Of a DNA stretch of 60,480 nt, positions 1 through 60,480 are shown piece after piece. The notes beneath the pieces were generated by a model. It made no database searches. It was not told the DNA's origin and was given only the letters and a program-made list of their open reading frames with translations. The DNA is from an uncultured Nitrospiraceae bacterium. Its GTDB lineage: Bacteria > UBA10199 > SBBF01. How positions within the stretch are numbered: position 1 is the first letter of the stretch; each line of letters begins with the position of its first letter. Position numbers and translations under genes: made by a program. Location of the stretch: the NCBI GenBank assembly GCA_964592255.1, contig CAZQCI010000002.1:1-60480 (forward strand), given 5' to 3'.

Positions 1-1665
1 ATTTTTTTGAGTTTGTTACTTTTTAGAAGTTATCATCTCCAAAGTGCAGAAAATGGTCGTGTTAATCGTTTAGTTGAAAATCAATATAATACCAAATTAG
101 CTACTCCTGCTAAGCGTGGAACCATTTACGATCGTAATGGAAAAGCATTGGCGATGGATGTTCAAGTGGCTTCCATCTCGGTTAATCCTCAAGAAATTAA
201 AGATGTCGAAGCTGTTGTAAGCCAGTTGGCTTCTCTGCTGCACATGCCTGCCGATCAAATTCGAAAAAAATTAGTTTCTTCAAAAAGATTTGAATGGGTA
301 GCGCGTCGTGTGCCGCAAGATGTGGGAGCAACCATTAAAGCATTAAAAATGCCGGGTGTTACGGTTGCCTCGGAATACAAACGTTTTTATCCCAATAAAG
401 AAATTGCTGGTAATCTTTTAGGAGCCGTCGGTTTTGATGCACAGGCTTTGGGTGGTTTGGAATTATCGTTAGATAATTATCTTAAATCATCAGCGACACC
501 TATTGTTGCCGAAAAGGATGCCAAAGGGCGCTTATTTACTCCTGTCGATTCACGAGAAATTTATCATGACATCAACCTGAGTATTGATTTGGATGTTCAA
601 TATCTAGCGGAAAAATATTTGAAAGAAAATGGAAAGAAGTATCAGGCAAAAAGCGGTTTTGCCATTGTTATGGATCCTAAGACGGGAGAGATTTTGGCAA
701 TGGCCAATTATCCTTCCTTTAATCCGAATGTTTATGCCGATTACTCGCCTGAAAGTTGGAAAAACCATGCCGTCATTGATACCTACGAACCCGGGTCTAC
801 TTTTAAAACGATCTTGGCGGCATCTGCTTTAAATACAGGAAAAGTTAAACCGACGGATGTTTTCAATTGTGAAGGAGGGAGTTATAAAATTGGGACCCAA
901 GTGATTCATGATCATGGAGCTTATGGCAATCTTTCTTTTTCAGATATCATGAAATTCTCTTCTAACATTGGTGTGACCAAGGTGGCGCAAAAAATTGGAA
1001 AACAAACTTTCTACGATACGATGATCGCTTTGGGTTTTGGGCAAAAACCGGATGTTAGTTTTCCAGGTGTTGAAAAAGGATTGCTGCGTCATGTGAAAAA
1101 TTGGTCGATGATTGACCACAGCAATATTGCCTTCGGCCAGGGCTTAGCCGTGACGGGTCTTCAGATGGCGTCTGCTTATGCGACATTAGCCAATCACGGA
1201 ATGAAAATGAAACCGCTTTTAGTTGAAAAAGCAATTAGCTCCGAAGGTCAGACTGTTTTTGAAAACAAGCCCACTCCTTTGGGAGAAATCGTCAAACCAC
1301 AAGCGGCCTCTCAATTAACCCACATGTTAGAAGGGGTGGTTGAAGAAGGTGGTACAGGTATTCAAGCTGGGCTGGAAGGCTATCCGGTAGCTGGCAAGAC
1401 AGGAACGGCTCAAAAAGTGGATCCGAAAACAAGGCAATATGCGCCTGGAAAATTTGTCAGCTCTTTCATCGGCTATGTGCCTACTAATGATCCTGATTTT
1501 GTTATTTATGTAGTTTATGACACGCCTCAACCTGTTTATTTTGGTGGTGTTGTAGCGGCTCCTGTTTTTCGTCAAATTGCTAAAGAGGCATTGGCTTTAA
1601 AAGGAGTGCCCCCTGTAACGGGTAAAACATTGGCCCGTATGGGCCCCGCGGGGCATGACACGTGA
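1..1665 (+). CDS. ftsI: Class B penicillin-binding protein / peptidoglycan D,D-transpeptidase FtsI (5' end outside window)
   Basis: The frame is open to nt 1 and the N-terminal membrane anchor is missing. Transpeptidase motifs STFK (SxxK), SSN (SxN) and KTGT (KTG) are present. It is the first gene of a canonical dcw order. Confidence 0.9.
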   Translation: MFLSLLLFRSYHLQSAENGRVNRLVENQYNTKLATPAKRGTIYDRNGKALAMDVQVASISVNPQEIKDVEAVVSQLASLLHMPADQIRKKLVSSKRFEWVARRVPQDVGATIKALKMPGVTVASEYKRFYPNKEIAGNLLGAVGFDAQALGGLELSLDNYLKSSATPIVAEKDAKGRLFTPVDSREIYHDINLSIDLDVQYLAEKYLKENGKKYQAKSGFAIVMDPKTGEILAMANYPSFNPNVYADYSPESWKNHAVIDTYEPGSTFKTILAASALNTGKVKPTDVFNCEGGSYKIGTQVIHDHGAYGNLSFSDIMKFSSNIGVTKVAQKIGKQTFYDTMIALGFGQKPDVSFPGVEKGLLRHVKNWSMIDHSNIAFGQGLAVTGLQMASAYATLANHGMKMKPLLVEKAISSEGQTVFENKPTPLGEIVKPQAASQLTHMLEGVVEEGGTGIQAGLEGYPVAGKTGTAQKVDPKTRQYAPGKFVSSFIGYVPTNDPDFVIYVVYDTPQPVYFGGVVAAPVFRQIAKEALALKGVPPVTGKTLARMGPAGHDT

Positions 1666-3143
1666 TGAGCCTCGACAACATGATTACGGTTTTGGGGGAC
1701 GCTCAAGTTTTGGGAAAAAGTAGAAACATTCCCGTGAGCGGCCTGACTTATCGGTCTTCTGATGTGAAGAAGGGACATATTTTTGTTGCCATACCTGGTT
1801 TTAAATCTGACGGCCGAAACTATGTTGCTCAAGCAATGGAACAAGGAGCCATCGCCATAGTTTTTGAAGGAAAGTTCTTTGACAAGTTAAGAGCGACGCA
1901 GATCAGGGTTTCGGGGGCTAGGCTTGCTTTAGCCCGGCTTTCTTCCGCTTTTTTTGCTCATCCGACGAACGCTTTTTATCTGTGTGGTGTCACCGGTACT
2001 AACGGGAAAACGACACTCACTTATTTGATGGAAGCGCTCTGGCAGGCGGCTCAAAGAAAAACGGGTGTTTTGGGGACAATTAATTACCGCATTAATGGAA
2101 CGGTTGTCCGTGAAGCTCAAGCGACAACCCCCGAATCCCTAGATCTTCAAAATTATTTTTTCTTGATGAAAAAGAAAAAAGTGAGTCATGCCGTGGTGGA
2201 AGTATCCTCCCATGGTTTGGATTTAGATCGTGTCGAATCTTCCCAGTTCAATAGTTGTGTTTTTACCAATTTGACACGCGATCATCTCGATTTTCACAAA
2301 ACTTTTGAAAGTTATTACCGTGCTAAGGAAAAACTTTTTTTGCATCACCTGGCCAAAAGTTCCAAAAAAGATAAGTTAGCAGTTGTATGCGTGGAAGATA
2401 AATATGGTCTACGCTTGGCGGACTCTCTTAAAAAAGCCAAGGTGCCTTTGATGACGTATGGATTTTCCAATCATGCAGATGTGCATCCGGAACATTTTGA
2501 GCTGGGTCTTCAATCGGGACGTGTGGTTTTAAAAATTAAAAACAGAAGCCTTGAGTTTTCTACAAAACTGATTGGACGTTTTAATTTGCTCAATACCATG
2601 GCCGCGGTTGCGGTGGGGATGCATTCGGGACTTAAAGAGCCGGATATTGTGAAAGGTTTTGAAAATTTTAAAGGGGTGCCTGGGCGTCTTGAACAGCCAG
2701 CTCCTTTAGTTTTTGTAGATTATGCGCATACTCCGGATGCTCTTAAGAATGTGCTTAAAACTTTGCGCGCTTTATCGCCCCGAAAATTGATTACGGTTTT
2801 TGGTTGTGGGGGCGATCGAGATAAAACAAAAAGGCCCCAAATGGGAAAAGAAGCCGGTGTTTTTTCCGATATTGTTATTGTCACCAGTGATAATCCTCGA
2901 ATGGAAGATCCGGAAAAAATTATGGGTGATATTATGCCGGGCTTAAAGCGATTGAGACAAAAAGAAATTATAAAAGAACCGGACCGTAAAAAAGCTATTG
3001 AAGCAGCCCTGCATCTTAAAGGGCCTAATGATGTGGTGCTTATTGCCGGTAAAGGGCATGAAAACTACCAAATGATTGGTGCGCAAAAATATCCGTTCTC
3101 CGATCAACATGTTGTGAAGGAATATTTTGGACTTAACTCTTGA
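1662..3143 (+). CDS. murE: UDP-N-acetylmuramoyl-L-alanyl-D-glutamate--2,6-diaminopimelate ligase
   Basis: Mur ligase P-loop GVTGTNGKTT and a DNPR motif (TSDNPRMEDP) typical of meso-DAP-adding MurE. The GTG start overlaps the ftsI TGA stop. Position is ftsI-murE-murF. Confidence 0.93.
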   Translation: MMSLDNMITVLGDAQVLGKSRNIPVSGLTYRSSDVKKGHIFVAIPGFKSDGRNYVAQAMEQGAIAIVFEGKFFDKLRATQIRVSGARLALARLSSAFFAHPTNAFYLCGVTGTNGKTTLTYLMEALWQAAQRKTGVLGTINYRINGTVVREAQATTPESLDLQNYFFLMKKKKVSHAVVEVSSHGLDLDRVESSQFNSCVFTNLTRDHLDFHKTFESYYRAKEKLFLHHLAKSSKKDKLAVVCVEDKYGLRLADSLKKAKVPLMTYGFSNHADVHPEHFELGLQSGRVVLKIKNRSLEFSTKLIGRFNLLNTMAAVAVGMHSGLKEPDIVKGFENFKGVPGRLEQPAPLVFVDYAHTPDALKNVLKTLRALSPRKLITVFGCGGDRDKTKRPQMGKEAGVFSDIVIVTSDNPRMEDPEKIMGDIMPGLKRLRQKEIIKEPDRKKAIEAALHLKGPNDVVLIAGKGHENYQMIGAQKYPFSDQHVVKEYFGLNS

Positions 3144-4485
3144 ACACATTGCACAAGCGTGCCGAGGCAAAAAGCTGGGCAAAAATTTTGAAAAAACGGT
3201 CCAGCGTTTTTCCAAAGACACACGTAGCTTACAGCCTGGAGATTTTTATGTGGCTCTTCAAGGACAGCATTTTGATGGTCACGCTTTTCTTGAAGAAGCT
3301 AAGGATAAAGGAGCGGTGGGTGCCTTGGTTTCTTCCGCATCTACCTCATTAGGTGATTGGCCTAGGGTGATGGTGGACGATACTTTATATGCGTTGGGCC
3401 AAGTGGCCCAGGCGTGGCGTAACCGTTTTTCCATACCAATTGTGGGAATTACGGGAAGTAATGGAAAAACATCCACTAAAGAAATGCTGGCGTTATGTCT
3501 TCAGGAAAAAGGTCGGGTTCATAAAACAGAAGGTAATTTAAATAACCTCATCGGTCTTCCTCTTACTCTTTTAGGTTTAGAGAAAGAAGACCAATTTTGT
3601 GTTTGTGAAATGGGAATGAACGCTTTTGGTGAAATTAAACGTTTGACGGAAATTGCACAACCCACTGTGGGTTTAGTTACTAATGTTGGTTTGGCCCACT
3701 TGGAAGGGTTAAAAACCATCGAAGGAGTAGCTCAAGCCAAAGGAGAATTATTTGCAGGGCTGGAATCTTCCTCTTGGGCGGTGGTAAATAATGATGATCC
3801 TCGGGTTTTTGTGATGCCTACCCGGGCCCAAAAAATAACTTATGGCCGAAAAGCAGGAAGCGATATTTGTGTTCTTGATGTTTCAATTCGTGAGTCTGGC
3901 ATGGAAATTAAAGTGGCTGATCCTAAGGGAAAGCATGATTTTTTTCTACCTGTCGTTGGCGATCATCATGTCAGTAACTGGTTGGCCACTTATGCGGTTT
4001 GTTATCTCTTAGGGATTTCTGCCGATCAGGCGCAGGAGGGGATTAAGAAATTTACAGCGCAAAAAATGCGTGGAGAGGAAATCAATCTCCCAAATTCTGT
4101 GTTGATTATTAACGATGCCTACAATGCTAACCCTACTTCTATGGCTGCTTCTCTTCAATCGCTAGCTCAACGTTTTCCTAAACGAAGAAAGTTAGCAGTT
4201 TTGGGAGATATGTTCGAACTGGGGGAAAACTCCCAAATGTTACATGAACAAGTAGGCACTGTGGCTGCAGAATCCCAAATTGAAGAATTGTTGGCTTTGG
4301 GAAAAATGGCTTCATTCATGGTAAAAGGTTTTGAAAAGAAAATTTTGGGAAAATCACAAGCCTTTGATTCTTTAGATGAGCTTGGTGAAGTATTGAACAA
4401 AAAAATTCGCCCGGGAGATGTGGTGCTTATCAAAGGGTCCAGGGGCGCACAGATGGAAAGAGTGATCAGTTTTTTATCTATTTAA
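3127..4485 (+). CDS. murF: UDP-N-acetylmuramoyl-tripeptide--D-alanyl-D-alanine ligase
   Basis: Mur ligase P-loop GITGSNGKTSTKEM and a MurF-like N-terminus (LTLEHIAQACRGKKLG). Predicted TTG start overlaps the murE end by 17 nt. Synteny supports the call. Confidence 0.9.
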   Translation: MDLTLEHIAQACRGKKLGKNFEKTVQRFSKDTRSLQPGDFYVALQGQHFDGHAFLEEAKDKGAVGALVSSASTSLGDWPRVMVDDTLYALGQVAQAWRNRFSIPIVGITGSNGKTSTKEMLALCLQEKGRVHKTEGNLNNLIGLPLTLLGLEKEDQFCVCEMGMNAFGEIKRLTEIAQPTVGLVTNVGLAHLEGLKTIEGVAQAKGELFAGLESSSWAVVNNDDPRVFVMPTRAQKITYGRKAGSDICVLDVSIRESGMEIKVADPKGKHDFFLPVVGDHHVSNWLATYAVCYLLGISADQAQEGIKKFTAQKMRGEEINLPNSVLIINDAYNANPTSMAASLQSLAQRFPKRRKLAVLGDMFELGENSQMLHEQVGTVAAESQIEELLALGKMASFMVKGFEKKILGKSQAFDSLDELGEVLNKKIRPGDVVLIKGSRGAQMERVISFLSI

Positions 4486-4535
4486 CCCGTTCGATAAACC
4501 ACACTGGGGTTTGTTGAACCATAAAGAGGATTCTA

Positions 4536-5612
4536 GTGCTTTATTATTTTTTATATCCCTTACACGATTCACTCAAACTGTTTAACGTTCTTAAATATAT
4601 TACGTTCCGTACTTTTGCGGCTTTGCTAACAGCCCTCACACTTTATCTTTTGCTGGGTCAATGGTGGATTGGTTTTTTAAGAAGAAAAGCCATGGCGCAG
4701 ACTATTCGTACTGATGGTCCACAAACTCATTTGGGGAAGAAAGGCACTCCTACGATGGGAGGTGTTTTGGTCATAGGAGCTTCCTTGGTGGCGATTCTTC
4801 TTTGGGGTAATTGGTCCAACGATTATGTTTGGATTTGTGTTTTAGTTTATTTATCCATGGGAGCCATTGGGCTCATCGACGATTATCGGAAAGTGATTCT
4901 GAAGGACCCACACGGTTTTCCTGGGCGTTATAAAATTATTTTAGAAGTTATCATTTGTTTGGTCGCCGCCCTTTGGATGTATGGCCATAAAGGCTTGGAT
5001 ACACGTCTCTATGTTCCTTTCTTTAAGGAAATCCAGCCGGATCTTTCGTTCTGGTATTTAATTCTCACGATTTTGGTGGTGGCTGGTACGGCTAATGCCG
5101 TCAACATCACCGATGGTTTAGATGGCTTAGTGGCGGTTCCTTCCATGACGTCTTTTATGACTTATGGCTTGTTTGTCTACATTGTCGGCAATTCAGTTTT
5201 ATCCAATTATTTACAACTACCTTATGTCCGTGATGCGGGTGAAGTTGCGATTGTATGTGGGGCCGTGGTGGGTGCTTGCTTGGGTTTTTTATGGTTTAAC
5301 ACCTATCCTGCGGAAATTTTTATGGGCGATGTGGGCGCCTTGGCTTTGGGAGGTTTGTTAGGCTTGGTGGCCATGATTACGAAACAGGAATTATTGCTGA
5401 TTATCATCGGTGGCATTTTTGTTTTAGAGACCTTGTCGGTTATTACTCAAGTGGCGTCTTTTAAACTGACGGGGAAAAGAATTTTTAAGATGGCTCCCTT
5501 ACATCATCATTTCGAATTAAAAGGATGGAAGGAACCCAAAATTATTGTGCGTTTTTGGATTGTCTCTTTCATTTTGGCTTTGTTGTCATTAACGACGCTG
5601 AAGCTTAGATGA
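4536..5612 (+). CDS. mraY: Phospho-N-acetylmuramoyl-pentapeptide transferase
   Basis: Polytopic membrane protein with MraY signatures (TPTMGG, NAVNITDGLDGL, APLHHHFE). GTG start. Synteny supports the call. Confidence 0.93.
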   Translation: MLYYFLYPLHDSLKLFNVLKYITFRTFAALLTALTLYLLLGQWWIGFLRRKAMAQTIRTDGPQTHLGKKGTPTMGGVLVIGASLVAILLWGNWSNDYVWICVLVYLSMGAIGLIDDYRKVILKDPHGFPGRYKIILEVIICLVAALWMYGHKGLDTRLYVPFFKEIQPDLSFWYLILTILVVAGTANAVNITDGLDGLVAVPSMTSFMTYGLFVYIVGNSVLSNYLQLPYVRDAGEVAIVCGAVVGACLGFLWFNTYPAEIFMGDVGALALGGLLGLVAMITKQELLLIIIGGIFVLETLSVITQVASFKLTGKRIFKMAPLHHHFELKGWKEPKIIVRFWIVSFILALLSLTTLKLR

Positions 5613-5622
5613 TTTTGATTAT

Positions 5623-5732
5623 GTTATTGCGAGGAATGAAGCCATGTGTGGCGTAACGACGAAGTCCCGCAGGGACAAGCAATCCAGAAAATTTTATTGG
5701 ATCGCCACGGCCCGATGGGCCTCGCGATGACC
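5623..5732. repeat. Composite hairpin repeat in the mraY-murD spacer (divergent relative of the GTCAT-hairpin family)
   Basis: Left part GTTATTGCGAGG...AGCAATCCAG carries a nested GTCCCGCAGGGAC hairpin. Right part TGGATCGCCACGGCCCGATGGGCCTCGCGATGACC, whose reverse complement begins GGTCATCGCGAGG. It shares the GTyAT-stem-loop-stem-ATCCA architecture in inverted pairs, but the resemblance is architectural only. Confidence 0.45.
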
Positions 5733-5737
5733 GCATC

Positions 5738-7084
5738 ATGTTCAAACGAGGGAAATATTTGATTCTTGGCCTGGGCATTACAGGCACGGCGGTGGCAGAT
5801 TTTTTGATCTCTCAAAATTGTACCTTTGTGGCTTTTGAAGAGTTTTCTCGAGAGAATTTTGAAATTTTTCAAAAAAAGTTTTCAGGAAAAGGGGATTTTT
5901 ATTTTCAGAACTTATCCCCAAATATTTTAGAGCAGTGCCTGGGTGTTTTTGTAAGCCCGGGGGTTCCGTTGACACAAAAGTGGGTCCAAGAGGCGGCCAC
6001 GAAGAAGATACCGGTTCTTAGTGAACTGGAAGAAGCCTCCCGATTCCTTCAAGGATCGATGATTGCCGTTACGGGAACGAATGGGAAATCGACCACGGTA
6101 ACGTTAATCGATGCGATGTTGAAGGCGGGAGGTTTTGGCTCAAGCCTTAAAGGAAACATTGGATCTCCACTCATGACCGCGTTGGCGGAACCCCTTAAGT
6201 CTTTTTATGTTGTCGAGGTAAGTAGTTATCAGCTGGAGATGATTCAAACGTTTCGTCCTAAAATTTCCGTTAACTTGAATGTTACTGCTGATCATCTCGA
6301 CCGTTACGCTGATATGGAAGCCTATGCTGAAGCTAAGGCCCGTATTTTTATGAATCAGAAAGAAGATGAGGCCTTTATTTATAACGCCGATGATTCTTAT
6401 TGCTTGCGCATGAGTCGCAACGCTTTGTGTCGGACTTATCCTTTTAGCTTGGTCAATCGTTTTGATGAAGGTGCTTTTGTCGATAAAAACGACATGGTGG
6501 TTCGAGTGAAAGGACGAGAAGCCCGTTATTCGCTCAATGATTGTGCTCTGCAAGGGCTGCATAACCAAGAGAACATGCTAGCGTCGTTATTAGCAGCTAC
6601 TTTGGCGGGTGTTGATGAAAAAAATCTTCGATCGACACTTAAAAATTTTAAAGCGCTTTCTCACCGAGTGGAACCAGTTGGTGAATTTAAAGGCATGAAG
6701 TTCTACGATGATTCTAAAGGAACCAATGTTGGTGCGGTGGTCATGGCTTTAGCTTCTTTTGAAGGCCCTGTGATTTTGATCTTAGGAGGACGTGATAAAG
6801 GTGGGGATTACTCTCCTCTTAAATCACTCATCCGGGCTAAAGTAAAAGATGTTATCGTGTTGGGAGAAGCTAAAAATGTAATTGCAACAGCTCTCGAGGG
6901 CATCAAACCACTCCATCTGGTGGAGAACATGAAACAGGCTGTGGAAAAAAGTTATGAATTAGGAAAACCCGGCGATACGGTATTGCTCTCGCCGGCTTGT
7001 TCTAGTTTTGATCAATATAAAAATTATGCTGAACGGGGGAATGATTTTTCAAAATGGGTTTTTCATTACGAAAAAATAAAGTAG
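5738..7084 (+). CDS. murD: UDP-N-acetylmuramoylalanine--D-glutamate ligase
   Basis: N-terminal Rossmann GLGITG, Mur ligase P-loop AVTGTNGKSTT, and a C-terminal SPACSSFDQY motif typical of MurD. Synteny supports the call. Confidence 0.92.
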   Translation: MFKRGKYLILGLGITGTAVADFLISQNCTFVAFEEFSRENFEIFQKKFSGKGDFYFQNLSPNILEQCLGVFVSPGVPLTQKWVQEAATKKIPVLSELEEASRFLQGSMIAVTGTNGKSTTVTLIDAMLKAGGFGSSLKGNIGSPLMTALAEPLKSFYVVEVSSYQLEMIQTFRPKISVNLNVTADHLDRYADMEAYAEAKARIFMNQKEDEAFIYNADDSYCLRMSRNALCRTYPFSLVNRFDEGAFVDKNDMVVRVKGREARYSLNDCALQGLHNQENMLASLLAATLAGVDEKNLRSTLKNFKALSHRVEPVGEFKGMKFYDDSKGTNVGAVVMALASFEGPVILILGGRDKGGDYSPLKSLIRAKVKDVIVLGEAKNVIATALEGIKPLHLVENMKQAVEKSYELGKPGDTVLLSPACSSFDQYKNYAERGNDFSKWVFHYEKIK

Positions 7085-8205
7085 AAAAAAATAAAGAAAA
7101 AGAACCCATAGCCCATGGCTCGGACATTTCTCTTTTATTTGTTACCCTTCTTTTGGTTTTCATCGGTATTGTGATGGTTTTTTCTAGTAGTGCCGTGCTG
7201 GCCAAGCAAAATTATCACGACACCTATTATTTTTTAAAAAGAGAGCTTCTTTTTGTTGGTTTGGGACTTGTGATGATGTTTGTGATGCGGAAGATTCCTT
7301 ATCGCTTTTACTGGAAAATGATTTATCCCGTTTTTTTCGGTATGATGGGGCTTCTTGTCATCACCTTGTTCATTGGTAAGGGAGGAACTACCGGAGAAGT
7401 GCACCGTTGGATTCGTTTGGGTCCCATTTCTTTGCAGCCTTCCGAAATGGGTAAATTAGTGGTTGTGATTTTTGCCGCCTATGCCTTGGCTAAAAAAGGA
7501 GAAAAAGTTCGTAATTTTGCCAAAGGATTTTTGCCGGTTGTTATTTTAAGTGGTGCCTACATTGTTCTTATTCTAGCCCAGCGCGATTTAGGGGGCGCTT
7601 TCATTATTGGTGTTTTAGTTTTTCTCATGCTTTTTGTTTCTGGTACTCGCCCCATGTATCTTATAGGAGGACTTTTGGCGTCCCTTCCTGTACTTTATTT
7701 TGCTATTTTTGCGGTCGATTTTCGACGCCAAAGAATTTTAACTTTTCTTGACCCGTGGAGTAATCCACTTGGTTCGGGTTTTCAGATTATTCAATCCTTT
7801 GTTGCCTTCCGTTCGGGTGGTTTTTCAGGAGTTGGGTTGGGGGAAGGAAAACAAAAATTATTTTATCTTCCGGAAGCTCATACCGATTTTATTTTTTCGG
7901 TTTTAGGAGAAGAACTAGGGCTTTTGGGTGTGTTACTGGTGATTGCTTTATTTACTTTCTTCATTTTTCGAGGATTACTCATCTCCCTTAAAACCCGTGA
8001 TTTGTTCGGCATGTATTTGGCTTTTGGTATTACTTGTCTTATTGGCATTCAAGCCTTTTTCAATATGGCGGTAGTCATGGGATTGTTGCCGACTAAAGGT
8101 TTGGCTCTGCCTTTCATCAGCTATGGGGGCTCCTCGATGCTCACCAGTCTTATGGCTGTGGGAATTCTCCTCAATATTTCTACTGAAGAAGGGGAGAGTG
8201 AATGA
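7054..8205 (+). CDS. ftsW: Cell-division SEDS peptidoglycan glycosyltransferase FtsW
   Basis: Polytopic SEDS-family sequence (EAHTDFIF, LPTKGLALPFISYGGSS). It lies between murD and murG and overlaps the murD end by 31 nt. Confidence 0.9.
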   Translation: MGFSLRKNKVEKNKEKEPIAHGSDISLLFVTLLLVFIGIVMVFSSSAVLAKQNYHDTYYFLKRELLFVGLGLVMMFVMRKIPYRFYWKMIYPVFFGMMGLLVITLFIGKGGTTGEVHRWIRLGPISLQPSEMGKLVVVIFAAYALAKKGEKVRNFAKGFLPVVILSGAYIVLILAQRDLGGAFIIGVLVFLMLFVSGTRPMYLIGGLLASLPVLYFAIFAVDFRRQRILTFLDPWSNPLGSGFQIIQSFVAFRSGGFSGVGLGEGKQKLFYLPEAHTDFIFSVLGEELGLLGVLLVIALFTFFIFRGLLISLKTRDLFGMYLAFGITCLIGIQAFFNMAVVMGLLPTKGLALPFISYGGSSMLTSLMAVGILLNISTEEGESE

Positions 8206-9269
8206 AGAAAAAACTGATTTTGGCGGGCGGCGGTACCGGAGGTCATCTTTTTCCCGGAATGGCGGTAGCAGAAGAGTGGCAAAAACGAGGAGGGAATGTT
8301 TTATTTGTAGGATCAGCGCGTGGGATGGAGAAAAAACTGCTTCCGCAATATGGTTTTGCTTTAACGCTGTTGCCAGCCTCCATTCTTAAAGGTGGAGGTT
8401 TTGTTGAGCGTCTCAAAGTTTTAGTGACCGTCCCCCGGGCTTTGTTTAAAAGTTTAATTTTACTCCAGCGTGAAAAACCGGACGTTGTTTTAGGTATCGG
8501 TGGTTATGCCTCCGGACCTGTGGTTTTAGCGGCTTGGATGTTGAGGATCAAAACGGCATTGATTGAACAAAATGCGGTGCCTGGCTTGACGAATCGTTGG
8601 CTTAAATTTTTTGTTCGACATGTTTTTATTACATTTAAAAAAGCGGCTTCTTTTTTTAAGTCTCAGACTGTGAAAGTGACAGGGAATCCGGCCATGAACA
8701 GAATTGTTCAAAACGCCGGAAAAAAAATCCAATTATCACAACTAACTTTAATGTTGTGCGGTGGATCCCAAGGATCCCATCGTTTAAATGAAGTGTTTTT
8801 AGAAGCTGCTCCAAAAATTTTGAACCGCTTTCCTCATTTAAAGATTTATCATCAAACTGGAGAGCGTGATTTTGAAGTTGTGAAACAAAAATGGGACGAA
8901 AAAAAAACGGATGTTGTGGTAGCGCCTTTTTTTCACGATATGGAGGAAAAATATGCCACCACATCTCTTGTTATTGGACGCGCCGGTGCTGGTACTGTGA
9001 CAGAATTGGCCTTATGGGGGTTGCCTTCCATTCTTGTGCCTTATCCTTTTGCCGCTGACGATCATCAGCAGAAAAATGCAGAGGCGCTTTGGGAATGTGG
9101 TGCAGCCGAATTGATTCAAGAAAAAGATTTAACTTCGTCCCTTTTAGAAGAGCGAATTTCAAAAATTCTTTCTGACGAACATTTAAGAAAAAAAATGTCC
9201 GAGGCGGCTCTTACTTGGGCTAAACCCAATGCGGCCAAAGATATTGTGGATGAGTTGATGCGCGAATAG
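8202..9269 (+). CDS. murG: UDP-GlcNAc--undecaprenyl-PP-MurNAc-pentapeptide GlcNAc transferase
   Basis: N-terminal GGGTGGHLFP and C-terminal RAGAGTVTEL...DDHQQKNA motifs. ATGA overlap with the ftsW stop. Confidence 0.92.
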   Translation: MKKKLILAGGGTGGHLFPGMAVAEEWQKRGGNVLFVGSARGMEKKLLPQYGFALTLLPASILKGGGFVERLKVLVTVPRALFKSLILLQREKPDVVLGIGGYASGPVVLAAWMLRIKTALIEQNAVPGLTNRWLKFFVRHVFITFKKAASFFKSQTVKVTGNPAMNRIVQNAGKKIQLSQLTLMLCGGSQGSHRLNEVFLEAAPKILNRFPHLKIYHQTGERDFEVVKQKWDEKKTDVVVAPFFHDMEEKYATTSLVIGRAGAGTVTELALWGLPSILVPYPFAADDHQQKNAEALWECGAAELIQEKDLTSSLLEERISKILSDEHLRKKMSEAALTWAKPNAAKDIVDELMRE

Positions 9270-9271
9270 TC

Positions 9272-10654
9272 ATGTATAAAAAACACAAAATTCATTTTGT
9301 AGGTATTGGTGGTGTGGGGATGAGTGGTATTGCGGAAGTTCTTTTAAAGCTGGGCTATCCTGTTTCAGGTTCCGATATCAAGTCTTCTCCTACCACGCGC
9401 CGCTTGGTTAAAAAAGGGGCGCGCATTTCTTACGGACATGCCGCAAAAAATATCGGTGATGCGGAAGTGATGGTGGTGAGTTCGGCTATTCGTAAAGACA
9501 ACCCTGAAATGGTAGCGGCTTTGCTCAAAAAAATTCCCATCATTCAACGGGCTGAAATGTTGGCGGAACTGATGCGCTTCTCTCGTTATGGTGTCGCTGT
9601 TTCAGGAACCCACGGAAAAACAACCACAACCTCTTTGGTTGCGGCTGTGTTGGATGAAGGAGGATTGGATCCTACTTTAGTCATTGGTGGTAAGGTCAAC
9701 AGTTTTAAGTCCAACGCCAAACTGGGGCGCGGTAATTTTATGGTGGCGGAAGCCGATGAATCCGACGGCTCATTTCTTAAACTGTCTCCCACGATTGCTG
9801 TGGTCACAAACATCGACCGTGAACACATGGATTTTTACAAAAATTTTCATTCTGTGTGCCACGCCTATCTCGATTTTGTGAATAAAATTCCTTTTTATGG
9901 AGCGGCCATTTGTTGTGTGGATCATCCGGTTGTTCGCAAACTGATCCCTCAGATGGAAAAACGGGTTGTGACTTATGGTTTCGCATCAGACGCTCACTTC
10001 AGTGCTAAACATGTTACTCCCCATCATGGAAAAATGATTTACGAACTTATGATTCATGGAAAACCCTCCGGGAAAGTGACACTCAATATAGCCGGTCGCC
10101 ACAACGTTCTTAATTCTTTGGCCGCTCTGGCTGTGGCGTATGAGTTGGAAATTCCAATGAAGAAAGCGATGGCATCGCTTAAAAAATTCCGAGGTATTGA
10201 AAGACGTTGCCAAATTTTACTTCAGACTAAATCAGTGACAGTGATCGACGACTACGGGCACCATCCGGCGGAAATTCAAGCGACTCTTTCCACAATCCGT
10301 GAAGCCTATCCCGGAAGACGCCTGGTTTGTTTGTTTCAGCCTCACCGTTTTAGCCGCACCAAAGATTTATTTGATGAATTAACTCATTCTTTCACCCAGG
10401 CACATCGGCTTTTTATCACCGATATTTATGCAGCCGGAGAAAAAGCTTTAAATGAGGTGTCCTCCAAAAAATTGGTGGAGGCCATACAGGGGCAACAGGC
10501 TTCCTATTTGCCCCGTGGGGAAAAAATGCTCGATGAACTTTTGCAAGAAATTAAACCGGGGGACGTATTGTTGTCACTAGGGGCTGGGGATGTAACAGCA
10601 TTGGGGAAAGAATGTGCAAGACGATTGAAAGGTGAATCAAAAAGATCAATTTAA
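9272..10654 (+). CDS. murC: UDP-N-acetylmuramate--L-alanine ligase
   Basis: N-terminal HFVGIGGVGMSG and Mur ligase P-loop VSGTHGKTTTTS. Synteny supports the call. Confidence 0.93.
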   Translation: MYKKHKIHFVGIGGVGMSGIAEVLLKLGYPVSGSDIKSSPTTRRLVKKGARISYGHAAKNIGDAEVMVVSSAIRKDNPEMVAALLKKIPIIQRAEMLAELMRFSRYGVAVSGTHGKTTTTSLVAAVLDEGGLDPTLVIGGKVNSFKSNAKLGRGNFMVAEADESDGSFLKLSPTIAVVTNIDREHMDFYKNFHSVCHAYLDFVNKIPFYGAAICCVDHPVVRKLIPQMEKRVVTYGFASDAHFSAKHVTPHHGKMIYELMIHGKPSGKVTLNIAGRHNVLNSLAALAVAYELEIPMKKAMASLKKFRGIERRCQILLQTKSVTVIDDYGHHPAEIQATLSTIREAYPGRRLVCLFQPHRFSRTKDLFDELTHSFTQAHRLFITDIYAAGEKALNEVSSKKLVEAIQGQQASYLPRGEKMLDELLQEIKPGDVLLSLGAGDVTALGKECARRLKGESKRSI

Positions 10655-10662
10655 ATTTAAAC

Positions 10663-10726
10663 CGTAATCCCCGTGAAGACGGGGATTTAAGATTAGCTCT
10701 AGATTCCCACCTACGTGGGAATGACG
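10663..10726. repeat. GTCAT-hairpin family repeat (variant), inverted pair, murC-murB spacer
   Basis: Arm 1 is CGTAATCCCCGTGAAGACGGGGATTTA. Arm 2 is TAGATTCCCACCTACGTGGGAATGACG. Each arm is itself a hairpin, the arms are inverted, and the stem changes are compensatory. Confidence 0.6.
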
Positions 10727-10737
10727 CAAAGGATTTT

Positions 10738-11742
10738 ATGAACGCCGACTGGCAGGAAGAAATTTTGAAAGAATGGAATAAGACCAAAAAGAATTTTTCG
10801 GTTTCCGACGGATTACGTGATCGTCTGGCACGAGAGTTTAAAGGGGAAGTTTTTTACCGTGAGCCGATGGATAAACACACCAGCATGCGTGTGGGAGGCC
10901 CCGCGGATGTTTATTTAAAACCGGTCGACTCTGATGATTTGGCTAAAATTTTTCTTTTGGCCCGTGAAGAAAATATTCCCATCACTCTTATGGGTGCCGG
11001 TAGTAACACACTGGTTAAAGATGGCGGTATCCGTGGCTTGGTTATTGCTTCTCCTGCCAGCACTTTTGAATGTCGCATTGTGGAAGAAACGGATGACTTT
11101 GCCGATGTGGAAGCCGGAGCCGGAGTTAAAATCACGCGTTTTGTTAATTTTGCACGTGAGAAGTCCTTGACGGGCATGGAAAATTTTATCGGCATTCCAG
11201 GAAGTATAGGTGGCGCTATCAGCATGAACGCAGGAGCCCATGGCACAGAAATAAAAGATATTCTTCGCTCCCTGACTCTTATGGATAAAGAGGGGCAGCA
11301 GGTCATTTTATCACGTGAAAAACTTGATTTTGAGTACCGCAAACTTAAAATTCCACGCACTTCTTTTATTCTTTCTGGATTGTTTCGTTTAAACAAAGCC
11401 CATCCCGATGAAATCAATAAAAAAGTGGAGCATTTTCAAAAGTGGCGCGTTGAAAAACAACCTCTTGATTATCCCAATTTAGGGTCGGTGTTTAAGAATC
11501 CTCTGCCCCCTAAAAAAGGAACTAAACTCCCATCGGCAGGTGAGTTGATTGAAGACGCCGGATTAAAAAATGTTCGTATCGGCGGGGCTCGGGTTTCTGA
11601 AAAGCATGCTAACTTCATCATTAACGAAAATAAAGCCACAGCCAAAGATGTGATCGTCCTTATCAATCTCATTCGTGACAAAGTAAAAGATATGACTGGA
11701 ATTGCCTTGGAGACGGAAGTCAAAATTATTGGTGAAGATTAA
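10738..11742 (+). CDS. murB: UDP-N-acetylenolpyruvoylglucosamine reductase
   Basis: FAD-binding PCMH-type N-terminus (MRVGGPADVYLKP, GAGSN), and GSVFKNP plus SEKHANFIIN motifs typical of MurB. Confidence 0.9.
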   Translation: MNADWQEEILKEWNKTKKNFSVSDGLRDRLAREFKGEVFYREPMDKHTSMRVGGPADVYLKPVDSDDLAKIFLLAREENIPITLMGAGSNTLVKDGGIRGLVIASPASTFECRIVEETDDFADVEAGAGVKITRFVNFAREKSLTGMENFIGIPGSIGGAISMNAGAHGTEIKDILRSLTLMDKEGQQVILSREKLDFEYRKLKIPRTSFILSGLFRLNKAHPDEINKKVEHFQKWRVEKQPLDYPNLGSVFKNPLPPKKGTKLPSAGELIEDAGLKNVRIGGARVSEKHANFIINENKATAKDVIVLINLIRDKVKDMTGIALETEVKIIGED

Positions 11743-11747
11743 TGGGT

Positions 11748-11788
11748 GAGTAACTCCCCCTAACTCCCTCTTATACTTAAGAGGGGGG
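11748..11788 (+). repeat. CCCTCTTA-palindrome family repeat, murB-ddl spacer
   Basis: GAGTAACTCCCCCTAACTCCCTCTTATACTTAAGAGGGGGG. Contains the 8-bp inverted repeat CCCTCTTA/TAAGAGGG around a 4-nt loop. Confidence 0.7.
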
Positions 11789-11815
11789 CAGACATGGGGT
11801 TATTCAATTCAAATT

Positions 11816-12754
11816 GTGAAAATTGCTGTTCTTAAAGGAGGAGTGTCTGCAGAACGTGACGTGTCCTTGCGTTCCGGTGCGGCTGTTGCCCAAGCCCTTC
11901 AATCTAAAGGATATGATGTGGTTGAAATTGATACGCAACAGTCCCTTATCGAGCAATTGGAAAAAATTAAACCCGACGCGGCGTATTTAGCTCTACACGG
12001 AAAATTTGGGGAAGACGGAACTATTCAATCTATTTTGGAATGGCTCAAAATTCCTTACACAGGTCCTTCTGTTTCGGCTTCAGCTCTTTGTTACGATAAA
12101 GTGATGACCAAGGCAGTCATCAAATCTCTCATGAATTTACGAATGCCCTTGGGTTCAGCGTGTTCCCGACGGGAGGGTGTAAAGGGGTGGCTTCAAAAAA
12201 ACTCACTTTCACCTTTACCTTTTCCTCTTATTGTTAAGCCGAGCTGTGAAGGTTCTTCTATCGGAGTTCATCGGGTGTATGATGTTGTCAGCTTGGAGGC
12301 TGCCCTCACAGAAGAATTGAAGCACCACGAAGAGGTTTTAGTAGAAGAGATGATTCTGGGACGTGAAGTAACCGTTGGTGTTCTCAACGGTAAAGCGTTG
12401 CCCCCTGTGGAAGTAAAACCCAAAAGCGGATTTTATGATTTTAAATCGAAGTACACCAAAGGAGAAACGGAATACATTGTGCCCGCCATTTTGCATGAGT
12501 CTTCCGATGATACCCTAGCGGAGGCGTGTGAAGCTATTTATGCATTTTTAAAACTAGAAGGAGCTGTTCGTATGGATTTTATGCTGAAAAAAAATCCTCA
12601 AAACTCCTTTGAAGAAGCTTTCTTTCTGGAAGTAAATACCATTCCAGGCATGACCGAGACGTCGCTCTTACCTAAGGCTGCCGCTTGTGTGGGTATTTCT
12701 TTTCCAGATTTGTGTGACATGGTTTTAAAGACGGCGCGATTGAAAATTACATAA
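11816..12754 (+). CDS. ddl: D-alanine--D-alanine ligase
   Basis: N-terminus MKIAVLKGGVSAERDVSLRSG, ATP-grasp core (IVKPSCEGSSIGV) and C-terminal EVNTIPGMTETSLLPKAA. GTG start. Confidence 0.9.
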   Translation: MKIAVLKGGVSAERDVSLRSGAAVAQALQSKGYDVVEIDTQQSLIEQLEKIKPDAAYLALHGKFGEDGTIQSILEWLKIPYTGPSVSASALCYDKVMTKAVIKSLMNLRMPLGSACSRREGVKGWLQKNSLSPLPFPLIVKPSCEGSSIGVHRVYDVVSLEAALTEELKHHEEVLVEEMILGREVTVGVLNGKALPPVEVKPKSGFYDFKSKYTKGETEYIVPAILHESSDDTLAEACEAIYAFLKLEGAVRMDFMLKKNPQNSFEEAFFLEVNTIPGMTETSLLPKAAACVGISFPDLCDMVLKTARLKIT

Positions 12755-12793
12755 CTTTCCCTCTTTTAATATAGGGAAGTCAGGTGGAGTTAC
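12755..12793 (-). repeat. Degenerate CCCTCTTA-palindrome family repeat, ddl-ftsQ spacer
   Basis: The reverse complement GTAACTCCACCTGACTTCCCTATATTAAAAGAGGGAAAG aligns with the 11.75-kb copy (GTAACTCC-CCT-ACT-CCCT...AAGAGGG). Confidence 0.5.
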
Positions 12794-12802
12794 TTTAAAA
12801 AA

Positions 12803-13630
12803 ATGTTTTTTAAAAAACGAAAACCAGTCAACCGAAGGGTAAAAACCAAGCCCAAGCTCTATCGTATGAAGAGAAGTGTCTTCGATTGGGCCAAGTTGCT
12901 TCTGTTAATAGGGGCTTCTTCTTTTGTTGTGTTGGGAGGTATTCGTTTTCTATCTAAAATTCAATTTTTTACATTAAAAAGAGTCGATGTTGTTGCGTCT
13001 ACACCCCACTTGTCCAAAGAGCAAATTATAGCCCTTGCGGCCATTCCTTATGGGGCCAATCTTTTTTCTGTTAATCTCGAAGATATTGCGACCCGTATTA
13101 AACGGTATAGCTGGGTTAAAGACGTCCAAGCTAAACGCCTTTTCCCCCAAGGATTATCCTTGCAAGTGGAGGAATACACTCCCCTGGCTATTCTCGATAT
13201 TGGGGATCTCTACTATGTGAGCCACGAAGGACGTATTTTTAGGAAGTTGAATGACTCCGATGACCGCCATTATCCTGTTGTGAGTGGTTTTAAAAAGGAA
13301 GCATTGGAAAAATATCCAACCTTTTTTGGAAAAAAAATCGAAGACACCCTGGATTTTCTCAATCGCCTTACCCCCCAGATGAAAGACGCTGGATTATCGC
13401 GAATTCATTTTGATGTAGCCGAAGGATTTACGGTTTTTACCCAAAATCCTCCCATGGAATTGTTTTTTGGTCCCGAAGATCCTGACCAACCTTCTCATTG
13501 GCAGGAAAAATTGAAGGCGTTTTCACGATTAGAACAAGAAATGAAGAATCAAGGGGTCGTTTACCAAAAAGTAGACCTGCATGTGATTGGTAAAATTTTT
13601 GTCCGAAAAGATTTTTCGGAAAATTCGTAA
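12803..13630 (+). CDS. ftsQ: Cell-division protein FtsQ (single TM helix plus POTRA domain)
   Basis: Basic N-terminus, one TM helix, then a POTRA-like segment (FTLKRVDVVAS...LEDIATRIKRYSWVKDVQAKRLFP). It lies between ddl and ftsA. Confidence 0.75.
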   Translation: MFFKKRKPVNRRVKTKPKLYRMKRSVFDWAKLLLLIGASSFVVLGGIRFLSKIQFFTLKRVDVVASTPHLSKEQIIALAAIPYGANLFSVNLEDIATRIKRYSWVKDVQAKRLFPQGLSLQVEEYTPLAILDIGDLYYVSHEGRIFRKLNDSDDRHYPVVSGFKKEALEKYPTFFGKKIEDTLDFLNRLTPQMKDAGLSRIHFDVAEGFTVFTQNPPMELFFGPEDPDQPSHWQEKLKAFSRLEQEMKNQGVVYQKVDLHVIGKIFVRKDFSENS

Positions 13631-13706
13631 GTTTCATTGGTTTCATTTAACAAAAAGTGATATAGGGGAAACTCTATACTCTTATCATCACCAAGGAGAG
13701 CAAAAA

Positions 13707-14933
13707 ATGGCGAGAAAAGATGATCTGGTCGTAGGCCTTGACATCGGCACCACCAAAGTTTGTGCCATTGTGGGTGAAGTGACTCACGATGGTATTGATA
13801 TTATCGGCATCGGTTCCCACCCGTCCCGTGGTTTACGCAAGGGTGTTGTGGTCAATATCGAAGCCACAGTTGAATCCATCAAAAAAGCCATTGAAGAGGC
13901 TGAACTGATGGCCGGATGTGATATCACTTCTGTTACAGCCGGTATTTCTGGTAGTCATGTCAAAGGGATTAACAGCCATGGCATTGTGGCTGTTAAAAAT
14001 AAAGAAGTCAGTGAAAACGATATCACCCGTGTCATCGATGCCGCCCAGGCCGTTGCCATACCCCTAGACCGTGAAGTTATTCATGTGATTCCTCAAGAAT
14101 TTATTGTTGATGAACAAGACGGTATTAAAGAACCTTTGGGCATGTCCGGTGTGCGTCTTGAAGCTAAGGTTCACATCATTTCCGCTGCTGTTACTTCTGC
14201 CCAAAACATTATCAAGTGTGCCAACCGCTGTGGATTAAACGTCAACGACATCGTTCTTGAACCTCTCGCCAGTAGCGAGGCTACGCTTTCCCCCGATGAA
14301 AAAGAATTGGGTGTTGTGCTTGTCGACATCGGTGGAGGCACCAGCGATATTGTTATCTATTCCGAAGGGAGTATCGTCTATACCTCTGTTCTCTCTTTGG
14401 GTGGCAACCATATTACCAATGATATTGCTGTCGGTTTGAGAACACCAGCCAGCGAAGCGGAAAAAATTAAACAGAAATATGGCTGTGCTCTTTCCTCCCT
14501 CGTCTCCCAAGACGAAACGATTGAAGTGCCTTCCGTTGGTGGGCGTAAACCACGTATTCTATCACGCCATATTTTAGCCGAAATTATTGAACCACGTGTG
14601 GAAGAAATTTTCTCCCTCATTCGCCAAGAAATTGTTCGCTCTGGTTATGAAGAACTGATTGCTTCCGGAGTGGTGCTTACCGGGGGCTCCACCATGTTGG
14701 AAGGAATGCCCGAGTTGGCCGAACAAGTTTTTGATTTCCCCGTCCGCCGTGGGTTTCCTCGGGGTATTGGAGGATTGATTGACGTTGTGAAAAACCCGAT
14801 GTATGCCACTGGCGTGGGCTTGGTTTTGCATGGAAGCAAGATACTCCAAAATTCCAAAGGTAAAATCCAAGAAGCGGGTGTTTATAATAAAGTTAAAGAA
14901 AAAATGAAAAATTGGTTTGTGGAAATTTTTTAA
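13707..14933 (+). CDS. ftsA: Cell-division protein FtsA (actin-like ATPase)
   Basis: I chose the ATG at 13707 (MARKDDLVVGLDIGTTK) because an AAGGAGAG RBS lies 6-7 nt upstream. The longer ORF from 13587 overlaps ftsQ. Actin-fold phosphate motifs DIGTTK and VDIGGGTSD are present. Confidence 0.92.
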   Translation: MARKDDLVVGLDIGTTKVCAIVGEVTHDGIDIIGIGSHPSRGLRKGVVVNIEATVESIKKAIEEAELMAGCDITSVTAGISGSHVKGINSHGIVAVKNKEVSENDITRVIDAAQAVAIPLDREVIHVIPQEFIVDEQDGIKEPLGMSGVRLEAKVHIISAAVTSAQNIIKCANRCGLNVNDIVLEPLASSEATLSPDEKELGVVLVDIGGGTSDIVIYSEGSIVYTSVLSLGGNHITNDIAVGLRTPASEAEKIKQKYGCALSSLVSQDETIEVPSVGGRKPRILSRHILAEIIEPRVEEIFSLIRQEIVRSGYEELIASGVVLTGGSTMLEGMPELAEQVFDFPVRRGFPRGIGGLIDVVKNPMYATGVGLVLHGSKILQNSKGKIQEAGVYNKVKEKMKNWFVEIF

Positions 14934-15010
14934 ATCCCCCGAGGGGGTTTTATACATATAAAAATTTTTAAACTGATCTACTACCGAATAGTCTGTATAC
15001 CGGAGGTCTT

Positions 15011-16663
15011 ATGTTTGAATTTGAAGATAATTTAGCAGGAAACGCCACCATTAAAGTGATTGGAGTTGGAGGAGGGGGAGGCAACGCCGTCCGTACCATG
15101 ATCCGTTCTAAACTCGATGGGGTAGAATTTATTGCCGCCAACACCGATATCCAAGCGTTGCGTAGCCACGAAGCGATGGTGAAAATTCAGTTAGGAAACA
15201 AGCTCACCAAAGGTTTGGGTGCCGGTAGTAATCCCGAAGTAGGACGTGATGCTGCTCTTGAAGATGTCCGTACCTTGCAAGAAGCCCTTGCTGGAGCTGA
15301 TTTGGTTTTTATTACTGCTGGCCTCGGCGGTGGTACCGGTACCGGTGCTGCACCCATTATTGCCCGCGTTGCCAAAGAAGTGGGTGCCCTCACCGTAGGG
15401 GTTGTTACCATGCCCTTTGCGTTTGAAGGAAAAAAACGTCGCCAAAAAGCGGAACAAGGTATGGAGGCCCTCAAAAATGAAGTGGATACACTCATTACGA
15501 TACCCAACGAAAAATTATTGAGTGTTTCCGGAAAAGAAACGGCGCTTCTCGATACGTTCAAAATGGCCGATAGTGTTCTTCTTCAAGCCGTTAAAGGAAT
15601 ATCGGATTTAATTACTACCCCAGGACTTATCAATCTCGATTTCGCTGATGTAAAAACAGTGATGCGAGAAACCGGTATGGCCCTTATGGGCACGGGCTCC
15701 GCCCATGGAGAAAGCAGAGCTTTAGAAGCTGCCAAAATGGCTATTTCGTCTCCGCTTCTTGAAAATGTGTCCATCGCTGGCGCTCGAGGTATTTTGCTTA
15801 ACATTACAGGTTCTTCCAGCATGACTCTTTTTGAAGTCAATGAAGCTAGTAAATTAGTTCAAGAAGAAGCTCATGAAGATGCGAATATTATTTTTGGTGC
15901 GGTTATTGATGACTCTATGAAAGATGAAATCCGTGTGACTGTTATCGCCACCGGTTTTAATCGTGAAGAAAAACAAAAAACGTTGGATACGCGATCGCAC
16001 GAGGATCGATCGCAACAACCCCGCATTAAAAGCTGGGTTGATTATCAAAAAGCAAGAGAAAGCCGTAGCGTTGAAACACGTACTCCTGAAGTTCGTGGAG
16101 TTGAAACTCGTGGAGTTGAAACTCGCGGCGTAGATATTTATGGAACAGAACCTCGATCCTTAGAAGTGAACCAGATAGAAAATTTTCGTACCGATATTCA
16201 GATGGAAGGTCGTATCCCCGAAAACCGTGGTCTCGAAACTCGCGGCGTTGAAACTCGCGGAGCCGAAAGCCGTACATTTGTTACTCGTTCAGTGGATACT
16301 CAAAAAATTGAACCCACTTCTGGTAATATCCGCCAAACCTCAGACCGTTTTGAAAGTGCTTCGCTTTTTCCTTCAAAAAATACTTCTTCAAAAAGCACTT
16401 CTTCATTTTCGTTGGAAAGTGAAACACCTCTTTTTACCGATCGTCCTTCTATTACGAGGGAGCCAGTGTTACGGGAAGGTTTTTTTCAAGCAAGGGGTGA
16501 TATGCAATTAACAGAAAGCGCCCCAAACCCGCCTCTTAAACGGCGCGAATTTAACCGAGTGGGTGGTGATGAGTTGAAAAAAATTGTCGCTGAAATTGGA
16601 ATTACTGATGTCGGTGACGAAGAATACGACATCCCCGCCTTCATCCGAAGACGCGCAGATTGA
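15011..16663 (+). CDS. ftsZ: Cell-division tubulin homologue FtsZ with an unusually long C-terminal linker
   Basis: GGGGGNA and the tubulin signature [12 protein letters not shown] are present, with a GGAGG RBS. The globular core ends near residue 320. About 215 low-complexity residues follow, then the conserved C-terminal peptide [11 protein letters not shown]. Confidence 0.95.
16061..16290 (+). repeat. In-frame 15-nt tandem and dispersed repeats (GTTGAAACTCGYGGN; peptide (G/S)VETR) in the ftsZ linker
   Basis: [22 protein letters not shown] ... [24 protein letters not shown]. The nucleotide repeats GGAGTTGAAACTCGT and GGCGTTGAAACTCGC are visible directly. Confidence 0.8.
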
Positions 16664-16666
16664 TTT

Positions 16667-19099
16667 ATGGCACTTAAACCCAAGAAAGCGCGTGATGATT
16701 CTCAAACATCTTCAGAACCCTCATTGTTAGTCCGGGAAATTACTGCCCTTTTTTTTCTTGCCGTTGGTGTGTTTATTTTACTTTGTCTTTTGTCTTACGA
16801 TCCTCTTGATCCTTCTCTCTCAACTTTTTCCCATGCCAAACAAGTTAATAATAGCGGTGGGATTGTTGGGGCTTACCTGGCAGATCTTCTTATTTTTCTC
16901 GTTGGTGGTGCCGCTTATCTAATCGGCACATTCTTTTTCGTTATTTCCATTCTTTTATTTTCAGGAATCCGCCGCTCTTTTCGTTTGCATGAAATGGCTG
17001 TAACTCTTGTTTTTGTTGTTTTGATGTCTGTTGTTTTTGAACTTTCTTTAGGACAACTCACTTTTGCCAATGCCACACTTGCTGCTGGTGGTTTTTTAGG
17101 AAGCATGGCCGCCCAAATCGGTGTGGCCTTTTTTGGAAAATTAGGCACCTATCTGGTTGTATTCTTTGGGGCCCTGTTAACTTTTGTTTGGGCCACTCAC
17201 CTTTCAATTCAACAAATGACTCGTGGCATTCACTCAGTTGTTATGAGTGTGGGTCGATGGATAGCCCAGTGGACTTCTATTTATTATGCACGGACCAAAA
17301 AGATGGTGGCCAAATTATGGCAAAGTTTTCGTGAAAGACGAAAAGAGCAAGTCCCTGTAGAAGAAGTTCGCATTAATAAACCCACTCCGTTTTCTACGCC
17401 TACCCAGCGTCCTATAGCAAAAGAAAACCCGAAACTTAGTGTTGAACCCTCCTCTAGTGCCGATTCTAAAACGATCGAAAAACCCCAGCCTCGTGCTGTA
17501 GAGCCGTCATTATCTACAGGAGCTCAAGGTCCTAAAATTCTCGACCGCATTGATAAGAAAAGATCCAAAAATATTTCTCCTCAATTGGAATTGGAACAAT
17601 TAAGTGCGGGTTATCATCTGCCGCCGGTTTCATTGTTGGATTCTGAAGCAGCTCAAGACACTACTATCGACGAAGAAAGCCTTAAAATGCAGGCCCGCAT
17701 GTTGGAGAAAAAATTGTTGGATTTTAATGTTGAAGGCCGCGTGACAGAAATTCATCCGGGCCCTGTTATTACCATGTTTGAATTTGAACCAGCCCCCGGT
17801 GTTAAGCTGTCGCGCATTGCTAATCTTGTCGATGATCTCTCCTTAGCTATGGGAGGTCGCTCTGTTCGTATTGTGGCGCCTCTTCCCAATAAAGCCGCTG
17901 TTGGTATTGAAATTCCCAATAATGTCCGTGAGACTGTTTGGCTTAAAGATGTCATCGCTGATGATAAATTTCAAAAAAGTGAATCGAAACTTATCTTCGC
18001 TCTTGGAAAAGATATTGAAGGTATTCCCTACGTTAGTGATTTGGCCAAAATGCCCCATCTTCTTGTGGCCGGAGCAACGGGAGCTGGAAAATCGGTATCC
18101 ATTAACTCGATGATTATTTCTATTCTTTACAAAGCCTCACCTGAAGAAGTGCGGCTGATTATGGTGGATCCTAAGATGTTAGAATTATCCATTTACGAAG
18201 GTATCCCTCATCTTTTATTGCCTGTCGTTACAGAGCCTAAAAAAGCCGCATTAGCTCTCCGTTGGGCCGTGCGTGAAATGGAAAGACGCTATCGCTTGCT
18301 TGCCGATGTTAATGCCCGTAATATTTTGGACTACAATGCTAAAATTACAAAAGGGAATATAGAAAGCCGCCAAGCCAAACAAATTGAAGGGGGGGCTACC
18401 GTTGCTGAAGAAGATATTATTAAACACGAAGGTAAATTGCCTTACATTGTCATTCTCATCGACGAACTGGCCGATTTGATGATGGTGTCTTCACGTGAAG
18501 TGGAAGAAGCCATCACTCGCTTGGCTCAAATGGCCCGTGCAGCTGGTCTTCATCTTATTCTGGCAACACAACGTCCTTCTGTAGATGTTCTTACCGGTGT
18601 CATTAAAGCTAACTTTCCATCTCGTATTTCTTTTAAAGTTTCTTCTAAACACGACTCGCGTACTATTTTAGATACGGTTGGTTCTGAACATTTGTTAGGT
18701 GCCGGTGATATGCTCTTCATCCCTCCTGGGATCTCGCGTTTGATACGTGTTCACGGGGCTCTTATTACCGAGCCGGAAATTGCCCGTGTCGTTGATTTTC
18801 TCAAAAAACAAGCTAAACCCATTTATGATGAATCCATCCTAAAACCTATTGAATCGGAAGCCGTTGAAGGAGAAGGTGGCAGCGGAGATGAAGAGACGGA
18901 TGCCCTTTACGACCAAGCCGTTTCGATTGTGGCTGAAACCCGCCAGGCTTCCATCTCCATGATCCAAAGAAAATTACGGATCGGTTATAACCGCGCTGCA
19001 CGTATGATCGAAAAGATGGAATCGGAAGGAATTGTTTCACCCCCATCTGGGGCAGGACACCGGCAAGTGTTGGTGAATTCCTTCCAGGCTCCTCAATAA
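16667..19099 (+). CDS. ftsK: DNA translocase FtsK
   Basis: N-terminal multi-TM domain, a Pro/Ser-rich linker, a motor domain with Walker A GATGAGKS and Walker B ILIDELAD, and a C-terminal gamma winged-helix (ISMIQRKLRIGYNRAARMIE). Confidence 0.93.
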   Translation: MALKPKKARDDSQTSSEPSLLVREITALFFLAVGVFILLCLLSYDPLDPSLSTFSHAKQVNNSGGIVGAYLADLLIFLVGGAAYLIGTFFFVISILLFSGIRRSFRLHEMAVTLVFVVLMSVVFELSLGQLTFANATLAAGGFLGSMAAQIGVAFFGKLGTYLVVFFGALLTFVWATHLSIQQMTRGIHSVVMSVGRWIAQWTSIYYARTKKMVAKLWQSFRERRKEQVPVEEVRINKPTPFSTPTQRPIAKENPKLSVEPSSSADSKTIEKPQPRAVEPSLSTGAQGPKILDRIDKKRSKNISPQLELEQLSAGYHLPPVSLLDSEAAQDTTIDEESLKMQARMLEKKLLDFNVEGRVTEIHPGPVITMFEFEPAPGVKLSRIANLVDDLSLAMGGRSVRIVAPLPNKAAVGIEIPNNVRETVWLKDVIADDKFQKSESKLIFALGKDIEGIPYVSDLAKMPHLLVAGATGAGKSVSINSMIISILYKASPEEVRLIMVDPKMLELSIYEGIPHLLLPVVTEPKKAALALRWAVREMERRYRLLADVNARNILDYNAKITKGNIESRQAKQIEGGATVAEEDIIKHEGKLPYIVILIDELADLMMVSSREVEEAITRLAQMARAAGLHLILATQRPSVDVLTGVIKANFPSRISFKVSSKHDSRTILDTVGSEHLLGAGDMLFIPPGISRLIRVHGALITEPEIARVVDFLKKQAKPIYDESILKPIESEAVEGEGGSGDEETDALYDQAVSIVAETRQASISMIQRKLRIGYNRAARMIEKMESEGIVSPPSGAGHRQVLVNSFQAPQ

Positions 19100-19109
19100 T
19101 AGGTGATAC

Positions 19110-19766
19110 ATGAAAAATTGTTGGAAATTTTTTTTATTTCTTCTGCTCTGCCTGGCTTTTAATCGAAACTCATTTTCGGCAGATGTCTTAGTGACACAAT
19201 TGCAAAAAACGTATCAGTCTATCGTCGACTGGCAGGCCGATTTTACTCAAGCAACCTTTGTAGACCTGTTGGGTCGAAATGTTGAAAAGAAAGGTATTAT
19301 TCAAATTCGCAAACCGGGTAAGCTACGTATTGAATATAAGGATGACGATGCAAAAACTTACGTTAGTAATGGAAAAAAACTGTGGGTTTATTCGCCTGTC
19401 GACTTACAAGTGGAAATTTATTCTAAAATTTCCAACCTAATGGATAAACAGGTTTTGTCTTTCTTGGAAGGTTTGGGAAATATTAATGAACAATTTTCAG
19501 TTCTCCCCCAAGCGGAAGGTTCTATGAGTGACTCCCAGCTTCAACTTCTTTCTCTTAAACCTAAAACGATGGATTCTACCATTGACCATTTGATTCTGGG
19601 TATTAATTCCCAAACAGGACTGGTTCAAGAAATGATTCTCTTTAATGTATCTGGCAATACCACACATTATGTTTTTTCTTCTATTCAGTTAAATCCGGGT
19701 TTGAAAGATGAGCTTTTTAATTTTAATGTTCCTGACGGTGTGAGAGAGGTGAAAGGATATGAGTAA
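19110..19766 (+). CDS. lolA: Outer-membrane lipoprotein carrier protein LolA
   Basis: Signal peptide, about 200 aa, LolA-like pattern (DWQADFTQ..., GKLRIEY, LWVYSP). The conserved ftsK-lolA adjacency is also known from E. coli. Confidence 0.75.
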   Translation: MKNCWKFFLFLLLCLAFNRNSFSADVLVTQLQKTYQSIVDWQADFTQATFVDLLGRNVEKKGIIQIRKPGKLRIEYKDDDAKTYVSNGKKLWVYSPVDLQVEIYSKISNLMDKQVLSFLEGLGNINEQFSVLPQAEGSMSDSQLQLLSLKPKTMDSTIDHLILGINSQTGLVQEMILFNVSGNTTHYVFSSIQLNPGLKDELFNFNVPDGVREVKGYE

Positions 19767-20199
19767 AAAATATTTTAGTATTGAAGAAGCCTCTCAGCTT
19801 CTGCCGCTTTTAGAAGGCAAGTTAACTAAATTAGTTAAATTGAAAAAAGAACTTGGTGCTTACGTGACCCAGCTTGTAGGACAAGGGGTGCGCGTTGAAA
19901 ATTTACTGGCTTCTTCCGATTTAGACCAAGATCAATTGGCTATCAAAGAGAAGCTTGAAAAATTGGGTTTGGACTTACAAGGATTATTGGCCGAAATCCA
20001 AGGCTATGGCTGTGTCGTCAAGGACATGGATTTAGGGCTTTTGGATTTTTACGGTTTTATGGAAGGGGAAGAGGTTTTTTTCTGTTGGCAGCTAGGGGAA
20101 GGCGAAATTCGCTATTGGCACAAAGTGGATGAAGGGTTTGCTGAACGCAAACCGCTTTTCGAGTCGGACAGCAGCGACCCTGGCCGTCTCTATCATTAA
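19759..20199 (+). CDS. DUF2203-like protein (function unknown)
   Basis: The pattern FSIEEASQLLPLLEGKL ... VKDMDLGLLDFYGF.EGEEVFFCWQLGEGEIRYWH matches my recollection of the DUF2203 family. It overlaps the lolA end by 8 nt. Confidence 0.6.
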   Translation: MSKKYFSIEEASQLLPLLEGKLTKLVKLKKELGAYVTQLVGQGVRVENLLASSDLDQDQLAIKEKLEKLGLDLQGLLAEIQGYGCVVKDMDLGLLDFYGFMEGEEVFFCWQLGEGEIRYWHKVDEGFAERKPLFESDSSDPGRLYH

Positions 20200-20219
20200 C
20201 GATCAACAAAGGGGGAACT

Positions 20220-20687
20220 ATGAAAACATTATTAAAAAAAATCGATGGGCTTCTTGTGAAAATAGGATCCAAACTGACAGATCCTTTTTTATTGGCTGTG
20301 CGCCTCTATTGGGGTTGGCAGTTTTTTATAGCTGGAAAAGGAAAACTTATGGACATCACACGAGTGACAGAGTTTTTTACCAGTTTAGGAATTCCTTTTC
20401 CCCATGCTAATGCTGTTTTTGTAGGTGGGTTGGAATGTTTTGGTGGGCTTCTTCTGTTGGCTGGTTTATTTTCACGCTGGATTACCGCTCCTCTTATCAT
20501 TAACATGTGTGTTGCTTATCTCACGGCTCATCGTGAGGTTGTCGTTAACATTTTTAATAATTCGGACGATTTTGTCTCTGCAGCGCCGTTTTTATTCCTT
20601 ATGGCCAGCTTGATTGTTTTTATATTTGGCCCTGGAAAAATTTCGTTGGATGCACTTTGTGGACGATGTTGTCATAAAAAAACTTAA
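20220..20687 (+). CDS. DoxX-family integral membrane protein
   Basis: About 155 aa with four TM helices. Has a DoxX-like RLYWGWQFFIAGKGKL ... GGLECFGGLLLLAGLFSR pattern and a GGGGA RBS. Confidence 0.65.
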   Translation: MKTLLKKIDGLLVKIGSKLTDPFLLAVRLYWGWQFFIAGKGKLMDITRVTEFFTSLGIPFPHANAVFVGGLECFGGLLLLAGLFSRWITAPLIINMCVAYLTAHREVVVNIFNNSDDFVSAAPFLFLMASLIVFIFGPGKISLDALCGRCCHKKT

Positions 20688-20690
20688 TTC

Positions 20691-22493
20691 ATGTCCCTGA
20701 TTCTTAGTTCTCAATCTCTGGCCAAATCATTTAGCTCACGACCTTTGTTTACGGACATCTCTATCGGCATTGCTGATAACGATCAAGTTGGCATGATTGG
20801 GCCCAATGGCTCGGGGAAATCCACTCTTCTTAAAATTCTGGCGGGTTTGGAAACTCCCGACGATGGAGAAGTTGCCGTCACGCGTAACACCCGCATTTGT
20901 TATTTGCCCCAAGAGGATGTTTTTGAGGAGGACAGTTCTGTCCACGATATTTTGGTGGCGGCTCTCAAAAAACATCATTTAGAAGATTACGAAAAAGAGT
21001 TGGAAGCGCTCACGCTTGCCGACCAAGCTGGCTTTAATGACCCTTACAAAAAAGCAAAAAACTTATCCGGTGGTTGGCGTAAACGCTTGGCCATTTGTCG
21101 TCAACTCATTCAAAAACCGGATTTGTTGTTGATGGATGAGCCCACCAATCATCTCGATATCGAAGGAATTTTGTGGCTGGAAGAAATTCTCAAAAAAAAC
21201 CGTAGCGCGTATCTGATTATCAGCCACGATCGTTATTTTTTAGAACATATCAGTAAGCGGGTGATTGAGCTCAACCGCCGCTATCCCGAAGGGCATTTCT
21301 CCGCCAAAGGTTCTTACAGCGATTTTTTAGAAGCGCGTGAAAATTTTTTCGCAGGCCAACTTCGTAATCAACAAACTCTCGAAAACAGGGTGCGCAGAGA
21401 GGTCGAATGGCTTCGACGAGGTCCACCGGCGCGCACAACAAAGTCCAGTGCCCGTATTAAGCAAGCTCATCAGCTTATTGATAATTTGGAAGAAATTAAA
21501 TACCGCAATAATCAGGTGGGTCGTGTCAAAATTGATTTTACCGGCTCCGACCGCAAAGCTAAAAAACTTCTCGCAGCGGAAAACCTGGAAATGTCGCGAG
21601 GCGGAAAACTTCTTTTCAAAAACTTAAACCTTCTTCTCTCCCCGGGAATGAAACTGGGTCTTTTGGGCCTTAATGGTAGCGGCAAAAGCACACTGATCAA
21701 AACTCTTATCGGTTCTCTCAAGCCTCAAGTAGGCACGATTGAGCGTGCCGAACATTTGCGCATCGTTTTCTTTGACCAAAATCGCGAAACGTTGGACAAC
21801 ACGCTCACCTTACGACGTGCCCTTGTTCCTCACGGTGATCAGGTGACGTATCAGGGAAAACCCGTTCATATTGTTAGCTGGGCTAAGAAATTTTTATTCC
21901 AACCCGAACAATTGGAAGTTCCTATTAAAGATCTCTCCGGTGGTGAACGCGCTCGGATTTTAATTGCCAATTTAATGCAAAAAGAAGCGGATCTTTTAAT
22001 TTTAGATGAACCTACAAATGATCTAGATATTCCCACGCTGGAAGTACTGGAAGAAAGTTTGCAAGACTTCCAAGGCGCTATGCTTTTGGTGACTCACGAC
22101 CGCTATATGCTTGATCGTGTTGCTACTCATTTATTGGCACTTGACGGAAAAGGCGGTGCGGAATTTTTTGCCGACTACGCCCAGTGGGAACAAGCCCAAA
22201 AAGAAGAGAAAGACACTCCCAAATCTGACAAGCCCCAACTTGCCACATCTCAAGTATCCCCACCGGCTAAAAAATTAAGCTATAAAGAGCAAAAAGAATT
22301 ACAGCAGATGGAAGCCACTATTCTCAAAGCCGAAGAACAAGTGAAATTCTACGAGGAAGAAATGCAAAATCCCAAAGTGGTCGCCAATCCCACTGAACTC
22401 AATAAAATCTGCCTACAATTAAAAGAAGCCCAAGAAAAAGTGGAAACCCTCTACAAACGTTGGGCGGAGTTAGGGGAGAAGAAGATTACCTGA
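20691..22493 (+). CDS. ABC-F family ATPase (Uup/EttA-like, no membrane domain)
   Basis: Two ABC cassettes with Walker A GPNGSGKST and GLNGSGKST, signatures LSGGWRKR and LSGGERAR, and Walker B LLLMDEPTNHLD and LLILDEPTNDLD. The C-terminus is a coiled-coil tail. Confidence 0.88.
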   Translation: MSLILSSQSLAKSFSSRPLFTDISIGIADNDQVGMIGPNGSGKSTLLKILAGLETPDDGEVAVTRNTRICYLPQEDVFEEDSSVHDILVAALKKHHLEDYEKELEALTLADQAGFNDPYKKAKNLSGGWRKRLAICRQLIQKPDLLLMDEPTNHLDIEGILWLEEILKKNRSAYLIISHDRYFLEHISKRVIELNRRYPEGHFSAKGSYSDFLEARENFFAGQLRNQQTLENRVRREVEWLRRGPPARTTKSSARIKQAHQLIDNLEEIKYRNNQVGRVKIDFTGSDRKAKKLLAAENLEMSRGGKLLFKNLNLLLSPGMKLGLLGLNGSGKSTLIKTLIGSLKPQVGTIERAEHLRIVFFDQNRETLDNTLTLRRALVPHGDQVTYQGKPVHIVSWAKKFLFQPEQLEVPIKDLSGGERARILIANLMQKEADLLILDEPTNDLDIPTLEVLEESLQDFQGAMLLVTHDRYMLDRVATHLLALDGKGGAEFFADYAQWEQAQKEEKDTPKSDKPQLATSQVSPPAKKLSYKEQKELQQMEATILKAEEQVKFYEEEMQNPKVVANPTELNKICLQLKEAQEKVETLYKRWAELGEKKIT

Positions 22494-23145
22494 ATTTTTT
22501 AACTCCCACTTTTTCGCAATATTGATCCACCGGACACCGGCTACACCAAGGGGAGACGGGAACGCAGAGGTTTTGGCCAAAGGTGACTAAAATGTCGTTG
22601 TAGGTTTTCCAATGTTTTTTCGGGAGTTTTTTTCTCAAAACCGTTTCGCTTTCATCTGCCGTCGTGGTCCGAATATAGCCGAGGCGATTGCTGATGCGGT
22701 GGACGTGGACGTCCACGCAGATTCCGTAATCGTCAAAGCCGACGGTTAACACGAGGTTGGCGGTTTTTCTTCCGACTCCGGGTAGCGAGAGCAATTCCTC
22801 CATCGTTTTGGGAACCAGTCCGTTGTGTTTTTCGATCAAGATTTTGCAAATTTCCAAAATATGTTTGGCTTTGGTTTTGTAAAATCCGGCAGGATAGATT
22901 AATTTTTCAATCGTATTTTGAGAAAGTTTTAAGATGTCCTGCGGCGTACGCGCTTTTGAAAATAATTTCTGCGACGCCATCATCGTCACTGCGTCTTTTG
23001 TTCTGAGGGATAAAACCGTACTGATCAAGGTTTCAAAAGGACGATCAACGGCTTCTTCAGCAATCACTCCCACAACGGGAACTTTCCATTTTTTAATTTC
23101 ATGTCTTAAGATTTTAAGAACAAGTTCCAGAGTTGCTGTATTCAT
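22486..23145 (-). CDS. nth: Endonuclease III (DNA glycosylase / AP lyase)
   Basis: HhH-GPD motif LPGVGRKTANLV, a catalytic Asp region, and a C-terminal 4-Cys Fe-S cluster loop (CVPVSPWCSRCPVDQYC). Confidence 0.88.
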   Translation of the reverse strand: MNTATLELVLKILRHEIKKWKVPVVGVIAEEAVDRPFETLISTVLSLRTKDAVTMMASQKLFSKARTPQDILKLSQNTIEKLIYPAGFYKTKAKHILEICKILIEKHNGLVPKTMEELLSLPGVGRKTANLVLTVGFDDYGICVDVHVHRISNRLGYIRTTTADESETVLRKKLPKKHWKTYNDILVTFGQNLCVPVSPWCSRCPVDQYCEKVGVKKFR

Positions 23146-23150
23146 TTGTG

Positions 23151-23837
23151 CTATTTATAGACGGATAGTTCCTGGATGAGTTTTTCATAAAGTTCCCCCA
23201 ACCAAGGAATATCTTCTGACTTGGGGCTAGTTATGGGTGGCGCATGGCGCAAGTCGTTGGGGGCAATGATGACTTTGGTGTGTTCAATGCCTGTGCGAGC
23301 AGCGATAGTGAATAAGCTTTCGATATTGATATTACCCATAGCCAAACAGCCGCTGGATCCTCTTTGGCCATGAATGAAAATATCTCCTCCACAATTTACT
23401 CTTCGCTCCCGATGAGCTTTTTCTTGATCAAAAGAATTGGGATAATTTACTTTCATCGCCAAGTGATAGTTACTGTTAGGATGGAGAAATTCGATACTGT
23501 AAATTCCTTCCGGAACTTGCATGTCGCCTTGTTTTAGTTTGGGTCCAGCCATCCCACTGGCGGCAAGAATCTTATAGTTGCGAATGAAGGTCCAGGGCCC
23601 TGTTGTATCATGTGCCCATAATTCCATGCGGCGCTCTTTTTTAAAGAATAAAAAACTGGTTTCTTGTGGAGGGTAGGCTACTTTGGCTTTTTTAAATTCG
23701 TGCTTAATGGCGGCTTCGCGCGTAGGGTTGATTTCTGCCAAAACACTTTCAGTGGTCCGTGGACCAGGGCCCAGGGCGGAAGGTGCACAGTGGATGCAGA
23801 AAAATAAAATTAAAAATCCTAAAAAAATATTTTTCAT
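23151..23837 (-). CDS. L,D-transpeptidase (YkuD-fold) family protein, exported
   Basis: Signal peptide. Active-site-like IFIHGQRGSSGCLAMGN (H...GC motif of YkuD domains). Its stop lies 5 nt before the nth start. Confidence 0.7.
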   Translation of the reverse strand: MKNIFLGFLILFFCIHCAPSALGPGPRTTESVLAEINPTREAAIKHEFKKAKVAYPPQETSFLFFKKERRMELWAHDTTGPWTFIRNYKILAASGMAGPKLKQGDMQVPEGIYSIEFLHPNSNYHLAMKVNYPNSFDQEKAHRERRVNCGGDIFIHGQRGSSGCLAMGNINIESLFTIAARTGIEHTKVIIAPNDLRHAPPITSPKSEDIPWLGELYEKLIQELSVYK

Positions 23838-23872
23838 TTAAATATAAATGATGTCGATAATCGGGCTACTTG

Positions 23873-26353
23873 TCAATTCGGCTTTTCTGGCCACTTGTGC
23901 CGTGGGTATCGCCGTGCAAGCTCTCTACGGACTTGAGGATACATATTAGTCCAAAAACTTTTTAAGTCATGCGTGACTTGAACAGGTCTTCTATTGGGAG
24001 CTAACAAATGAAGGAGCAACGGTATTTTTCCCTGAAGCAGGCTAGGTGTTGTTTCAAGACCAAAAAAATCTTGAAGCCGCGACTCCACCCATGGGCTTTT
24101 TGCAAACGGGTAATGAATTTTTACTTTTCGACCCGAAGGAAGAGTAAGCTGATCGGGCAATTTTTTTTGCATATCCGCGATCAGGGAATAATCAAGAGCT
24201 GTAAAAAAAAGAGCGTCCCATTGCTCTGGTAAAAACTTGCTGAGATCAGGTTGTGTGGAAAATATTTTTTTGAGAATTGTTTTTAAAGAGTTTCCAGTTA
24301 GATCCGGAATTTCCAGATTTTTAAACTGTTCTTTCATCAAACGGATTTTTCCAAAAAAATATTCCAGCGGTCCTGAATCTGTTTTTTGGGAAATATTCAA
24401 AAGAACCTTTTCAACGCTTAGATGCGTGTCATCCACATCGATATTTAATCCTTTCTTGATGTAGAGCTCTATGGCTTTCTCATTGTCTTGTATAGGCCCC
24501 ACTGTTTCGGAGAGAACAAGGTTTCCGTAATTGATTTGGGAAATTTGAACCACTTTCTTTTGATTGTTGTCCCAAAGCATCTCTTCATTTTCTTTTAAAA
24601 GGTCGTTGTCCAATTCCAATAACCAATCTGGCTTTATCGAACAGAGAGAGCGAATATGGGTTTTGCCTTTGGTGGAACCTGTGTTGGTTCTTTCCTGAAT
24701 ATCCAGGACGACAAAGTAATCGTTTGTGGAAACAATTCCAGTGGCATTGATAGAGCCAGAGCCACCAAGACAGAGAAGTAGTTCACATTCAGCCTGATTT
24801 TTCCCCATTTTTCTTTTTTGAGCCACTCGGTCTGGAAACCCCGTGAGAAGGGCAAAACACAAATCTTCTTTTTTATTTTTTCTAGCCTGCGACACAGGAG
24901 AATCAAAGTTAGATAAAATCTGATGCATTATTTTTCTTGCGCTATCGGGCATGTGATTTTTGTTCAAACACTCCAGTGCATCCAATTCCCCCAACTCATC
25001 TTCGTTGATCAACGCGGCTAAAAGAGATGCTTCTTTTAAAATTCCTTTTTTTTCGGCTTCAATCATCATCCGAGATAAGCGTGGATGAAGGGGAAGCGAG
25101 GTCATTTTTTTGCCTCTATCCGTTAATTGTCCGCTCGTCGAAAGTGCGCCTAAATGTTTGAGAAGGTCCCAAGAGCTTTTTACAGAATTGGGAGGAGGAT
25201 TTTCAAACCATTCCAACATGTCCAAATTGGAAATTCCCAGATTCATGATTTCCAATAAGATTTGTGTTAAATCTGCTCTTCTGATTTCAGGAATATCATA
25301 GTCGCCACGCCCCATGAAATCGCTTTGGGTATAGAGACGCAAGCAATGCCCTGGAGCTGTTCTTCCGGCTCGTCCGGCACGCTGAATAGCGGAGGCTTTG
25401 GAGATAGGCCGTGTTTTAAGTGTAGGAACTCCACTCCAAAAAGAATAGCTGGCTTGCCGATAAAGCCCGCTGTCGATAACGGTAGTGACTCCATCAATGG
25501 TCAATGAGCTTTCTGCAATATTGGTGGCCAGAATGACTTTTGTCTCAGTTGTTTTTGAAAAAATTTTTTCCTGCTCTTCTTTAGGTAAGTCTCCATGGAG
25601 TGGAAGAATGAGTATGCCGGGAATTTTAGAGCTTTCAAGCGCTTCCGTTGCTTTTCTAATTTCTGCCATGCCAGGGAGAAAAACTAAAATATCACCGATG
25701 TTGCCTGTTTGTTTGTTTTTTTGAATGGCTTCAATCACACCCATGCGCACCAATTTCGGAAGAGGGTGGCTGGGGACTGTGGGAAGATAAGAAACAGTAA
25801 CAGGATAACAAGGCGCTTCAATTTCAATGACGGAACAGTTTCCCAAATAGTTTTGGACAGCTTGGGTGTCCAATGTGGCGGACATCACGATGAGTTTTAA
25901 ATCGTTTCGTTTTGTTTTTTGTAAATGTCTTAAATAAGAAAGAGCCGCATCGGAATGCAGATGACGCTCGTGAAATTCATCTAAAATAACACACCCAACT
26001 CGGCTTAAATTTTTATCCTGTAACAGTCGTCTGAATAAAAGGCCTTCTGTAATAAAGCAAAGGCGAGTGGAGGATGATGTCACATTTTCATGACGAAATT
26101 GATAACCGATGATTTGGCCTAAAGATTCTCCACGCTCTTCGGCTACCCGCCGTGCAGCCATTTTTGCGGCCAAGCGTCGAGGTACCAGGATGAGAATTTC
26201 CTGATCCACTGGAAAAAAATCTAACAAAGCCGGAGGCACCCGTGTGGTTTTTCCTGAACCGGGTGAGGCTTTAATGATCAGATTGCTCTCCCGCTTTACT
26301 AGTTCCAGAATGCGGGAAATAAAATTATCGATAGGGAGAGACATACGTTTCAT
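23873..26353 (-). CDS. hrpB: ATP-dependent RNA helicase HrpB (DEAH-box)
   Basis: Walker A SPGSGKTT, DEFH box (ILDEFHERH), SAT, QRAGRAGR, and a long HrpB-type C-terminal domain. Start chosen at MKRMSLPID (GGAG 8 nt upstream). The longest ORF reaches 26395. Confidence 0.88.
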   Translation of the reverse strand: MKRMSLPIDNFISRILELVKRESNLIIKASPGSGKTTRVPPALLDFFPVDQEILILVPRRLAAKMAARRVAEERGESLGQIIGYQFRHENVTSSSTRLCFITEGLLFRRLLQDKNLSRVGCVILDEFHERHLHSDAALSYLRHLQKTKRNDLKLIVMSATLDTQAVQNYLGNCSVIEIEAPCYPVTVSYLPTVPSHPLPKLVRMGVIEAIQKNKQTGNIGDILVFLPGMAEIRKATEALESSKIPGILILPLHGDLPKEEQEKIFSKTTETKVILATNIAESSLTIDGVTTVIDSGLYRQASYSFWSGVPTLKTRPISKASAIQRAGRAGRTAPGHCLRLYTQSDFMGRGDYDIPEIRRADLTQILLEIMNLGISNLDMLEWFENPPPNSVKSSWDLLKHLGALSTSGQLTDRGKKMTSLPLHPRLSRMMIEAEKKGILKEASLLAALINEDELGELDALECLNKNHMPDSARKIMHQILSNFDSPVSQARKNKKEDLCFALLTGFPDRVAQKRKMGKNQAECELLLCLGGSGSINATGIVSTNDYFVVLDIQERTNTGSTKGKTHIRSLCSIKPDWLLELDNDLLKENEEMLWDNNQKKVVQISQINYGNLVLSETVGPIQDNEKAIELYIKKGLNIDVDDTHLSVEKVLLNISQKTDSGPLEYFFGKIRLMKEQFKNLEIPDLTGNSLKTILKKIFSTQPDLSKFLPEQWDALFFTALDYSLIADMQKKLPDQLTLPSGRKVKIHYPFAKSPWVESRLQDFFGLETTPSLLQGKIPLLLHLLAPNRRPVQVTHDLKSFWTNMYPQVRRELARRYPRHKWPEKPN

Positions 26354-26612
26354 CTTCTGGTCTCCATATTGGCAAATGAGCTGGTATTCAAACAAAATCC
26401 TGACTTAAAAAAATAAACCCTACCGATGAGTATCATTAATAATATTGAGAAACTCGAAAAGATTTGGAAGCTCCAGAAGTTTATCCAGGCCATTTTTTTC
26501 AGAAAGCACTTTCCCGGGACAGAATCCTGGAAGGAACGGCTTGATCTTTTTCCCAGACGGAGGGTGAATGACTCAAAAATAATCATTATTTCCAGGTACT
26601 TATGATTTTTTA

Positions 26613-26640
26613 AAAAATGAATGAATACCCATTCATTTTT
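26613..26640. promoter_or_regulatory. Perfect 11-bp inverted repeat (candidate operator) upstream of fadE
   Basis: AAAAATGAATG-aatacc-CATTCATTTTT, located 88 nt upstream of the fadE ATG in a 332-bp non-coding region between divergent hrpB and fadE. Confidence 0.45.
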
Positions 26641-26727
26641 TACTTGCTTAAGTCTCTTTCTTTTTTGTAAAAAGGAGGGATGGCAATTTGTGCCTTTTTA
26701 AGGAACTTTATTTTTTAAGGAGGGATT

Positions 26728-29193
26728 ATGGAATTTTTTAATACGGTTTACGGTGTATTTTTATCCAACCTCAACCTGGCCATTGTGGGCTCGGTCTTGG
26801 CGGTGTTGGTGATCGGCTTTACCGGTGCGCCATTTTTAGTATGGTCGCTGGTGATTGCTGGCATTCTTGTTGGATTTAAGGTGCCGCTTCCTCTTCTGTA
26901 TGCCTTCCTGGGCGTGGCGGTGTTGTTTAACGTCAAACCTCTCCGTCGTACTTTAATCACAAGTATTCTTATGAAAGTGATGAAGGGGTTTATGCCAAAA
27001 ATTTCCGAAACCGAAAAAGTCGCTTTGGAAGCAGGGGTAGTTTGGGTGGAAAAAGATTTATTTTCCGGAAAACCCGACTTCAAAAAAATATTGAACGAAC
27101 CTTACCCGCAACTTACCAAAGAAGAACAAGAGTTCCTTAATGGTCCTGTTAATCGTTTGTGTGAAGTGTTGGATGATTGGAAAATTTGGAACGAACGTGA
27201 GCTTCCTAAAGAAGCATGGGACATCATTAAAAAGGAGAAGTTTTTAGGGATGATTATCCCCAAGGAATATGGCGGCTTGGGTTTTTCCGCCTTGGCTCAC
27301 AGTGAAGTGATTATGAAGTTAGGGGCTCGTTCCACACCGGCTTGTGTCACTGTCATGGTTCCTAATTCCTTAGGACCTGCGGAACTTCTTATCCATTATG
27401 GAACAGAAGCTCAGAAAAAACGCTTGTTGCCTAAATTAGCTAGTGGTGAAGAGCTTCCTTGCTTTGCATTGACTGAACCGATGGCAGGGAGTGATGCGGG
27501 CTCTCTTACTTCCGACGGTGTTCTTTTTAAAGGAGATGACGGTCGCCTTAAAATCAAGCTTAACTGGGATAAACGTTGGATTACTCTCGCAGCTATTTCA
27601 ACGACTTTAGGTTTAGCTTTCCGTTTGAAAGATCCCGGTAACCTTTTAGGTAAGGGTGAAGATGTAGGTATTACCTGCGCTCTTGTTCCGTCCAGTACCA
27701 AAGGTGTGGTCATTGGACGTCGTCACGATCCATTGGGCGTGCCTTTCTACAATTGTCCTACTCAAGGCCATGATGTGGTCGTGGATGCTGAAGACTGCAT
27801 CGTTGGAGGAGTGAATGGTGCCGGTCGTGGTTGGAAAATGCTTATGGAATGCTTGGCGGCCGGTCGCGGTATTTCGCTTCCTGCACAAAGCGTGGGTGGT
27901 GCCAAAATGGTTACCCGTGTCGCTGGAGCTCATGCCACCATTCGTAAACAATTCGGTGTTTCTATCGGAAAGTTTGAAGGGGTTGAAGAACCTTTGGCCC
28001 GTATTGGTAGCTTTACTTACCTGATGGAAGCCGCTCGTCGTTATGTGTGCGGCGCCTTGGATCAGGGAATTAAGCCGCCTGTCATTACCGCCATTGCAAA
28101 ATACAACCAAACCGAATTGGCTCGTAAAATTATTACCGACGGTATGGATGTTTTGGGAGGCTCCGGTATTTCACGTGGCCCTCGTAACTTGTTGGCTCAT
28201 ACTTATATCGGGATGCCCATTGGTATTACCGTTGAAGGAGCCAATATCATGACCCGTACCTTGATTATTTTCGGTCAAGGGGCTTTACGGGCTCATCCGT
28301 ATGCTTTTAAAGAAGTGGATGCAATTGATAAGAATGACTTGAAGGGCTTTGATAACGCCTTCTGGGGACATATTGGACACGTGGTTCGCAATACGTTCCG
28401 TTCCGTTCTTCTCAGTGTCACACGTGGACATTTGGCCAGTTCCCCAGTGGGTGGGCCGGTGGCCAAGTATTATCGCCGTCTCGCTTGGGCTTCCGCTTCA
28501 TTTGCTATCATGTCGGATATTGCCATGGGTTCTTTGGGCGGTAGCCTTAAATTCCGTGAAAAAATTACCGGCCGTTTTGCCGATATTCTTTCATGGATGT
28601 TTTTAGGCTCTGCTACTCTTCGCCGTTTTGAAGCCGAAGGTCGCAAGTCGGAAGATTTGCCCTTTGTTCATTACAGCATGAGCTATGCATTGGCTCAAAT
28701 TCAAAAAGCCTTTGATGGTATTTTTGAAAATATCGGCGTTCCTGGCTTGGGTTGGTTGTTTTCTGGCCCCATTCGTTTGTGGTCCCATCTTAATTCTTTG
28801 GGTGAGGAAGCCGATGATGTGATTGGGCATCAAGTGGCCAGCCTGATTCAAAAAGAAGGTGAGCAACGCGATCGCTTAACAGATGGTTTGTTTTTCCCTA
28901 CCAAAGAAGGAGAACAACTCAAGCGTTTGGAAGTGGCTTTTAAAGTTATTAAAAGCTCTGAAGCGGCTGAGAAGAAAATTGTTGCTGCCATCAAGTCTAA
29001 GCAATTGCCTAAAAATAAAATTCCCGCTCTTGTTGAAGAAGCACTCCGCAAAGGTATTATCTCCGATACGGAAGCTGCCAATCTCAAGAAATCCAATGAG
29101 CTGCGCTTAGACGCGGTGACTGTGGATGATTTTTCGCAAGAAGAATATCTTGGTTCCGCCCGTAACTTAGATCGGGCTTCGGGCGCTGCCTAA
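26728..29193 (+). CDS. fadE: Long (FadE-type) acyl-CoA dehydrogenase with N-terminal membrane segment
   Basis: 821 aa. Two N-terminal TM helices, an acyl-CoA dehydrogenase core (FALTEPMAGSDAG..., GRGISLPAQSVGG) and a C-terminal extension as in E. coli FadE (about 814 aa). Strong AAGGAGGG RBS. Confidence 0.85.
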   Translation: MEFFNTVYGVFLSNLNLAIVGSVLAVLVIGFTGAPFLVWSLVIAGILVGFKVPLPLLYAFLGVAVLFNVKPLRRTLITSILMKVMKGFMPKISETEKVALEAGVVWVEKDLFSGKPDFKKILNEPYPQLTKEEQEFLNGPVNRLCEVLDDWKIWNERELPKEAWDIIKKEKFLGMIIPKEYGGLGFSALAHSEVIMKLGARSTPACVTVMVPNSLGPAELLIHYGTEAQKKRLLPKLASGEELPCFALTEPMAGSDAGSLTSDGVLFKGDDGRLKIKLNWDKRWITLAAISTTLGLAFRLKDPGNLLGKGEDVGITCALVPSSTKGVVIGRRHDPLGVPFYNCPTQGHDVVVDAEDCIVGGVNGAGRGWKMLMECLAAGRGISLPAQSVGGAKMVTRVAGAHATIRKQFGVSIGKFEGVEEPLARIGSFTYLMEAARRYVCGALDQGIKPPVITAIAKYNQTELARKIITDGMDVLGGSGISRGPRNLLAHTYIGMPIGITVEGANIMTRTLIIFGQGALRAHPYAFKEVDAIDKNDLKGFDNAFWGHIGHVVRNTFRSVLLSVTRGHLASSPVGGPVAKYYRRLAWASASFAIMSDIAMGSLGGSLKFREKITGRFADILSWMFLGSATLRRFEAEGRKSEDLPFVHYSMSYALAQIQKAFDGIFENIGVPGLGWLFSGPIRLWSHLNSLGEEADDVIGHQVASLIQKEGEQRDRLTDGLFFPTKEGEQLKRLEVAFKVIKSSEAAEKKIVAAIKSKQLPKNKIPALVEEALRKGIISDTEAANLKKSNELRLDAVTVDDFSQEEYLGSARNLDRASGAA

Positions 29194-29218
29194 GCCGAGT
29201 AGATGTTAAAAATAAAAA

Positions 29219-29252
29219 GGGCTTCTCTTGAAGAAAGAGAAGCCCTTTTTTA
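29219..29252. terminator. Bidirectional rho-independent terminator between convergent fadE and the 29377-29712 gene
   Basis: 11-bp stem GGGCTTCTCTT/AAGAGAAGCCC with a 5-nt loop. A T-run follows on the plus strand and an A-run precedes it, which reads as a T-run on the minus strand. Confidence 0.75.
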
Positions 29253-29376
29253 TTGCCCAAATCCCCAGTGACTCCGTCACAATCCCTATACCTACGTCAT
29301 CCCGGAACTCATGGCTAAAAACTTGAGCGGTGAGTTCAGGCCTCCCAAAAAAATCAAACGGAGACGCGACCTATTT

Positions 29377-29712
29377 TTATTTTCGGATGACACTGAAGCT
29401 CTTGAGAGTTTTTTCCAAATCTGTTTTTTCTTTTTCTCCTTCGGCAATGGATTCAGCTTTTTCTTTAAGAGATGCTGTAATGGTTAAGGAGCGTCCCTTC
29501 AGCAATTTAACAGCTACTTCTTGTCCTAAAGTGAGGTATTGTTTTTCTAATTTGTTCCGGATTTTAATTAAGGCCATTTCCAATTTTATGGCTTCCATCG
29601 CTTTGTCTTTGACGAAACCAGCTTCTTGGGCTCCGGTTTTTAGGTAGGTCATGCCTGTTTCAAAGGCTTCTTTTAATCGTTGTGCGGTTTTTTCAAAATC
29701 TTTTTTGTCCAT
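29377..29712 (-). CDS. Hypothetical coiled-coil protein
   Basis: ATG at 29712 (MDKKDFEK...) is preceded by GGGGGA. Charged, heptad-like sequence with no recognisable family. The longer TTG-initiated ORF (to 29733) would run into the upstream terminator. Confidence 0.5.
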   Translation of the reverse strand: MDKKDFEKTAQRLKEAFETGMTYLKTGAQEAGFVKDKAMEAIKLEMALIKIRNKLEKQYLTLGQEVAVKLLKGRSLTITASLKEKAESIAEGEKEKTDLEKTLKSFSVIRK

Positions 29713-29730
29713 GTCTTCCCCCTTTTTGCC

Positions 29731-29765
29731 CAAAAAAAAAAGGGCCCTGCTTGTGACAGGGCCCT
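29731..29765 (-). terminator. Rho-independent terminator of the secreted-protein gene (29782-30309)
   Basis: 9-bp GC-rich stem AGGGCCCTG/CAGGGCCCT with a 7-nt loop, followed on the minus strand by 10 T. Confidence 0.7.
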
Positions 29766-29781
29766 TTACTTCAAATATGAC

Positions 29782-30309
29782 TTACTTGCCTTCGCTCACG
29801 ATTTTTACAGAGTTCATGGCTTGTTGGCATTGAGATTTAAAGTTAGAGAATTCCCCTTTATTGGCAGTGCATTCAAGGAAGAATCCTTTGGCAGCGTTTC
29901 TCCAAACACCAATGTAGTAAGTCAGTTGGTTTTCTTCGTTACTACCGGTAATCAACGATACGTTACGACCATTGATGACGGTGTCGGTGGTGGATTTGAT
30001 CTTAATCCCACGTTGAGACAACTTGGGCTTAAGAGCTTTGGCATAGTCATGCGCAGTTTGTCCGCTGACGTTTTCATCATAGTTTAAGCGGATGACTGGG
30101 TTTACATCTTTCTTGTGATAAACCCATTTTACAGGACGGTCATCATCTGCAGTTCTTTGGGTATCCCAGTTGTTGTTGGGTTTGCAGACTTTAAATGTGT
30201 TATCGATGGTCACACATTTGGTGCCTTGCCAGTCGAGGTGGACGGCTTGAGCCTTGACGGCAGTCAAGACTAAGGCCAACCCGGCCAGGGCGATAATGGT
30301 TTTCTTCAT
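29782..30309 (-). CDS. Hypothetical secreted protein
   Basis: ATG at 30309 has an AAGGAGAG RBS. Clear signal peptide MKKTIIALAGLALVLTAVKAQA. Followed by a rho-independent terminator. No family recognised. Confidence 0.6.
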   Translation of the reverse strand: MKKTIIALAGLALVLTAVKAQAVHLDWQGTKCVTIDNTFKVCKPNNNWDTQRTADDDRPVKWVYHKKDVNPVIRLNYDENVSGQTAHDYAKALKPKLSQRGIKIKSTTDTVINGRNVSLITGSNEENQLTYYIGVWRNAAKGFFLECTANKGEFSNFKSQCQQAMNSVKIVSEGK

Positions 30310-30488
30310 ATGTCTCTCCTTGTTGATGATGGTTGTGTCGGTTTTTGCACCACGCAAAGAAACCGGCAGTTTAAACGACGCCTCCCTCTAAAAAGGTTTC
30401 CGCTTTTAACTGCATAAAAATGGGGAAAAACCTTGCCATAGAAATAAAGGGCTGAAAAGGACTTTTTTCCATTTTTTTGGGGTTTTAA

Positions 30489-32057
30489 GTGTTGAATTTA
30501 TGGGTTATTATTAAAATTATTCTCTATAATACCTCCTTTTTGAAGTTTATGGATTATCTTAAAATAGGGGTCACATGGCAGTTGGATTTTGTTTTTTTTG
30601 GCCTTTTGATATGGCTTATCTTTTTATTGCTCCATGTTTGGGTCCGTAAAAAAGGGCTAAAAAAAGGTTTGGGTTTATGGGTCTGGTTGACCTTCTTTTT
30701 TTCCCTAGGCGTTAGCTGGTTTGCCGTTCAAATGGCTGGTCAGCATGAAAGCCAAAGGGTTGAAAAAATGCTGATGTTGTTTGCCCCCTTTTATGCCCAG
30801 GAATTGGAAGTCATGGGCCATGAAAAAATCACCCTTCAGACTTCTCCCACAGATCCTTTATATTTGTCCCTGATTGATGCTGAAAAACGATGGCTTGCTT
30901 CCAACCCAGAAGTGCACGACATTTATACTTTAAAAAAAGTGAATGGTCATAAGGTATTTTTGGTCGATTCCGAAACGGACTATAATAAAAATGGTCTTTA
31001 CGATCAGGAAAACGAAACTCGTACATCCATTGGGGAATCTTACGACTTTAATGACCGCGGCCTGGATTTGGCTTTTGCAGGGTTGCCTAATTTCGATAAA
31101 GAACCTGTGACGGATCGCTGGGGAACCTGGATCAGCGCTAACTACCCTCTTTATAACTCCTCTGGAATGGTTTCTGCCGTTCTTGGTATCGATTACAGTG
31201 CTGAAGAGTGGTTTGCAGCTATTTTAAATGGACGTTTGGCACAAATGACTTTTTTGGCCGTTGTATTTGTGGTTTTGGGGGCTTCTTCTGTCACCATTTC
31301 TCTACTGCAATTGGATATTGAAAATCGTAAGCACATTGAGCGCATGAAAGATGAAATGATAGGGACCGTTTCCCACGAATTAAGAGCGCCTTTAACCCTT
31401 ATTAAAGGAGCCCTCCAAAATCTTAAACTGGGAGTGATGGGAGAGGTTCTTCCACAGCAGTCCCAAGCCATTGAGTCCACCAATCGGCATGTCGATCGTT
31501 TAGCTCATATGGTGGATGATCTGCTCAATTTGGCCCGATTAGAATCGGGTAAAGCCCGGCTTAATCGGGAATCAATTTCTCTCAAGTCTTTAATCGATGG
31601 GCTGGTTCACGATTTTAAAAAAGAGCTAGATGAGCGGCATTTGCATATGGATACTACTTTTAAACCAGGATTAAAGGACGTGTATGCGGATGAATCTCTC
31701 GTTTTTAGGGTGATCTGTAACCTTATTAGCAATGCACTGCGTTTTGCTAAAAAACATATTTCAATTACTGTCGAGCCATACCGGCTTGATTCAGTGTCTT
31801 CAGTCCAAGGCATGAAAGTATCTATTGCCAACGATGGACCGAGTATTGCCCCGGAAGACCGCTCTCGCTTATTTAACAAATACGAACAAATTGAGCGGGC
31901 GAAATCTCAGCCAGGCTATCGAGGGACTGGTTTAGGTCTGGCTATTTCTAAAGAAATTATTGAATTGCATCATGGAAAAATTGGAGTCGACAACCAGGCG
32001 GAAGGCATTTCTTTCTGGTTTTTTCTTCCTTGTGACGCAGGGGAACCCCACGCATGA
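30489..32057 (+). CDS. Sensor histidine kinase with periplasmic Cache/PDC-like domain
   Basis: TM helices flank a sensor domain (DRWGTWISANYPLYNSSGMVSAVLGIDYS). H-box VSHELRAPL, plus N, G1 and G2 boxes (NLISNALRF, GTGLGLAISKEI). Start is uncertain: GTG at 30489 or ATG at 30549. Confidence 0.85.
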   Translation: MLNLWVIIKIILYNTSFLKFMDYLKIGVTWQLDFVFFGLLIWLIFLLLHVWVRKKGLKKGLGLWVWLTFFFSLGVSWFAVQMAGQHESQRVEKMLMLFAPFYAQELEVMGHEKITLQTSPTDPLYLSLIDAEKRWLASNPEVHDIYTLKKVNGHKVFLVDSETDYNKNGLYDQENETRTSIGESYDFNDRGLDLAFAGLPNFDKEPVTDRWGTWISANYPLYNSSGMVSAVLGIDYSAEEWFAAILNGRLAQMTFLAVVFVVLGASSVTISLLQLDIENRKHIERMKDEMIGTVSHELRAPLTLIKGALQNLKLGVMGEVLPQQSQAIESTNRHVDRLAHMVDDLLNLARLESGKARLNRESISLKSLIDGLVHDFKKELDERHLHMDTTFKPGLKDVYADESLVFRVICNLISNALRFAKKHISITVEPYRLDSVSSVQGMKVSIANDGPSIAPEDRSRLFNKYEQIERAKSQPGYRGTGLGLAISKEIIELHHGKIGVDNQAEGISFWFFLPCDAGEPHA

Positions 32058-32791
32058 AACTTTTCCTTGCCCGAGTTTTATTTTTACTCAGCCTGACTTT
32101 TGCTGCCGCTTCTCTTCATGCTGAAGAAAAAGTGTGGAGTGTTGGGACCGATTTGGAATTGAATTCCCGTTATATTTGGCGCGGTTTTTTTTATAGCGAA
32201 GGAGTTGTTTTTCAACCTGCGTTTTGGGTGTCGGCGTTCGATTTTACATTTACAGTTTGGAATAACTTAGTCCTCAATGATGAAGAAGCCCAGGGTCAAA
32301 TCAATGAGATAGACCTTTATCTCGATTACGAGCATGAATTTGGGAATTTAACTGTTTCTCCTTCCTTATGGTTTTATACTTATCCTGGATTTCCCGATCC
32401 TGATACGGGCGAAATGGCTGTAAAGCTTGCTTATCAACTTGGTCCTTTTGTGGCGCGGACCACACAAGTGATGGATTTTTTGTCCTATGATGGGGCCTAT
32501 TACGGCGATGCCGGCATGGCTTTTAAACACGAATTTAATAAAAAAATTTCTATGGAAATTTATTCCGGTATTGGTTGGGGGTCCAACCGGTTTAATGAGG
32601 CTTATGGAGGTTTGTCACAGGGGGCACTTAATTTGATGGAAAGTTCGGCTTATATTCTTTGGCAAGTTAATGAGCATCTCTCCTTTAAACCCCATCTGGC
32701 ATTTACTGCCATCGTAGATAAAAACCTTCGACAAGCCCAATCGGAATCTCGTCTTTGGTATGGTGGCTTGACGACAGGGCTGGAATTTTAA
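32054..32791 (+). CDS. Small outer-membrane beta-barrel protein (Gcw_chp/TIGR02001-like pattern)
   Basis: Signal peptide MKLFLARVLFLLSLTFAAASLHA, alternating beta-strand pattern, SRYIWRGF...EIDLYLDY motif, and a C-terminal ...GLEF. ATGA overlap with the kinase stop. Confidence 0.6.
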   Translation: MKLFLARVLFLLSLTFAAASLHAEEKVWSVGTDLELNSRYIWRGFFYSEGVVFQPAFWVSAFDFTFTVWNNLVLNDEEAQGQINEIDLYLDYEHEFGNLTVSPSLWFYTYPGFPDPDTGEMAVKLAYQLGPFVARTTQVMDFLSYDGAYYGDAGMAFKHEFNKKISMEIYSGIGWGSNRFNEAYGGLSQGALNLMESSAYILWQVNEHLSFKPHLAFTAIVDKNLRQAQSESRLWYGGLTTGLEF

Positions 32792-33315
32792 GACTGCGGG
32801 ATCAGGCTTAGATAGGCTTGAAGTTCTGCGATAGATTCCCGAATATCGTCAACGGCTCTGTGACTTTTCTTTTTCTTAAAATCAACACCAAACTTATCAC
32901 GGAAAATTTCTTTAAAAGAACTGACGTCAATCAATCGGTAGTGGAGGCGATCGGCAAAGCGGGGCATATATTTGTCGATGAAACGTCGATCATTGCCTAC
33001 GGAATTACCGGCGAGAACTACCTTATGTGTTAATTCAAAGTGACGGTTGATGATGCCTAATAAATCTTCTTCCACTAAAGGAAGTGCTTTGCCATGAGGT
33101 ACTTTGGCCGTCAGCCCGCTGGCCCCATGTGTTTTTTTACACCAATCATCCATGCCATCCAACGCGGATTGGGGTTGGTAGACTACTTGTTCGTATTCTT
33201 CCAAAATATTAAAATTTAAGTCTGTAATGAGCACAGCGACTTCAAGGATGACTTCTTTTTTTTCATCCAAGCCTGTCATCTCCATATCGATCCAAAATAT
33301 TTTTTTAGTTTTCAA
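32788..33315 (-). CDS. orn: Oligoribonuclease
   Basis: DEDDh exonuclease motifs (IFWIDMEMTGLD, GNSVGNDRRF, HRAVDDIRESI). About 175 aa, as for Orn. Confidence 0.9.
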   Translation of the reverse strand: MKTKKIFWIDMEMTGLDEKKEVILEVAVLITDLNFNILEEYEQVVYQPQSALDGMDDWCKKTHGASGLTAKVPHGKALPLVEEDLLGIINRHFELTHKVVLAGNSVGNDRRFIDKYMPRFADRLHYRLIDVSSFKEIFRDKFGVDFKKKKSHRAVDDIRESIAELQAYLSLIPQS

Positions 33316-33718
33316 ATGAAACCCTCCTGTTTTTCTTTTTTTCGGATTGTTTTTTCTTCTCTCCTAACATTTTTTCTTTGGCTTTTTTCGAACGTTTTCT
33401 TTTTTGTCGCCGGATCTTTTCAATACGTTGTCTTTCTAAACTTTTCTTTCCTTCCACTCTCCGGATTATTTCTTCCAGCAGCAGACGCCTGGCGATGAAA
33501 CGGTTTAATGCCTGTGACCGGCTGGTTTGAGAGCGAATTTGAACGCCGGTAGGCTTATGGGTTAACTGTACACAACTGGATGTTTTATTAATTTTCTGCC
33601 CTCCAGCCCCCGAAGCACGAATAAAGTTTTCCTCCAAATCCTCTTCTTTAATCCCATAGTGCCGCATTTGGTTTTCCAACTGCGCTTGTTTTGCTGGGCT
33701 TACAGGAAATTGAGGCAT
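33305..33718 (-). CDS. GGQ-motif RF-1-domain protein (ArfB/ICT1-like peptidyl-tRNA hydrolase)
   Basis: SGAGGQKINKTSS motif and a long Lys/Arg-rich C-terminal tail. Start placed at MPQFPVSPAK (33718), which leaves a 65-nt divergent spacer. The longest ORF reaches 33772. Confidence 0.75.
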   Translation of the reverse strand: MPQFPVSPAKQAQLENQMRHYGIKEEDLEENFIRASGAGGQKINKTSSCVQLTHKPTGVQIRSQTSRSQALNRFIARRLLLEEIIRRVEGKKSLERQRIEKIRRQKRKRSKKAKEKMLGEKKKQSEKKKNRRVSFEN

Positions 33719-33783
33719 GAAAAACTTATACAGGGAAGAAATCTCATTGACAAGTGGCAGGTCAATACTCATTCTTAAAGACT

Positions 33784-34497
33784 ATGAATATTCCAACTCG
33801 TACTTCTTTTAGTGTTGAAGAACATGCTCAAGAAACAGCTCGTTTTATGTCGAAGGTTTATATGTGGATGACCATTGGCATTCTTCTTTCCGCAACCGCT
33901 TCCTATGCGGTGGCGTCCAATCCTCAATGGGTAAAGGCTATTGTTTTCAACCGCGTTGTTTTTTACGCTCTATTGATTGGTCAAATTGGTGCTGTATTAT
34001 CTTTTTCTCTCCTCATCCAAAAAATCAATGCACTGATGGCTACGGCCCTTTATCTTTTTTATGCTCTCTTGACGGGGTTGACTCTATCCGTGATTTTTTT
34101 CGTTTATACTCAGGAAAGTATTATTCAAGTGTTTATTCTGACGGCGTTTGCTTTTGCAGGTCTTTCTGCTTTTGGCTATTTTACTAAAATCGATTTGGGA
34201 CCCATAGGTTCTTTTTGTATGATGGGTTTGTGGGGCTTGGTTGGCTTTGGTGTGGCCAGTTTTTTTATGCCGACTCTCATGAATAATACCACCAGCCAAG
34301 TCTATGCCATTGTTGGTATTCTCGTGTTCTCTGGTCTTACGGCGTATGATACTCAAAAAATAAAGGCCATGAATATTTTGGGTAATGAAGGAACCGAAGA
34401 AGATCATAAAGAAGCGATTCATGGGGCTCTAATTCTTTATCTCGATTTTATAAACCTCTTTCTTAAACTGCTTCGTTTAATGGGACGAAGAAAATAA
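33784..34497 (+). CDS. BAX inhibitor-1 / YccA-family membrane protein
   Basis: Seven predicted TM helices. Family-typical FMSKVYMWM at the N-terminus and a C-terminal ...GALILYLDFINLFLKLLRL. Confidence 0.8.
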   Translation: MNIPTRTSFSVEEHAQETARFMSKVYMWMTIGILLSATASYAVASNPQWVKAIVFNRVVFYALLIGQIGAVLSFSLLIQKINALMATALYLFYALLTGLTLSVIFFVYTQESIIQVFILTAFAFAGLSAFGYFTKIDLGPIGSFCMMGLWGLVGFGVASFFMPTLMNNTTSQVYAIVGILVFSGLTAYDTQKIKAMNILGNEGTEEDHKEAIHGALILYLDFINLFLKLLRLMGRRK

Positions 34498-34620
34498 TTC
34501 TTAACAAATCTTAATATTATTCTCAGGTTTGTCTAACCCATAACGGGCACAAAGCTATTGGATAAGAAACAGAGTGGACGTGAGGCTCTCTCGGCACTTT
34601 CTGATTCTTATCCTGATTTT

Positions 34621-35004
34621 ATGATTAAATATATCATTGCTTTATCCGCATTTTTATTTTTGTCCCCTGTTTTGGCGCAGGCGTGTGCTGATCATGAATC
34701 CAATCAAGGGAAAAAAGAAGCCTGCCATGGGGATGTTCAGAAGTTTTGTAAAGACGTGAAACCAGGAGATGGCAATATTCATAAATGCTTGGCGGATCAT
34801 AAAGACTCGCTCAGTACCGAGTGTAAGGAAGGAATGAAAGAAGCTAAGGAACATCATGATGCCAAACAAGAGGCATGTAAAGGCGATGTGGAAAAACTGT
34901 GTAAGGATGTGCAAAAAGGAGAAGGTCGCATCCGTGACTGTCTTAAATCACACGAATCCTCCCTCAGTGCCGATTGTAAAGCCACTTTTGATAAAAAACC
35001 TTAA
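34621..35004 (+). CDS. Secreted cysteine-rich repeat protein (two Cys-rich units)
   Basis: ATG at 34621 gives the signal peptide MIKYIIALSAFLFLSPVLAQA. Two copies of C-x-GDV-x-K-x-CKDV-x2-G-x-G-x-I-x2-CL-x2-H-x2-SLS-x2-CK follow. Followed by a terminator. Confidence 0.65.
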   Translation: MIKYIIALSAFLFLSPVLAQACADHESNQGKKEACHGDVQKFCKDVKPGDGNIHKCLADHKDSLSTECKEGMKEAKEHHDAKQEACKGDVEKLCKDVQKGEGRIRDCLKSHESSLSADCKATFDKKP

Positions 35005-35067
35005 TCTATAAGAGTTGTATGCAAGTAGGACCCATCAATCCATAGTGTGATAAGCCACACTGTGGTC

Positions 35068-35097
35068 GCCCTGTCTTAAAAAGACAGGGCTTTTTTT
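35068..35097 (+). terminator. Rho-independent terminator after the Cys-rich protein gene
   Basis: Stem GCCCTGTCTT/AAGACAGGGC, about a 3-nt loop, then TTTTTTT. Confidence 0.7.
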
Positions 35098-35145
35098 CTT
35101 TTCTGTTCATTTTTATTTATATATAAAATTTTATTATAGTAATTC

Positions 35146-35181
35146 GACTTTTGCCGAGTACGTCAGTGCCCGGCAAAAGTC
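35146..35181. other. Isolated 11-bp-stem hairpin of unknown role upstream of the enoyl-CoA hydratase gene
   Basis: GACTTTTGCCG-(14 nt)-CGGCAAAAGTC. No flanking T-run on either strand. Sits in an AT-rich 259-bp spacer. Confidence 0.35.
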
Positions 35182-35263
35182 AGATATTACTTATGGTTGC
35201 ACAAAATAGACTGTACCAATTGAAAGTTAATCAACCATACCGTATTTTTACATAAAGGAAATT

Positions 35264-36040
35264 ATGGCTTGGAATATTTCAGAAAAAGAAGGGGTTGTGA
35301 TTGTAGAAATGAACTCGAACAAAGCGAATTTGCATAATCCCGCTTTCTTTGCCGACTTTCATCACGCTTTCGATCAAGTTGATAAAGATTTTCCGAGTCT
35401 TCCTCTCATTTTTACCGCGTCTGGAGCTATTTTTAGTGCCGGTATTGATTTTTCATATTGCTTTGATCTTTTTGAAAAAGGGAATCAGGATGAAGTTCAT
35501 GATTGGTTTAAAAATTACAGCGGTATGATGCTCCGCCTTTTTAAGTCGCCACGTCTGACAGTTGCCGCCATCAATGGCCATACTTTTGCTGGAGGAGCCA
35601 TTTTGGCTCTTTGTTGTGATTTCAGAATTGGGGTAGGGGGATCGGCGCGTTATAGTATCAACGAAGTACCTGTTGGCGTCCCTATGCCGAGCGTTTATAC
35701 AGAAATTATTCGTTGTCGTTTGGGTAATCCGGCTGCTTCTGAATCGATTCTTTCCGGAGAAGTTTATCATGCGGAATCTGCCCTTAAGTTGGGAATTATC
35801 AAAAAAATCGTTGCCGCCGATCAACTGATTACTGAAGCGGTCAAGCAAGCTTTAGTGATTACCCCAGATTGCTATACAGCCTACGCCCATTCAAAGAAGG
35901 CCTTACAAGCCCCTTTTCTACAATTCATCCAGGAACATTCTCCACGTATCGAAATTGAAACGGTTAAAAAAATTTGTGCCCCCGATTCAAAAAGAGCGCA
36001 GCGAACTGCTTTTAATCGATTACAGAGTTCAAAGAAATGA
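35264..36040 (+). CDS. Enoyl-CoA hydratase/isomerase (crotonase) family protein
   Basis: Crotonase-fold pattern (FSAGIDF..., VAAINGHTFAGGAILALCCDFRI). AAAGGAAA RBS. Confidence 0.8.
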   Translation: MAWNISEKEGVVIVEMNSNKANLHNPAFFADFHHAFDQVDKDFPSLPLIFTASGAIFSAGIDFSYCFDLFEKGNQDEVHDWFKNYSGMMLRLFKSPRLTVAAINGHTFAGGAILALCCDFRIGVGGSARYSINEVPVGVPMPSVYTEIIRCRLGNPAASESILSGEVYHAESALKLGIIKKIVAADQLITEAVKQALVITPDCYTAYAHSKKALQAPFLQFIQEHSPRIEIETVKKICAPDSKRAQRTAFNRLQSSKK

Positions 36041-36053
36041 TGGGTTTTAAAAA

Positions 36054-36102
36054 AACATATCAGATGCTTATAATTGACATACGATATGTTTTATTTTAAA
36101 AT
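36054..36102 (+). promoter_or_regulatory. Putative sigma70-type promoter of vapBC (TTGACA-17 nt-TAAAAT) bracketed by an 8-bp inverted repeat
   Basis: TTGACA at 36074-36079 and TAAAAT at 36097-36102. The inverted repeat AACATATC (36054-61) / GATATGTT (36083-90) flanks the -35 box. The vapB ATG lies at 36109 with no SD sequence. Confidence 0.5.
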
Positions 36103-36108
36103 CTTCTT

Positions 36109-36348
36109 ATGAGACGCACTACTCTTTTATTGGAAGATGCCCTTTATGACCATATTAAGGCTTTAAGTGTGAAGAAGGGGACCACAATCAAAGAAGTTCT
36201 TAATGATCTTTTGCGGTTTTCCCTACAAAATCTTGTAAAGAAAACCCCAGAAAAAAAAATTTGTTTTCCACTTCATAGGAAAAATGGGCCTCTTCCCGGT
36301 GTTGACATAGCAGACCGACAAGCCCTCTATGATTTAATGGAGGAATAA
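36109..36348 (+). CDS. Type II antitoxin, ribbon-helix-helix (VapB-like)
   Basis: 79 aa. N-terminal RHH-like MRRTTLLLEDALYDHIKALSVKKGTTIKEVLNDLL. Ends 2 nt before the PIN toxin gene. Confidence 0.7.
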   Translation: MRRTTLLLEDALYDHIKALSVKKGTTIKEVLNDLLRFSLQNLVKKTPEKKICFPLHRKNGPLPGVDIADRQALYDLMEE

Positions 36349-36350
36349 TT

Positions 36351-36788
36351 GTGGCTGTGGCTCTTGATACCAATATCTTTATCTACGTCCATTTTGACCA
36401 ATATCCTGAACACGAAAAGGCAAAATCATTTTTGCGACAGCTGTTCTCCTTACCGGATCCCTTCTATTTGAGCTGGCAAGTTTACTATGAGTACATACGC
36501 ATTGTAACCCATCCTAAAATTCATCGCCTGCCTTTGACTGTGGCTCAAGCTATTGAAGATATGCGCTGTTATCTGGAAGATTCCCGTTGTCAAATGCTTG
36601 TAGAAACGGAAAACCACCAGAAAGTGGTGAAAGAGCTTTTTAAAGAAGTCCCCAAAGCGAGGGGAAATTTTATTCATGATTGCCATTATGCGGCTCTTCT
36701 TAAGGAACATTCCGTTCAGGAAATCGTGACGGCTGACATGGATTTTAAGAAATTTGGTTTTCTCAAAGTTATCAATCCTTTGGTTTAA
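36351..36788 (+). CDS. vapC: Type II toxin, PIN-domain ribonuclease (VapC family)
   Basis: PIN acidic residues lie in the expected contexts: LDTNIFIY, YYEY, IHDCHYAALL, TADMDF. GTG start. About 145 aa. Confidence 0.8.
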   Translation: MAVALDTNIFIYVHFDQYPEHEKAKSFLRQLFSLPDPFYLSWQVYYEYIRIVTHPKIHRLPLTVAQAIEDMRCYLEDSRCQMLVETENHQKVVKELFKEVPKARGNFIHDCHYAALLKEHSVQEIVTADMDFKKFGFLKVINPLV

Positions 36789-36830
36789 AGCCGGTTTTTT
36801 CCTCGACCTCTCTCTTTTCCTTCTATATAG

Positions 36831-38090
<1,260 letters not shown>

Positions 38091-38116
38091 AACTTAAAAC
38101 ACTGTCGAACTAAATT

Positions 38117-38491
38117 ATGAATTCAATCTTCAAGAAAGCATTACACTGTGTTCTGTTATTAAATATCATGTTTATTTCTACGGCTTATGCACAAGAGGCA
38201 GCCGCTGCACCAGCTGGGGCTCCGGGAGGTTTATTAGGTTCCTTGGCTCCTTTGGTTGTTATTTTCTTCATTTTTTATTTTCTTTTGGTTCGTCCGCAAC
38301 AAAAACAACAAAAGTTACGCCAGCAAATGCTGGGTCAGCTTAAAAGAGGGGATGAAGTGGTTACGAATGGGGGGGTATATGGTAAAATCACTGATTTAAC
38401 CGATGCCATTGTCATGTTGCAAATTGCATCTAATGTCACCATCAAAGTCGATCGAGCTCAAGTGAACTCGGTTGTCGCCAAAGAATCCTAA
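38117..38491 (+). CDS. yajC: Preprotein translocase subunit YajC
   Basis: YajC core LVVIFFIFYFLLVRPQQKQQK...GDEVVTNGGVYGKI. Canonical tgt-yajC-secD-secF order. Confidence 0.85.
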   Translation: MNSIFKKALHCVLLLNIMFISTAYAQEAAAAPAGAPGGLLGSLAPLVVIFFIFYFLLVRPQQKQQKLRQQMLGQLKRGDEVVTNGGVYGKITDLTDAIVMLQIASNVTIKVDRAQVNSVVAKES

Positions 38492-38497
38492 ATCATC

Positions 38498-40429
38498 ATG
38501 TCCAATACATTTAAGTGGAAGACTCTTGTTATTTTAGCTTCGATATTGCTTTCTTTTTACTTTTTGACTCCTTCGTTGTTTAATTTTCAAGAACGCATCG
38601 AGGCAGCCAATCGAGCTGGTGTTCCAGTACCAAGTTATATTTCTTTCTTTCCTAAAAAAGGGGTGAATCTGGGGCTTGATTTACGTGGCGGTCTTTATGT
38701 TGAGCTTAATGTTGATCTCCAAGAAGCCCTTAAAAATCGTTTGGGTGTTTTGCTAACACAAATGGAGCAACAATTGGGTCCTAAGTTTCCTGGACTTAAA
38801 CTTGAACGTGTTGCCGCCGCTAATCGTGTACGTGTTACTTTGCCTGATGATAAAAAAGGCGATTTTCTTAATGAGTTGCGTGATAATTTTGGAGATATTT
38901 TTGAACAAGCTACTCTTGTTTCGGAATTACATTACCGTGTTGAAGGGGTGAGCTCCCTATCTGATTTTCTCCCAAAGCTTCAAACTTTTCTTAATCCCCA
39001 AGGTGTGGCGGATATTGAAGTCCAAGATCAATCCTTACGCCTGATTTTACGCCAGCCGGGAAGCCAAGATTCTATTCTGGCAGCTTTGCAAAATTCTCCT
39101 TTTGCCGCCAACTTAAAGTCTCAAACGCCTGTTGGTATTACCATTCTTCAAGTGACAGAGCTTTATTCTAAAACCCTGCGGGACTTAACACTCAAACAGG
39201 CTGTGGAAGCAGTACGCAACCGTGTTGACCGTTATGGTGTGTCCGAGGCTGGTATTCAGTTGCAAGGTGAGGATCGCATCATTGTTGAAATTCCGGGTGT
39301 TAAAGATCCAGACCGGGTTATTAATATTATCCGTAAGACAGGTTTGCTGGAATTCCGCTTAGTGGATGAAGACGTCAAACAAAATGATGTGTCTACTTGG
39401 GTGAAAGAGGCACAAACCCAAAATAACTTGGCTGGCCGTTACGAAAAAGAAGCAGTGGAAAAAATCAATCAAGCCCTTAAAGGAAAAATTCCTGCCGATG
39501 ATGAGGTCTTGTTTGAAGTAGAGCGTGATCCTATTACTAAAGAAATTGTTAACGGTGTCCCTTATGTTGTGAAGAAACGTGCGGATGTGACCGGGGACAT
39601 GTTGCGCAATGCCCAAGTGGGTATTAATAACAACGAACCTCATGTGAGCCTTTCTTTTAATAAAATTGGAACCAAAAATTTTGGTGAGTTGACTAAAAAT
39701 AATATTGGAAAAAAACTGGCCATTATTCTGGATGGCTTTGTGTCCAAAGCACCCGTGATTCAAAGTGCGATTATGGACGGTGAAGCTCAAATTACACTTG
39801 GTTACGGCAGCTACCAGTCTCTTTTGACAGAAGCCAACGACTTGGCTTTATTGTTGCGCGAAGGAGCCTTGCCAGCGTCTCTCACTGTGGCCACCCGTAC
39901 TGTTGTTGGCCCTAGCTTAGGAGCCGATTCTATCCGGCAAGGGCTTACTTCTATGGTGATAGCTGCTTTGGTGATTGTTCTTTTTATGGCTGTCTACTAT
40001 CGCTGGGGTGGTATTTTGGCCGATGTGGCCTTGATTATTAATATGTTGTTTTTGTTTGCGTTGTTGGCTGTTCTGCAGGCTTCCCTGAGCCTTCCTGGTA
40101 TTGCCGGAATTGTGCTGACCATGGGGATGGCGGTGGATGCCAACGTGATTATTTTTGAAAGAATGCGCGAAGAACTCCGTTTGGGTAAAACTGCCAAAGC
40201 TGTGGTTGAGGCTGGTTATCAACATGCCATGTCCGCTATTATCGACTCGAATCTTACAACTCTCATTGCCGGAGTGGTTTTATATCAGTTTGGTACCGGA
40301 CCCATTAAAGGTTTTGCTACAACTCTGATGATTGGTATCGTCACTACCATGGTGACGGCGGTGTTTATGACACGCGTTGTGTATGATTATTTTATTTACG
40401 TAAGAAAAATAAATAAGGTGAGCATTTAA
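38498..40429 (+). CDS. secD: Protein translocase subunit SecD
   Basis: N-terminal TM helix, large periplasmic domain, and a C-terminal 5-TM SecDF core (GIAGIVLTMGMAVDANVIIFERMREE). Confidence 0.92.
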   Translation: MSNTFKWKTLVILASILLSFYFLTPSLFNFQERIEAANRAGVPVPSYISFFPKKGVNLGLDLRGGLYVELNVDLQEALKNRLGVLLTQMEQQLGPKFPGLKLERVAAANRVRVTLPDDKKGDFLNELRDNFGDIFEQATLVSELHYRVEGVSSLSDFLPKLQTFLNPQGVADIEVQDQSLRLILRQPGSQDSILAALQNSPFAANLKSQTPVGITILQVTELYSKTLRDLTLKQAVEAVRNRVDRYGVSEAGIQLQGEDRIIVEIPGVKDPDRVINIIRKTGLLEFRLVDEDVKQNDVSTWVKEAQTQNNLAGRYEKEAVEKINQALKGKIPADDEVLFEVERDPITKEIVNGVPYVVKKRADVTGDMLRNAQVGINNNEPHVSLSFNKIGTKNFGELTKNNIGKKLAIILDGFVSKAPVIQSAIMDGEAQITLGYGSYQSLLTEANDLALLLREGALPASLTVATRTVVGPSLGADSIRQGLTSMVIAALVIVLFMAVYYRWGGILADVALIINMLFLFALLAVLQASLSLPGIAGIVLTMGMAVDANVIIFERMREELRLGKTAKAVVEAGYQHAMSAIIDSNLTTLIAGVVLYQFGTGPIKGFATTLMIGIVTTMVTAVFMTRVVYDYFIYVRKINKVSI

Positions 40430-40437
40430 AGGACATC

Positions 40438-41397
40438 ATGGCTAAACAAATTTCCAAATTAGAATCTGCTTCAGAAAGCCCACGACAACTGTTTCATTTT
40501 CCGTTCATGAAGTATCGGAACTTTTTTCTTGTTTTGTCGGCGGTTTTTGTTTTTGCCAGCCTTTTCTTTATTGTGAAACATGGTTTCAATTTTGGCGTCG
40601 ATTTTATGGGTGGTATTAAACTAGTTTATAAATTTGCAGACCCTATCGGTGACGATAAAATTCGTAGTATGCTTTCCGATTTGGGCTTGGGAGATGCTGA
40701 AGTCGCCAGTTTTGGGGATGTATCGGAACATAGTTTTTTGATTAAAGTTAGATATGAAGAAGGGCGTGATACCGTTAAGGAAATTACCGAAAAATTTAAT
40801 AAAGAGTTATCGGCTGATAAAGTCACTCGTCTTTCTGAAGAAACTGTGGGTCCAAAAGTGGGAGCAGATCTTCGTAAACGCGGGATTTTTTCCGTTGTGC
40901 TCACTCTTATCCTGATTCTTATTTACATCGGTTGGCGTTTTGATTTTCTTTTTTCCCCAGGGGCTGTTTTAGCTCTCGTTCACGATACCGTGTTTGCGTT
41001 GGGCATGTTCACTTTTTTTCATAAGGAGTTTAATCTTCCTATTCTAGCGGCGGTATTAACTCTCATCGGTTATTCCAACAACGATACTATTATCATCTAT
41101 GACCGTGTGCGGGAAAATTTGCGTAAACTGTCCTCTAACGTTTCTTTAACTGAACTTATCGACCTGTCTCTTAACGAAACTTTAAGCCGCTCTATCGTTA
41201 CTCATTTAACCGTTCTTTTTGCTATGGTGGTACTGTTCTTTTTTGGTGGTGGTGTTATTCATGATTTTGCTTTTTTCATGATCGTCGGGGTGATTGTTGG
41301 AAGTTATTCCTCTATTTTCATTGCTTCTCCTGTCTATTTAATTTGCCAAAAATGGTTTCCAGGTAAAGGTTTAGCCCGTGGGTCTACTAAAAAATAA
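40438..41397 (+). CDS. secF: Protein translocase subunit SecF
   Basis: SecF pattern (FNFGVDFMGG..., IGYSNNDTIIIYDRVREN). Follows secD. Confidence 0.92.
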   Translation: MAKQISKLESASESPRQLFHFPFMKYRNFFLVLSAVFVFASLFFIVKHGFNFGVDFMGGIKLVYKFADPIGDDKIRSMLSDLGLGDAEVASFGDVSEHSFLIKVRYEEGRDTVKEITEKFNKELSADKVTRLSEETVGPKVGADLRKRGIFSVVLTLILILIYIGWRFDFLFSPGAVLALVHDTVFALGMFTFFHKEFNLPILAAVLTLIGYSNNDTIIIYDRVRENLRKLSSNVSLTELIDLSLNETLSRSIVTHLTVLFAMVVLFFFGGGVIHDFAFFMIVGVIVGSYSSIFIASPVYLICQKWFPGKGLARGSTKK

Positions 41398-41399
41398 TT

Positions 41400-43136
41400 A
41401 TGAAACAGTGGAGACTTACGTCGTCATTGCCGGAAACAGTCGATAAGCTGGCCACGGAAATGGGTGTGTCTCCTTTGGTGGCTCGACTTCTCATCAATCG
41501 TGGGGTGAACTCGGCAGAACAGGCCCACTCCTTTCTTTTCGATTCCTTAAAAGATCTTCCCAACCCTTTTTTATTTAAAGACATGAACCGTGCTGTAGAT
41601 CGGATTATCCAGGCCATTCATACAAAAGAAGGCATTGTCATTTATGGTGATTACGATGTGGATGGCACTACTTCTACCTCGCTTTTGTTGTTGTTTTTTC
41701 AAGATTTGGGTTTTCCAGTTCGCTTTTATATCCCGCATCGTATGAAGGAAGGGTATTCGCTTAATTCTGAGGCTCTCAAGCGATTAAAACAAGAAGGGGC
41801 TTCGGTAGTGATTACTGTCGATAATGGCATTGCTGCACAAAAAGAGGCGGAGGTGGCTCGTGAGTTAGGGATAGATCTTATCATCACCGATCATCATGAA
41901 GTGCCACCTCATCTACCTTCTGCCTATGCCGTAATTAATCCGTTACAAGAAGAATGTGCGTATCCGGCTAAAGTGATTTGTGGTTGTGGTGTGGCGTTTA
42001 ATTTGGCATTGGCCCTGCGACAAAAGTTGCGAGAACAAGGTTATTTTGCCACGCGTCCTGAACCTAATATGAAAAAATATCTCGACCTGGTGGCTTTGGC
42101 TACTGTGGCCGACGTGGTGCCGTTGACGGGCATTAATCGTGTTTTTGTGCGCGTTGGTTTGCAAGAAATGGAACATACATCACGACCCGGGTTGCAAGCC
42201 CTTAAAGAAGTAGCAGGGGTTGAATCTGTCAAAGCCTCTGATTTGGGTTTTAGGTTGGGCCCACGTGTGAATGCGTGTGGTCGACTCTATGATGCTTCTA
42301 CCGGCGTACGTCTTTTGACTTCTTCTCGTGTGGAAGAAGCGAGATTATTAGCTAAAGAACTGGATGCTGCTAATCGGGAACGTCAGGTTTTGGAAGAAAA
42401 AATACTTCATGCCGCCTTAGCCCAAGTTGCTACAGATCCTTTGTCGCAAACACGCTGGAGCCATGTGTTGTATCACCAAGACTGGCATCCGGGAGTTGTG
42501 GGGATTGTGGCCTCACGTTTAGTAAGTCGGCTCCATCGTCCGGTGATTGTTTTGGGTCAAGATGGTGATTCGATAAAAGGGTCGGCTCGCTCGTATGGGG
42601 GCTTAAACTTGGTGCAAGCTCTTCGAAACTGTTCTTCTTTGTTATTGCGATGTGGAGGGCATAAGGCCGCCGCAGGGTTGACGTTACAGCCGCAAAATTT
42701 TGATGCCTTTAAAAAAGCTTTTGAGGAAGAAGTGGCCTCTTCTTTATCTGCTGACGATTGTATTCCTCGACTGGAAATTGATGATTGGCTGGATCCTTCG
42801 GCCATTAACTTGAAATTGTTGCAAGATATTAGTCAGCTGGCTCCTTTTGGCCAAGGCAACCGTGAGCCGCTTTTTGCTCTCCGTGGTATTTTGCCCCTTT
42901 ACCCAAAAATTGTCGGAGAAAAACATTTAAAATTTAATGTGACTACCCGTGATAACACTTTATCGGCCATGGCTTTTGGTATGGCGGATTTCTGGCCTTT
43001 ACCGTCTTCAGTTAATCTGGCTTTTGCATGCGAGCTTAATACCTACCAAGGTCGCAATACCGTTCAACTTAATATTAAAGATATAAAAAATAGTCATCCC
43101 CGCGAAGGCGAGGATCCAGGAATATCGAATAGCTAA
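41400..43136 (+). CDS. recJ: Single-stranded-DNA-specific exonuclease RecJ
   Basis: DHH motifs (IYGDYDVDGTTS, ITVDNG, ITDHH) and DHHA1 (GGHKAAAG). The last ~14 codons (NSHPREGEDPGISNS) are encoded by a palindromic repeat. Confidence 0.9.
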   Translation: MKQWRLTSSLPETVDKLATEMGVSPLVARLLINRGVNSAEQAHSFLFDSLKDLPNPFLFKDMNRAVDRIIQAIHTKEGIVIYGDYDVDGTTSTSLLLLFFQDLGFPVRFYIPHRMKEGYSLNSEALKRLKQEGASVVITVDNGIAAQKEAEVARELGIDLIITDHHEVPPHLPSAYAVINPLQEECAYPAKVICGCGVAFNLALALRQKLREQGYFATRPEPNMKKYLDLVALATVADVVPLTGINRVFVRVGLQEMEHTSRPGLQALKEVAGVESVKASDLGFRLGPRVNACGRLYDASTGVRLLTSSRVEEARLLAKELDAANRERQVLEEKILHAALAQVATDPLSQTRWSHVLYHQDWHPGVVGIVASRLVSRLHRPVIVLGQDGDSIKGSARSYGGLNLVQALRNCSSLLLRCGGHKAAAGLTLQPQNFDAFKKAFEEEVASSLSADDCIPRLEIDDWLDPSAINLKLLQDISQLAPFGQGNREPLFALRGILPLYPKIVGEKHLKFNVTTRDNTLSAMAFGMADFWPLPSSVNLAFACELNTYQGRNTVQLNIKDIKNSHPREGEDPGISNS

Positions 43137-43168
43137 AGACACTGGATCCTCGCCTTCGCGGGGATGAC
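43093..43168. repeat. GTCAT-hairpin family repeat: perfect 27-bp inverted pair with 22-nt spacer
   Basis: GTCATCCCCGCGAAGGCGAGGATCCAG (43093-43119) and its exact reverse complement (43142-43168). The recJ stop codon lies in the spacer. Confidence 0.85.
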
Positions 43169-43276
43169 TCTATTATTATGCAGCGCGTTATTTTTGTGTT
43201 GACACATTTTGACGCGACGTGTTAGCGATTTAAAAGAATTGTTGGTGAAAGGTTTCAATCAGTTAAGGAGAGAGTC

Positions 43277-43807
43277 ATGGTAGGATCAGTCAAAAAAACA
43301 AAAAAAGGGTTAGATATTCATTTTTTGAAAAACCGTTTGACCAAAATCAATAAGGTTTTGGGAAAACTTGAGACGGAAGTTGAAAAAACGGTGTCGCGCT
43401 TTATGAAGCGGGGTGAAAAATCCAGTTTAGTTCTTAAAAAGCAATTGGATGAAGTGGTGGAAAAGATTAGCCAGTCCGATATTTATTCTCGGGCTAATGA
43501 AAAAGGTGAAGACCTTTTGCGTGAGGTGCGTCGTTTAGCTGATGACGTTATTTCCAAACTCAAAAACTTTGATTTAACTGTCGCTAAGCCTGTTTTGAAA
43601 GATTTACGCGGCAATGTTGAGGAATTGTTTGATAAAATTCAAAAGGCCGGTTTTGTTGAAAAAGCCAAAGATAAAGTGGCAGATACCCGTGACCAGCTTT
43701 TAACTGTTCTTCACATCCCTTCACAAAAAGATGTGACCCAGTTAGCCCAAAAAGTAAGCCGGCTGGAAAAAAGAATTAAAAACTTTGGCAATAAGCACGC
43801 AGCATAA
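43277..43807 (+). CDS. Phasin-like (PhaF/PhaI N-terminal-type) coiled-coil protein
   Basis: AAGGAGAGAG RBS. Charged helical protein whose C-terminal LHIPSQKDVTQLAQKVSRLEKRI resembles the conserved PS(R/Q)K(D/E)V...L motif of PHA-granule phasins. Tentative call. Confidence 0.5.
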   Translation: MVGSVKKTKKGLDIHFLKNRLTKINKVLGKLETEVEKTVSRFMKRGEKSSLVLKKQLDEVVEKISQSDIYSRANEKGEDLLREVRRLADDVISKLKNFDLTVAKPVLKDLRGNVEELFDKIQKAGFVEKAKDKVADTRDQLLTVLHIPSQKDVTQLAQKVSRLEKRIKNFGNKHAA

Positions 43808-43848
43808 TTAATTTTTAAGCAGTAACAAATCTACCTCCCTCTAAAAAG

Positions 43849-43899
43849 GCCCGTTGGCGACAACTCACAAGGTTGAAGCCGGCGGGCTTTTTATTTTTT
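43849..43899 (+). terminator. Probable terminator after the phasin-like gene
   Basis: GCCCGTTGGC ... GCCGGCGGGC is a 10-bp stem including two G-U pairs, with a long 19-nt loop, followed by TTTTTATTTTTT. Confidence 0.45.
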
Positions 43900-43958
43900 A
43901 TCTTTAATTCTTAACCAGGATGAAACATACTTTGATTATCTTCAACTAAGAGGTTTTT

Positions 43959-45059
43959 ATGTTTTCTGTAAAAAGCATGTTTTTTAAAATTGGTTTAGGA
44001 ATTGCGGCTTTTGTTATTTTTTTGGCCGTAGGGGCTTTATTTATAGTTTTTAGTTTTATTAAGAACTCCCAGCCCTATAAAATGAGTACAGAGTTTATTA
44101 AGCAAAATCCTGTCGTGATAGAATCGTTAGGGGCTGTAAAACGGTTTGGATATTTTCCTACTGCTCGTATGGGTGTGAATCAAGAAGGTAGGGCGAAAAC
44201 CAGTTTAAAGATTAAAGTTGTCGGTGAGCAGCATTCCGCTTCTGTTCATACCCATTTCTTGGAGAATGAAAAAGGTGAGTGGGTTTTAGACAATGCTTGG
44301 CTTTTAGAATCATCGTCCGATCCCCGCTCTTTGCTTAATTTATCTGTGACGAAAGTGGATTTTCATCACGAATCGGCTTCTGGTCCCCTTGTTTTAGATC
44401 ATCGTTATCATTTGGGGGAGTCTCTTTATTGGACTGTCGGTGTGGTGAATTTTATGAAAAAAGACGGCCAAGCTCATCTCATTGAAGGGCTGACTATTCT
44501 AGATGCCCAAGGAAATGTTGTGGCTTCTAACCCTCAATTGGCGTCTTATCAAGATGCCGTATCCACAGATACATTATTTTTTGAAAATCATGCCAGTCTT
44601 CCTTCCACCGGCACTTACTTATTGAAAACTTTAATTACTGATGTGTGGACTGGTAAACAAGTGGAGCGTGAGGATCGGATTGAAATTATTTCTTCCGATA
44701 AATTAGAAATCTACGGCTTATCTTATAGGGACGCTGCTCCCGACGGACCCGTGAAGAAAGAGCCTGTCTATACTTTAGGTTCTCCGGTTTTTCTTAATTT
44801 TAATCTTGCCGGTGTGACATTATCGAATGGTTCCATTAATTGTGTCGAGGATTTATATGTTTTAGATGAGTCTGGAAAAACTGTTTTGTCTCAACCGGGT
44901 ATTTTGACTATTAATGAAGGCTGGACTACGACAGATTCATTGCTTTTACAAAATCGGCTTGATGTTACCCAGGGTGGGAAGTACAAGGTTAAAATCGTTG
45001 TCCATGACCAAAACGCCGGAGTGACGGCAGAAACAGAAAGTTCTTTTTCAATACAATAA
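43959..45059 (+). CDS. Hypothetical membrane-anchored extracytoplasmic protein
   Basis: N-terminal TM anchor, then a segment reminiscent of Coa1-type domains (SQPYKMSTEFIKQNPVVIESLG...GEWVLDNAWL), then beta-rich repeats. Its stop lies 5 nt before queC. Confidence 0.6.
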   Translation: MFSVKSMFFKIGLGIAAFVIFLAVGALFIVFSFIKNSQPYKMSTEFIKQNPVVIESLGAVKRFGYFPTARMGVNQEGRAKTSLKIKVVGEQHSASVHTHFLENEKGEWVLDNAWLLESSSDPRSLLNLSVTKVDFHHESASGPLVLDHRYHLGESLYWTVGVVNFMKKDGQAHLIEGLTILDAQGNVVASNPQLASYQDAVSTDTLFFENHASLPSTGTYLLKTLITDVWTGKQVEREDRIEIISSDKLEIYGLSYRDAAPDGPVKKEPVYTLGSPVFLNFNLAGVTLSNGSINCVEDLYVLDESGKTVLSQPGILTINEGWTTTDSLLLQNRLDVTQGGKYKVKIVVHDQNAGVTAETESSFSIQ

Positions 45060-45064
45060 TTATT

Positions 45065-45751
45065 ATGCGTTCTTCTTCTATCGTTTTGTTATCGGGTGGT
45101 TTGGATTCTTTGGCAGCTTTCCATTGGGCTTTGGCAGAATCCGACCTTATGTTGGCTTTGACTTTCGATTATGGCCAAAGAGCGGTGGAGCGTGAAATTG
45201 AAGCTGCCAGCTTGCTTTGTAAAAAACATGATATTCAGCACCGTGTTATTGAGCTTCCTTGGTATAAAGTGATGAAAAATTCGGCTCTTTTAGATTCTAC
45301 TTTGCCTTTGCCGGAAATTGATAAAAGCCAATTAGATAATTCCAAAATTACCGATAAATCTGCGAAGGCCGTTTGGGTACCTAACCGTAACGGTGTGATG
45401 ATTAACGTCGCAGCAGCTTTAGCCGAGGCGATGGTGGCTAATTGGATAGTTGTTGGTTTTAACAAGGAAGAAGGGAGAACGTTTCCGGATAATTCCCCCG
45501 ACTACCTCAGTGCGGCCACCCAAGCCTTACATTATTCCACCAATGCCAGCGTTGTTGTCAAAGCCCCCATGGCGACTAAAACCAAAAAGCAAATTGTAGA
45601 GTGGGGCATTAAACATAACGTCGACTTTTCTCTGTTATGGAGCTGTTATCGGGGTGGAGATAGTATGTGTAAAACCTGTGAGTCGTGTCTTAGAGCCATC
45701 CGAGCCTTTGAAGAGGCCGGAGAAACAGATTGGTTGAAGAGGTTATTTTAA
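45065..45751 (+). CDS. queC: 7-cyano-7-deazaguanine (preQ0) synthase
   Basis: PP-loop IVLLSGGLDS and a C-terminal zinc cluster C-x8-C-x2-C-x2-C (CYRGGDSMCKTCESC). Confidence 0.9.
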   Translation: MRSSSIVLLSGGLDSLAAFHWALAESDLMLALTFDYGQRAVEREIEAASLLCKKHDIQHRVIELPWYKVMKNSALLDSTLPLPEIDKSQLDNSKITDKSAKAVWVPNRNGVMINVAAALAEAMVANWIVVGFNKEEGRTFPDNSPDYLSAATQALHYSTNASVVVKAPMATKTKKQIVEWGIKHNVDFSLLWSCYRGGDSMCKTCESCLRAIRAFEEAGETDWLKRLF

Positions 45752-46308
45752 TGCAATCGCAATTTATTGAAAAAGAAATCACTTACGATGGAACACAGCT
45801 TAAGTCCCATTGGATGTATGAAAACTTTGGGCTTCAGGGGAATTCTATTGTGAGCTTTGTTGGCCCATGCCGTGTTGATTTGTCCCATATGGTTGATTTG
45901 GAAGATGTACTCCAAAAAAAACCGATCTTTTCAGAAAAAATGCTGCATTTTATCGTCGAATATTTTGATCATGATCTTGAAAAAATGATTTTACGCCAAA
46001 GGCTGCTTATTTGTTTGATGCAGGAAGAGTTGATGAGAGAAGTTCCCGATACCGTGTTTGTTCGCAAAGGGAATGATCTTTTTGTCGATCATTTCAAGTT
46101 ATCCGTTTCCATTGCAACTCTTTCTCCAGTTTCAACCCTTATCCACACCGGGATTAACATCATCAGCCGTAATACACCCGTGCCCACACAGGGGCTTGAA
46201 GATTTTGGGCTCAATCCTGTGGCTTTTGGGTGGGGTCTTATCAATCGTTTTATTGAAGAAATGAAAAGTGTTGATTGGGCCCGATGTAAAGTAAGAGGAG
46301 TTTTCTAA
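45751..46308 (+). CDS. Uncharacterised protein embedded in the preQ0 operon (possibly DUF366-like; unverified)
   Basis: The ATG at 45751 overlaps the queC stop (TAATG), and the gene ends 8 nt before queE. It is 185 aa with no catalytic motif I can name. Confidence 0.6.
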   Translation: MQSQFIEKEITYDGTQLKSHWMYENFGLQGNSIVSFVGPCRVDLSHMVDLEDVLQKKPIFSEKMLHFIVEYFDHDLEKMILRQRLLICLMQEELMREVPDTVFVRKGNDLFVDHFKLSVSIATLSPVSTLIHTGINIISRNTPVPTQGLEDFGLNPVAFGWGLINRFIEEMKSVDWARCKVRGVF

Positions 46309-46316
46309 AATTATCC

Positions 46317-47045
46317 ATGGTGTCTCAAGCCAAGATCATCGAAATTTTTTCGTCCATTCAAGGAGAAGGTTTGTGGGTGGGTCTGCCCCAAACTTTTGTC
46401 CGCTTTAAAGGCTGCCGTCTGAAATGTACTTATTGTGATACGCCCCTTACCCATATGGCGATTCAAGAATCCCGTGTGGAATTTCCTCCTTACAGCAAAA
46501 ATTTTGAAAAACATCCTCTTGAATTTTCCATTGATGATATCAACAAACAACTCCAGCGTTTGAAAATTCCATCTATAGCCGTAACGGGAGGTGAGCCTCT
46601 GGAACAAGTTGATTTTTTAAAAGAATGGTTTCCAAGCCTTAAAAAACTGGGCTACACCATTTTGTTGGAGACAAGCGGTGTGGAGGTGAAAGCTCTTGAG
46701 CAAGTAATAAACTGGATCGATATAGTTAGCCTGGATGTTAAAATTCCTTCTGCCACGGGGGAGTCAAGTTTGTGGGATATGCACGAATCTTTTATTCGGA
46801 TTGCCATGTCCCGCCCAGCTTATGCCAAAATTGTTTTTAATGAAAAGATGACAGATGAAGAGAAAGGAAAGATTCTATTATTGATGGAAAAATTTCCCCA
46901 GCTTAATTTTATCTTTCAACCGGTTTCACCTTTAGCGCATCGTGATATGAAAAATATTTTGGAATTATTTTCTTATTTTTCAAATCGTCATCCTGCTCAG
47001 GTTCGACTTATTCCCCAAACACACAAATTTTTAGGGGTGAGCTGA
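46317..47045 (+). CDS. queE: 7-carboxy-7-deazaguanine synthase (radical SAM)
   Basis: N-terminal EIFSSIQGEG, the radical-SAM cluster motif CRLKCTYC (CxxxCxxC), and GGEPL. Confidence 0.85.
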   Translation: MVSQAKIIEIFSSIQGEGLWVGLPQTFVRFKGCRLKCTYCDTPLTHMAIQESRVEFPPYSKNFEKHPLEFSIDDINKQLQRLKIPSIAVTGGEPLEQVDFLKEWFPSLKKLGYTILLETSGVEVKALEQVINWIDIVSLDVKIPSATGESSLWDMHESFIRIAMSRPAYAKIVFNEKMTDEEKGKILLLMEKFPQLNFIFQPVSPLAHRDMKNILELFSYFSNRHPAQVRLIPQTHKFLGVS

Positions 47046-48182
47046 TGGAGCATCAGGTGTAGCCGGCTTAATCTGATAAGACTCAATCTGCACTTGAGAG
47101 AAGGGTGTTCCCGGTGTTGGGTTATCACTTAAACGCCGGCTCCAAGCGATAAAGTAAGTATCTCCCAAAAAAGCGACCGTTGGATGAACATGGCCTACTC
47201 CGAAATCGCCGATTTTTTCGTCGGCTAAAACATCTCCATGGTTGTCGATGATCTTGATATACGGACTATAAGGATTTTGGTTGAAATCTCCCATACCTGA
47301 AAGACGTGAGATATAGGTGATAACCCAAATATTTCCATTGATATTGATGCCTGTTGGAAATGTTTCTTGGCGCTGGTTGGATGGTAACGTAATTGATTTT
47401 TCAATCTCTCCATTTTGATTGAATGCAGTTAATGTGAGGGAATTTATACTTTGTGGGCCATTTCCGGAAATGAGAATGACATAACCATCTGCGGTACACA
47501 CAAGACTGTTGCCCATATCACTGGATAATGTTTGCCCCGGACCAGCGGGATATTCATGGGTACTCAGTATTTTCCCATCTAAACTGACTTCCCGAATTTT
47601 AAGTTTTTGTGCCCCCGTTGATGTGGTGATGAGAAGATGATCTTTTTGCCATGCAATAGCCATGTCCGGAAAATTTTCTCCCGTGCCTGGGAGAGCGTTG
47701 GCAACAATAGGAACCCGTGTGATCTCATTTCCCTGAAGATCAAAACGTGCGAGCATCAACGATTGATTTTCGGCATAAGCTTCCATGGGTCCACTCGCTT
47801 GGATAGGAAAGCGACCGCCTTTCCAAACATTGGATTGGTAGACGACTATCAGTTGATTGTTTGCAATCAGGGCACGATGATCTGAAGGATCCCCATATTG
47901 GGTTGTGATAGTTGTAACGGGAAAAGGATTGCCCACTTGTTTTAAGTCTTTCGTATAATGATAGGCCTGATGCTTGATTTGTCTATCAGGCTGGCTTGGA
48001 TTCATCGCAGGAGCGACCACGACAACAAAAAGATCTCCATCGGGTCCGGCCACTATTTCGGGGCGATGCGTGCCAGGAGGCATGGCAAAACTGTCAATGT
48101 GGTTTAACGATAAGGGATCCTTCGCAAAAGAGGAATGGCTCCATACAAAGAATAAACTAAGAGAAAAAATTAATAGGCGCAT
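47031..48182 (-). CDS. Hypothetical secreted protein (beta-rich, possibly propeller-like)
   Basis: Signal peptide MRLLIFSLSLFFVWSHSSFA followed by repetitive beta-strand-like segments. No family recognised. Its 3' end overlaps the queE 3' end by 15 nt (convergent). Confidence 0.65.
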   Translation of the reverse strand: MRLLIFSLSLFFVWSHSSFAKDPLSLNHIDSFAMPPGTHRPEIVAGPDGDLFVVVVAPAMNPSQPDRQIKHQAYHYTKDLKQVGNPFPVTTITTQYGDPSDHRALIANNQLIVVYQSNVWKGGRFPIQASGPMEAYAENQSLMLARFDLQGNEITRVPIVANALPGTGENFPDMAIAWQKDHLLITTSTGAQKLKIREVSLDGKILSTHEYPAGPGQTLSSDMGNSLVCTADGYVILISGNGPQSINSLTLTAFNQNGEIEKSITLPSNQRQETFPTGININGNIWVITYISRLSGMGDFNQNPYSPYIKIIDNHGDVLADEKIGDFGVGHVHPTVAFLGDTYFIAWSRRLSDNPTPGTPFSQVQIESYQIKPATPDAPSAHP

Positions 48183-48244
48183 ATCCTTAATATAGATGAA
48201 GTTAATTGATTGAACAGCTTTCTTTTTTTAGTTATGTTCTCTGA

Positions 48245-49429
48245 ATGCGAAATCGTCAACAAGCTGAAGAGTTTGAAAAAAGTTTTTTGGCCCCTTATGC
48301 GGTTACCAGTAAAGATTCCGAAGGCCGTCTTTTTTCCGAAGCAGAACATCCGGCCCGTACCTGTTTTCAAAGGGATCGCGATCGTGTCATTCATTCCCGC
48401 GCTTTTCGAAGACTAATGTATAAAACTCAAGTTTTTGTTAATCATGAAGGGGATTACTACCGTACCCGGCTAACTCATAGCTTAGAAGTGGCGCAAATCG
48501 CTCGCTCCATTGCCCGTATGTTACGTTTAAACGAAGATTTGACCGAAACCATTTCGTTAGCTCACGATCTGGGACATACCCCTTTTGGTCATTCCGGACA
48601 AGACGTGATGAATGTGTTGATGAAAGAGCACGGTGGTTTTGAGCATAACCGTCAATCTTTCCGTGTTGTCACTCTTTTGGAAGATCGTTATCCGGAATTT
48701 TTAGGACTCAATTTAACGGTTGAAGTTTTAGAAGGCATTGCCAAGCACGCCAGTGAATACGATATGCCTCAAGGTATTAAATTTAAAAAGAAAGGCTACC
48801 CTACTTTAGAAGCCCAAATCTGCAATCTTGCCGATGAAATTGCCTATAACAATCACGATATCGATGATGGTTTAAAATCCGGAATGATCGATTTACAAAA
48901 ATTATCCGAAGTCGATTTATGGCAAAGTCATTTTTCACAGGTGCAACAAAGATATCCTCGCCTTATGTTGCATCTCCAAATTTCGGAAACGGTTAAAGAA
49001 TTGATTAATACATTAGTTACCGATTTAGTTGCCGAGACATCCAAAAATATTGAGGCCATGGGCTTGCGCCATGTGAGCGACGTGCGTGAAAAAGGCAAGG
49101 GGTGTGTGAGTTTTTCCCCAGCTGTTCGTAAACAGACAATTGTTCTTAAAAAATTCTTACTGCAAAACATGTATCGTCATTATCGGGTGACACGTATGGC
49201 TGATAAAGCGGAACGTATCATGACAGAATTATTTAAGGCTTATCTTAAAAATATCCGTATTATTCCTCCCGATTTTGTTAAACGTTACGAAACCTCGGAT
49301 GATTCTCGCTTTGTTCCCTTACAAGGAGAAAAAAAGGAACGTATTGTTTGTGATTATATTGCTGGCATGACAGATCGTTTTGCTTTGGATGAGTATAAAA
49401 AATTATTCGATCCACACGAAAAGGTTTGA
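48245..49429 (+). CDS. dgt: dGTP triphosphohydrolase-like HD-domain protein
   Basis: FQRDRDRVIHS, RTRLTHSLEVAQI, HDLGHTPFGH and the C-terminal DYIAGMTDRFA motifs are typical of the Dgt family. Confidence 0.88.
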   Translation: MRNRQQAEEFEKSFLAPYAVTSKDSEGRLFSEAEHPARTCFQRDRDRVIHSRAFRRLMYKTQVFVNHEGDYYRTRLTHSLEVAQIARSIARMLRLNEDLTETISLAHDLGHTPFGHSGQDVMNVLMKEHGGFEHNRQSFRVVTLLEDRYPEFLGLNLTVEVLEGIAKHASEYDMPQGIKFKKKGYPTLEAQICNLADEIAYNNHDIDDGLKSGMIDLQKLSEVDLWQSHFSQVQQRYPRLMLHLQISETVKELINTLVTDLVAETSKNIEAMGLRHVSDVREKGKGCVSFSPAVRKQTIVLKKFLLQNMYRHYRVTRMADKAERIMTELFKAYLKNIRIIPPDFVKRYETSDDSRFVPLQGEKKERIVCDYIAGMTDRFALDEYKKLFDPHEKV

Positions 49430-49430
49430 T

Positions 49431-51044
49431 TTATTTAAGGTCAAGAACAGAAAATCCATCAAGTCCATCCGGGCCTAAGTGGGTTTCTCCCCAAAGAGTG
49501 CTGAATTTATCCGAAAACACGTGAAGTATTTTTAATAGGCCTAAATTTCGACTGTTATTTAATAATTTTTCCCATTTGAGAGCCTTTAATTTCATGTTGA
49601 TGTAGCTGAAAAAAACGAATTTATTTTGTCCGTGGTTTAATTCTTGTAATTTTTGATAGCCTGGAAGCGAGAGAGGGTTGTTTTCATTTTTAATCAAGTC
49701 TTGAAGGGCTTGGCTGCCGTTTATTGAAAAAATAAATTGATGATCCAACACTGTGTAAGCTTGCTTGTTGTTTTTAGAAATCCACATTGGTGTTTTGTTG
49801 TCCAGGCTGTGAGTAAAAAAACCGGGTGGTGTTATTTTAGTGAATACAGTAGAAAATTTTTTTTCATCTTTAATGCCTGCAATAAAGTTAGAGGTAAAAT
49901 CTTCTCCTTTTAATTGGCTGATGTAAGCCAATTCTCCTGTTAAATTGTCCCAAATGTCTTTTTGCAGATCAATTTTATATTGGCTTAATTTTTCTGCGGG
50001 GAAATCACGCATGATTTCTCCTTGAGGAAAAACTCCAGCCACTTCATAAGCCAAATCCCATAGCCAACTGATTTGCCCCACTGTGACGGAAGCTGTTTTT
50101 TCAGCATTGGCAAAACGTAGGGAACTGGGAGCAATATTATAAGATGGATTAAACAACTTTTGACCAAGGGTTCCTATGTTGATATGTTTGATATGTCCTT
50201 CACTTATCATTTGGCTGCCTTCTTTACCTAGGCCACGTACCCCGTAAGGTGTTTCTTGAACTAAACCTTGAAAATCAGCAGAGGCCAGCATCATCTTCGG
50301 GTCGCTTAATAACTGAGACCCCAAGCGTTGTAGATTGATGTATGTAAATCCTATGTCCTTATACTTGAGTGATTCCCAGGCTTCTTGATATTGAGGACTA
50401 TGTTCTAAATCTGAAGTGTCATTTTGCAGATTCTCCGAGTTCTTGAGTCGATCAATGGCCCATTTGATATCCGTTTCTTTTAATCCCAATAATAAGAGAC
50501 CTTTTGTCATGCTTAAGAAGTGGGTATGTTCTCCTTTTTTGTAAGTAATAATTTTAGCCTGATGATATTTTTGACTGCTAAAATGAGTTGAATCCAATTT
50601 TTCCAGATCTACCAAAAATCCTAAAGCATTTCCTTCGGCTGTGATTCCAAGGGCAGCGACGCCTTGAAATTGCAATTTTGAATCTTCTTCCGTTTGAGGA
50701 ATTATGATGACAGCTGCAGACCCTGTTAGCCAACGAGACATGTTTTGAATTAGAAACTTAACTTTGCTTTCATCTTTCAAGTTTGTAGTGTAGAAAGAAT
50801 AAGTTTCGAATAGAGCATCGATCAATTTTTGTTGTTCATCCTTATTAAAAATTTCTGAAAGTTCAAACCACGAGATAAAAAGAGTGTTTTTGGGGGCTAA
50901 GTGAAGAATAGTTTTTTTAAAGTCAGCATTGGCGGGCTTTGCCATTTTTGAAAGAAGAAATTGGACCGCAAAAAAACCACTGATGAGAGTGATGACGGAT
51001 GCGATAATGACGATCAACCATTTTTTAGAAAATTGGGGTAACAT
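49431..51044 (-). CDS. Hypothetical membrane-anchored protein (size and architecture reminiscent of DUF3352; unverified)
   Basis: 537 aa with one N-terminal TM helix (WLIVIIASVITLISGFFAV) and a large extracytoplasmic part. Its stop abuts the dgt stop. Confidence 0.6.
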   Translation of the reverse strand: MLPQFSKKWLIVIIASVITLISGFFAVQFLLSKMAKPANADFKKTILHLAPKNTLFISWFELSEIFNKDEQQKLIDALFETYSFYTTNLKDESKVKFLIQNMSRWLTGSAAVIIIPQTEEDSKLQFQGVAALGITAEGNALGFLVDLEKLDSTHFSSQKYHQAKIITYKKGEHTHFLSMTKGLLLLGLKETDIKWAIDRLKNSENLQNDTSDLEHSPQYQEAWESLKYKDIGFTYINLQRLGSQLLSDPKMMLASADFQGLVQETPYGVRGLGKEGSQMISEGHIKHINIGTLGQKLFNPSYNIAPSSLRFANAEKTASVTVGQISWLWDLAYEVAGVFPQGEIMRDFPAEKLSQYKIDLQKDIWDNLTGELAYISQLKGEDFTSNFIAGIKDEKKFSTVFTKITPPGFFTHSLDNKTPMWISKNNKQAYTVLDHQFIFSINGSQALQDLIKNENNPLSLPGYQKLQELNHGQNKFVFFSYINMKLKALKWEKLLNNSRNLGLLKILHVFSDKFSTLWGETHLGPDGLDGFSVLDLK

Positions 51045-51057
51045 AGTTCTTTCTTAG

Positions 51058-51333
51058 TTGACAAAACAACGCCTGATGGAAAAGATGCAAATTATGGCCA
51101 TCAACAACGAGCAAGTCACCCTTTATTTAAATACACCGTTAGTTTCTATCAAGCCCCGTCAAGCGGGGGAAGTGGATATTTTAATCATCAAAGCGAAAGT
51201 GCTGGAGGAAACAGCTTCCGGACTTTTGATTCAGATGAAGGCAGCTGGTAATGAAAAAGCCATGCTTGATAATCTTCCTTTCAAGAAAATTCTCGTCCCT
51301 ACCCATAAAATTGACTTTATTGTAGTGGAATAA
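51058..51333 (+). CDS. Small hypothetical protein (weak call)
   Basis: A 91-aa ORF with a TTG start only 13 nt from a divergent gene start. Internal ATGs lie at 51076, 51085 and 51094. No RBS or family recognised. Confidence 0.3.
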   Translation: MTKQRLMEKMQIMAINNEQVTLYLNTPLVSIKPRQAGEVDILIIKAKVLEETASGLLIQMKAAGNEKAMLDNLPFKKILVPTHKIDFIVVE

Positions 51334-51414
51334 TTTTACTGTCATTGTCGATGCTAACTTATGGCATAGACCGTGGGTGGATTGTGTGTGGTTTACCATG
51401 GTTATTATGGGCCA

Positions 51415-51530
51415 AAATGTATTCAAATTTTTATGATTAAAATTTTAATATTATAAAATAATTAATAATATTAAATATTTATATATTTAAATGTATTCAA
51501 ATGAATACTAAAAATATATTTTAAGCTTGT
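51415..51530. promoter_or_regulatory. Extremely AT-rich tract with a repeated 14-mer and a palindrome, upstream of the HTH/lipoprotein cassette
   Basis: AAATGTATTCAAAT occurs at 51415-51428 and 51489-51502, 74 bp apart. The second copy extends to the palindrome GTATTC-AAAT-GAATAC (51493-51508). The surrounding sequence is almost pure A/T. Confidence 0.4.
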
Positions 51531-51562
51531 GGTCGAACTGGGCTTGGCGCTAAGCTGAAGGT

Positions 51563-52405
51563 ATGAAAGGCCCACTGATCAATCTTTTCGATTATCTGGA
51601 TTATCGACAGTATTTAAGAGACTTCTACAATCATTCCAAAAAAACTCATGCCTCTTTTTCATTTCGGGATTTTTCCAAGAAAGCCGGATTTAAATCGCCT
51701 AATTTTTTAAAATTGGTGATGGAAGGTGACCGGAACCTCACTGAGGACAGTTTGCCTCCTTTCATGACGGGTTTGGGTTTGAACAAGCAAGAGCAGGAAT
51801 TTTTTAGGAATCTTGTTTTTTTCAATCAGGCCAAAAGTCATGAGAGAAAAGATTTTTATTACCAACGTTTATTGCAATCACGGAAATTCGTCGAATTAAA
51901 ACCCATTCACAAAGACCAATATGAGTATTGTTCTGAATGGTATCATTCTGTTGTACGTGAATTGGTAGCCTCATCTAATTTTGATGGAACTCCGGAATGG
52001 GTTTCAAGTCAAATTCATCCTGTTGTTACTCCCGGCCAAGTTCAAAAATCACTCAGTATGTTGGAGAGGCTTAAATTTTTAGAGCGGGACTCAGAGGGTC
52101 GATTGCGTCAGGTTTCAAGCCTGGTGTCTACCGGAGCTGAAGTTACTTCTGTTGACTTGGTCAATTATCATGTGGGCATGCTCGACTTGACTAAAGAAGT
52201 GTTTAATTCCGTCTTACCTCATCACCGTGACGTGTCAGCCCTTACTCTTGGGATCAAAAAAAATCTTCTGCCGGACCTGAAGGAAAAAATAAAGAATTTT
52301 AGGAAGGAGATTTTGGAACTGGTGTCCACTGATCCGGATCCACAGATTGTGATTCAATTGAATATGCAAATGTTTCCACTGACAAAAATTGAAGGGGATT
52401 TATGA
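51563..52405 (+). CDS. TIGR02147/DUF4423-like putative HTH regulator
   Basis: The N-terminal YLDYRQYLRDFYNHSKK...FSFRDFSKKAGFKSPNFLKLVMEGDRNLTEDS matches my recollection of the TIGR02147 paralogous family (Fibrobacter, Bdellovibrio, myxobacteria). Its stop overlaps the next ATG. Confidence 0.6.
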   Translation: MKGPLINLFDYLDYRQYLRDFYNHSKKTHASFSFRDFSKKAGFKSPNFLKLVMEGDRNLTEDSLPPFMTGLGLNKQEQEFFRNLVFFNQAKSHERKDFYYQRLLQSRKFVELKPIHKDQYEYCSEWYHSVVRELVASSNFDGTPEWVSSQIHPVVTPGQVQKSLSMLERLKFLERDSEGRLRQVSSLVSTGAEVTSVDLVNYHVGMLDLTKEVFNSVLPHHRDVSALTLGIKKNLLPDLKEKIKNFRKEILELVSTDPDPQIVIQLNMQMFPLTKIEGDL

Positions 52406-53373
52406 AAAACAATTTTTTAATTCTAGTCCTGTTAATCCTTCTGTCCGCTTTACCAGCTTGTGGTGGCTCTGGTAGTTCCGCAACAGGTGGGAGTGAATTT
52501 GGGAATCCAACGCGTGGACTAACGGGAATAGTGACATCAGGCGCGGGCGGGGCACTGACTAAAGCACTGACGAGTAGTTGCCCGGCCGATTCGGTTATTG
52601 CCACCAATTCTACAGCAGAAACCACTTCTGTGGCCGTCAATGACGATTGCAGTTTCGATTTATCTCTAGAAACGGAAATGGCTTACGTTTTGAGCTTTAC
52701 ACAGGGATCGCAATTTGTGGCGACATTGATTGTGGACAACAATACTGGATTACTTAACACACAAACTATTTATCTTGCTCCGGGGGATACGACGGTTGAT
52801 CTGGGTACTATTGTTATTAGCAACGGACAGGCCACACCGGAACATCAGCCTGCGGAACAAAACGACCGCGATGGAGATGGTATTAATGATTTTGATGATG
52901 ATGACGATGACGACGATGGAATTTCGGATGTGGATGAAACGGATTGTGACTTGGATGGTTTTGAAGATGACGATGATTCTGACAATAGTACTTGTGGCTC
53001 CGGTTCCGGAGGGGGTTCTTCTGGTGGTTCGGGAGGTGCATCCGACACTTCCATTATTCAAGTTTCCCCTTCAGACGGTGCCGAACATGTTTTGTTAACT
53101 GAACAAATATCCGTTCGTCTCAATTGCCCGGTCGATCAATCAACAGTCACCAATGACACTTTTAACGTGAGTTCCGAAACAGACACACTTCTTTGCGACT
53201 TCAACTTTTCAGATTCGGGACAAACTATTGAGTGCCGACACGACTCCCAGGATTTTTTGTCCGATACCGAGTACAGTGTCGTGATTGATGGGATCACCTG
53301 TGAAGATGGTACTCCCATCGCGGCACGTGATTGGTCGTGGAGCACTCAATCCTCAGGGAGCGGGGACGATTAG
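52402..53373 (+). CDS. Lipoprotein with Asp-rich (thrombospondin type-3-like, Ca-binding) repeats and C-terminal Ig-like domain; paralogue 1
   Basis: Lipobox LSALPAC-GGSGSS. DRDGDGINDFDDDDDDDDGISDVDETDCDLDGFEDDDD. C-terminal SbsA/Big_5-like segment (IIQVSPSDGAEHV...VDQSTVTNDTFNV). Confidence 0.75.
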   Translation: MKNNFLILVLLILLSALPACGGSGSSATGGSEFGNPTRGLTGIVTSGAGGALTKALTSSCPADSVIATNSTAETTSVAVNDDCSFDLSLETEMAYVLSFTQGSQFVATLIVDNNTGLLNTQTIYLAPGDTTVDLGTIVISNGQATPEHQPAEQNDRDGDGINDFDDDDDDDDGISDVDETDCDLDGFEDDDDSDNSTCGSGSGGGSSGGSGGASDTSIIQVSPSDGAEHVLLTEQISVRLNCPVDQSTVTNDTFNVSSETDTLLCDFNFSDSGQTIECRHDSQDFLSDTEYSVVIDGITCEDGTPIAARDWSWSTQSSGSGDD

Positions 53374-53409
53374 AATTTTAAAAGTTGTTTCTTAACTGAT
53401 TTTTTTTCG

Positions 53410-53438
53410 GGAGCTGGTTTGGCCGGCAGACCGGCTCC
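53410..53438 (+). other. Intercistronic stem-loop between the two lipoprotein paralogues
   Basis: GGAGCTGGT-(11 nt)-ACCGGCTCC: a 9-bp stem with one G-U pair and no trailing T-run. Lies 30 nt upstream of the second gene's ATG. Confidence 0.35.
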
Positions 53439-53467
53439 TGCGAGAAAATCACATTCAAGGAGGAAGT

Positions 53468-54505
53468 ATGAAGAAATACTCACTCATTTTTCTCGCAGTT
53501 TTGGCATGGGCCGGCTGTGGGGGCAGTAGCGGAAGTATTGGGGGAGGGTCCGGCGGTACCACGGTGACGGGTAATGTGCCTGCGACTCCGGCGGCGCTGG
53601 TTAAAAATGTGACTGCCAGCGCTAATTGTGTGGCGGATACCATTATAGCGACAGATACGACAGGAGCCTCCATTTCGGCAGACATGGAGGATGATTGCTC
53701 GTTTAGTCTTACGCTCTCACTGGATACGTCCTACATATTAAGCCTGGTTTTGAACGGTGATTTTGTGGCCACGCTGATTTATGACAGCGGAATCTCCGGA
53801 TTTACGACGTCGGTCCTTAGAATTGATGGAAGCTCCAGCCTGATTGACTTAGGCCAGCTTACCATCAGCGGAAACGTGGCAACCGTTGGGAATAACCCAA
53901 TGTCTGAGACAGACCAGGATGATGACGGAGATTCTGACTTCACTGATACTGACGACGATAATGACGATATTTCGGATGCCAACGAACCGGATTGCGATCT
54001 GGATGGTATTATCAACGACTATGATGAAGAGAATGATACGTGTGATAATCTGTCATCCGACAACACGGTGGCGCGGGTGACAGAAGTGAAACCACGCAAT
54101 GATCCTCATCCAGAAAGTGGGGAAGATTTGATCGATCTCGACAAAGAAGTAAAAGCCCGTATTTCGTGCGAGATTGACCAGTCAACAGTGACTGCGGACA
54201 CCTTCCGTGTGGAAACAGAAGATATGTCTTCCTCCATTGACTGTTCTTATGAATTTGGAGATTCCGGAGAGACCGGAAATCGTGTCGTATGTAAGCATGA
54301 CAGCGATCCCTTTTTGGTGGATACCACTTATGTGGCTACCATTGATGGGGTAAGATGTCTGGATGGTCGATCGGTCACAGCGGGGACTTGGACCTGGCAT
54401 ACCATGACTTCTGATAGTACGTCAGGTGATGCGGAAGACGAAATCGATGATAGTGAAAGCGATAATGGAGATACGGGTGAAGACGATGGTGATGATGATG
54501 ATTGA
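53468..54505 (+). CDS. Lipoprotein with Asp-rich Ca-binding-type repeats and C-terminal Ig-like domain; paralogue 2
   Basis: AAGGAGGAAG RBS. Lipobox LAWAGC-GGSSGS. Collinear with paralogue 1 along the whole length, with conserved Cys positions. Asp-rich tail. Confidence 0.75.
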   Translation: MKKYSLIFLAVLAWAGCGGSSGSIGGGSGGTTVTGNVPATPAALVKNVTASANCVADTIIATDTTGASISADMEDDCSFSLTLSLDTSYILSLVLNGDFVATLIYDSGISGFTTSVLRIDGSSSLIDLGQLTISGNVATVGNNPMSETDQDDDGDSDFTDTDDDNDDISDANEPDCDLDGIINDYDEENDTCDNLSSDNTVARVTEVKPRNDPHPESGEDLIDLDKEVKARISCEIDQSTVTADTFRVETEDMSSSIDCSYEFGDSGETGNRVVCKHDSDPFLVDTTYVATIDGVRCLDGRSVTAGTWTWHTMTSDSTSGDAEDEIDDSESDNGDTGEDDGDDDD

Positions 54506-54528
54506 AAATAAAATCACTGGGTTCTGTT

Positions 54529-54568
54529 AAAAAAATCCCCTGTCGTCATTTACGGCAGGGGATTTTTA
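54529..54568. terminator. Bidirectional terminator between convergent lipoprotein paralogue 2 and the DUF1302-like gene
   Basis: AAAAAAA-TCCCCTGTCG-TCATTTA-CGGCAGGGGA-TTTTT: a stem with one bulge, an A-run upstream and a T-run downstream. Confidence 0.7.
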
Positions 54569-54646
54569 TTTCCTCCGCTCATACGCTCCGGGATCATTTG
54601 AAATGCCTGGCTTGTTATGAAATTTAGGCCCAGGACTTTCTTGCTG

Positions 54647-55978
54647 TTAATATTGGCGATATTTAATTTTTTGATGAGGAGTATCTTCTTTGCCTTTCAG
54701 GCGAGCTCCAAACGAATATGATAATTTTGTCATGATCGACGAGTTATTTTCAAAGTAAGACAAGGGGGTATTGGGCGAGGATGATTTTAAAATCAACAAA
54801 CCTTCCACATCCAGTTTAAGTTCTTTATAAATTTTAGTGCTCACTTCTAGTTTTCCAATGGTTTCCCGATTGTTTAAATCTTTAATAACCCCTAATTTAA
54901 TTAAAGAGAACAAGGTATTGTTAAAGTCGTATTGCAGCCCCAGAAAGGCATCGTTTTTAAAGGGACGAAAGTCGCGCAAACTGTTTTCGTGATTGTTCTC
55001 GCCTAAATATTCCGCTGTCAGTTTCAAGTCACCTTGACCAATGTTGTGGATGGTATAGTCCACCCCCGGTACAAATTGGATATGGTTAGATGGAATAGCG
55101 TTGTTGTCCTCAAACGAAAGGTCATGAGGCTGGGCATCGTTAAGAGAGGTAATCACGACATTAGTTTCCAGATGAAAGCCCCAATTTTTAACGACACTGG
55201 AAATATTGAGCCCCAGCATTTCTACATCGTAATAAAACGGATTCAAACGTAGTCTACCACGGTCATCCAATACAAACTGAAAAGCGGGGCTTCGTTCTGG
55301 ACCGTGATAATAGTCAAAGGCGATATCTGTATTTTTGATTGTTGTAGAGATTTTAAGAAAAGCCCCTACCGTGTCGATATAATCCGGTTTTTCCTGATCG
55401 GGTAGAGGGGAATAAGGGATACCGCCTGCATTGCCTGCCAATGAAAAACGAGTGTCGTCCTCCGGGAGTGGGGCTTCTTGGAGTAAAGGAAGCACACCCA
55501 ATTGAAAGGTGAGTTGGGACAAAGGCCCCGCTTGATCAATGCTGGCTTGAAAGGTTGTGACCAATTCGCTCAATCGATCTGGGTCGTAATAAAAATCTTC
55601 AAAATCCATCCGGTTGATGATGTCGGTAGGGTTAAAAGCATTGGCGACTCCCCAACGGATCATTTCTAGGCCGGCAGAAAATTCCAAATGGGGGCCGTAA
55701 ATCAAAAAGTAAGCTGCGTTGGGCGTAAAACGGTTGCGGCTGGAATCGAAGAAATCGACTTTGATGCGTGGATCCACTTCCCATTTAAAATTTTTTTCGT
55801 TGTCACCGATAAGGTCGAAATGAAATTCCACTGTTTCGTTGTCGTTGATGGAATAAAGGGACCGGTGCGGAATAAAATCACGGCTTTCATAAGAAAGCCC
55901 GCTGTTATACTGAAGGTAAGCAAAAACCTTGAGCGGGAATAACAGAAAAATTAAAATCAAATAGGGGAGGCGGTTCAT
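54647..55978 (-). CDS. Outer-membrane beta-barrel protein, DUF1302-like
   Basis: The ATG at 55978 (AAGGA RBS) gives the signal peptide MNRLPYLILIFLLFPLKVFA. The IRWGVANAFNPTDIIN motif resembles the conserved WG...NP.D segment of DUF1302. Alternating beta pattern. Confidence 0.6.
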   Translation of the reverse strand: MNRLPYLILIFLLFPLKVFAYLQYNSGLSYESRDFIPHRSLYSINDNETVEFHFDLIGDNEKNFKWEVDPRIKVDFFDSSRNRFTPNAAYFLIYGPHLEFSAGLEMIRWGVANAFNPTDIINRMDFEDFYYDPDRLSELVTTFQASIDQAGPLSQLTFQLGVLPLLQEAPLPEDDTRFSLAGNAGGIPYSPLPDQEKPDYIDTVGAFLKISTTIKNTDIAFDYYHGPERSPAFQFVLDDRGRLRLNPFYYDVEMLGLNISSVVKNWGFHLETNVVITSLNDAQPHDLSFEDNNAIPSNHIQFVPGVDYTIHNIGQGDLKLTAEYLGENNHENSLRDFRPFKNDAFLGLQYDFNNTLFSLIKLGVIKDLNNRETIGKLEVSTKIYKELKLDVEGLLILKSSSPNTPLSYFENNSSIMTKLSYSFGARLKGKEDTPHQKIKYRQY

Positions 55979-56042
55979 TATCCTTAAGTTGACCATGCCT
56001 TGGATTGCTTTTCAACGGATAATTCGGGAGCGGATAATTCAT

Positions 56043-56213
56043 AGATATTTGTGTCACCACTGGTGACACTTTTTGATCATTTTCATAAATCTCATAAAAT
56101 TGTTTCATTCGATAAAGACCTCTTCTGTTAAAACCTTTAAGATCATTAAATTTTTTAGAAAGGTGATTTGCCAATTGTTCAACCACACCAAGACCCCAGT
56201 ATTGCCAATGAGC
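56043..56213 (-). pseudogene. Remnant of a DUF1016/YhcG-type (PDDEXK nuclease) gene
   Basis: Translation ...HWQYWGLGVVEQLANHLSKKFNDLKGFNRRGLYRMKQFYEIYENDQKVSPVVTQIS matches only a short N-proximal stretch of ~350-aa DUF1016 proteins. The nuclease domain is absent and the frame drifts into unrelated sequence. Confidence 0.5.
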
Positions 56214-56215
56214 CT

Positions 56216-56425
56216 TCCTGTGTTCTTAAGGGCAAAGAGTCCCGTGCTTATTGGACCAAAGCCTTGAGTTTGTTGCCTGGGCTTCGTTTTGAATTAGTGA
56301 CCAATTTGGTGGGAGTAGAAAGTATCACCTTGTATTATCAAGGCCCCAGCGGGCTTGCCGCAGAAGTTTTTTATTTTGGCCCGGATAGACGAGTGATTAA
56401 AGCCTATGCGCATTATGAAGTGTAG
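56216..56425 (+). pseudogene. 5'-truncated NTF2/SnoaL-like gene remnant
   Basis: Translation VLKGKESRAYWTKALSLLPGLRFELVTNLVGVESITLYYQGPSGLAAEVFYFGPDRRVIKAYAHY matches the C-terminal two-thirds of ~120-aa NTF2-family proteins. The N-terminal ~40 aa are replaced by the opposing DUF1016 remnant. Confidence 0.45.
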
Positions 56426-56429
56426 AATT

Positions 56430-57302
56430 TTACCTCGCCAACGCGCGTTCTGAAAAATCGGCGTCGGTTAAGCCGGTCCCAATTTTTAAATTTTCCATCG
56501 TCAATTTTGTTTTTTTGTTGGTGAGGTGATTTTCCATGACGATAGTGAAGGGACGGTTGAAGCGGCCGTTAATGACTTGAAAATCAGTAAAAATAGCTGT
56601 TTTTTCCAAACGACTTTTTTTGTCGTAGAAGTCTGCTTTCACTGTTTTGTAAATATCAGTGCGTATCCAAGACACGGTTTTGGAATAACCGGAGTCGGTG
56701 TCCTTAGGGATAGATTCTACCACAAAGCAAGTGGACTCCCCGCAGGCTTCAGTATTTTTGTATTGATAAGAATATTTATCGATGTCGGCAGGGATTAAAT
56801 CTTCAAAACTAAATTCTGATCCGACGAAAGACCCGTTTTTACCGCTTCCGGAAATACGTCGTGTTTTTTGCATGGCGGGCAAATAGAACCATTGATCGTC
56901 ATCCCGGTTTTTGTTTTGGATACTTAAGAGCGCGGTATTTTGAATGTCTGCCGGCTTGATAAAGCGGATGAGCGATTTCTCGCCGTCACTTCCTTTTTTT
57001 TCCAGTTTACGGCTTTCAAATTCTCGTTCGACACTTCCGCCAGAGGAGCTGATGAGGTACATATGTCCGATGGAGCTTTCGTCATGATACCCGTTGTCGA
57101 CATCTTGTTGCTTTTTGGCAATGTCGTAGCCGGATGGGGCCTCTTGGGCTAAAGTCGTTATCGAAAAAAAGAAAAAAGAGAGCAGACAGAAATGTAATAA
57201 AGTTTGAAATATGTCATCCCCGCGAAGGCGGGGATCCATGAGTTCCATTTTTTTCTGGATCCCCGCCTTCGCGGGGATGACAGTTGAAAAAAAATATTTC
57301 AT
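56430..57302 (-). CDS. LolA-like outer-membrane lipoprotein-sorting family protein
   Basis: DDQWFYLPAMQKTRRISGSGKNGSFVGSEFSFEDL is typical of the LolA_like family. The longest ORF is given. Its first ~30 codons (VIPAKAGIQ...DPRLRGDD) are repeat-derived, and alternative ATGs lie at 57248 and 57239 before the hydrophobic signal segment. Confidence 0.7.
   Translation of the reverse strand: MKYFFSTVIPAKAGIQKKMELMDPRLRGDDIFQTLLHFCLLSFFFFSITTLAQEAPSGYDIAKKQQDVDNGYHDESSIGHMYLISSSGGSVEREFESRKLEKKGSDGEKSLIRFIKPADIQNTALLSIQNKNRDDDQWFYLPAMQKTRRISGSGKNGSFVGSEFSFEDLIPADIDKYSYQYKNTEACGESTCFVVESIPKDTDSGYSKTVSWIRTDIYKTVKADFYDKKSRLEKTAIFTDFQVINGRFNRPFTIVMENHLTNKKTKLTMENLKIGTGLTDADFSERALAR
57213..57281. repeat. 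GTCAT-hairpin family repeat: 26/27-bp inverted pair
   Basis: GTCATCCCCGCGAAGGCGGGGATCCA (57213-57238) and CTGGATCCCCGCCTTCGCGGGGATGAC (57255-57281). Differs at one position per arm from the 43.1-kb copy. Confidence 0.85.
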
Positions 57303-57928
57303 ATATTGATTTGAGCTGAATGAGTTTTTTCAAACCGGGTGATGTCGGCTTCAAAGCGTAGGCTTTGGCCGATTTCATCCAAACCTTCTAAAAAGTATTG
57401 TTTCACTCCTGGATCGATAGAGAAAGAAAATTCTTGAGAAGGAAAAGTGATTTTTTGAGATTGAAGATCAACGGTTGCTTTTAATCCTTGATTAGCGTTG
57501 ACGAGAGATATCATATTTTCCACTTCTTTTTCCGAAAGCTCAATGAGTAACAGTCCATTTTTGGTGCTGTTATTTCTAAAAATATCGGCAAAACCCGGAA
57601 GAGTGTCGTTTCCATTTTTCTTTTTTGGAGCGATGACGACTTTAAATCCGGCTTGGACGACAGCCCAAACAGCGTGCTCGCGGGAAGAACCGCAACCAAA
57701 ATTATTGCCGGTGATTAAAATGGAGGCATCCTTAAAACGTGGGCTGTTGAGTTCAAAATCCGGATTAGGTTTTCCATCCGGTAGATAACGCCAATCTTCA
57801 AAAAGATGTTCACCGTAACCTGTGCGTTTGATCGATTTTAAAAAATCCTTTGGGATAATTTGATCGGTATCGATATTCCCTCGGTTGAGAATGCCCACTA
57901 GGCCAGTATGTGTTTTAAATGAGTCCAT
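57299..57928 (-). CDS. leuD: 3-isopropylmalate dehydratase small subunit
   Basis: Aconitase swivel domain with IDTDQIIPK and GNNFGCGSSREHA motifs. Downstream of leuC. Confidence 0.92.
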   Translation of the reverse strand: MDSFKTHTGLVGILNRGNIDTDQIIPKDFLKSIKRTGYGEHLFEDWRYLPDGKPNPDFELNSPRFKDASILITGNNFGCGSSREHAVWAVVQAGFKVVIAPKKKNGNDTLPGFADIFRNNSTKNGLLLIELSEKEVENMISLVNANQGLKATVDLQSQKITFPSQEFSFSIDPGVKQYFLEGLDEIGQSLRFEADITRFEKTHSAQINI

Positions 57929-57935
57929 AAGAGTT

Positions 57936-57975
57936 GAGTAACCTCCCCCGGCCCCCTCTTATGATTAAGAGGGAG
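57936..57975 (+). repeat. CCCTCTTA-palindrome family repeat, leuC-leuD spacer, copy 1
   Basis: GAGTAACCTCCCCCGGCCCCCTCTTATGATTAAGAGGGAGG. Confidence 0.7.
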
Positions 57976-57987
57976 GAGATTTCTTTT

Positions 57988-58023
57988 CCCCCTCTTAGTA
58001 TAAGAGGGGGTTAGGGGGAGTTA
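57988..58023 (-). repeat. CCCTCTTA-palindrome family repeat, leuC-leuD spacer, copy 2 (opposite orientation)
   Basis: The reverse complement TAACTCCCCCTAACCCCCTCTTATACTAAGAGGGGG is nearly identical to the 11.75-kb copy. Confidence 0.7.
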
Positions 58024-58028
58024 AAAAA

Positions 58029-59429
58029 TTATTTCCATTCCCTAATATCTACAAAATGCCCGGCAATGGCGGCCGCGGCTGCCATTTGCGGGCTTACCAA
58101 ATGTGTGCGTCCGCCTTTTCCTTGGCGACCTTCAAAATTACGGTTAGACGTAGAGGCGCATCGTTGGCCGGCTGTTAGTTTGTCTGGGTTCATGGCTAGA
58201 CACATGGAGCATCCGGCACTTCTCCATTGGGCTCCGGCTTCGGTAAAAATTTTATGCAGCCCTTCTGATTCCGCTTGGCGCAATACTGTTTCACTTCCAG
58301 GTACCACCATGGTTGTAACCCCTTTGGCGACTTTTTTTCCTTTAAAAATAGAAGCAGCGGCGCGGAGATCTTCAATTCTAGAATTGGTGCAACTACCGAT
58401 GAAGACAACATCCACTTTGACATCGGTTAATTTTGTTCCTGGTGTTAATCCCATGTATTGAAGGGCTTTTTCTACGTCTGAAGACGTTAAACCAGGAACT
58501 TCGCCAGGCTTGGGAATGATGCCATTGACATCCATCACCATGCCAGGGCTTGTGCCCCACGTGACTTGGGGTGCCATCTGTGAAACATCAATATCTAAAA
58601 CGCGATCGTAAGTGGCGCCTTCATCACTGGATAAAGATTTCCAGTACGCGATTGCTTCTTCTAATTTTTTTCCTTTCGGTGCAAAAGGCCTGTCTCCATT
58701 TGCAAGATATTGAAAAGTCGTTTCATCCGGCGCAATCAGGCCTGCACGGGCACCGGCTTCGATGGTCATATTACAGACTGTCATACGGGCTTCCATCGAA
58801 AGACTACGGATAGCCTCACCACAATATTCCAGCACATAACCCGTGCCACCCGCAGTGCCAATGACACCGATGAGTTTTAAAATTAAATCTTTGGCAGTAA
58901 CCCCTTGGGGGATTTTCCCATTAAAAACGACCCGCAGGGTTTTGGGTTTTTTCTGAACCAAACATTGCGTGGCCAATACATGTTCCACCTCGCTCGTTCC
59001 AATGCCAAACGCAAGGGCTCCAAAAGCTCCATGAGTGGAGGTATGGCTGTCACCGCAGACAATGGTGTTACCGGGAAGCGTTAGCCCCAGTTCCGGGCCA
59101 ATTACATGCACAATCCCTTGCTTCTCACTGTCGAGCCCGTAGAGCGTAATACCAAACTCGCGGCAATTTTTTTCCAGCGTGGAGACCTGCTCCTTGGCAA
59201 TAGGATCAGTAATATTTAATTTGTTGATGGTGGGCACGTTGTGATCCATTGTGGCAATGGTCAGCTTGGGTTGGCGAACCTTACGACCCGCCAGACGAAG
59301 CCCTTCAAAGGCTTGCGGAGAAGTAACTTCGTGAATTAAATGCCGATCGATGTATAAAAGGGTGTTCCCATCCGGAAGTTCTTTAACGACGTGGGATTCC
59401 CATACTTTGTCAAAAAGGGTTTTCTTCAT
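58029..59429 (-). CDS. leuC: 3-isopropylmalate dehydratase large subunit
   Basis: [16 protein letters not shown]-terminus and aconitase-family Fe-S ligand motifs ([20 protein letters not shown]). Confidence 0.95.
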
Positions 59430-59497
59430 AGAACAAAAAGACCTATCACGAGTTTTTGGCTGATATCAAGGGTCAAATTCTTACATGAAGAAGAGTT

Positions 59498-60480
59498 TTA
59501 GAAAAGATAATCCTCCGGCTTGAGGTCCGGCATTCTGGTTTTGATGTCATCAAGAACTGCTTGAAGATCTGGGGGTATAGGGATTGTTCCCGATTTGAGT
59601 TCTGCTATTCTTGTATCAAGAAGACCATGGTCATCCAAACTATCATAGTTTTCCCATCGACGCTGGAAAATAATGGACATAAAACAATATAAAAAGTCTT
59701 TATCATAAGCTCCGTCCCGATTGAGGGTGATAAAGGCCCTGCTGAATTCGGGAGTCCACTCGGCCATGAAATCATCAATGTTATAGCCCCAATAAGCTGC
59801 GCCGATATCGAGCATTCTTAAAAGATATTGGTTGTTTGGATTATTATAATTTGGATTAGAGGAATCGCGTCCGCCTGTTATCGGCAAGCCTTTTTGGATT
59901 GCCGTGTTTCTTTGGCGTTCGTGCATGCCTTGCAGAATTAAAGTAATGTTTTCAGGCAAAGGTTCTTGGCTCCGCACGACCGGCTGCAGCATATTGAACA
60001 ACTCTGTGTCCCACACGTCACTAAGCAATTGATTCTTGCTCATCAGAAAAAGGTTTGGAATAATCCATCGCTTGAGTGCCTTATCGTATTTTCCGTCTTG
60101 ATTGAGGCTGGCAAAGGCCTTGCTGAATTCGGGAGTCCATTTTTGAAAATATTGTGTAAATTCCTCGTCGCTTGAATTCTCGAGATACGTATCTTTACTA
60201 TCGAGGCGCTCGATGATCCATTTATTTTCTTCTGTATAGTTAGGGTTGGCGCTTGTTCTCCCGCCTTCTGCTGGAATAGGTGTGTAAGGAATAGAAGGTG
60301 GAGTCGCTGTAGAGCCTGTCGGTCTGGGAGTTATTGGTATTGTAGAAGCAGAGTCTTGTGTTGTTGGCGTCGTCAATACCGGTAGGCTGGAAGTGAGATT
60401 TTTTCTGTGCGAAGCCCACCCTACACTAAAACCAAACCCCCATTGGCCTTTGGCTTCTGTCGAAAGTCCGCTGTAATTTT
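59498..60480 (-). CDS. Hypothetical protein, 5' end outside window; Thr/Pro linker followed by two tandem copies of an unknown ~125-aa module
   Basis: The minus-strand frame stays open from 60376 to the window edge (…GFGFSVGWASHRKNLTSSLPV-LTTPTTQD…). The module repeats GGR-S-NPNY ... WTPEFS(K/R)AF..LN(Q/R)DG.YDK. Confidence 0.6.
   Translation of the reverse strand, partial: NYSGLSTEAKGQWGFGFSVGWASHRKNLTSSLPVLTTPTTQDSASTIPITPRPTGSTATPPSIPYTPIPAEGGRTSANPNYTEENKWIIERLDSKDTYLENSSDEEFTQYFQKWTPEFSKAFASLNQDGKYDKALKRWIIPNLFLMSKNQLLSDVWDTELFNMLQPVVRSQEPLPENITLILQGMHERQRNTAIQKGLPITGGRDSSNPNYNNPNNQYLLRMLDIGAAYWGYNIDDFMAEWTPEFSRAFITLNRDGAYDKDFLYCFMSIIFQRRWENYDSLDDHGLLDTRIAELKSGTIPIPPDLQAVLDDIKTRMPDLKPEDYLF

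Follow-up and report, generated by a model that had tools for sequence, protein, structure and literature searches.

The C proteins of restriction-modification systems and the XRE autoregulators of the lambda-cI type are small, helical proteins that bind palindromes before their own promoters. Such regulators are often made from leaderless mRNAs, and translation of the next gene is often coupled to theirs. Class-I activators bind at positions clear of the -35 and -10 elements. In the RRNPP systems, such as PlcR-PapR, Rgg-SHP and PrgX with its lipoprotein-derived pheromones, an XRE-type regulator reads a short peptide encoded by a neighbouring gene, and in Enterococcus such regulator peptides come from lipoprotein precursors. 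Regulation can also be linked to export, as it is for FlgM with sigma-28 and in the chaperone-activator circuits of type III secretion. Among lipoproteins, the Bacteroidota lipoprotein export signal (LES) is a short conserved motif containing acidic residues, which directly follows the lipidated cysteine of diverse cargo.

The TIGR02147 ('Fsuc_second')/DUF4423 family is defined without an assigned function, and its definition holds none of the operator, tag and pairing rule presented below. In the literature searched, DUF4423 is named in a single paper, where a table of proteomics data lists Bd3700 (PMC12546842), and no description of a module made of this regulator, tag and operator was found. 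Here we describe a cassette lying within a 60,480-nt stretch of DNA from an uncultured Nitrospiraceae bacterium (the window), which we read, with a probability of about 0.6, as a self-regulated three-gene operon for tagged envelope lipoproteins, the product of gene A being the autoregulator.

Organization of the cassette

The features of the cassette are, in order along the window:

51415-51428, plus strand: distal operator half-site, the 14-mer AAATGTATTCAAAT, with GTATTC at 51419-51424
about 51429-51488, unstranded: nearly pure A/T tract between the two operator sites, from composition and sequence
51493-51508, unstranded: proximal operator, the palindrome GTATTCAAATGAATAC, with its centre 62 nt ahead of the ATG of gene A
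51527-51556, plus strand: promoter-like elements from aligned loci, -35 TTGTGG (51527-51532) and -10 TAAGCT (51551-51556)
51563-52405, plus strand: gene A, 280 aa, TIGR02147/DUF4423 protein, putative autoregulator
52402-53373, plus strand: gene B, 323 aa, tagged lipoprotein with lipobox LPAC and Cys20
52486-52509, plus strand: tag GGSEFGNP, residues 29-36 of B, 9 after the lipobox Cys
52864-52977, plus strand: three DxDxDGxxD putative Ca-binding loops of B (D155-D192), including CDLDG
53397-53451, plus strand: intercistronic stem-loop between B and C, within the spacer 53374-53467
53468-54505, plus strand: gene C, 345 aa, paralogous lipoprotein without the tag, with a poly-acidic C-terminal tail
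54531-54568, unstranded: bidirectional intrinsic terminator, a hairpin preceded by an A-run and followed by a T-run

Every feature named in a preliminary description of this DNA was present where that description had placed it. The coupling that it saw between the gene for a 280-aa protein and a lipoprotein gene takes the form of an ATGA overlap, through which translation of B would be coupled to that of A. The second, collinear paralogue is gene C, whose product shares 39% identity with B across 287 aligned residues (E 4e-47) and whose start is separated from B by a 94-nt spacer. The spacer folds at -38.1 kcal/mol (z -4.9) into the hairpin reported there, which is strong, and none of 200 shuffled sequences was as stable. 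The stem is followed by no T-run and is therefore not a classical terminator; the structured spacer before C may set the B:C ratio. Inverted-repeat stems can also be recognized by eye, without folding, in the spacers of two related loci, L003 and L117.

Downstream of C, the terminator stem comprises 11 G+C-rich base pairs, or 16 when the flanking A and U runs are included, and folds at -30.6 kcal/mol (z -5.1) on the plus strand and -25.2 kcal/mol (z -2.9) on the minus strand. With its A-run and T-run flanks and its folding on both strands, the bidirectional terminator proposed earlier is therefore credible, and it is common to the cassette and a convergent gene for a 449-aa protein (54647-55996, minus strand). 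The comparison of composition that had also been proposed, made here against the genome, yields no clear foreign signature: the higher GC of B and C sits in codon position 2, because of their amino-acid content, and their GC3 lies within 2 SD of the genome.

A putative autoregulator and its operator

Gene A encodes a full-length member of its family. In profile searches, its product aligns with positions 2-271 of the 272 of TIGR02147 at 275.9 bits (cut-off 50 bits), and residues 111-273 match Pfam DUF4423 (PF14394) at 127 bits, above threshold. The protein has hundreds of relatives at 55-65% identity and no signal peptide. Its AlphaFold model (pLDDT 79.8 overall) comprises an N-terminal five-helix bundle, whose helices exceed a pLDDT of 90, and a helix-helix-hairpin at residues 144-183 that forms a winged-helix-like element inside the DUF4423 domain. 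The fold search gave no match better than E 0.1 and detected no TPR-like fold; the weak matches are all to DNA-binding proteins, namely C.Esp1396I (probability 0.95), DdrO, MarR-type regulators, CapW and BrxR. The label 'HTH' previously given to A draws on the predicted five-helix fold, on these weak matches and on the operator evidence, but no Pfam model confirms it: the N-terminal 106 residues match no Pfam HTH model even at E <= 10, and HTH_3 gives no match to A. Taken together, sequence and model suggest that A would be a cytoplasmic DNA-binding protein whose N-terminal domain, of five helices, is XRE-like and whose C-terminal domain is DUF4423.

The palindrome is unique in the 2.4-Mb genome, and the 14-mer has only two copies there, both in the promoter of gene A. 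Across 94 upstream regions from several phyla, the palindrome class peaks sharply at -62 before TIGR02147 genes (7.2 versus 0.33 per kb across loci, a 22-fold enrichment), a recognizable palindrome, by our own definition, being present in only 47 of the 94. The distal half-site lies 74 nt, or about seven helical turns, upstream of the palindrome and is of the same variant. Thirteen related loci likewise have a half-site of the palindrome's variant, at 73-76 nt upstream. In 18 of 29 loci the distal position is occupied by the locus's own variant; for half-sites of the other classes, which served as a control, the figure is 6%. Half-site variants covary with the putative recognition helix: GTGTTC goes with TSNFLMLV (8/8), GTATTC with SPNFLKLV (9/10), GTATAC with NFFKLV and GTTTAC with SINF(F/Y)KFV, in counts that are uncorrected for phylogeny and may represent about five independent events.

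The A/T tract had been taken as the upstream boundary of the unit. The tract is indeed there, but it is not a mere boundary, as it falls between the two operator sites in the promoter-operator region. A similar AT-rich spacer, constant in length, is seen in related loci, and the tract may act as a bendable spacer or an UP-like element. An anchored alignment of 20 loci places TTGnnn and TAnnnT, separated by a 17-nt gap, at a fixed distance after the palindrome. The -10 element of gene A is weak, with three of six matches. It ends 6 nt before the ATG (6-8 nt across the aligned loci), which implies that a promoter just 3' of the palindrome would probably give a leaderless mRNA.

In the mechanism that we propose, a dimer of A would most likely bind the palindrome 62 nt upstream of its own start codon and would be likely also to contact the matching half-site, which lies a further 74 nt upstream, with the AT-rich tract as a bendable spacer between the two sites. 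Because the palindrome is clear of the -35 and -10 elements, at the position of a class-I activator site, positive autoregulation or a loop-dependent switch would be more likely than simple occlusion. Gene A recalls the C proteins through the weak fold match to C.Esp1396I, yet it differs from them and from cI in its extra DUF4423 domain of about 170 residues and in an operator at -62, with its additional half-site 74 nt further up, that neither abuts nor overlaps the -35 element. It differs from the C proteins also in that the genes it would control encode lipoproteins and not an endonuclease.

Lipoproteins B and C and the tag

In each of the two lipoproteins, three DxDxDGxxD loops lie between a beta-sandwich and an Ig-like domain that bears Cys. 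This three-part layout, first proposed from the window itself, is upheld by an 18-sequence alignment and by the AlphaFold model of B, in which pLDDT exceeds 90 both in the beta-sandwich (residues 37-146) and in the Ig-like domain (218-315), while the Asp-rich linker is modelled with low confidence. The loops of B start at D155, D168 and D181, 13 residues apart, and their Asp residues and C182 are invariant in the alignment, as are the Cys residues. The description of these repeats as TSP3-like holds at the level of the motif, since the three loops, the 13-residue period and the flanking Cys are shared with TSP3 repeats; in contrast to TSP3 proteins, B and C give no Pfam TSP_3 match, even at E <= 10, and have no OmpA domain. 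The C-terminal domain of B passes the Pfam threshold for Big_5 (PF13205; residues 217-315, 31.3 bits against 23.6, E 3.6e-7), but C stays below it at 14.9 bits.

In keeping with the module of unknown function seen in the preliminary description, the lipoproteins matched no well-characterized family: generic Big_5 is the sole Pfam match, the fold search returned generic Ig-like domains only, and neither search found a catalytic fold or a characterized family. The combination of beta-sandwich, three loops and Big_5 defines an unnamed family; full-length proteins (300-390 aa) make up about 100 of its best 150 representatives. The C-type orthologues in loci L003, L118, L119 and L121 all have a lipobox, no tag and an acidic tail. 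B and C would be exported and lipid-anchored, and probably disulfide-bonded, each with two beta-sandwich domains joined by three loops of the calcium-binding type. In appearance they are structural or adhesive proteins of the envelope rather than enzymes; their calcium binding and envelope location are predicted from sequence motifs.

The family tag, G[TS][ED]xGNP, comprises seven residues shortly after the lipid-anchor Cys, at a median distance of about 6 residues among TIGR02147 partners. The pattern G[TS][ED].GN[PAST] occurs once among the 3,725 ORFs of the genome, in B. Among 61 relatives, the back-translated pattern has 62 matches, versus 3 for the control, and 48 of the 62 lie directly downstream of a TIGR02147 gene, at 75-259 nt; ten genomes without TIGR02147 have no match. 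Since the tag codons vary at every wobble position, it is the peptide that is under selection. Some partners repeat the tag two to four times in close tandem, as in L043 (GGTDFGNPKVGGSDFGNPEVGGSDFGNPGQQGGSDFGNP) and, with three copies, in P0018 and L060. In B, where it stands just after the lipid anchor, the tag would mark the protein as cognate cargo of a TIGR02147 regulator, and it is presumably recognized as a peptide by a partner. It resembles the LES in being short, conserved and acidic-containing, after the lipidated Cys of diverse cargo. The LES, however, is of the K-(D/E)2 type and marks many lipoproteins per genome without a tie to a regulator, whereas the tag is present once in this genome and is almost always regulator-linked.

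Conservation of the regulator-lipoprotein pairing

A tagged lipoprotein gene comes next, usually with a 4-nt overlap, after about 86 of 93 non-redundant TIGR02147 genes, which represent at least five phyla. The partner matches the tag regular expression in 69 cases, 39 of which have the overlap, and 17 more carry variants recognized by inspection. Beyond the tag, the partner bodies are unrelated and include serpins, PF09826 and Kelch propellers, and Ig-like proteins. To the earlier question whether genes of this family are generally followed by an Asp-rich lipoprotein, the answer is thus broader: the usual partner may be any lipoprotein with the tag, the Asp-rich kind being one type of cargo among many.

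Within the cargo family of B and C, the gene immediately before the lipoprotein gene is a DUF4423 gene in each of the seven separate contexts examined (the window, L003, L005, L117, L118, L119 and L121). A second lipoprotein gene follows in six of them, and the flanking genes are different in each. No protease, exporter or importer was linked to the module in the contexts examined. The conserved co-occurrence in other genomes, together with lipoproteins that match no characterized family, supports the earlier view of a self-contained module.

Alternative explanations

A plain autoregulator model does not explain the exclusive cargo tag or its two- to fourfold tandem repeats. One account would have the tag read by envelope machinery only, for surface exposure, outer-membrane anchoring or anchor cleavage, and never by the regulator; the link to TIGR02147 would be historical, the cassette having spread as a unit with its cargo swapped behind a conserved 5' region. 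The conserved N-terminus on unrelated cargo bodies, the LES-like position after the lipobox and the flanking genes that differ in every context, as fits a portable cassette, all speak for it. We nevertheless consider it unlikely: a general signal should mark unlinked lipoproteins, whereas the tag is found once in this genome and at least 48 of its 62 matches in the 61 relatives are regulator-linked, a historical link is not expected to last across at least five phyla with all wobble positions varied, and no candidate machinery gene was found. Quite unlikely, too, is an export-linked switch, in which A would bind the tag on the cytoplasmic precursor of B, the precursor serving as an anti- or co-regulator made 1:1 through coupling and export resetting the switch. 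Such a switch would suit the strict 1:1 ratio of regulator and cargo genes with its frequent 4-nt overlap (39/69 pairs), the confinement of the tag to regulator-linked genes and its nearness to the signal peptide (the median spacing from the Cys is 6 residues). Regulators of different class also differ in step in operator and tag variant, those of the GTGTTC class, for example, going with GGTETG[ST]T tags, and the modelled winged-helix-like element of the DUF4423 domain could bind a peptide. The tag lies, however, in the mature protein, outside the signal peptide, its near-identity in all paralogues of one genome argues against pair-specific recognition, and Sec substrates normally leave quickly, so that little cytoplasmic precursor would be expected.

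The tag might also be cut from the lipoprotein tether, released and sensed by the regulator, directly or indirectly, in a diderm counterpart of RRNPP signalling. In both, the regulator joins an XRE-type, HTH-like N-terminal part to a helical C-terminal one, and the gene beside it encodes a secreted precursor in which a short peptide is conserved; selection at the peptide level and the two to four tandem tags of some partners, as in multi-copy peptide precursors, point the same way. RRNPP systems are Gram-positive and combine a TPR sensor domain with system-specific peptides. What makes the proposed counterpart improbable is that no TPR-like fold was detected in A, the contexts examined hold no linked protease, exporter or importer for processing or import, and the tag is almost invariant among paralogues and phyla and, being the same for up to 18 cassettes per cell, would carry little information. 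Another factor could bind the palindrome, A being a non-DNA-binding protein such as a chaperone or scaffold, an idea compatible with the lack of an HTH model match and of a significant fold match for A and with a palindrome in only 47 of the 94 upstream regions. A shared global factor would, however, predict a single site sequence, and here the palindrome comes in variants that shift with residues of the putative recognition helix encoded next to it, the distal half-site and the proximal palindrome of a locus agree in variant, and the site is unique in the genome, before gene A; we hold this explanation to be highly improbable.

Significance

We therefore retain the reading of the cassette as an operon for tagged envelope lipoproteins that A would itself regulate. 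Its components extend well beyond the present genome, for the same regulator, tag and operator recur in several bacterial phyla.

Organization and conservation of the cassette

The cassette at about 51.3-54.6 kb comprises a gene for a TIGR02147/DUF4423 protein, a putative regulator (A), and genes for two paralogous lipoproteins, of which the first (B) carries a heptapeptide tag, G[TS][ED]xGNP, just after its lipid-anchor cysteine and the second (C) is untagged. The three open reading frames of the preliminary description were all recovered, and they lie among the following features of the window.

51058-51333 (+): ORF of 91 aa, 5′ of the putative operator region, with no credible family match
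51493-51508: palindrome GTATTCAAATGAATAC
51563-52405 (+): gene A, 280 aa
52402-53373 (+): gene B, 323 aa
53468-54505 (+): gene C, 345 aa
54531-54568: hairpin, candidate bidirectional terminator
54647-55996 (-): convergent 449-aa ORF with a signal-peptide-like N-terminus
55905-56186 (-): 93-aa ORF with a partial nuclease-family match
57188-57287: 27-nt palindromic repeat (GTCATCCCCGCGAAGGCGGGGATCCAG), present twice in inverted orientation

The trio had been proposed to form a self-contained module, and the co-occurrence that this implies is conserved. Seven separate contexts of the cargo family of B were compared (the window and loci L003, L005, L117, L118, L119 and L121, with L120 being the contig of L119 recovered from another sample). 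In every one, the gene immediately 5′ of the tagged lipoprotein gene belongs to DUF4423. Six of the seven also have a second lipoprotein gene after the tagged one, and the flanks differ in each context, including acyl-CoA dehydrogenase, deoxynucleoside kinase, 2-oxoacid dehydrogenase, OmpA, a restriction-modification system and a LolA-like gene. The second genes encode proteins with a lipobox and a poly-acidic C-terminal tail but without the tag; at four of the five other loci they form an orthologous group of their own, which indicates that the B/C duplication is old and that the pair has been kept together. The second gene of L117 has no BLAST similarity to this group. A link of the cassette to the LolA-like gene or the 449-aa ORF of the window was rejected, as synteny is limited to the closest relative, L003, where a 436-aa gene is the counterpart of the 449-aa ORF. 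L117, the closest relative by its cargo, carries just 3′ of its cassette (4854-5900, +) a prokaryotic homologue of Cys-loop ligand-gated ion channels with Neur_chan_LBD and Neur_chan_memb domains.

The putative regulator

Protein A matches the NCBIfam model TIGR02147 at 275.9 bits (cut-off 50) over profile positions 2-271 of 272, and Pfam DUF4423 (PF14394) at 127.2 bits (cut-off 30). Its earlier designation as a helix-turn-helix (HTH) protein was not confirmed by Pfam: no model, the XRE or Cro/C1-type profiles (HTH_3 and related) included, matched the N-terminal 106 residues at E <= 10. The predicted structure (AlphaFold, pLDDT 79.8) contains a confident N-terminal bundle of five helices, with a G-x-R-N-L motif after helix 3, and its weak fold matches (C.Esp1396I, DdrO, MarR-type regulators, CapW and BrxR) are without exception proteins that bind DNA. 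The fold search gave nothing better than E 0.1, and no solved structure related by sequence was found. The five-helix fold, the motif and the C.Esp1396I and DdrO matches are only suggestive of an XRE or Cro/C1-type HTH. The predicted structure also places a helix-helix-hairpin element at residues 144-183, within DUF4423.

Proposed operator and promoter

The palindrome GTATTCAAATGAATAC is centred at -62 relative to the start codon of A and is the sole such site in the window's genome. Across TIGR02147 loci, sites of the form GTRTWC-N4/5-GWAYAC cluster tightly around a centre 62 nt before the start codons; palindrome density reaches 7.2 per kb there, compared with 0.33 per kb for the loci as a whole (a 22-fold enrichment), and this palindrome class is seen in loci of several phyla. 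A distal half-site matching the palindrome's own variant precedes it by 73-76 nt in 13 loci and by 74 nt in the window, and a locus's own half-site variant is found in 18 of 29 loci, compared with 6% for the variants of other classes. The AT-rich tract upstream of the cassette, formerly taken as its boundary, is indeed present, but it constitutes the spacer between the palindrome and the distal half-site and is therefore more than a boundary. Downstream of the palindrome, TTGnnn and TAnnnT, separated by 17 nt, occupy fixed positions, and the -10 element ends 6-8 nt before the ATG, which points to a leaderless mRNA.

The half-site variant also changes with the putative recognition helix of the regulators, GTGTTC occurring with TSNFLMLV, GTATTC with SPNFLKLV, GTATAC with NFFKLV and GTTTAC with SINF(F/Y)KFV, in a raw tally that ignores kinship among the loci. 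By the indirect evidence of the position and uniqueness of the putative operator and of this covariation, A is a putative sequence-specific DNA binder; the evidence from DNA does not depend on the fold and is the stronger of the two.

The lipoproteins B and C

Gene B starts inside the stop codon of A (ATGA overlap), and C follows B after a spacer of 94 nt. The two proteins share 39% identity (E 4e-47), and the signal peptide of each ends in a lipobox (...LSALPAC(20)GG in B, ...LAWAGC(17)GG in C) whose cysteine is conserved in the family alignment; by signal peptide and lipobox, both are predicted bacterial lipoproteins (Lgt/Lsp substrates). Invariant in the same alignment are a cysteine pair of the N-terminal domain (C60 and C83) and three DxDxDGxxD loops with a 13-residue period, starting from D155, D168 and D181 and including CDLDG, while the cysteines of the C-terminal domain are conserved. 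In the AlphaFold model of B (pLDDT 77.8), the beta-sandwich (37-146) and the Ig-like domain (218-315) are predicted with confidence, and the Asp-rich linker that connects them is of low confidence.

Residues 217-315 of B pass the gathering threshold of Big_5 (PF13205, 23.6 bits) with 31.3 bits, and C stays below it with 14.9 bits. No Pfam model matched the Asp-rich segment or the N-terminal domain, even at E <= 10, and membership of TSP_3 or CarboxypepD_reg was rejected; as the Asp-rich segments of B and C gave no match to TSP_3 (PF02412) in particular at that threshold, the thrombospondin-3-like repeats of the preliminary description survive as a likeness of motif, in the three loops, and not as family membership. 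With Big_5 as the sole Pfam match, no NCBIfam match for either lipoprotein and a fold search with B that returned generic Ig-like domains alone (those of L,D-transpeptidases and of the S-layer protein SbsC, and a CopC-like domain), a known adhesin or enzyme was rejected. B and C are probably non-enzymatic, disulfide-bonded envelope proteins with putative calcium loops.

An exhaustive profile search placed 359 cluster representatives in the cargo family at E <= 1e-30, overturning the impression of a tiny family given by a word-index search (18 relatives). Among the best 150 of the 359, approximately 100 are proteins of 300-390 aa that match end to end, and the rest are giant multi-Ig proteins matching over a single segment.

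A peptide tag on the cargo

The tag of B reads GGSEFGNP at residues 29-36; C has none. In its strict form it occurs once in the window's genome (2.4 Mb, 3,725 ORFs of >= 80 aa), in B, and it was accordingly rejected as a general lipoprotein sorting signal there. A back-translated DNA pattern of the tag gave 62 matches in 61 related genomes against 3 for the reversed control, and none in the 10 of these genomes without TIGR02147. For at least 48 of the 62, a TIGR02147 gene lies 75-259 nt upstream in the same orientation, a lower bound because the best 150 TIGR02147 genes were compared. This exclusive occurrence beside TIGR02147 genes argues against a general sorting signal in these genomes more broadly, and among lipoprotein sorting signals no described counterpart is known for a peptide label restricted to cargo that is linked to a regulator gene. 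A DNA or RNA element was likewise rejected: every wobble position of the tag codons varies, which indicates constraint on the peptide, and Ser and Thr, as well as Glu and Asp, interchange within it. Some partners carry two to four tandem copies.

Pairing across the family

TIGR02147 genes are present in 51 of the 61 related genomes, with 1-18 copies each. Protein A has hundreds of close relatives, the nearest named ones being labelled 'Deltaproteobacteria bacterium' and 'UBA10199', and remoter members of the family occur in Myxococcota, Desulfobacterota, Bdellovibrionota/Oligoflexia, Bradymonadales and Fibrobacterota. In a census of 93 non-redundant TIGR02147 genes, 69 have a same-strand lipobox partner with G[TSAV][EDQGT]x[GDTE]N[PASTD], 57 of these in the strict form G[TS][ED]xGN[PAST]; by inspection, a further 17 partners are lipoproteins with close variants of the tag (GGTETG[ST]T, VTESGNP, GTHTGNP), two are untagged lipoproteins, and about five genes lack a lipoprotein partner. 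In 39 of the 69 pairs the two genes overlap by exactly 4 nt, and the tag starts a median of 6 residues past the cysteine. The bodies of the partners are mutually unrelated and include serpins, PF09826 beta-propellers, Kelch propellers, B-like proteins and small proteins without a Pfam match.

Several individual loci add detail. In two Polyangiaceae MAGs (L079 and L096) the tagged partners are full-length serpins (PF00079, E 1e-88 to 1e-98), which would be lipid-anchored bacterial serpins under putative TIGR02147 control. Regulators of the GTGTTC class (L010, L012, L015, L018, L023 and L053) pair with a cargo family of 420-490 aa whose tag, GGTETG[ST]T, is without Asn-Pro; regulator class, operator variant and tag variant vary jointly. 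On a 2.4-Mb contig (L004, G012:C16, ~2.26-2.32 Mb), several TIGR02147-lipoprotein cassettes lie within about 60 kb; an exception in this region is P0018, related to B and bearing three copies of the tag, whose gene follows that of a beta-helix protein and not a regulator. The window's own genome holds a second TIGR02147 gene (L002, G000 contig C222:8-595, -), preceded by an imperfect palindrome, GTATACATAGAATAC, and cut by the end of its 1.6-kb contig, which leaves the partner gene outside the assembled sequence.

Spacer, candidate terminator, composition and neighbourhood

Both RNA structures of the preliminary description withstood analysis. The stem-loop in the B-C spacer folds at -38.1 kcal/mol, far more stably than shuffled controls (z -4.9); as no T-run follows the stem, a classical terminator was ruled out. 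Downstream of C, a hairpin with an A-run on its 5′ side and a T-run on its 3′ side folds on either strand, which makes it a credible bidirectional terminator that C would share with the convergent 449-aa gene. Comparison of the cassette genes with the genome did not yield a clear foreign signature: the raised GC of B and C sits in codon position 2 (0.46-0.48), owing to their Gly, Asp, Ser and Thr content, and the GC3 of the three cassette genes (z-scores 0.24, 0.45 and 1.9) deviates by less than 2 SD from the genome mean (0.384 +/- 0.045). Horizontal acquisition is thus unsupported by composition.

Beyond the candidate terminator, the 449-aa ORF has no Pfam or NCBIfam match. Between it and the LolA-like gene, the 93-aa ORF gives a partial match to the DUF1016 N-terminal domain (PF17761, E 4.6e-10, positions 48-93 of 137) and probably represents the remains of a YhcG-like nuclease gene, now a pseudogene. 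The LolA-like ORF has the inverted GTCATCCCCGCGAAGGCGGGGATCCAG copies within its 5′ extension, where they translate as VIPAKAGIQ...DPRLRGDD, so that the true start of this gene is probably further downstream; the repeat also occurs near 43093-43168 and has 68 short blastn matches across the genome.

A working model and its implications

The best-supported reading of the cassette is a self-regulated operon, in which A would bind its own operator and control A, B and C. The putative operator occupies a position at which class-I activators bind and leaves both promoter hexamers clear, which favours activation or a loop-dependent switch. The operon model gives no account of the need for an exclusive tag on the cargo. 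Three rival explanations would supply one: an export-linked switch, peptide signalling, or a tether motif read solely by envelope machinery. A bolder proposal, which we consider unlikely, at roughly one chance in seven, is that TIGR02147 proteins and tagged lipoproteins form a hitherto unrecognised signalling system of the diderm envelope, spread over several phyla, with the tag as its active element, read by the cytoplasmic regulator either on a precursor still awaiting export, in a secretion-linked switch, or as a peptide set free. If so, each cassette would report the fate of its own cargo, and the B-C tandem would represent one specialised output with a tagged subunit and an untagged partner.

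In the literature searched, TIGR02147 was not mentioned, and DUF4423 appeared only as an entry in a proteomics table, Bd3700 of Bdellovibrio bacteriovorus (PMC12546842). This very large family, with no function on record in that literature, now has testable claims attached to it: binding to a palindrome at its own gene, coupling to a lipoprotein and one short tag on the cargo. The cassette itself delineates a conserved set of three genes, for a putative regulator, a tagged lipoprotein and an untagged lipoprotein with an acidic tail, together with an unnamed family of putative calcium-loop cargo proteins in an uncultivated lineage. The tag may point to a new mechanism of sorting or signalling at the envelope of predatory, social and fibre-degrading bacteria.
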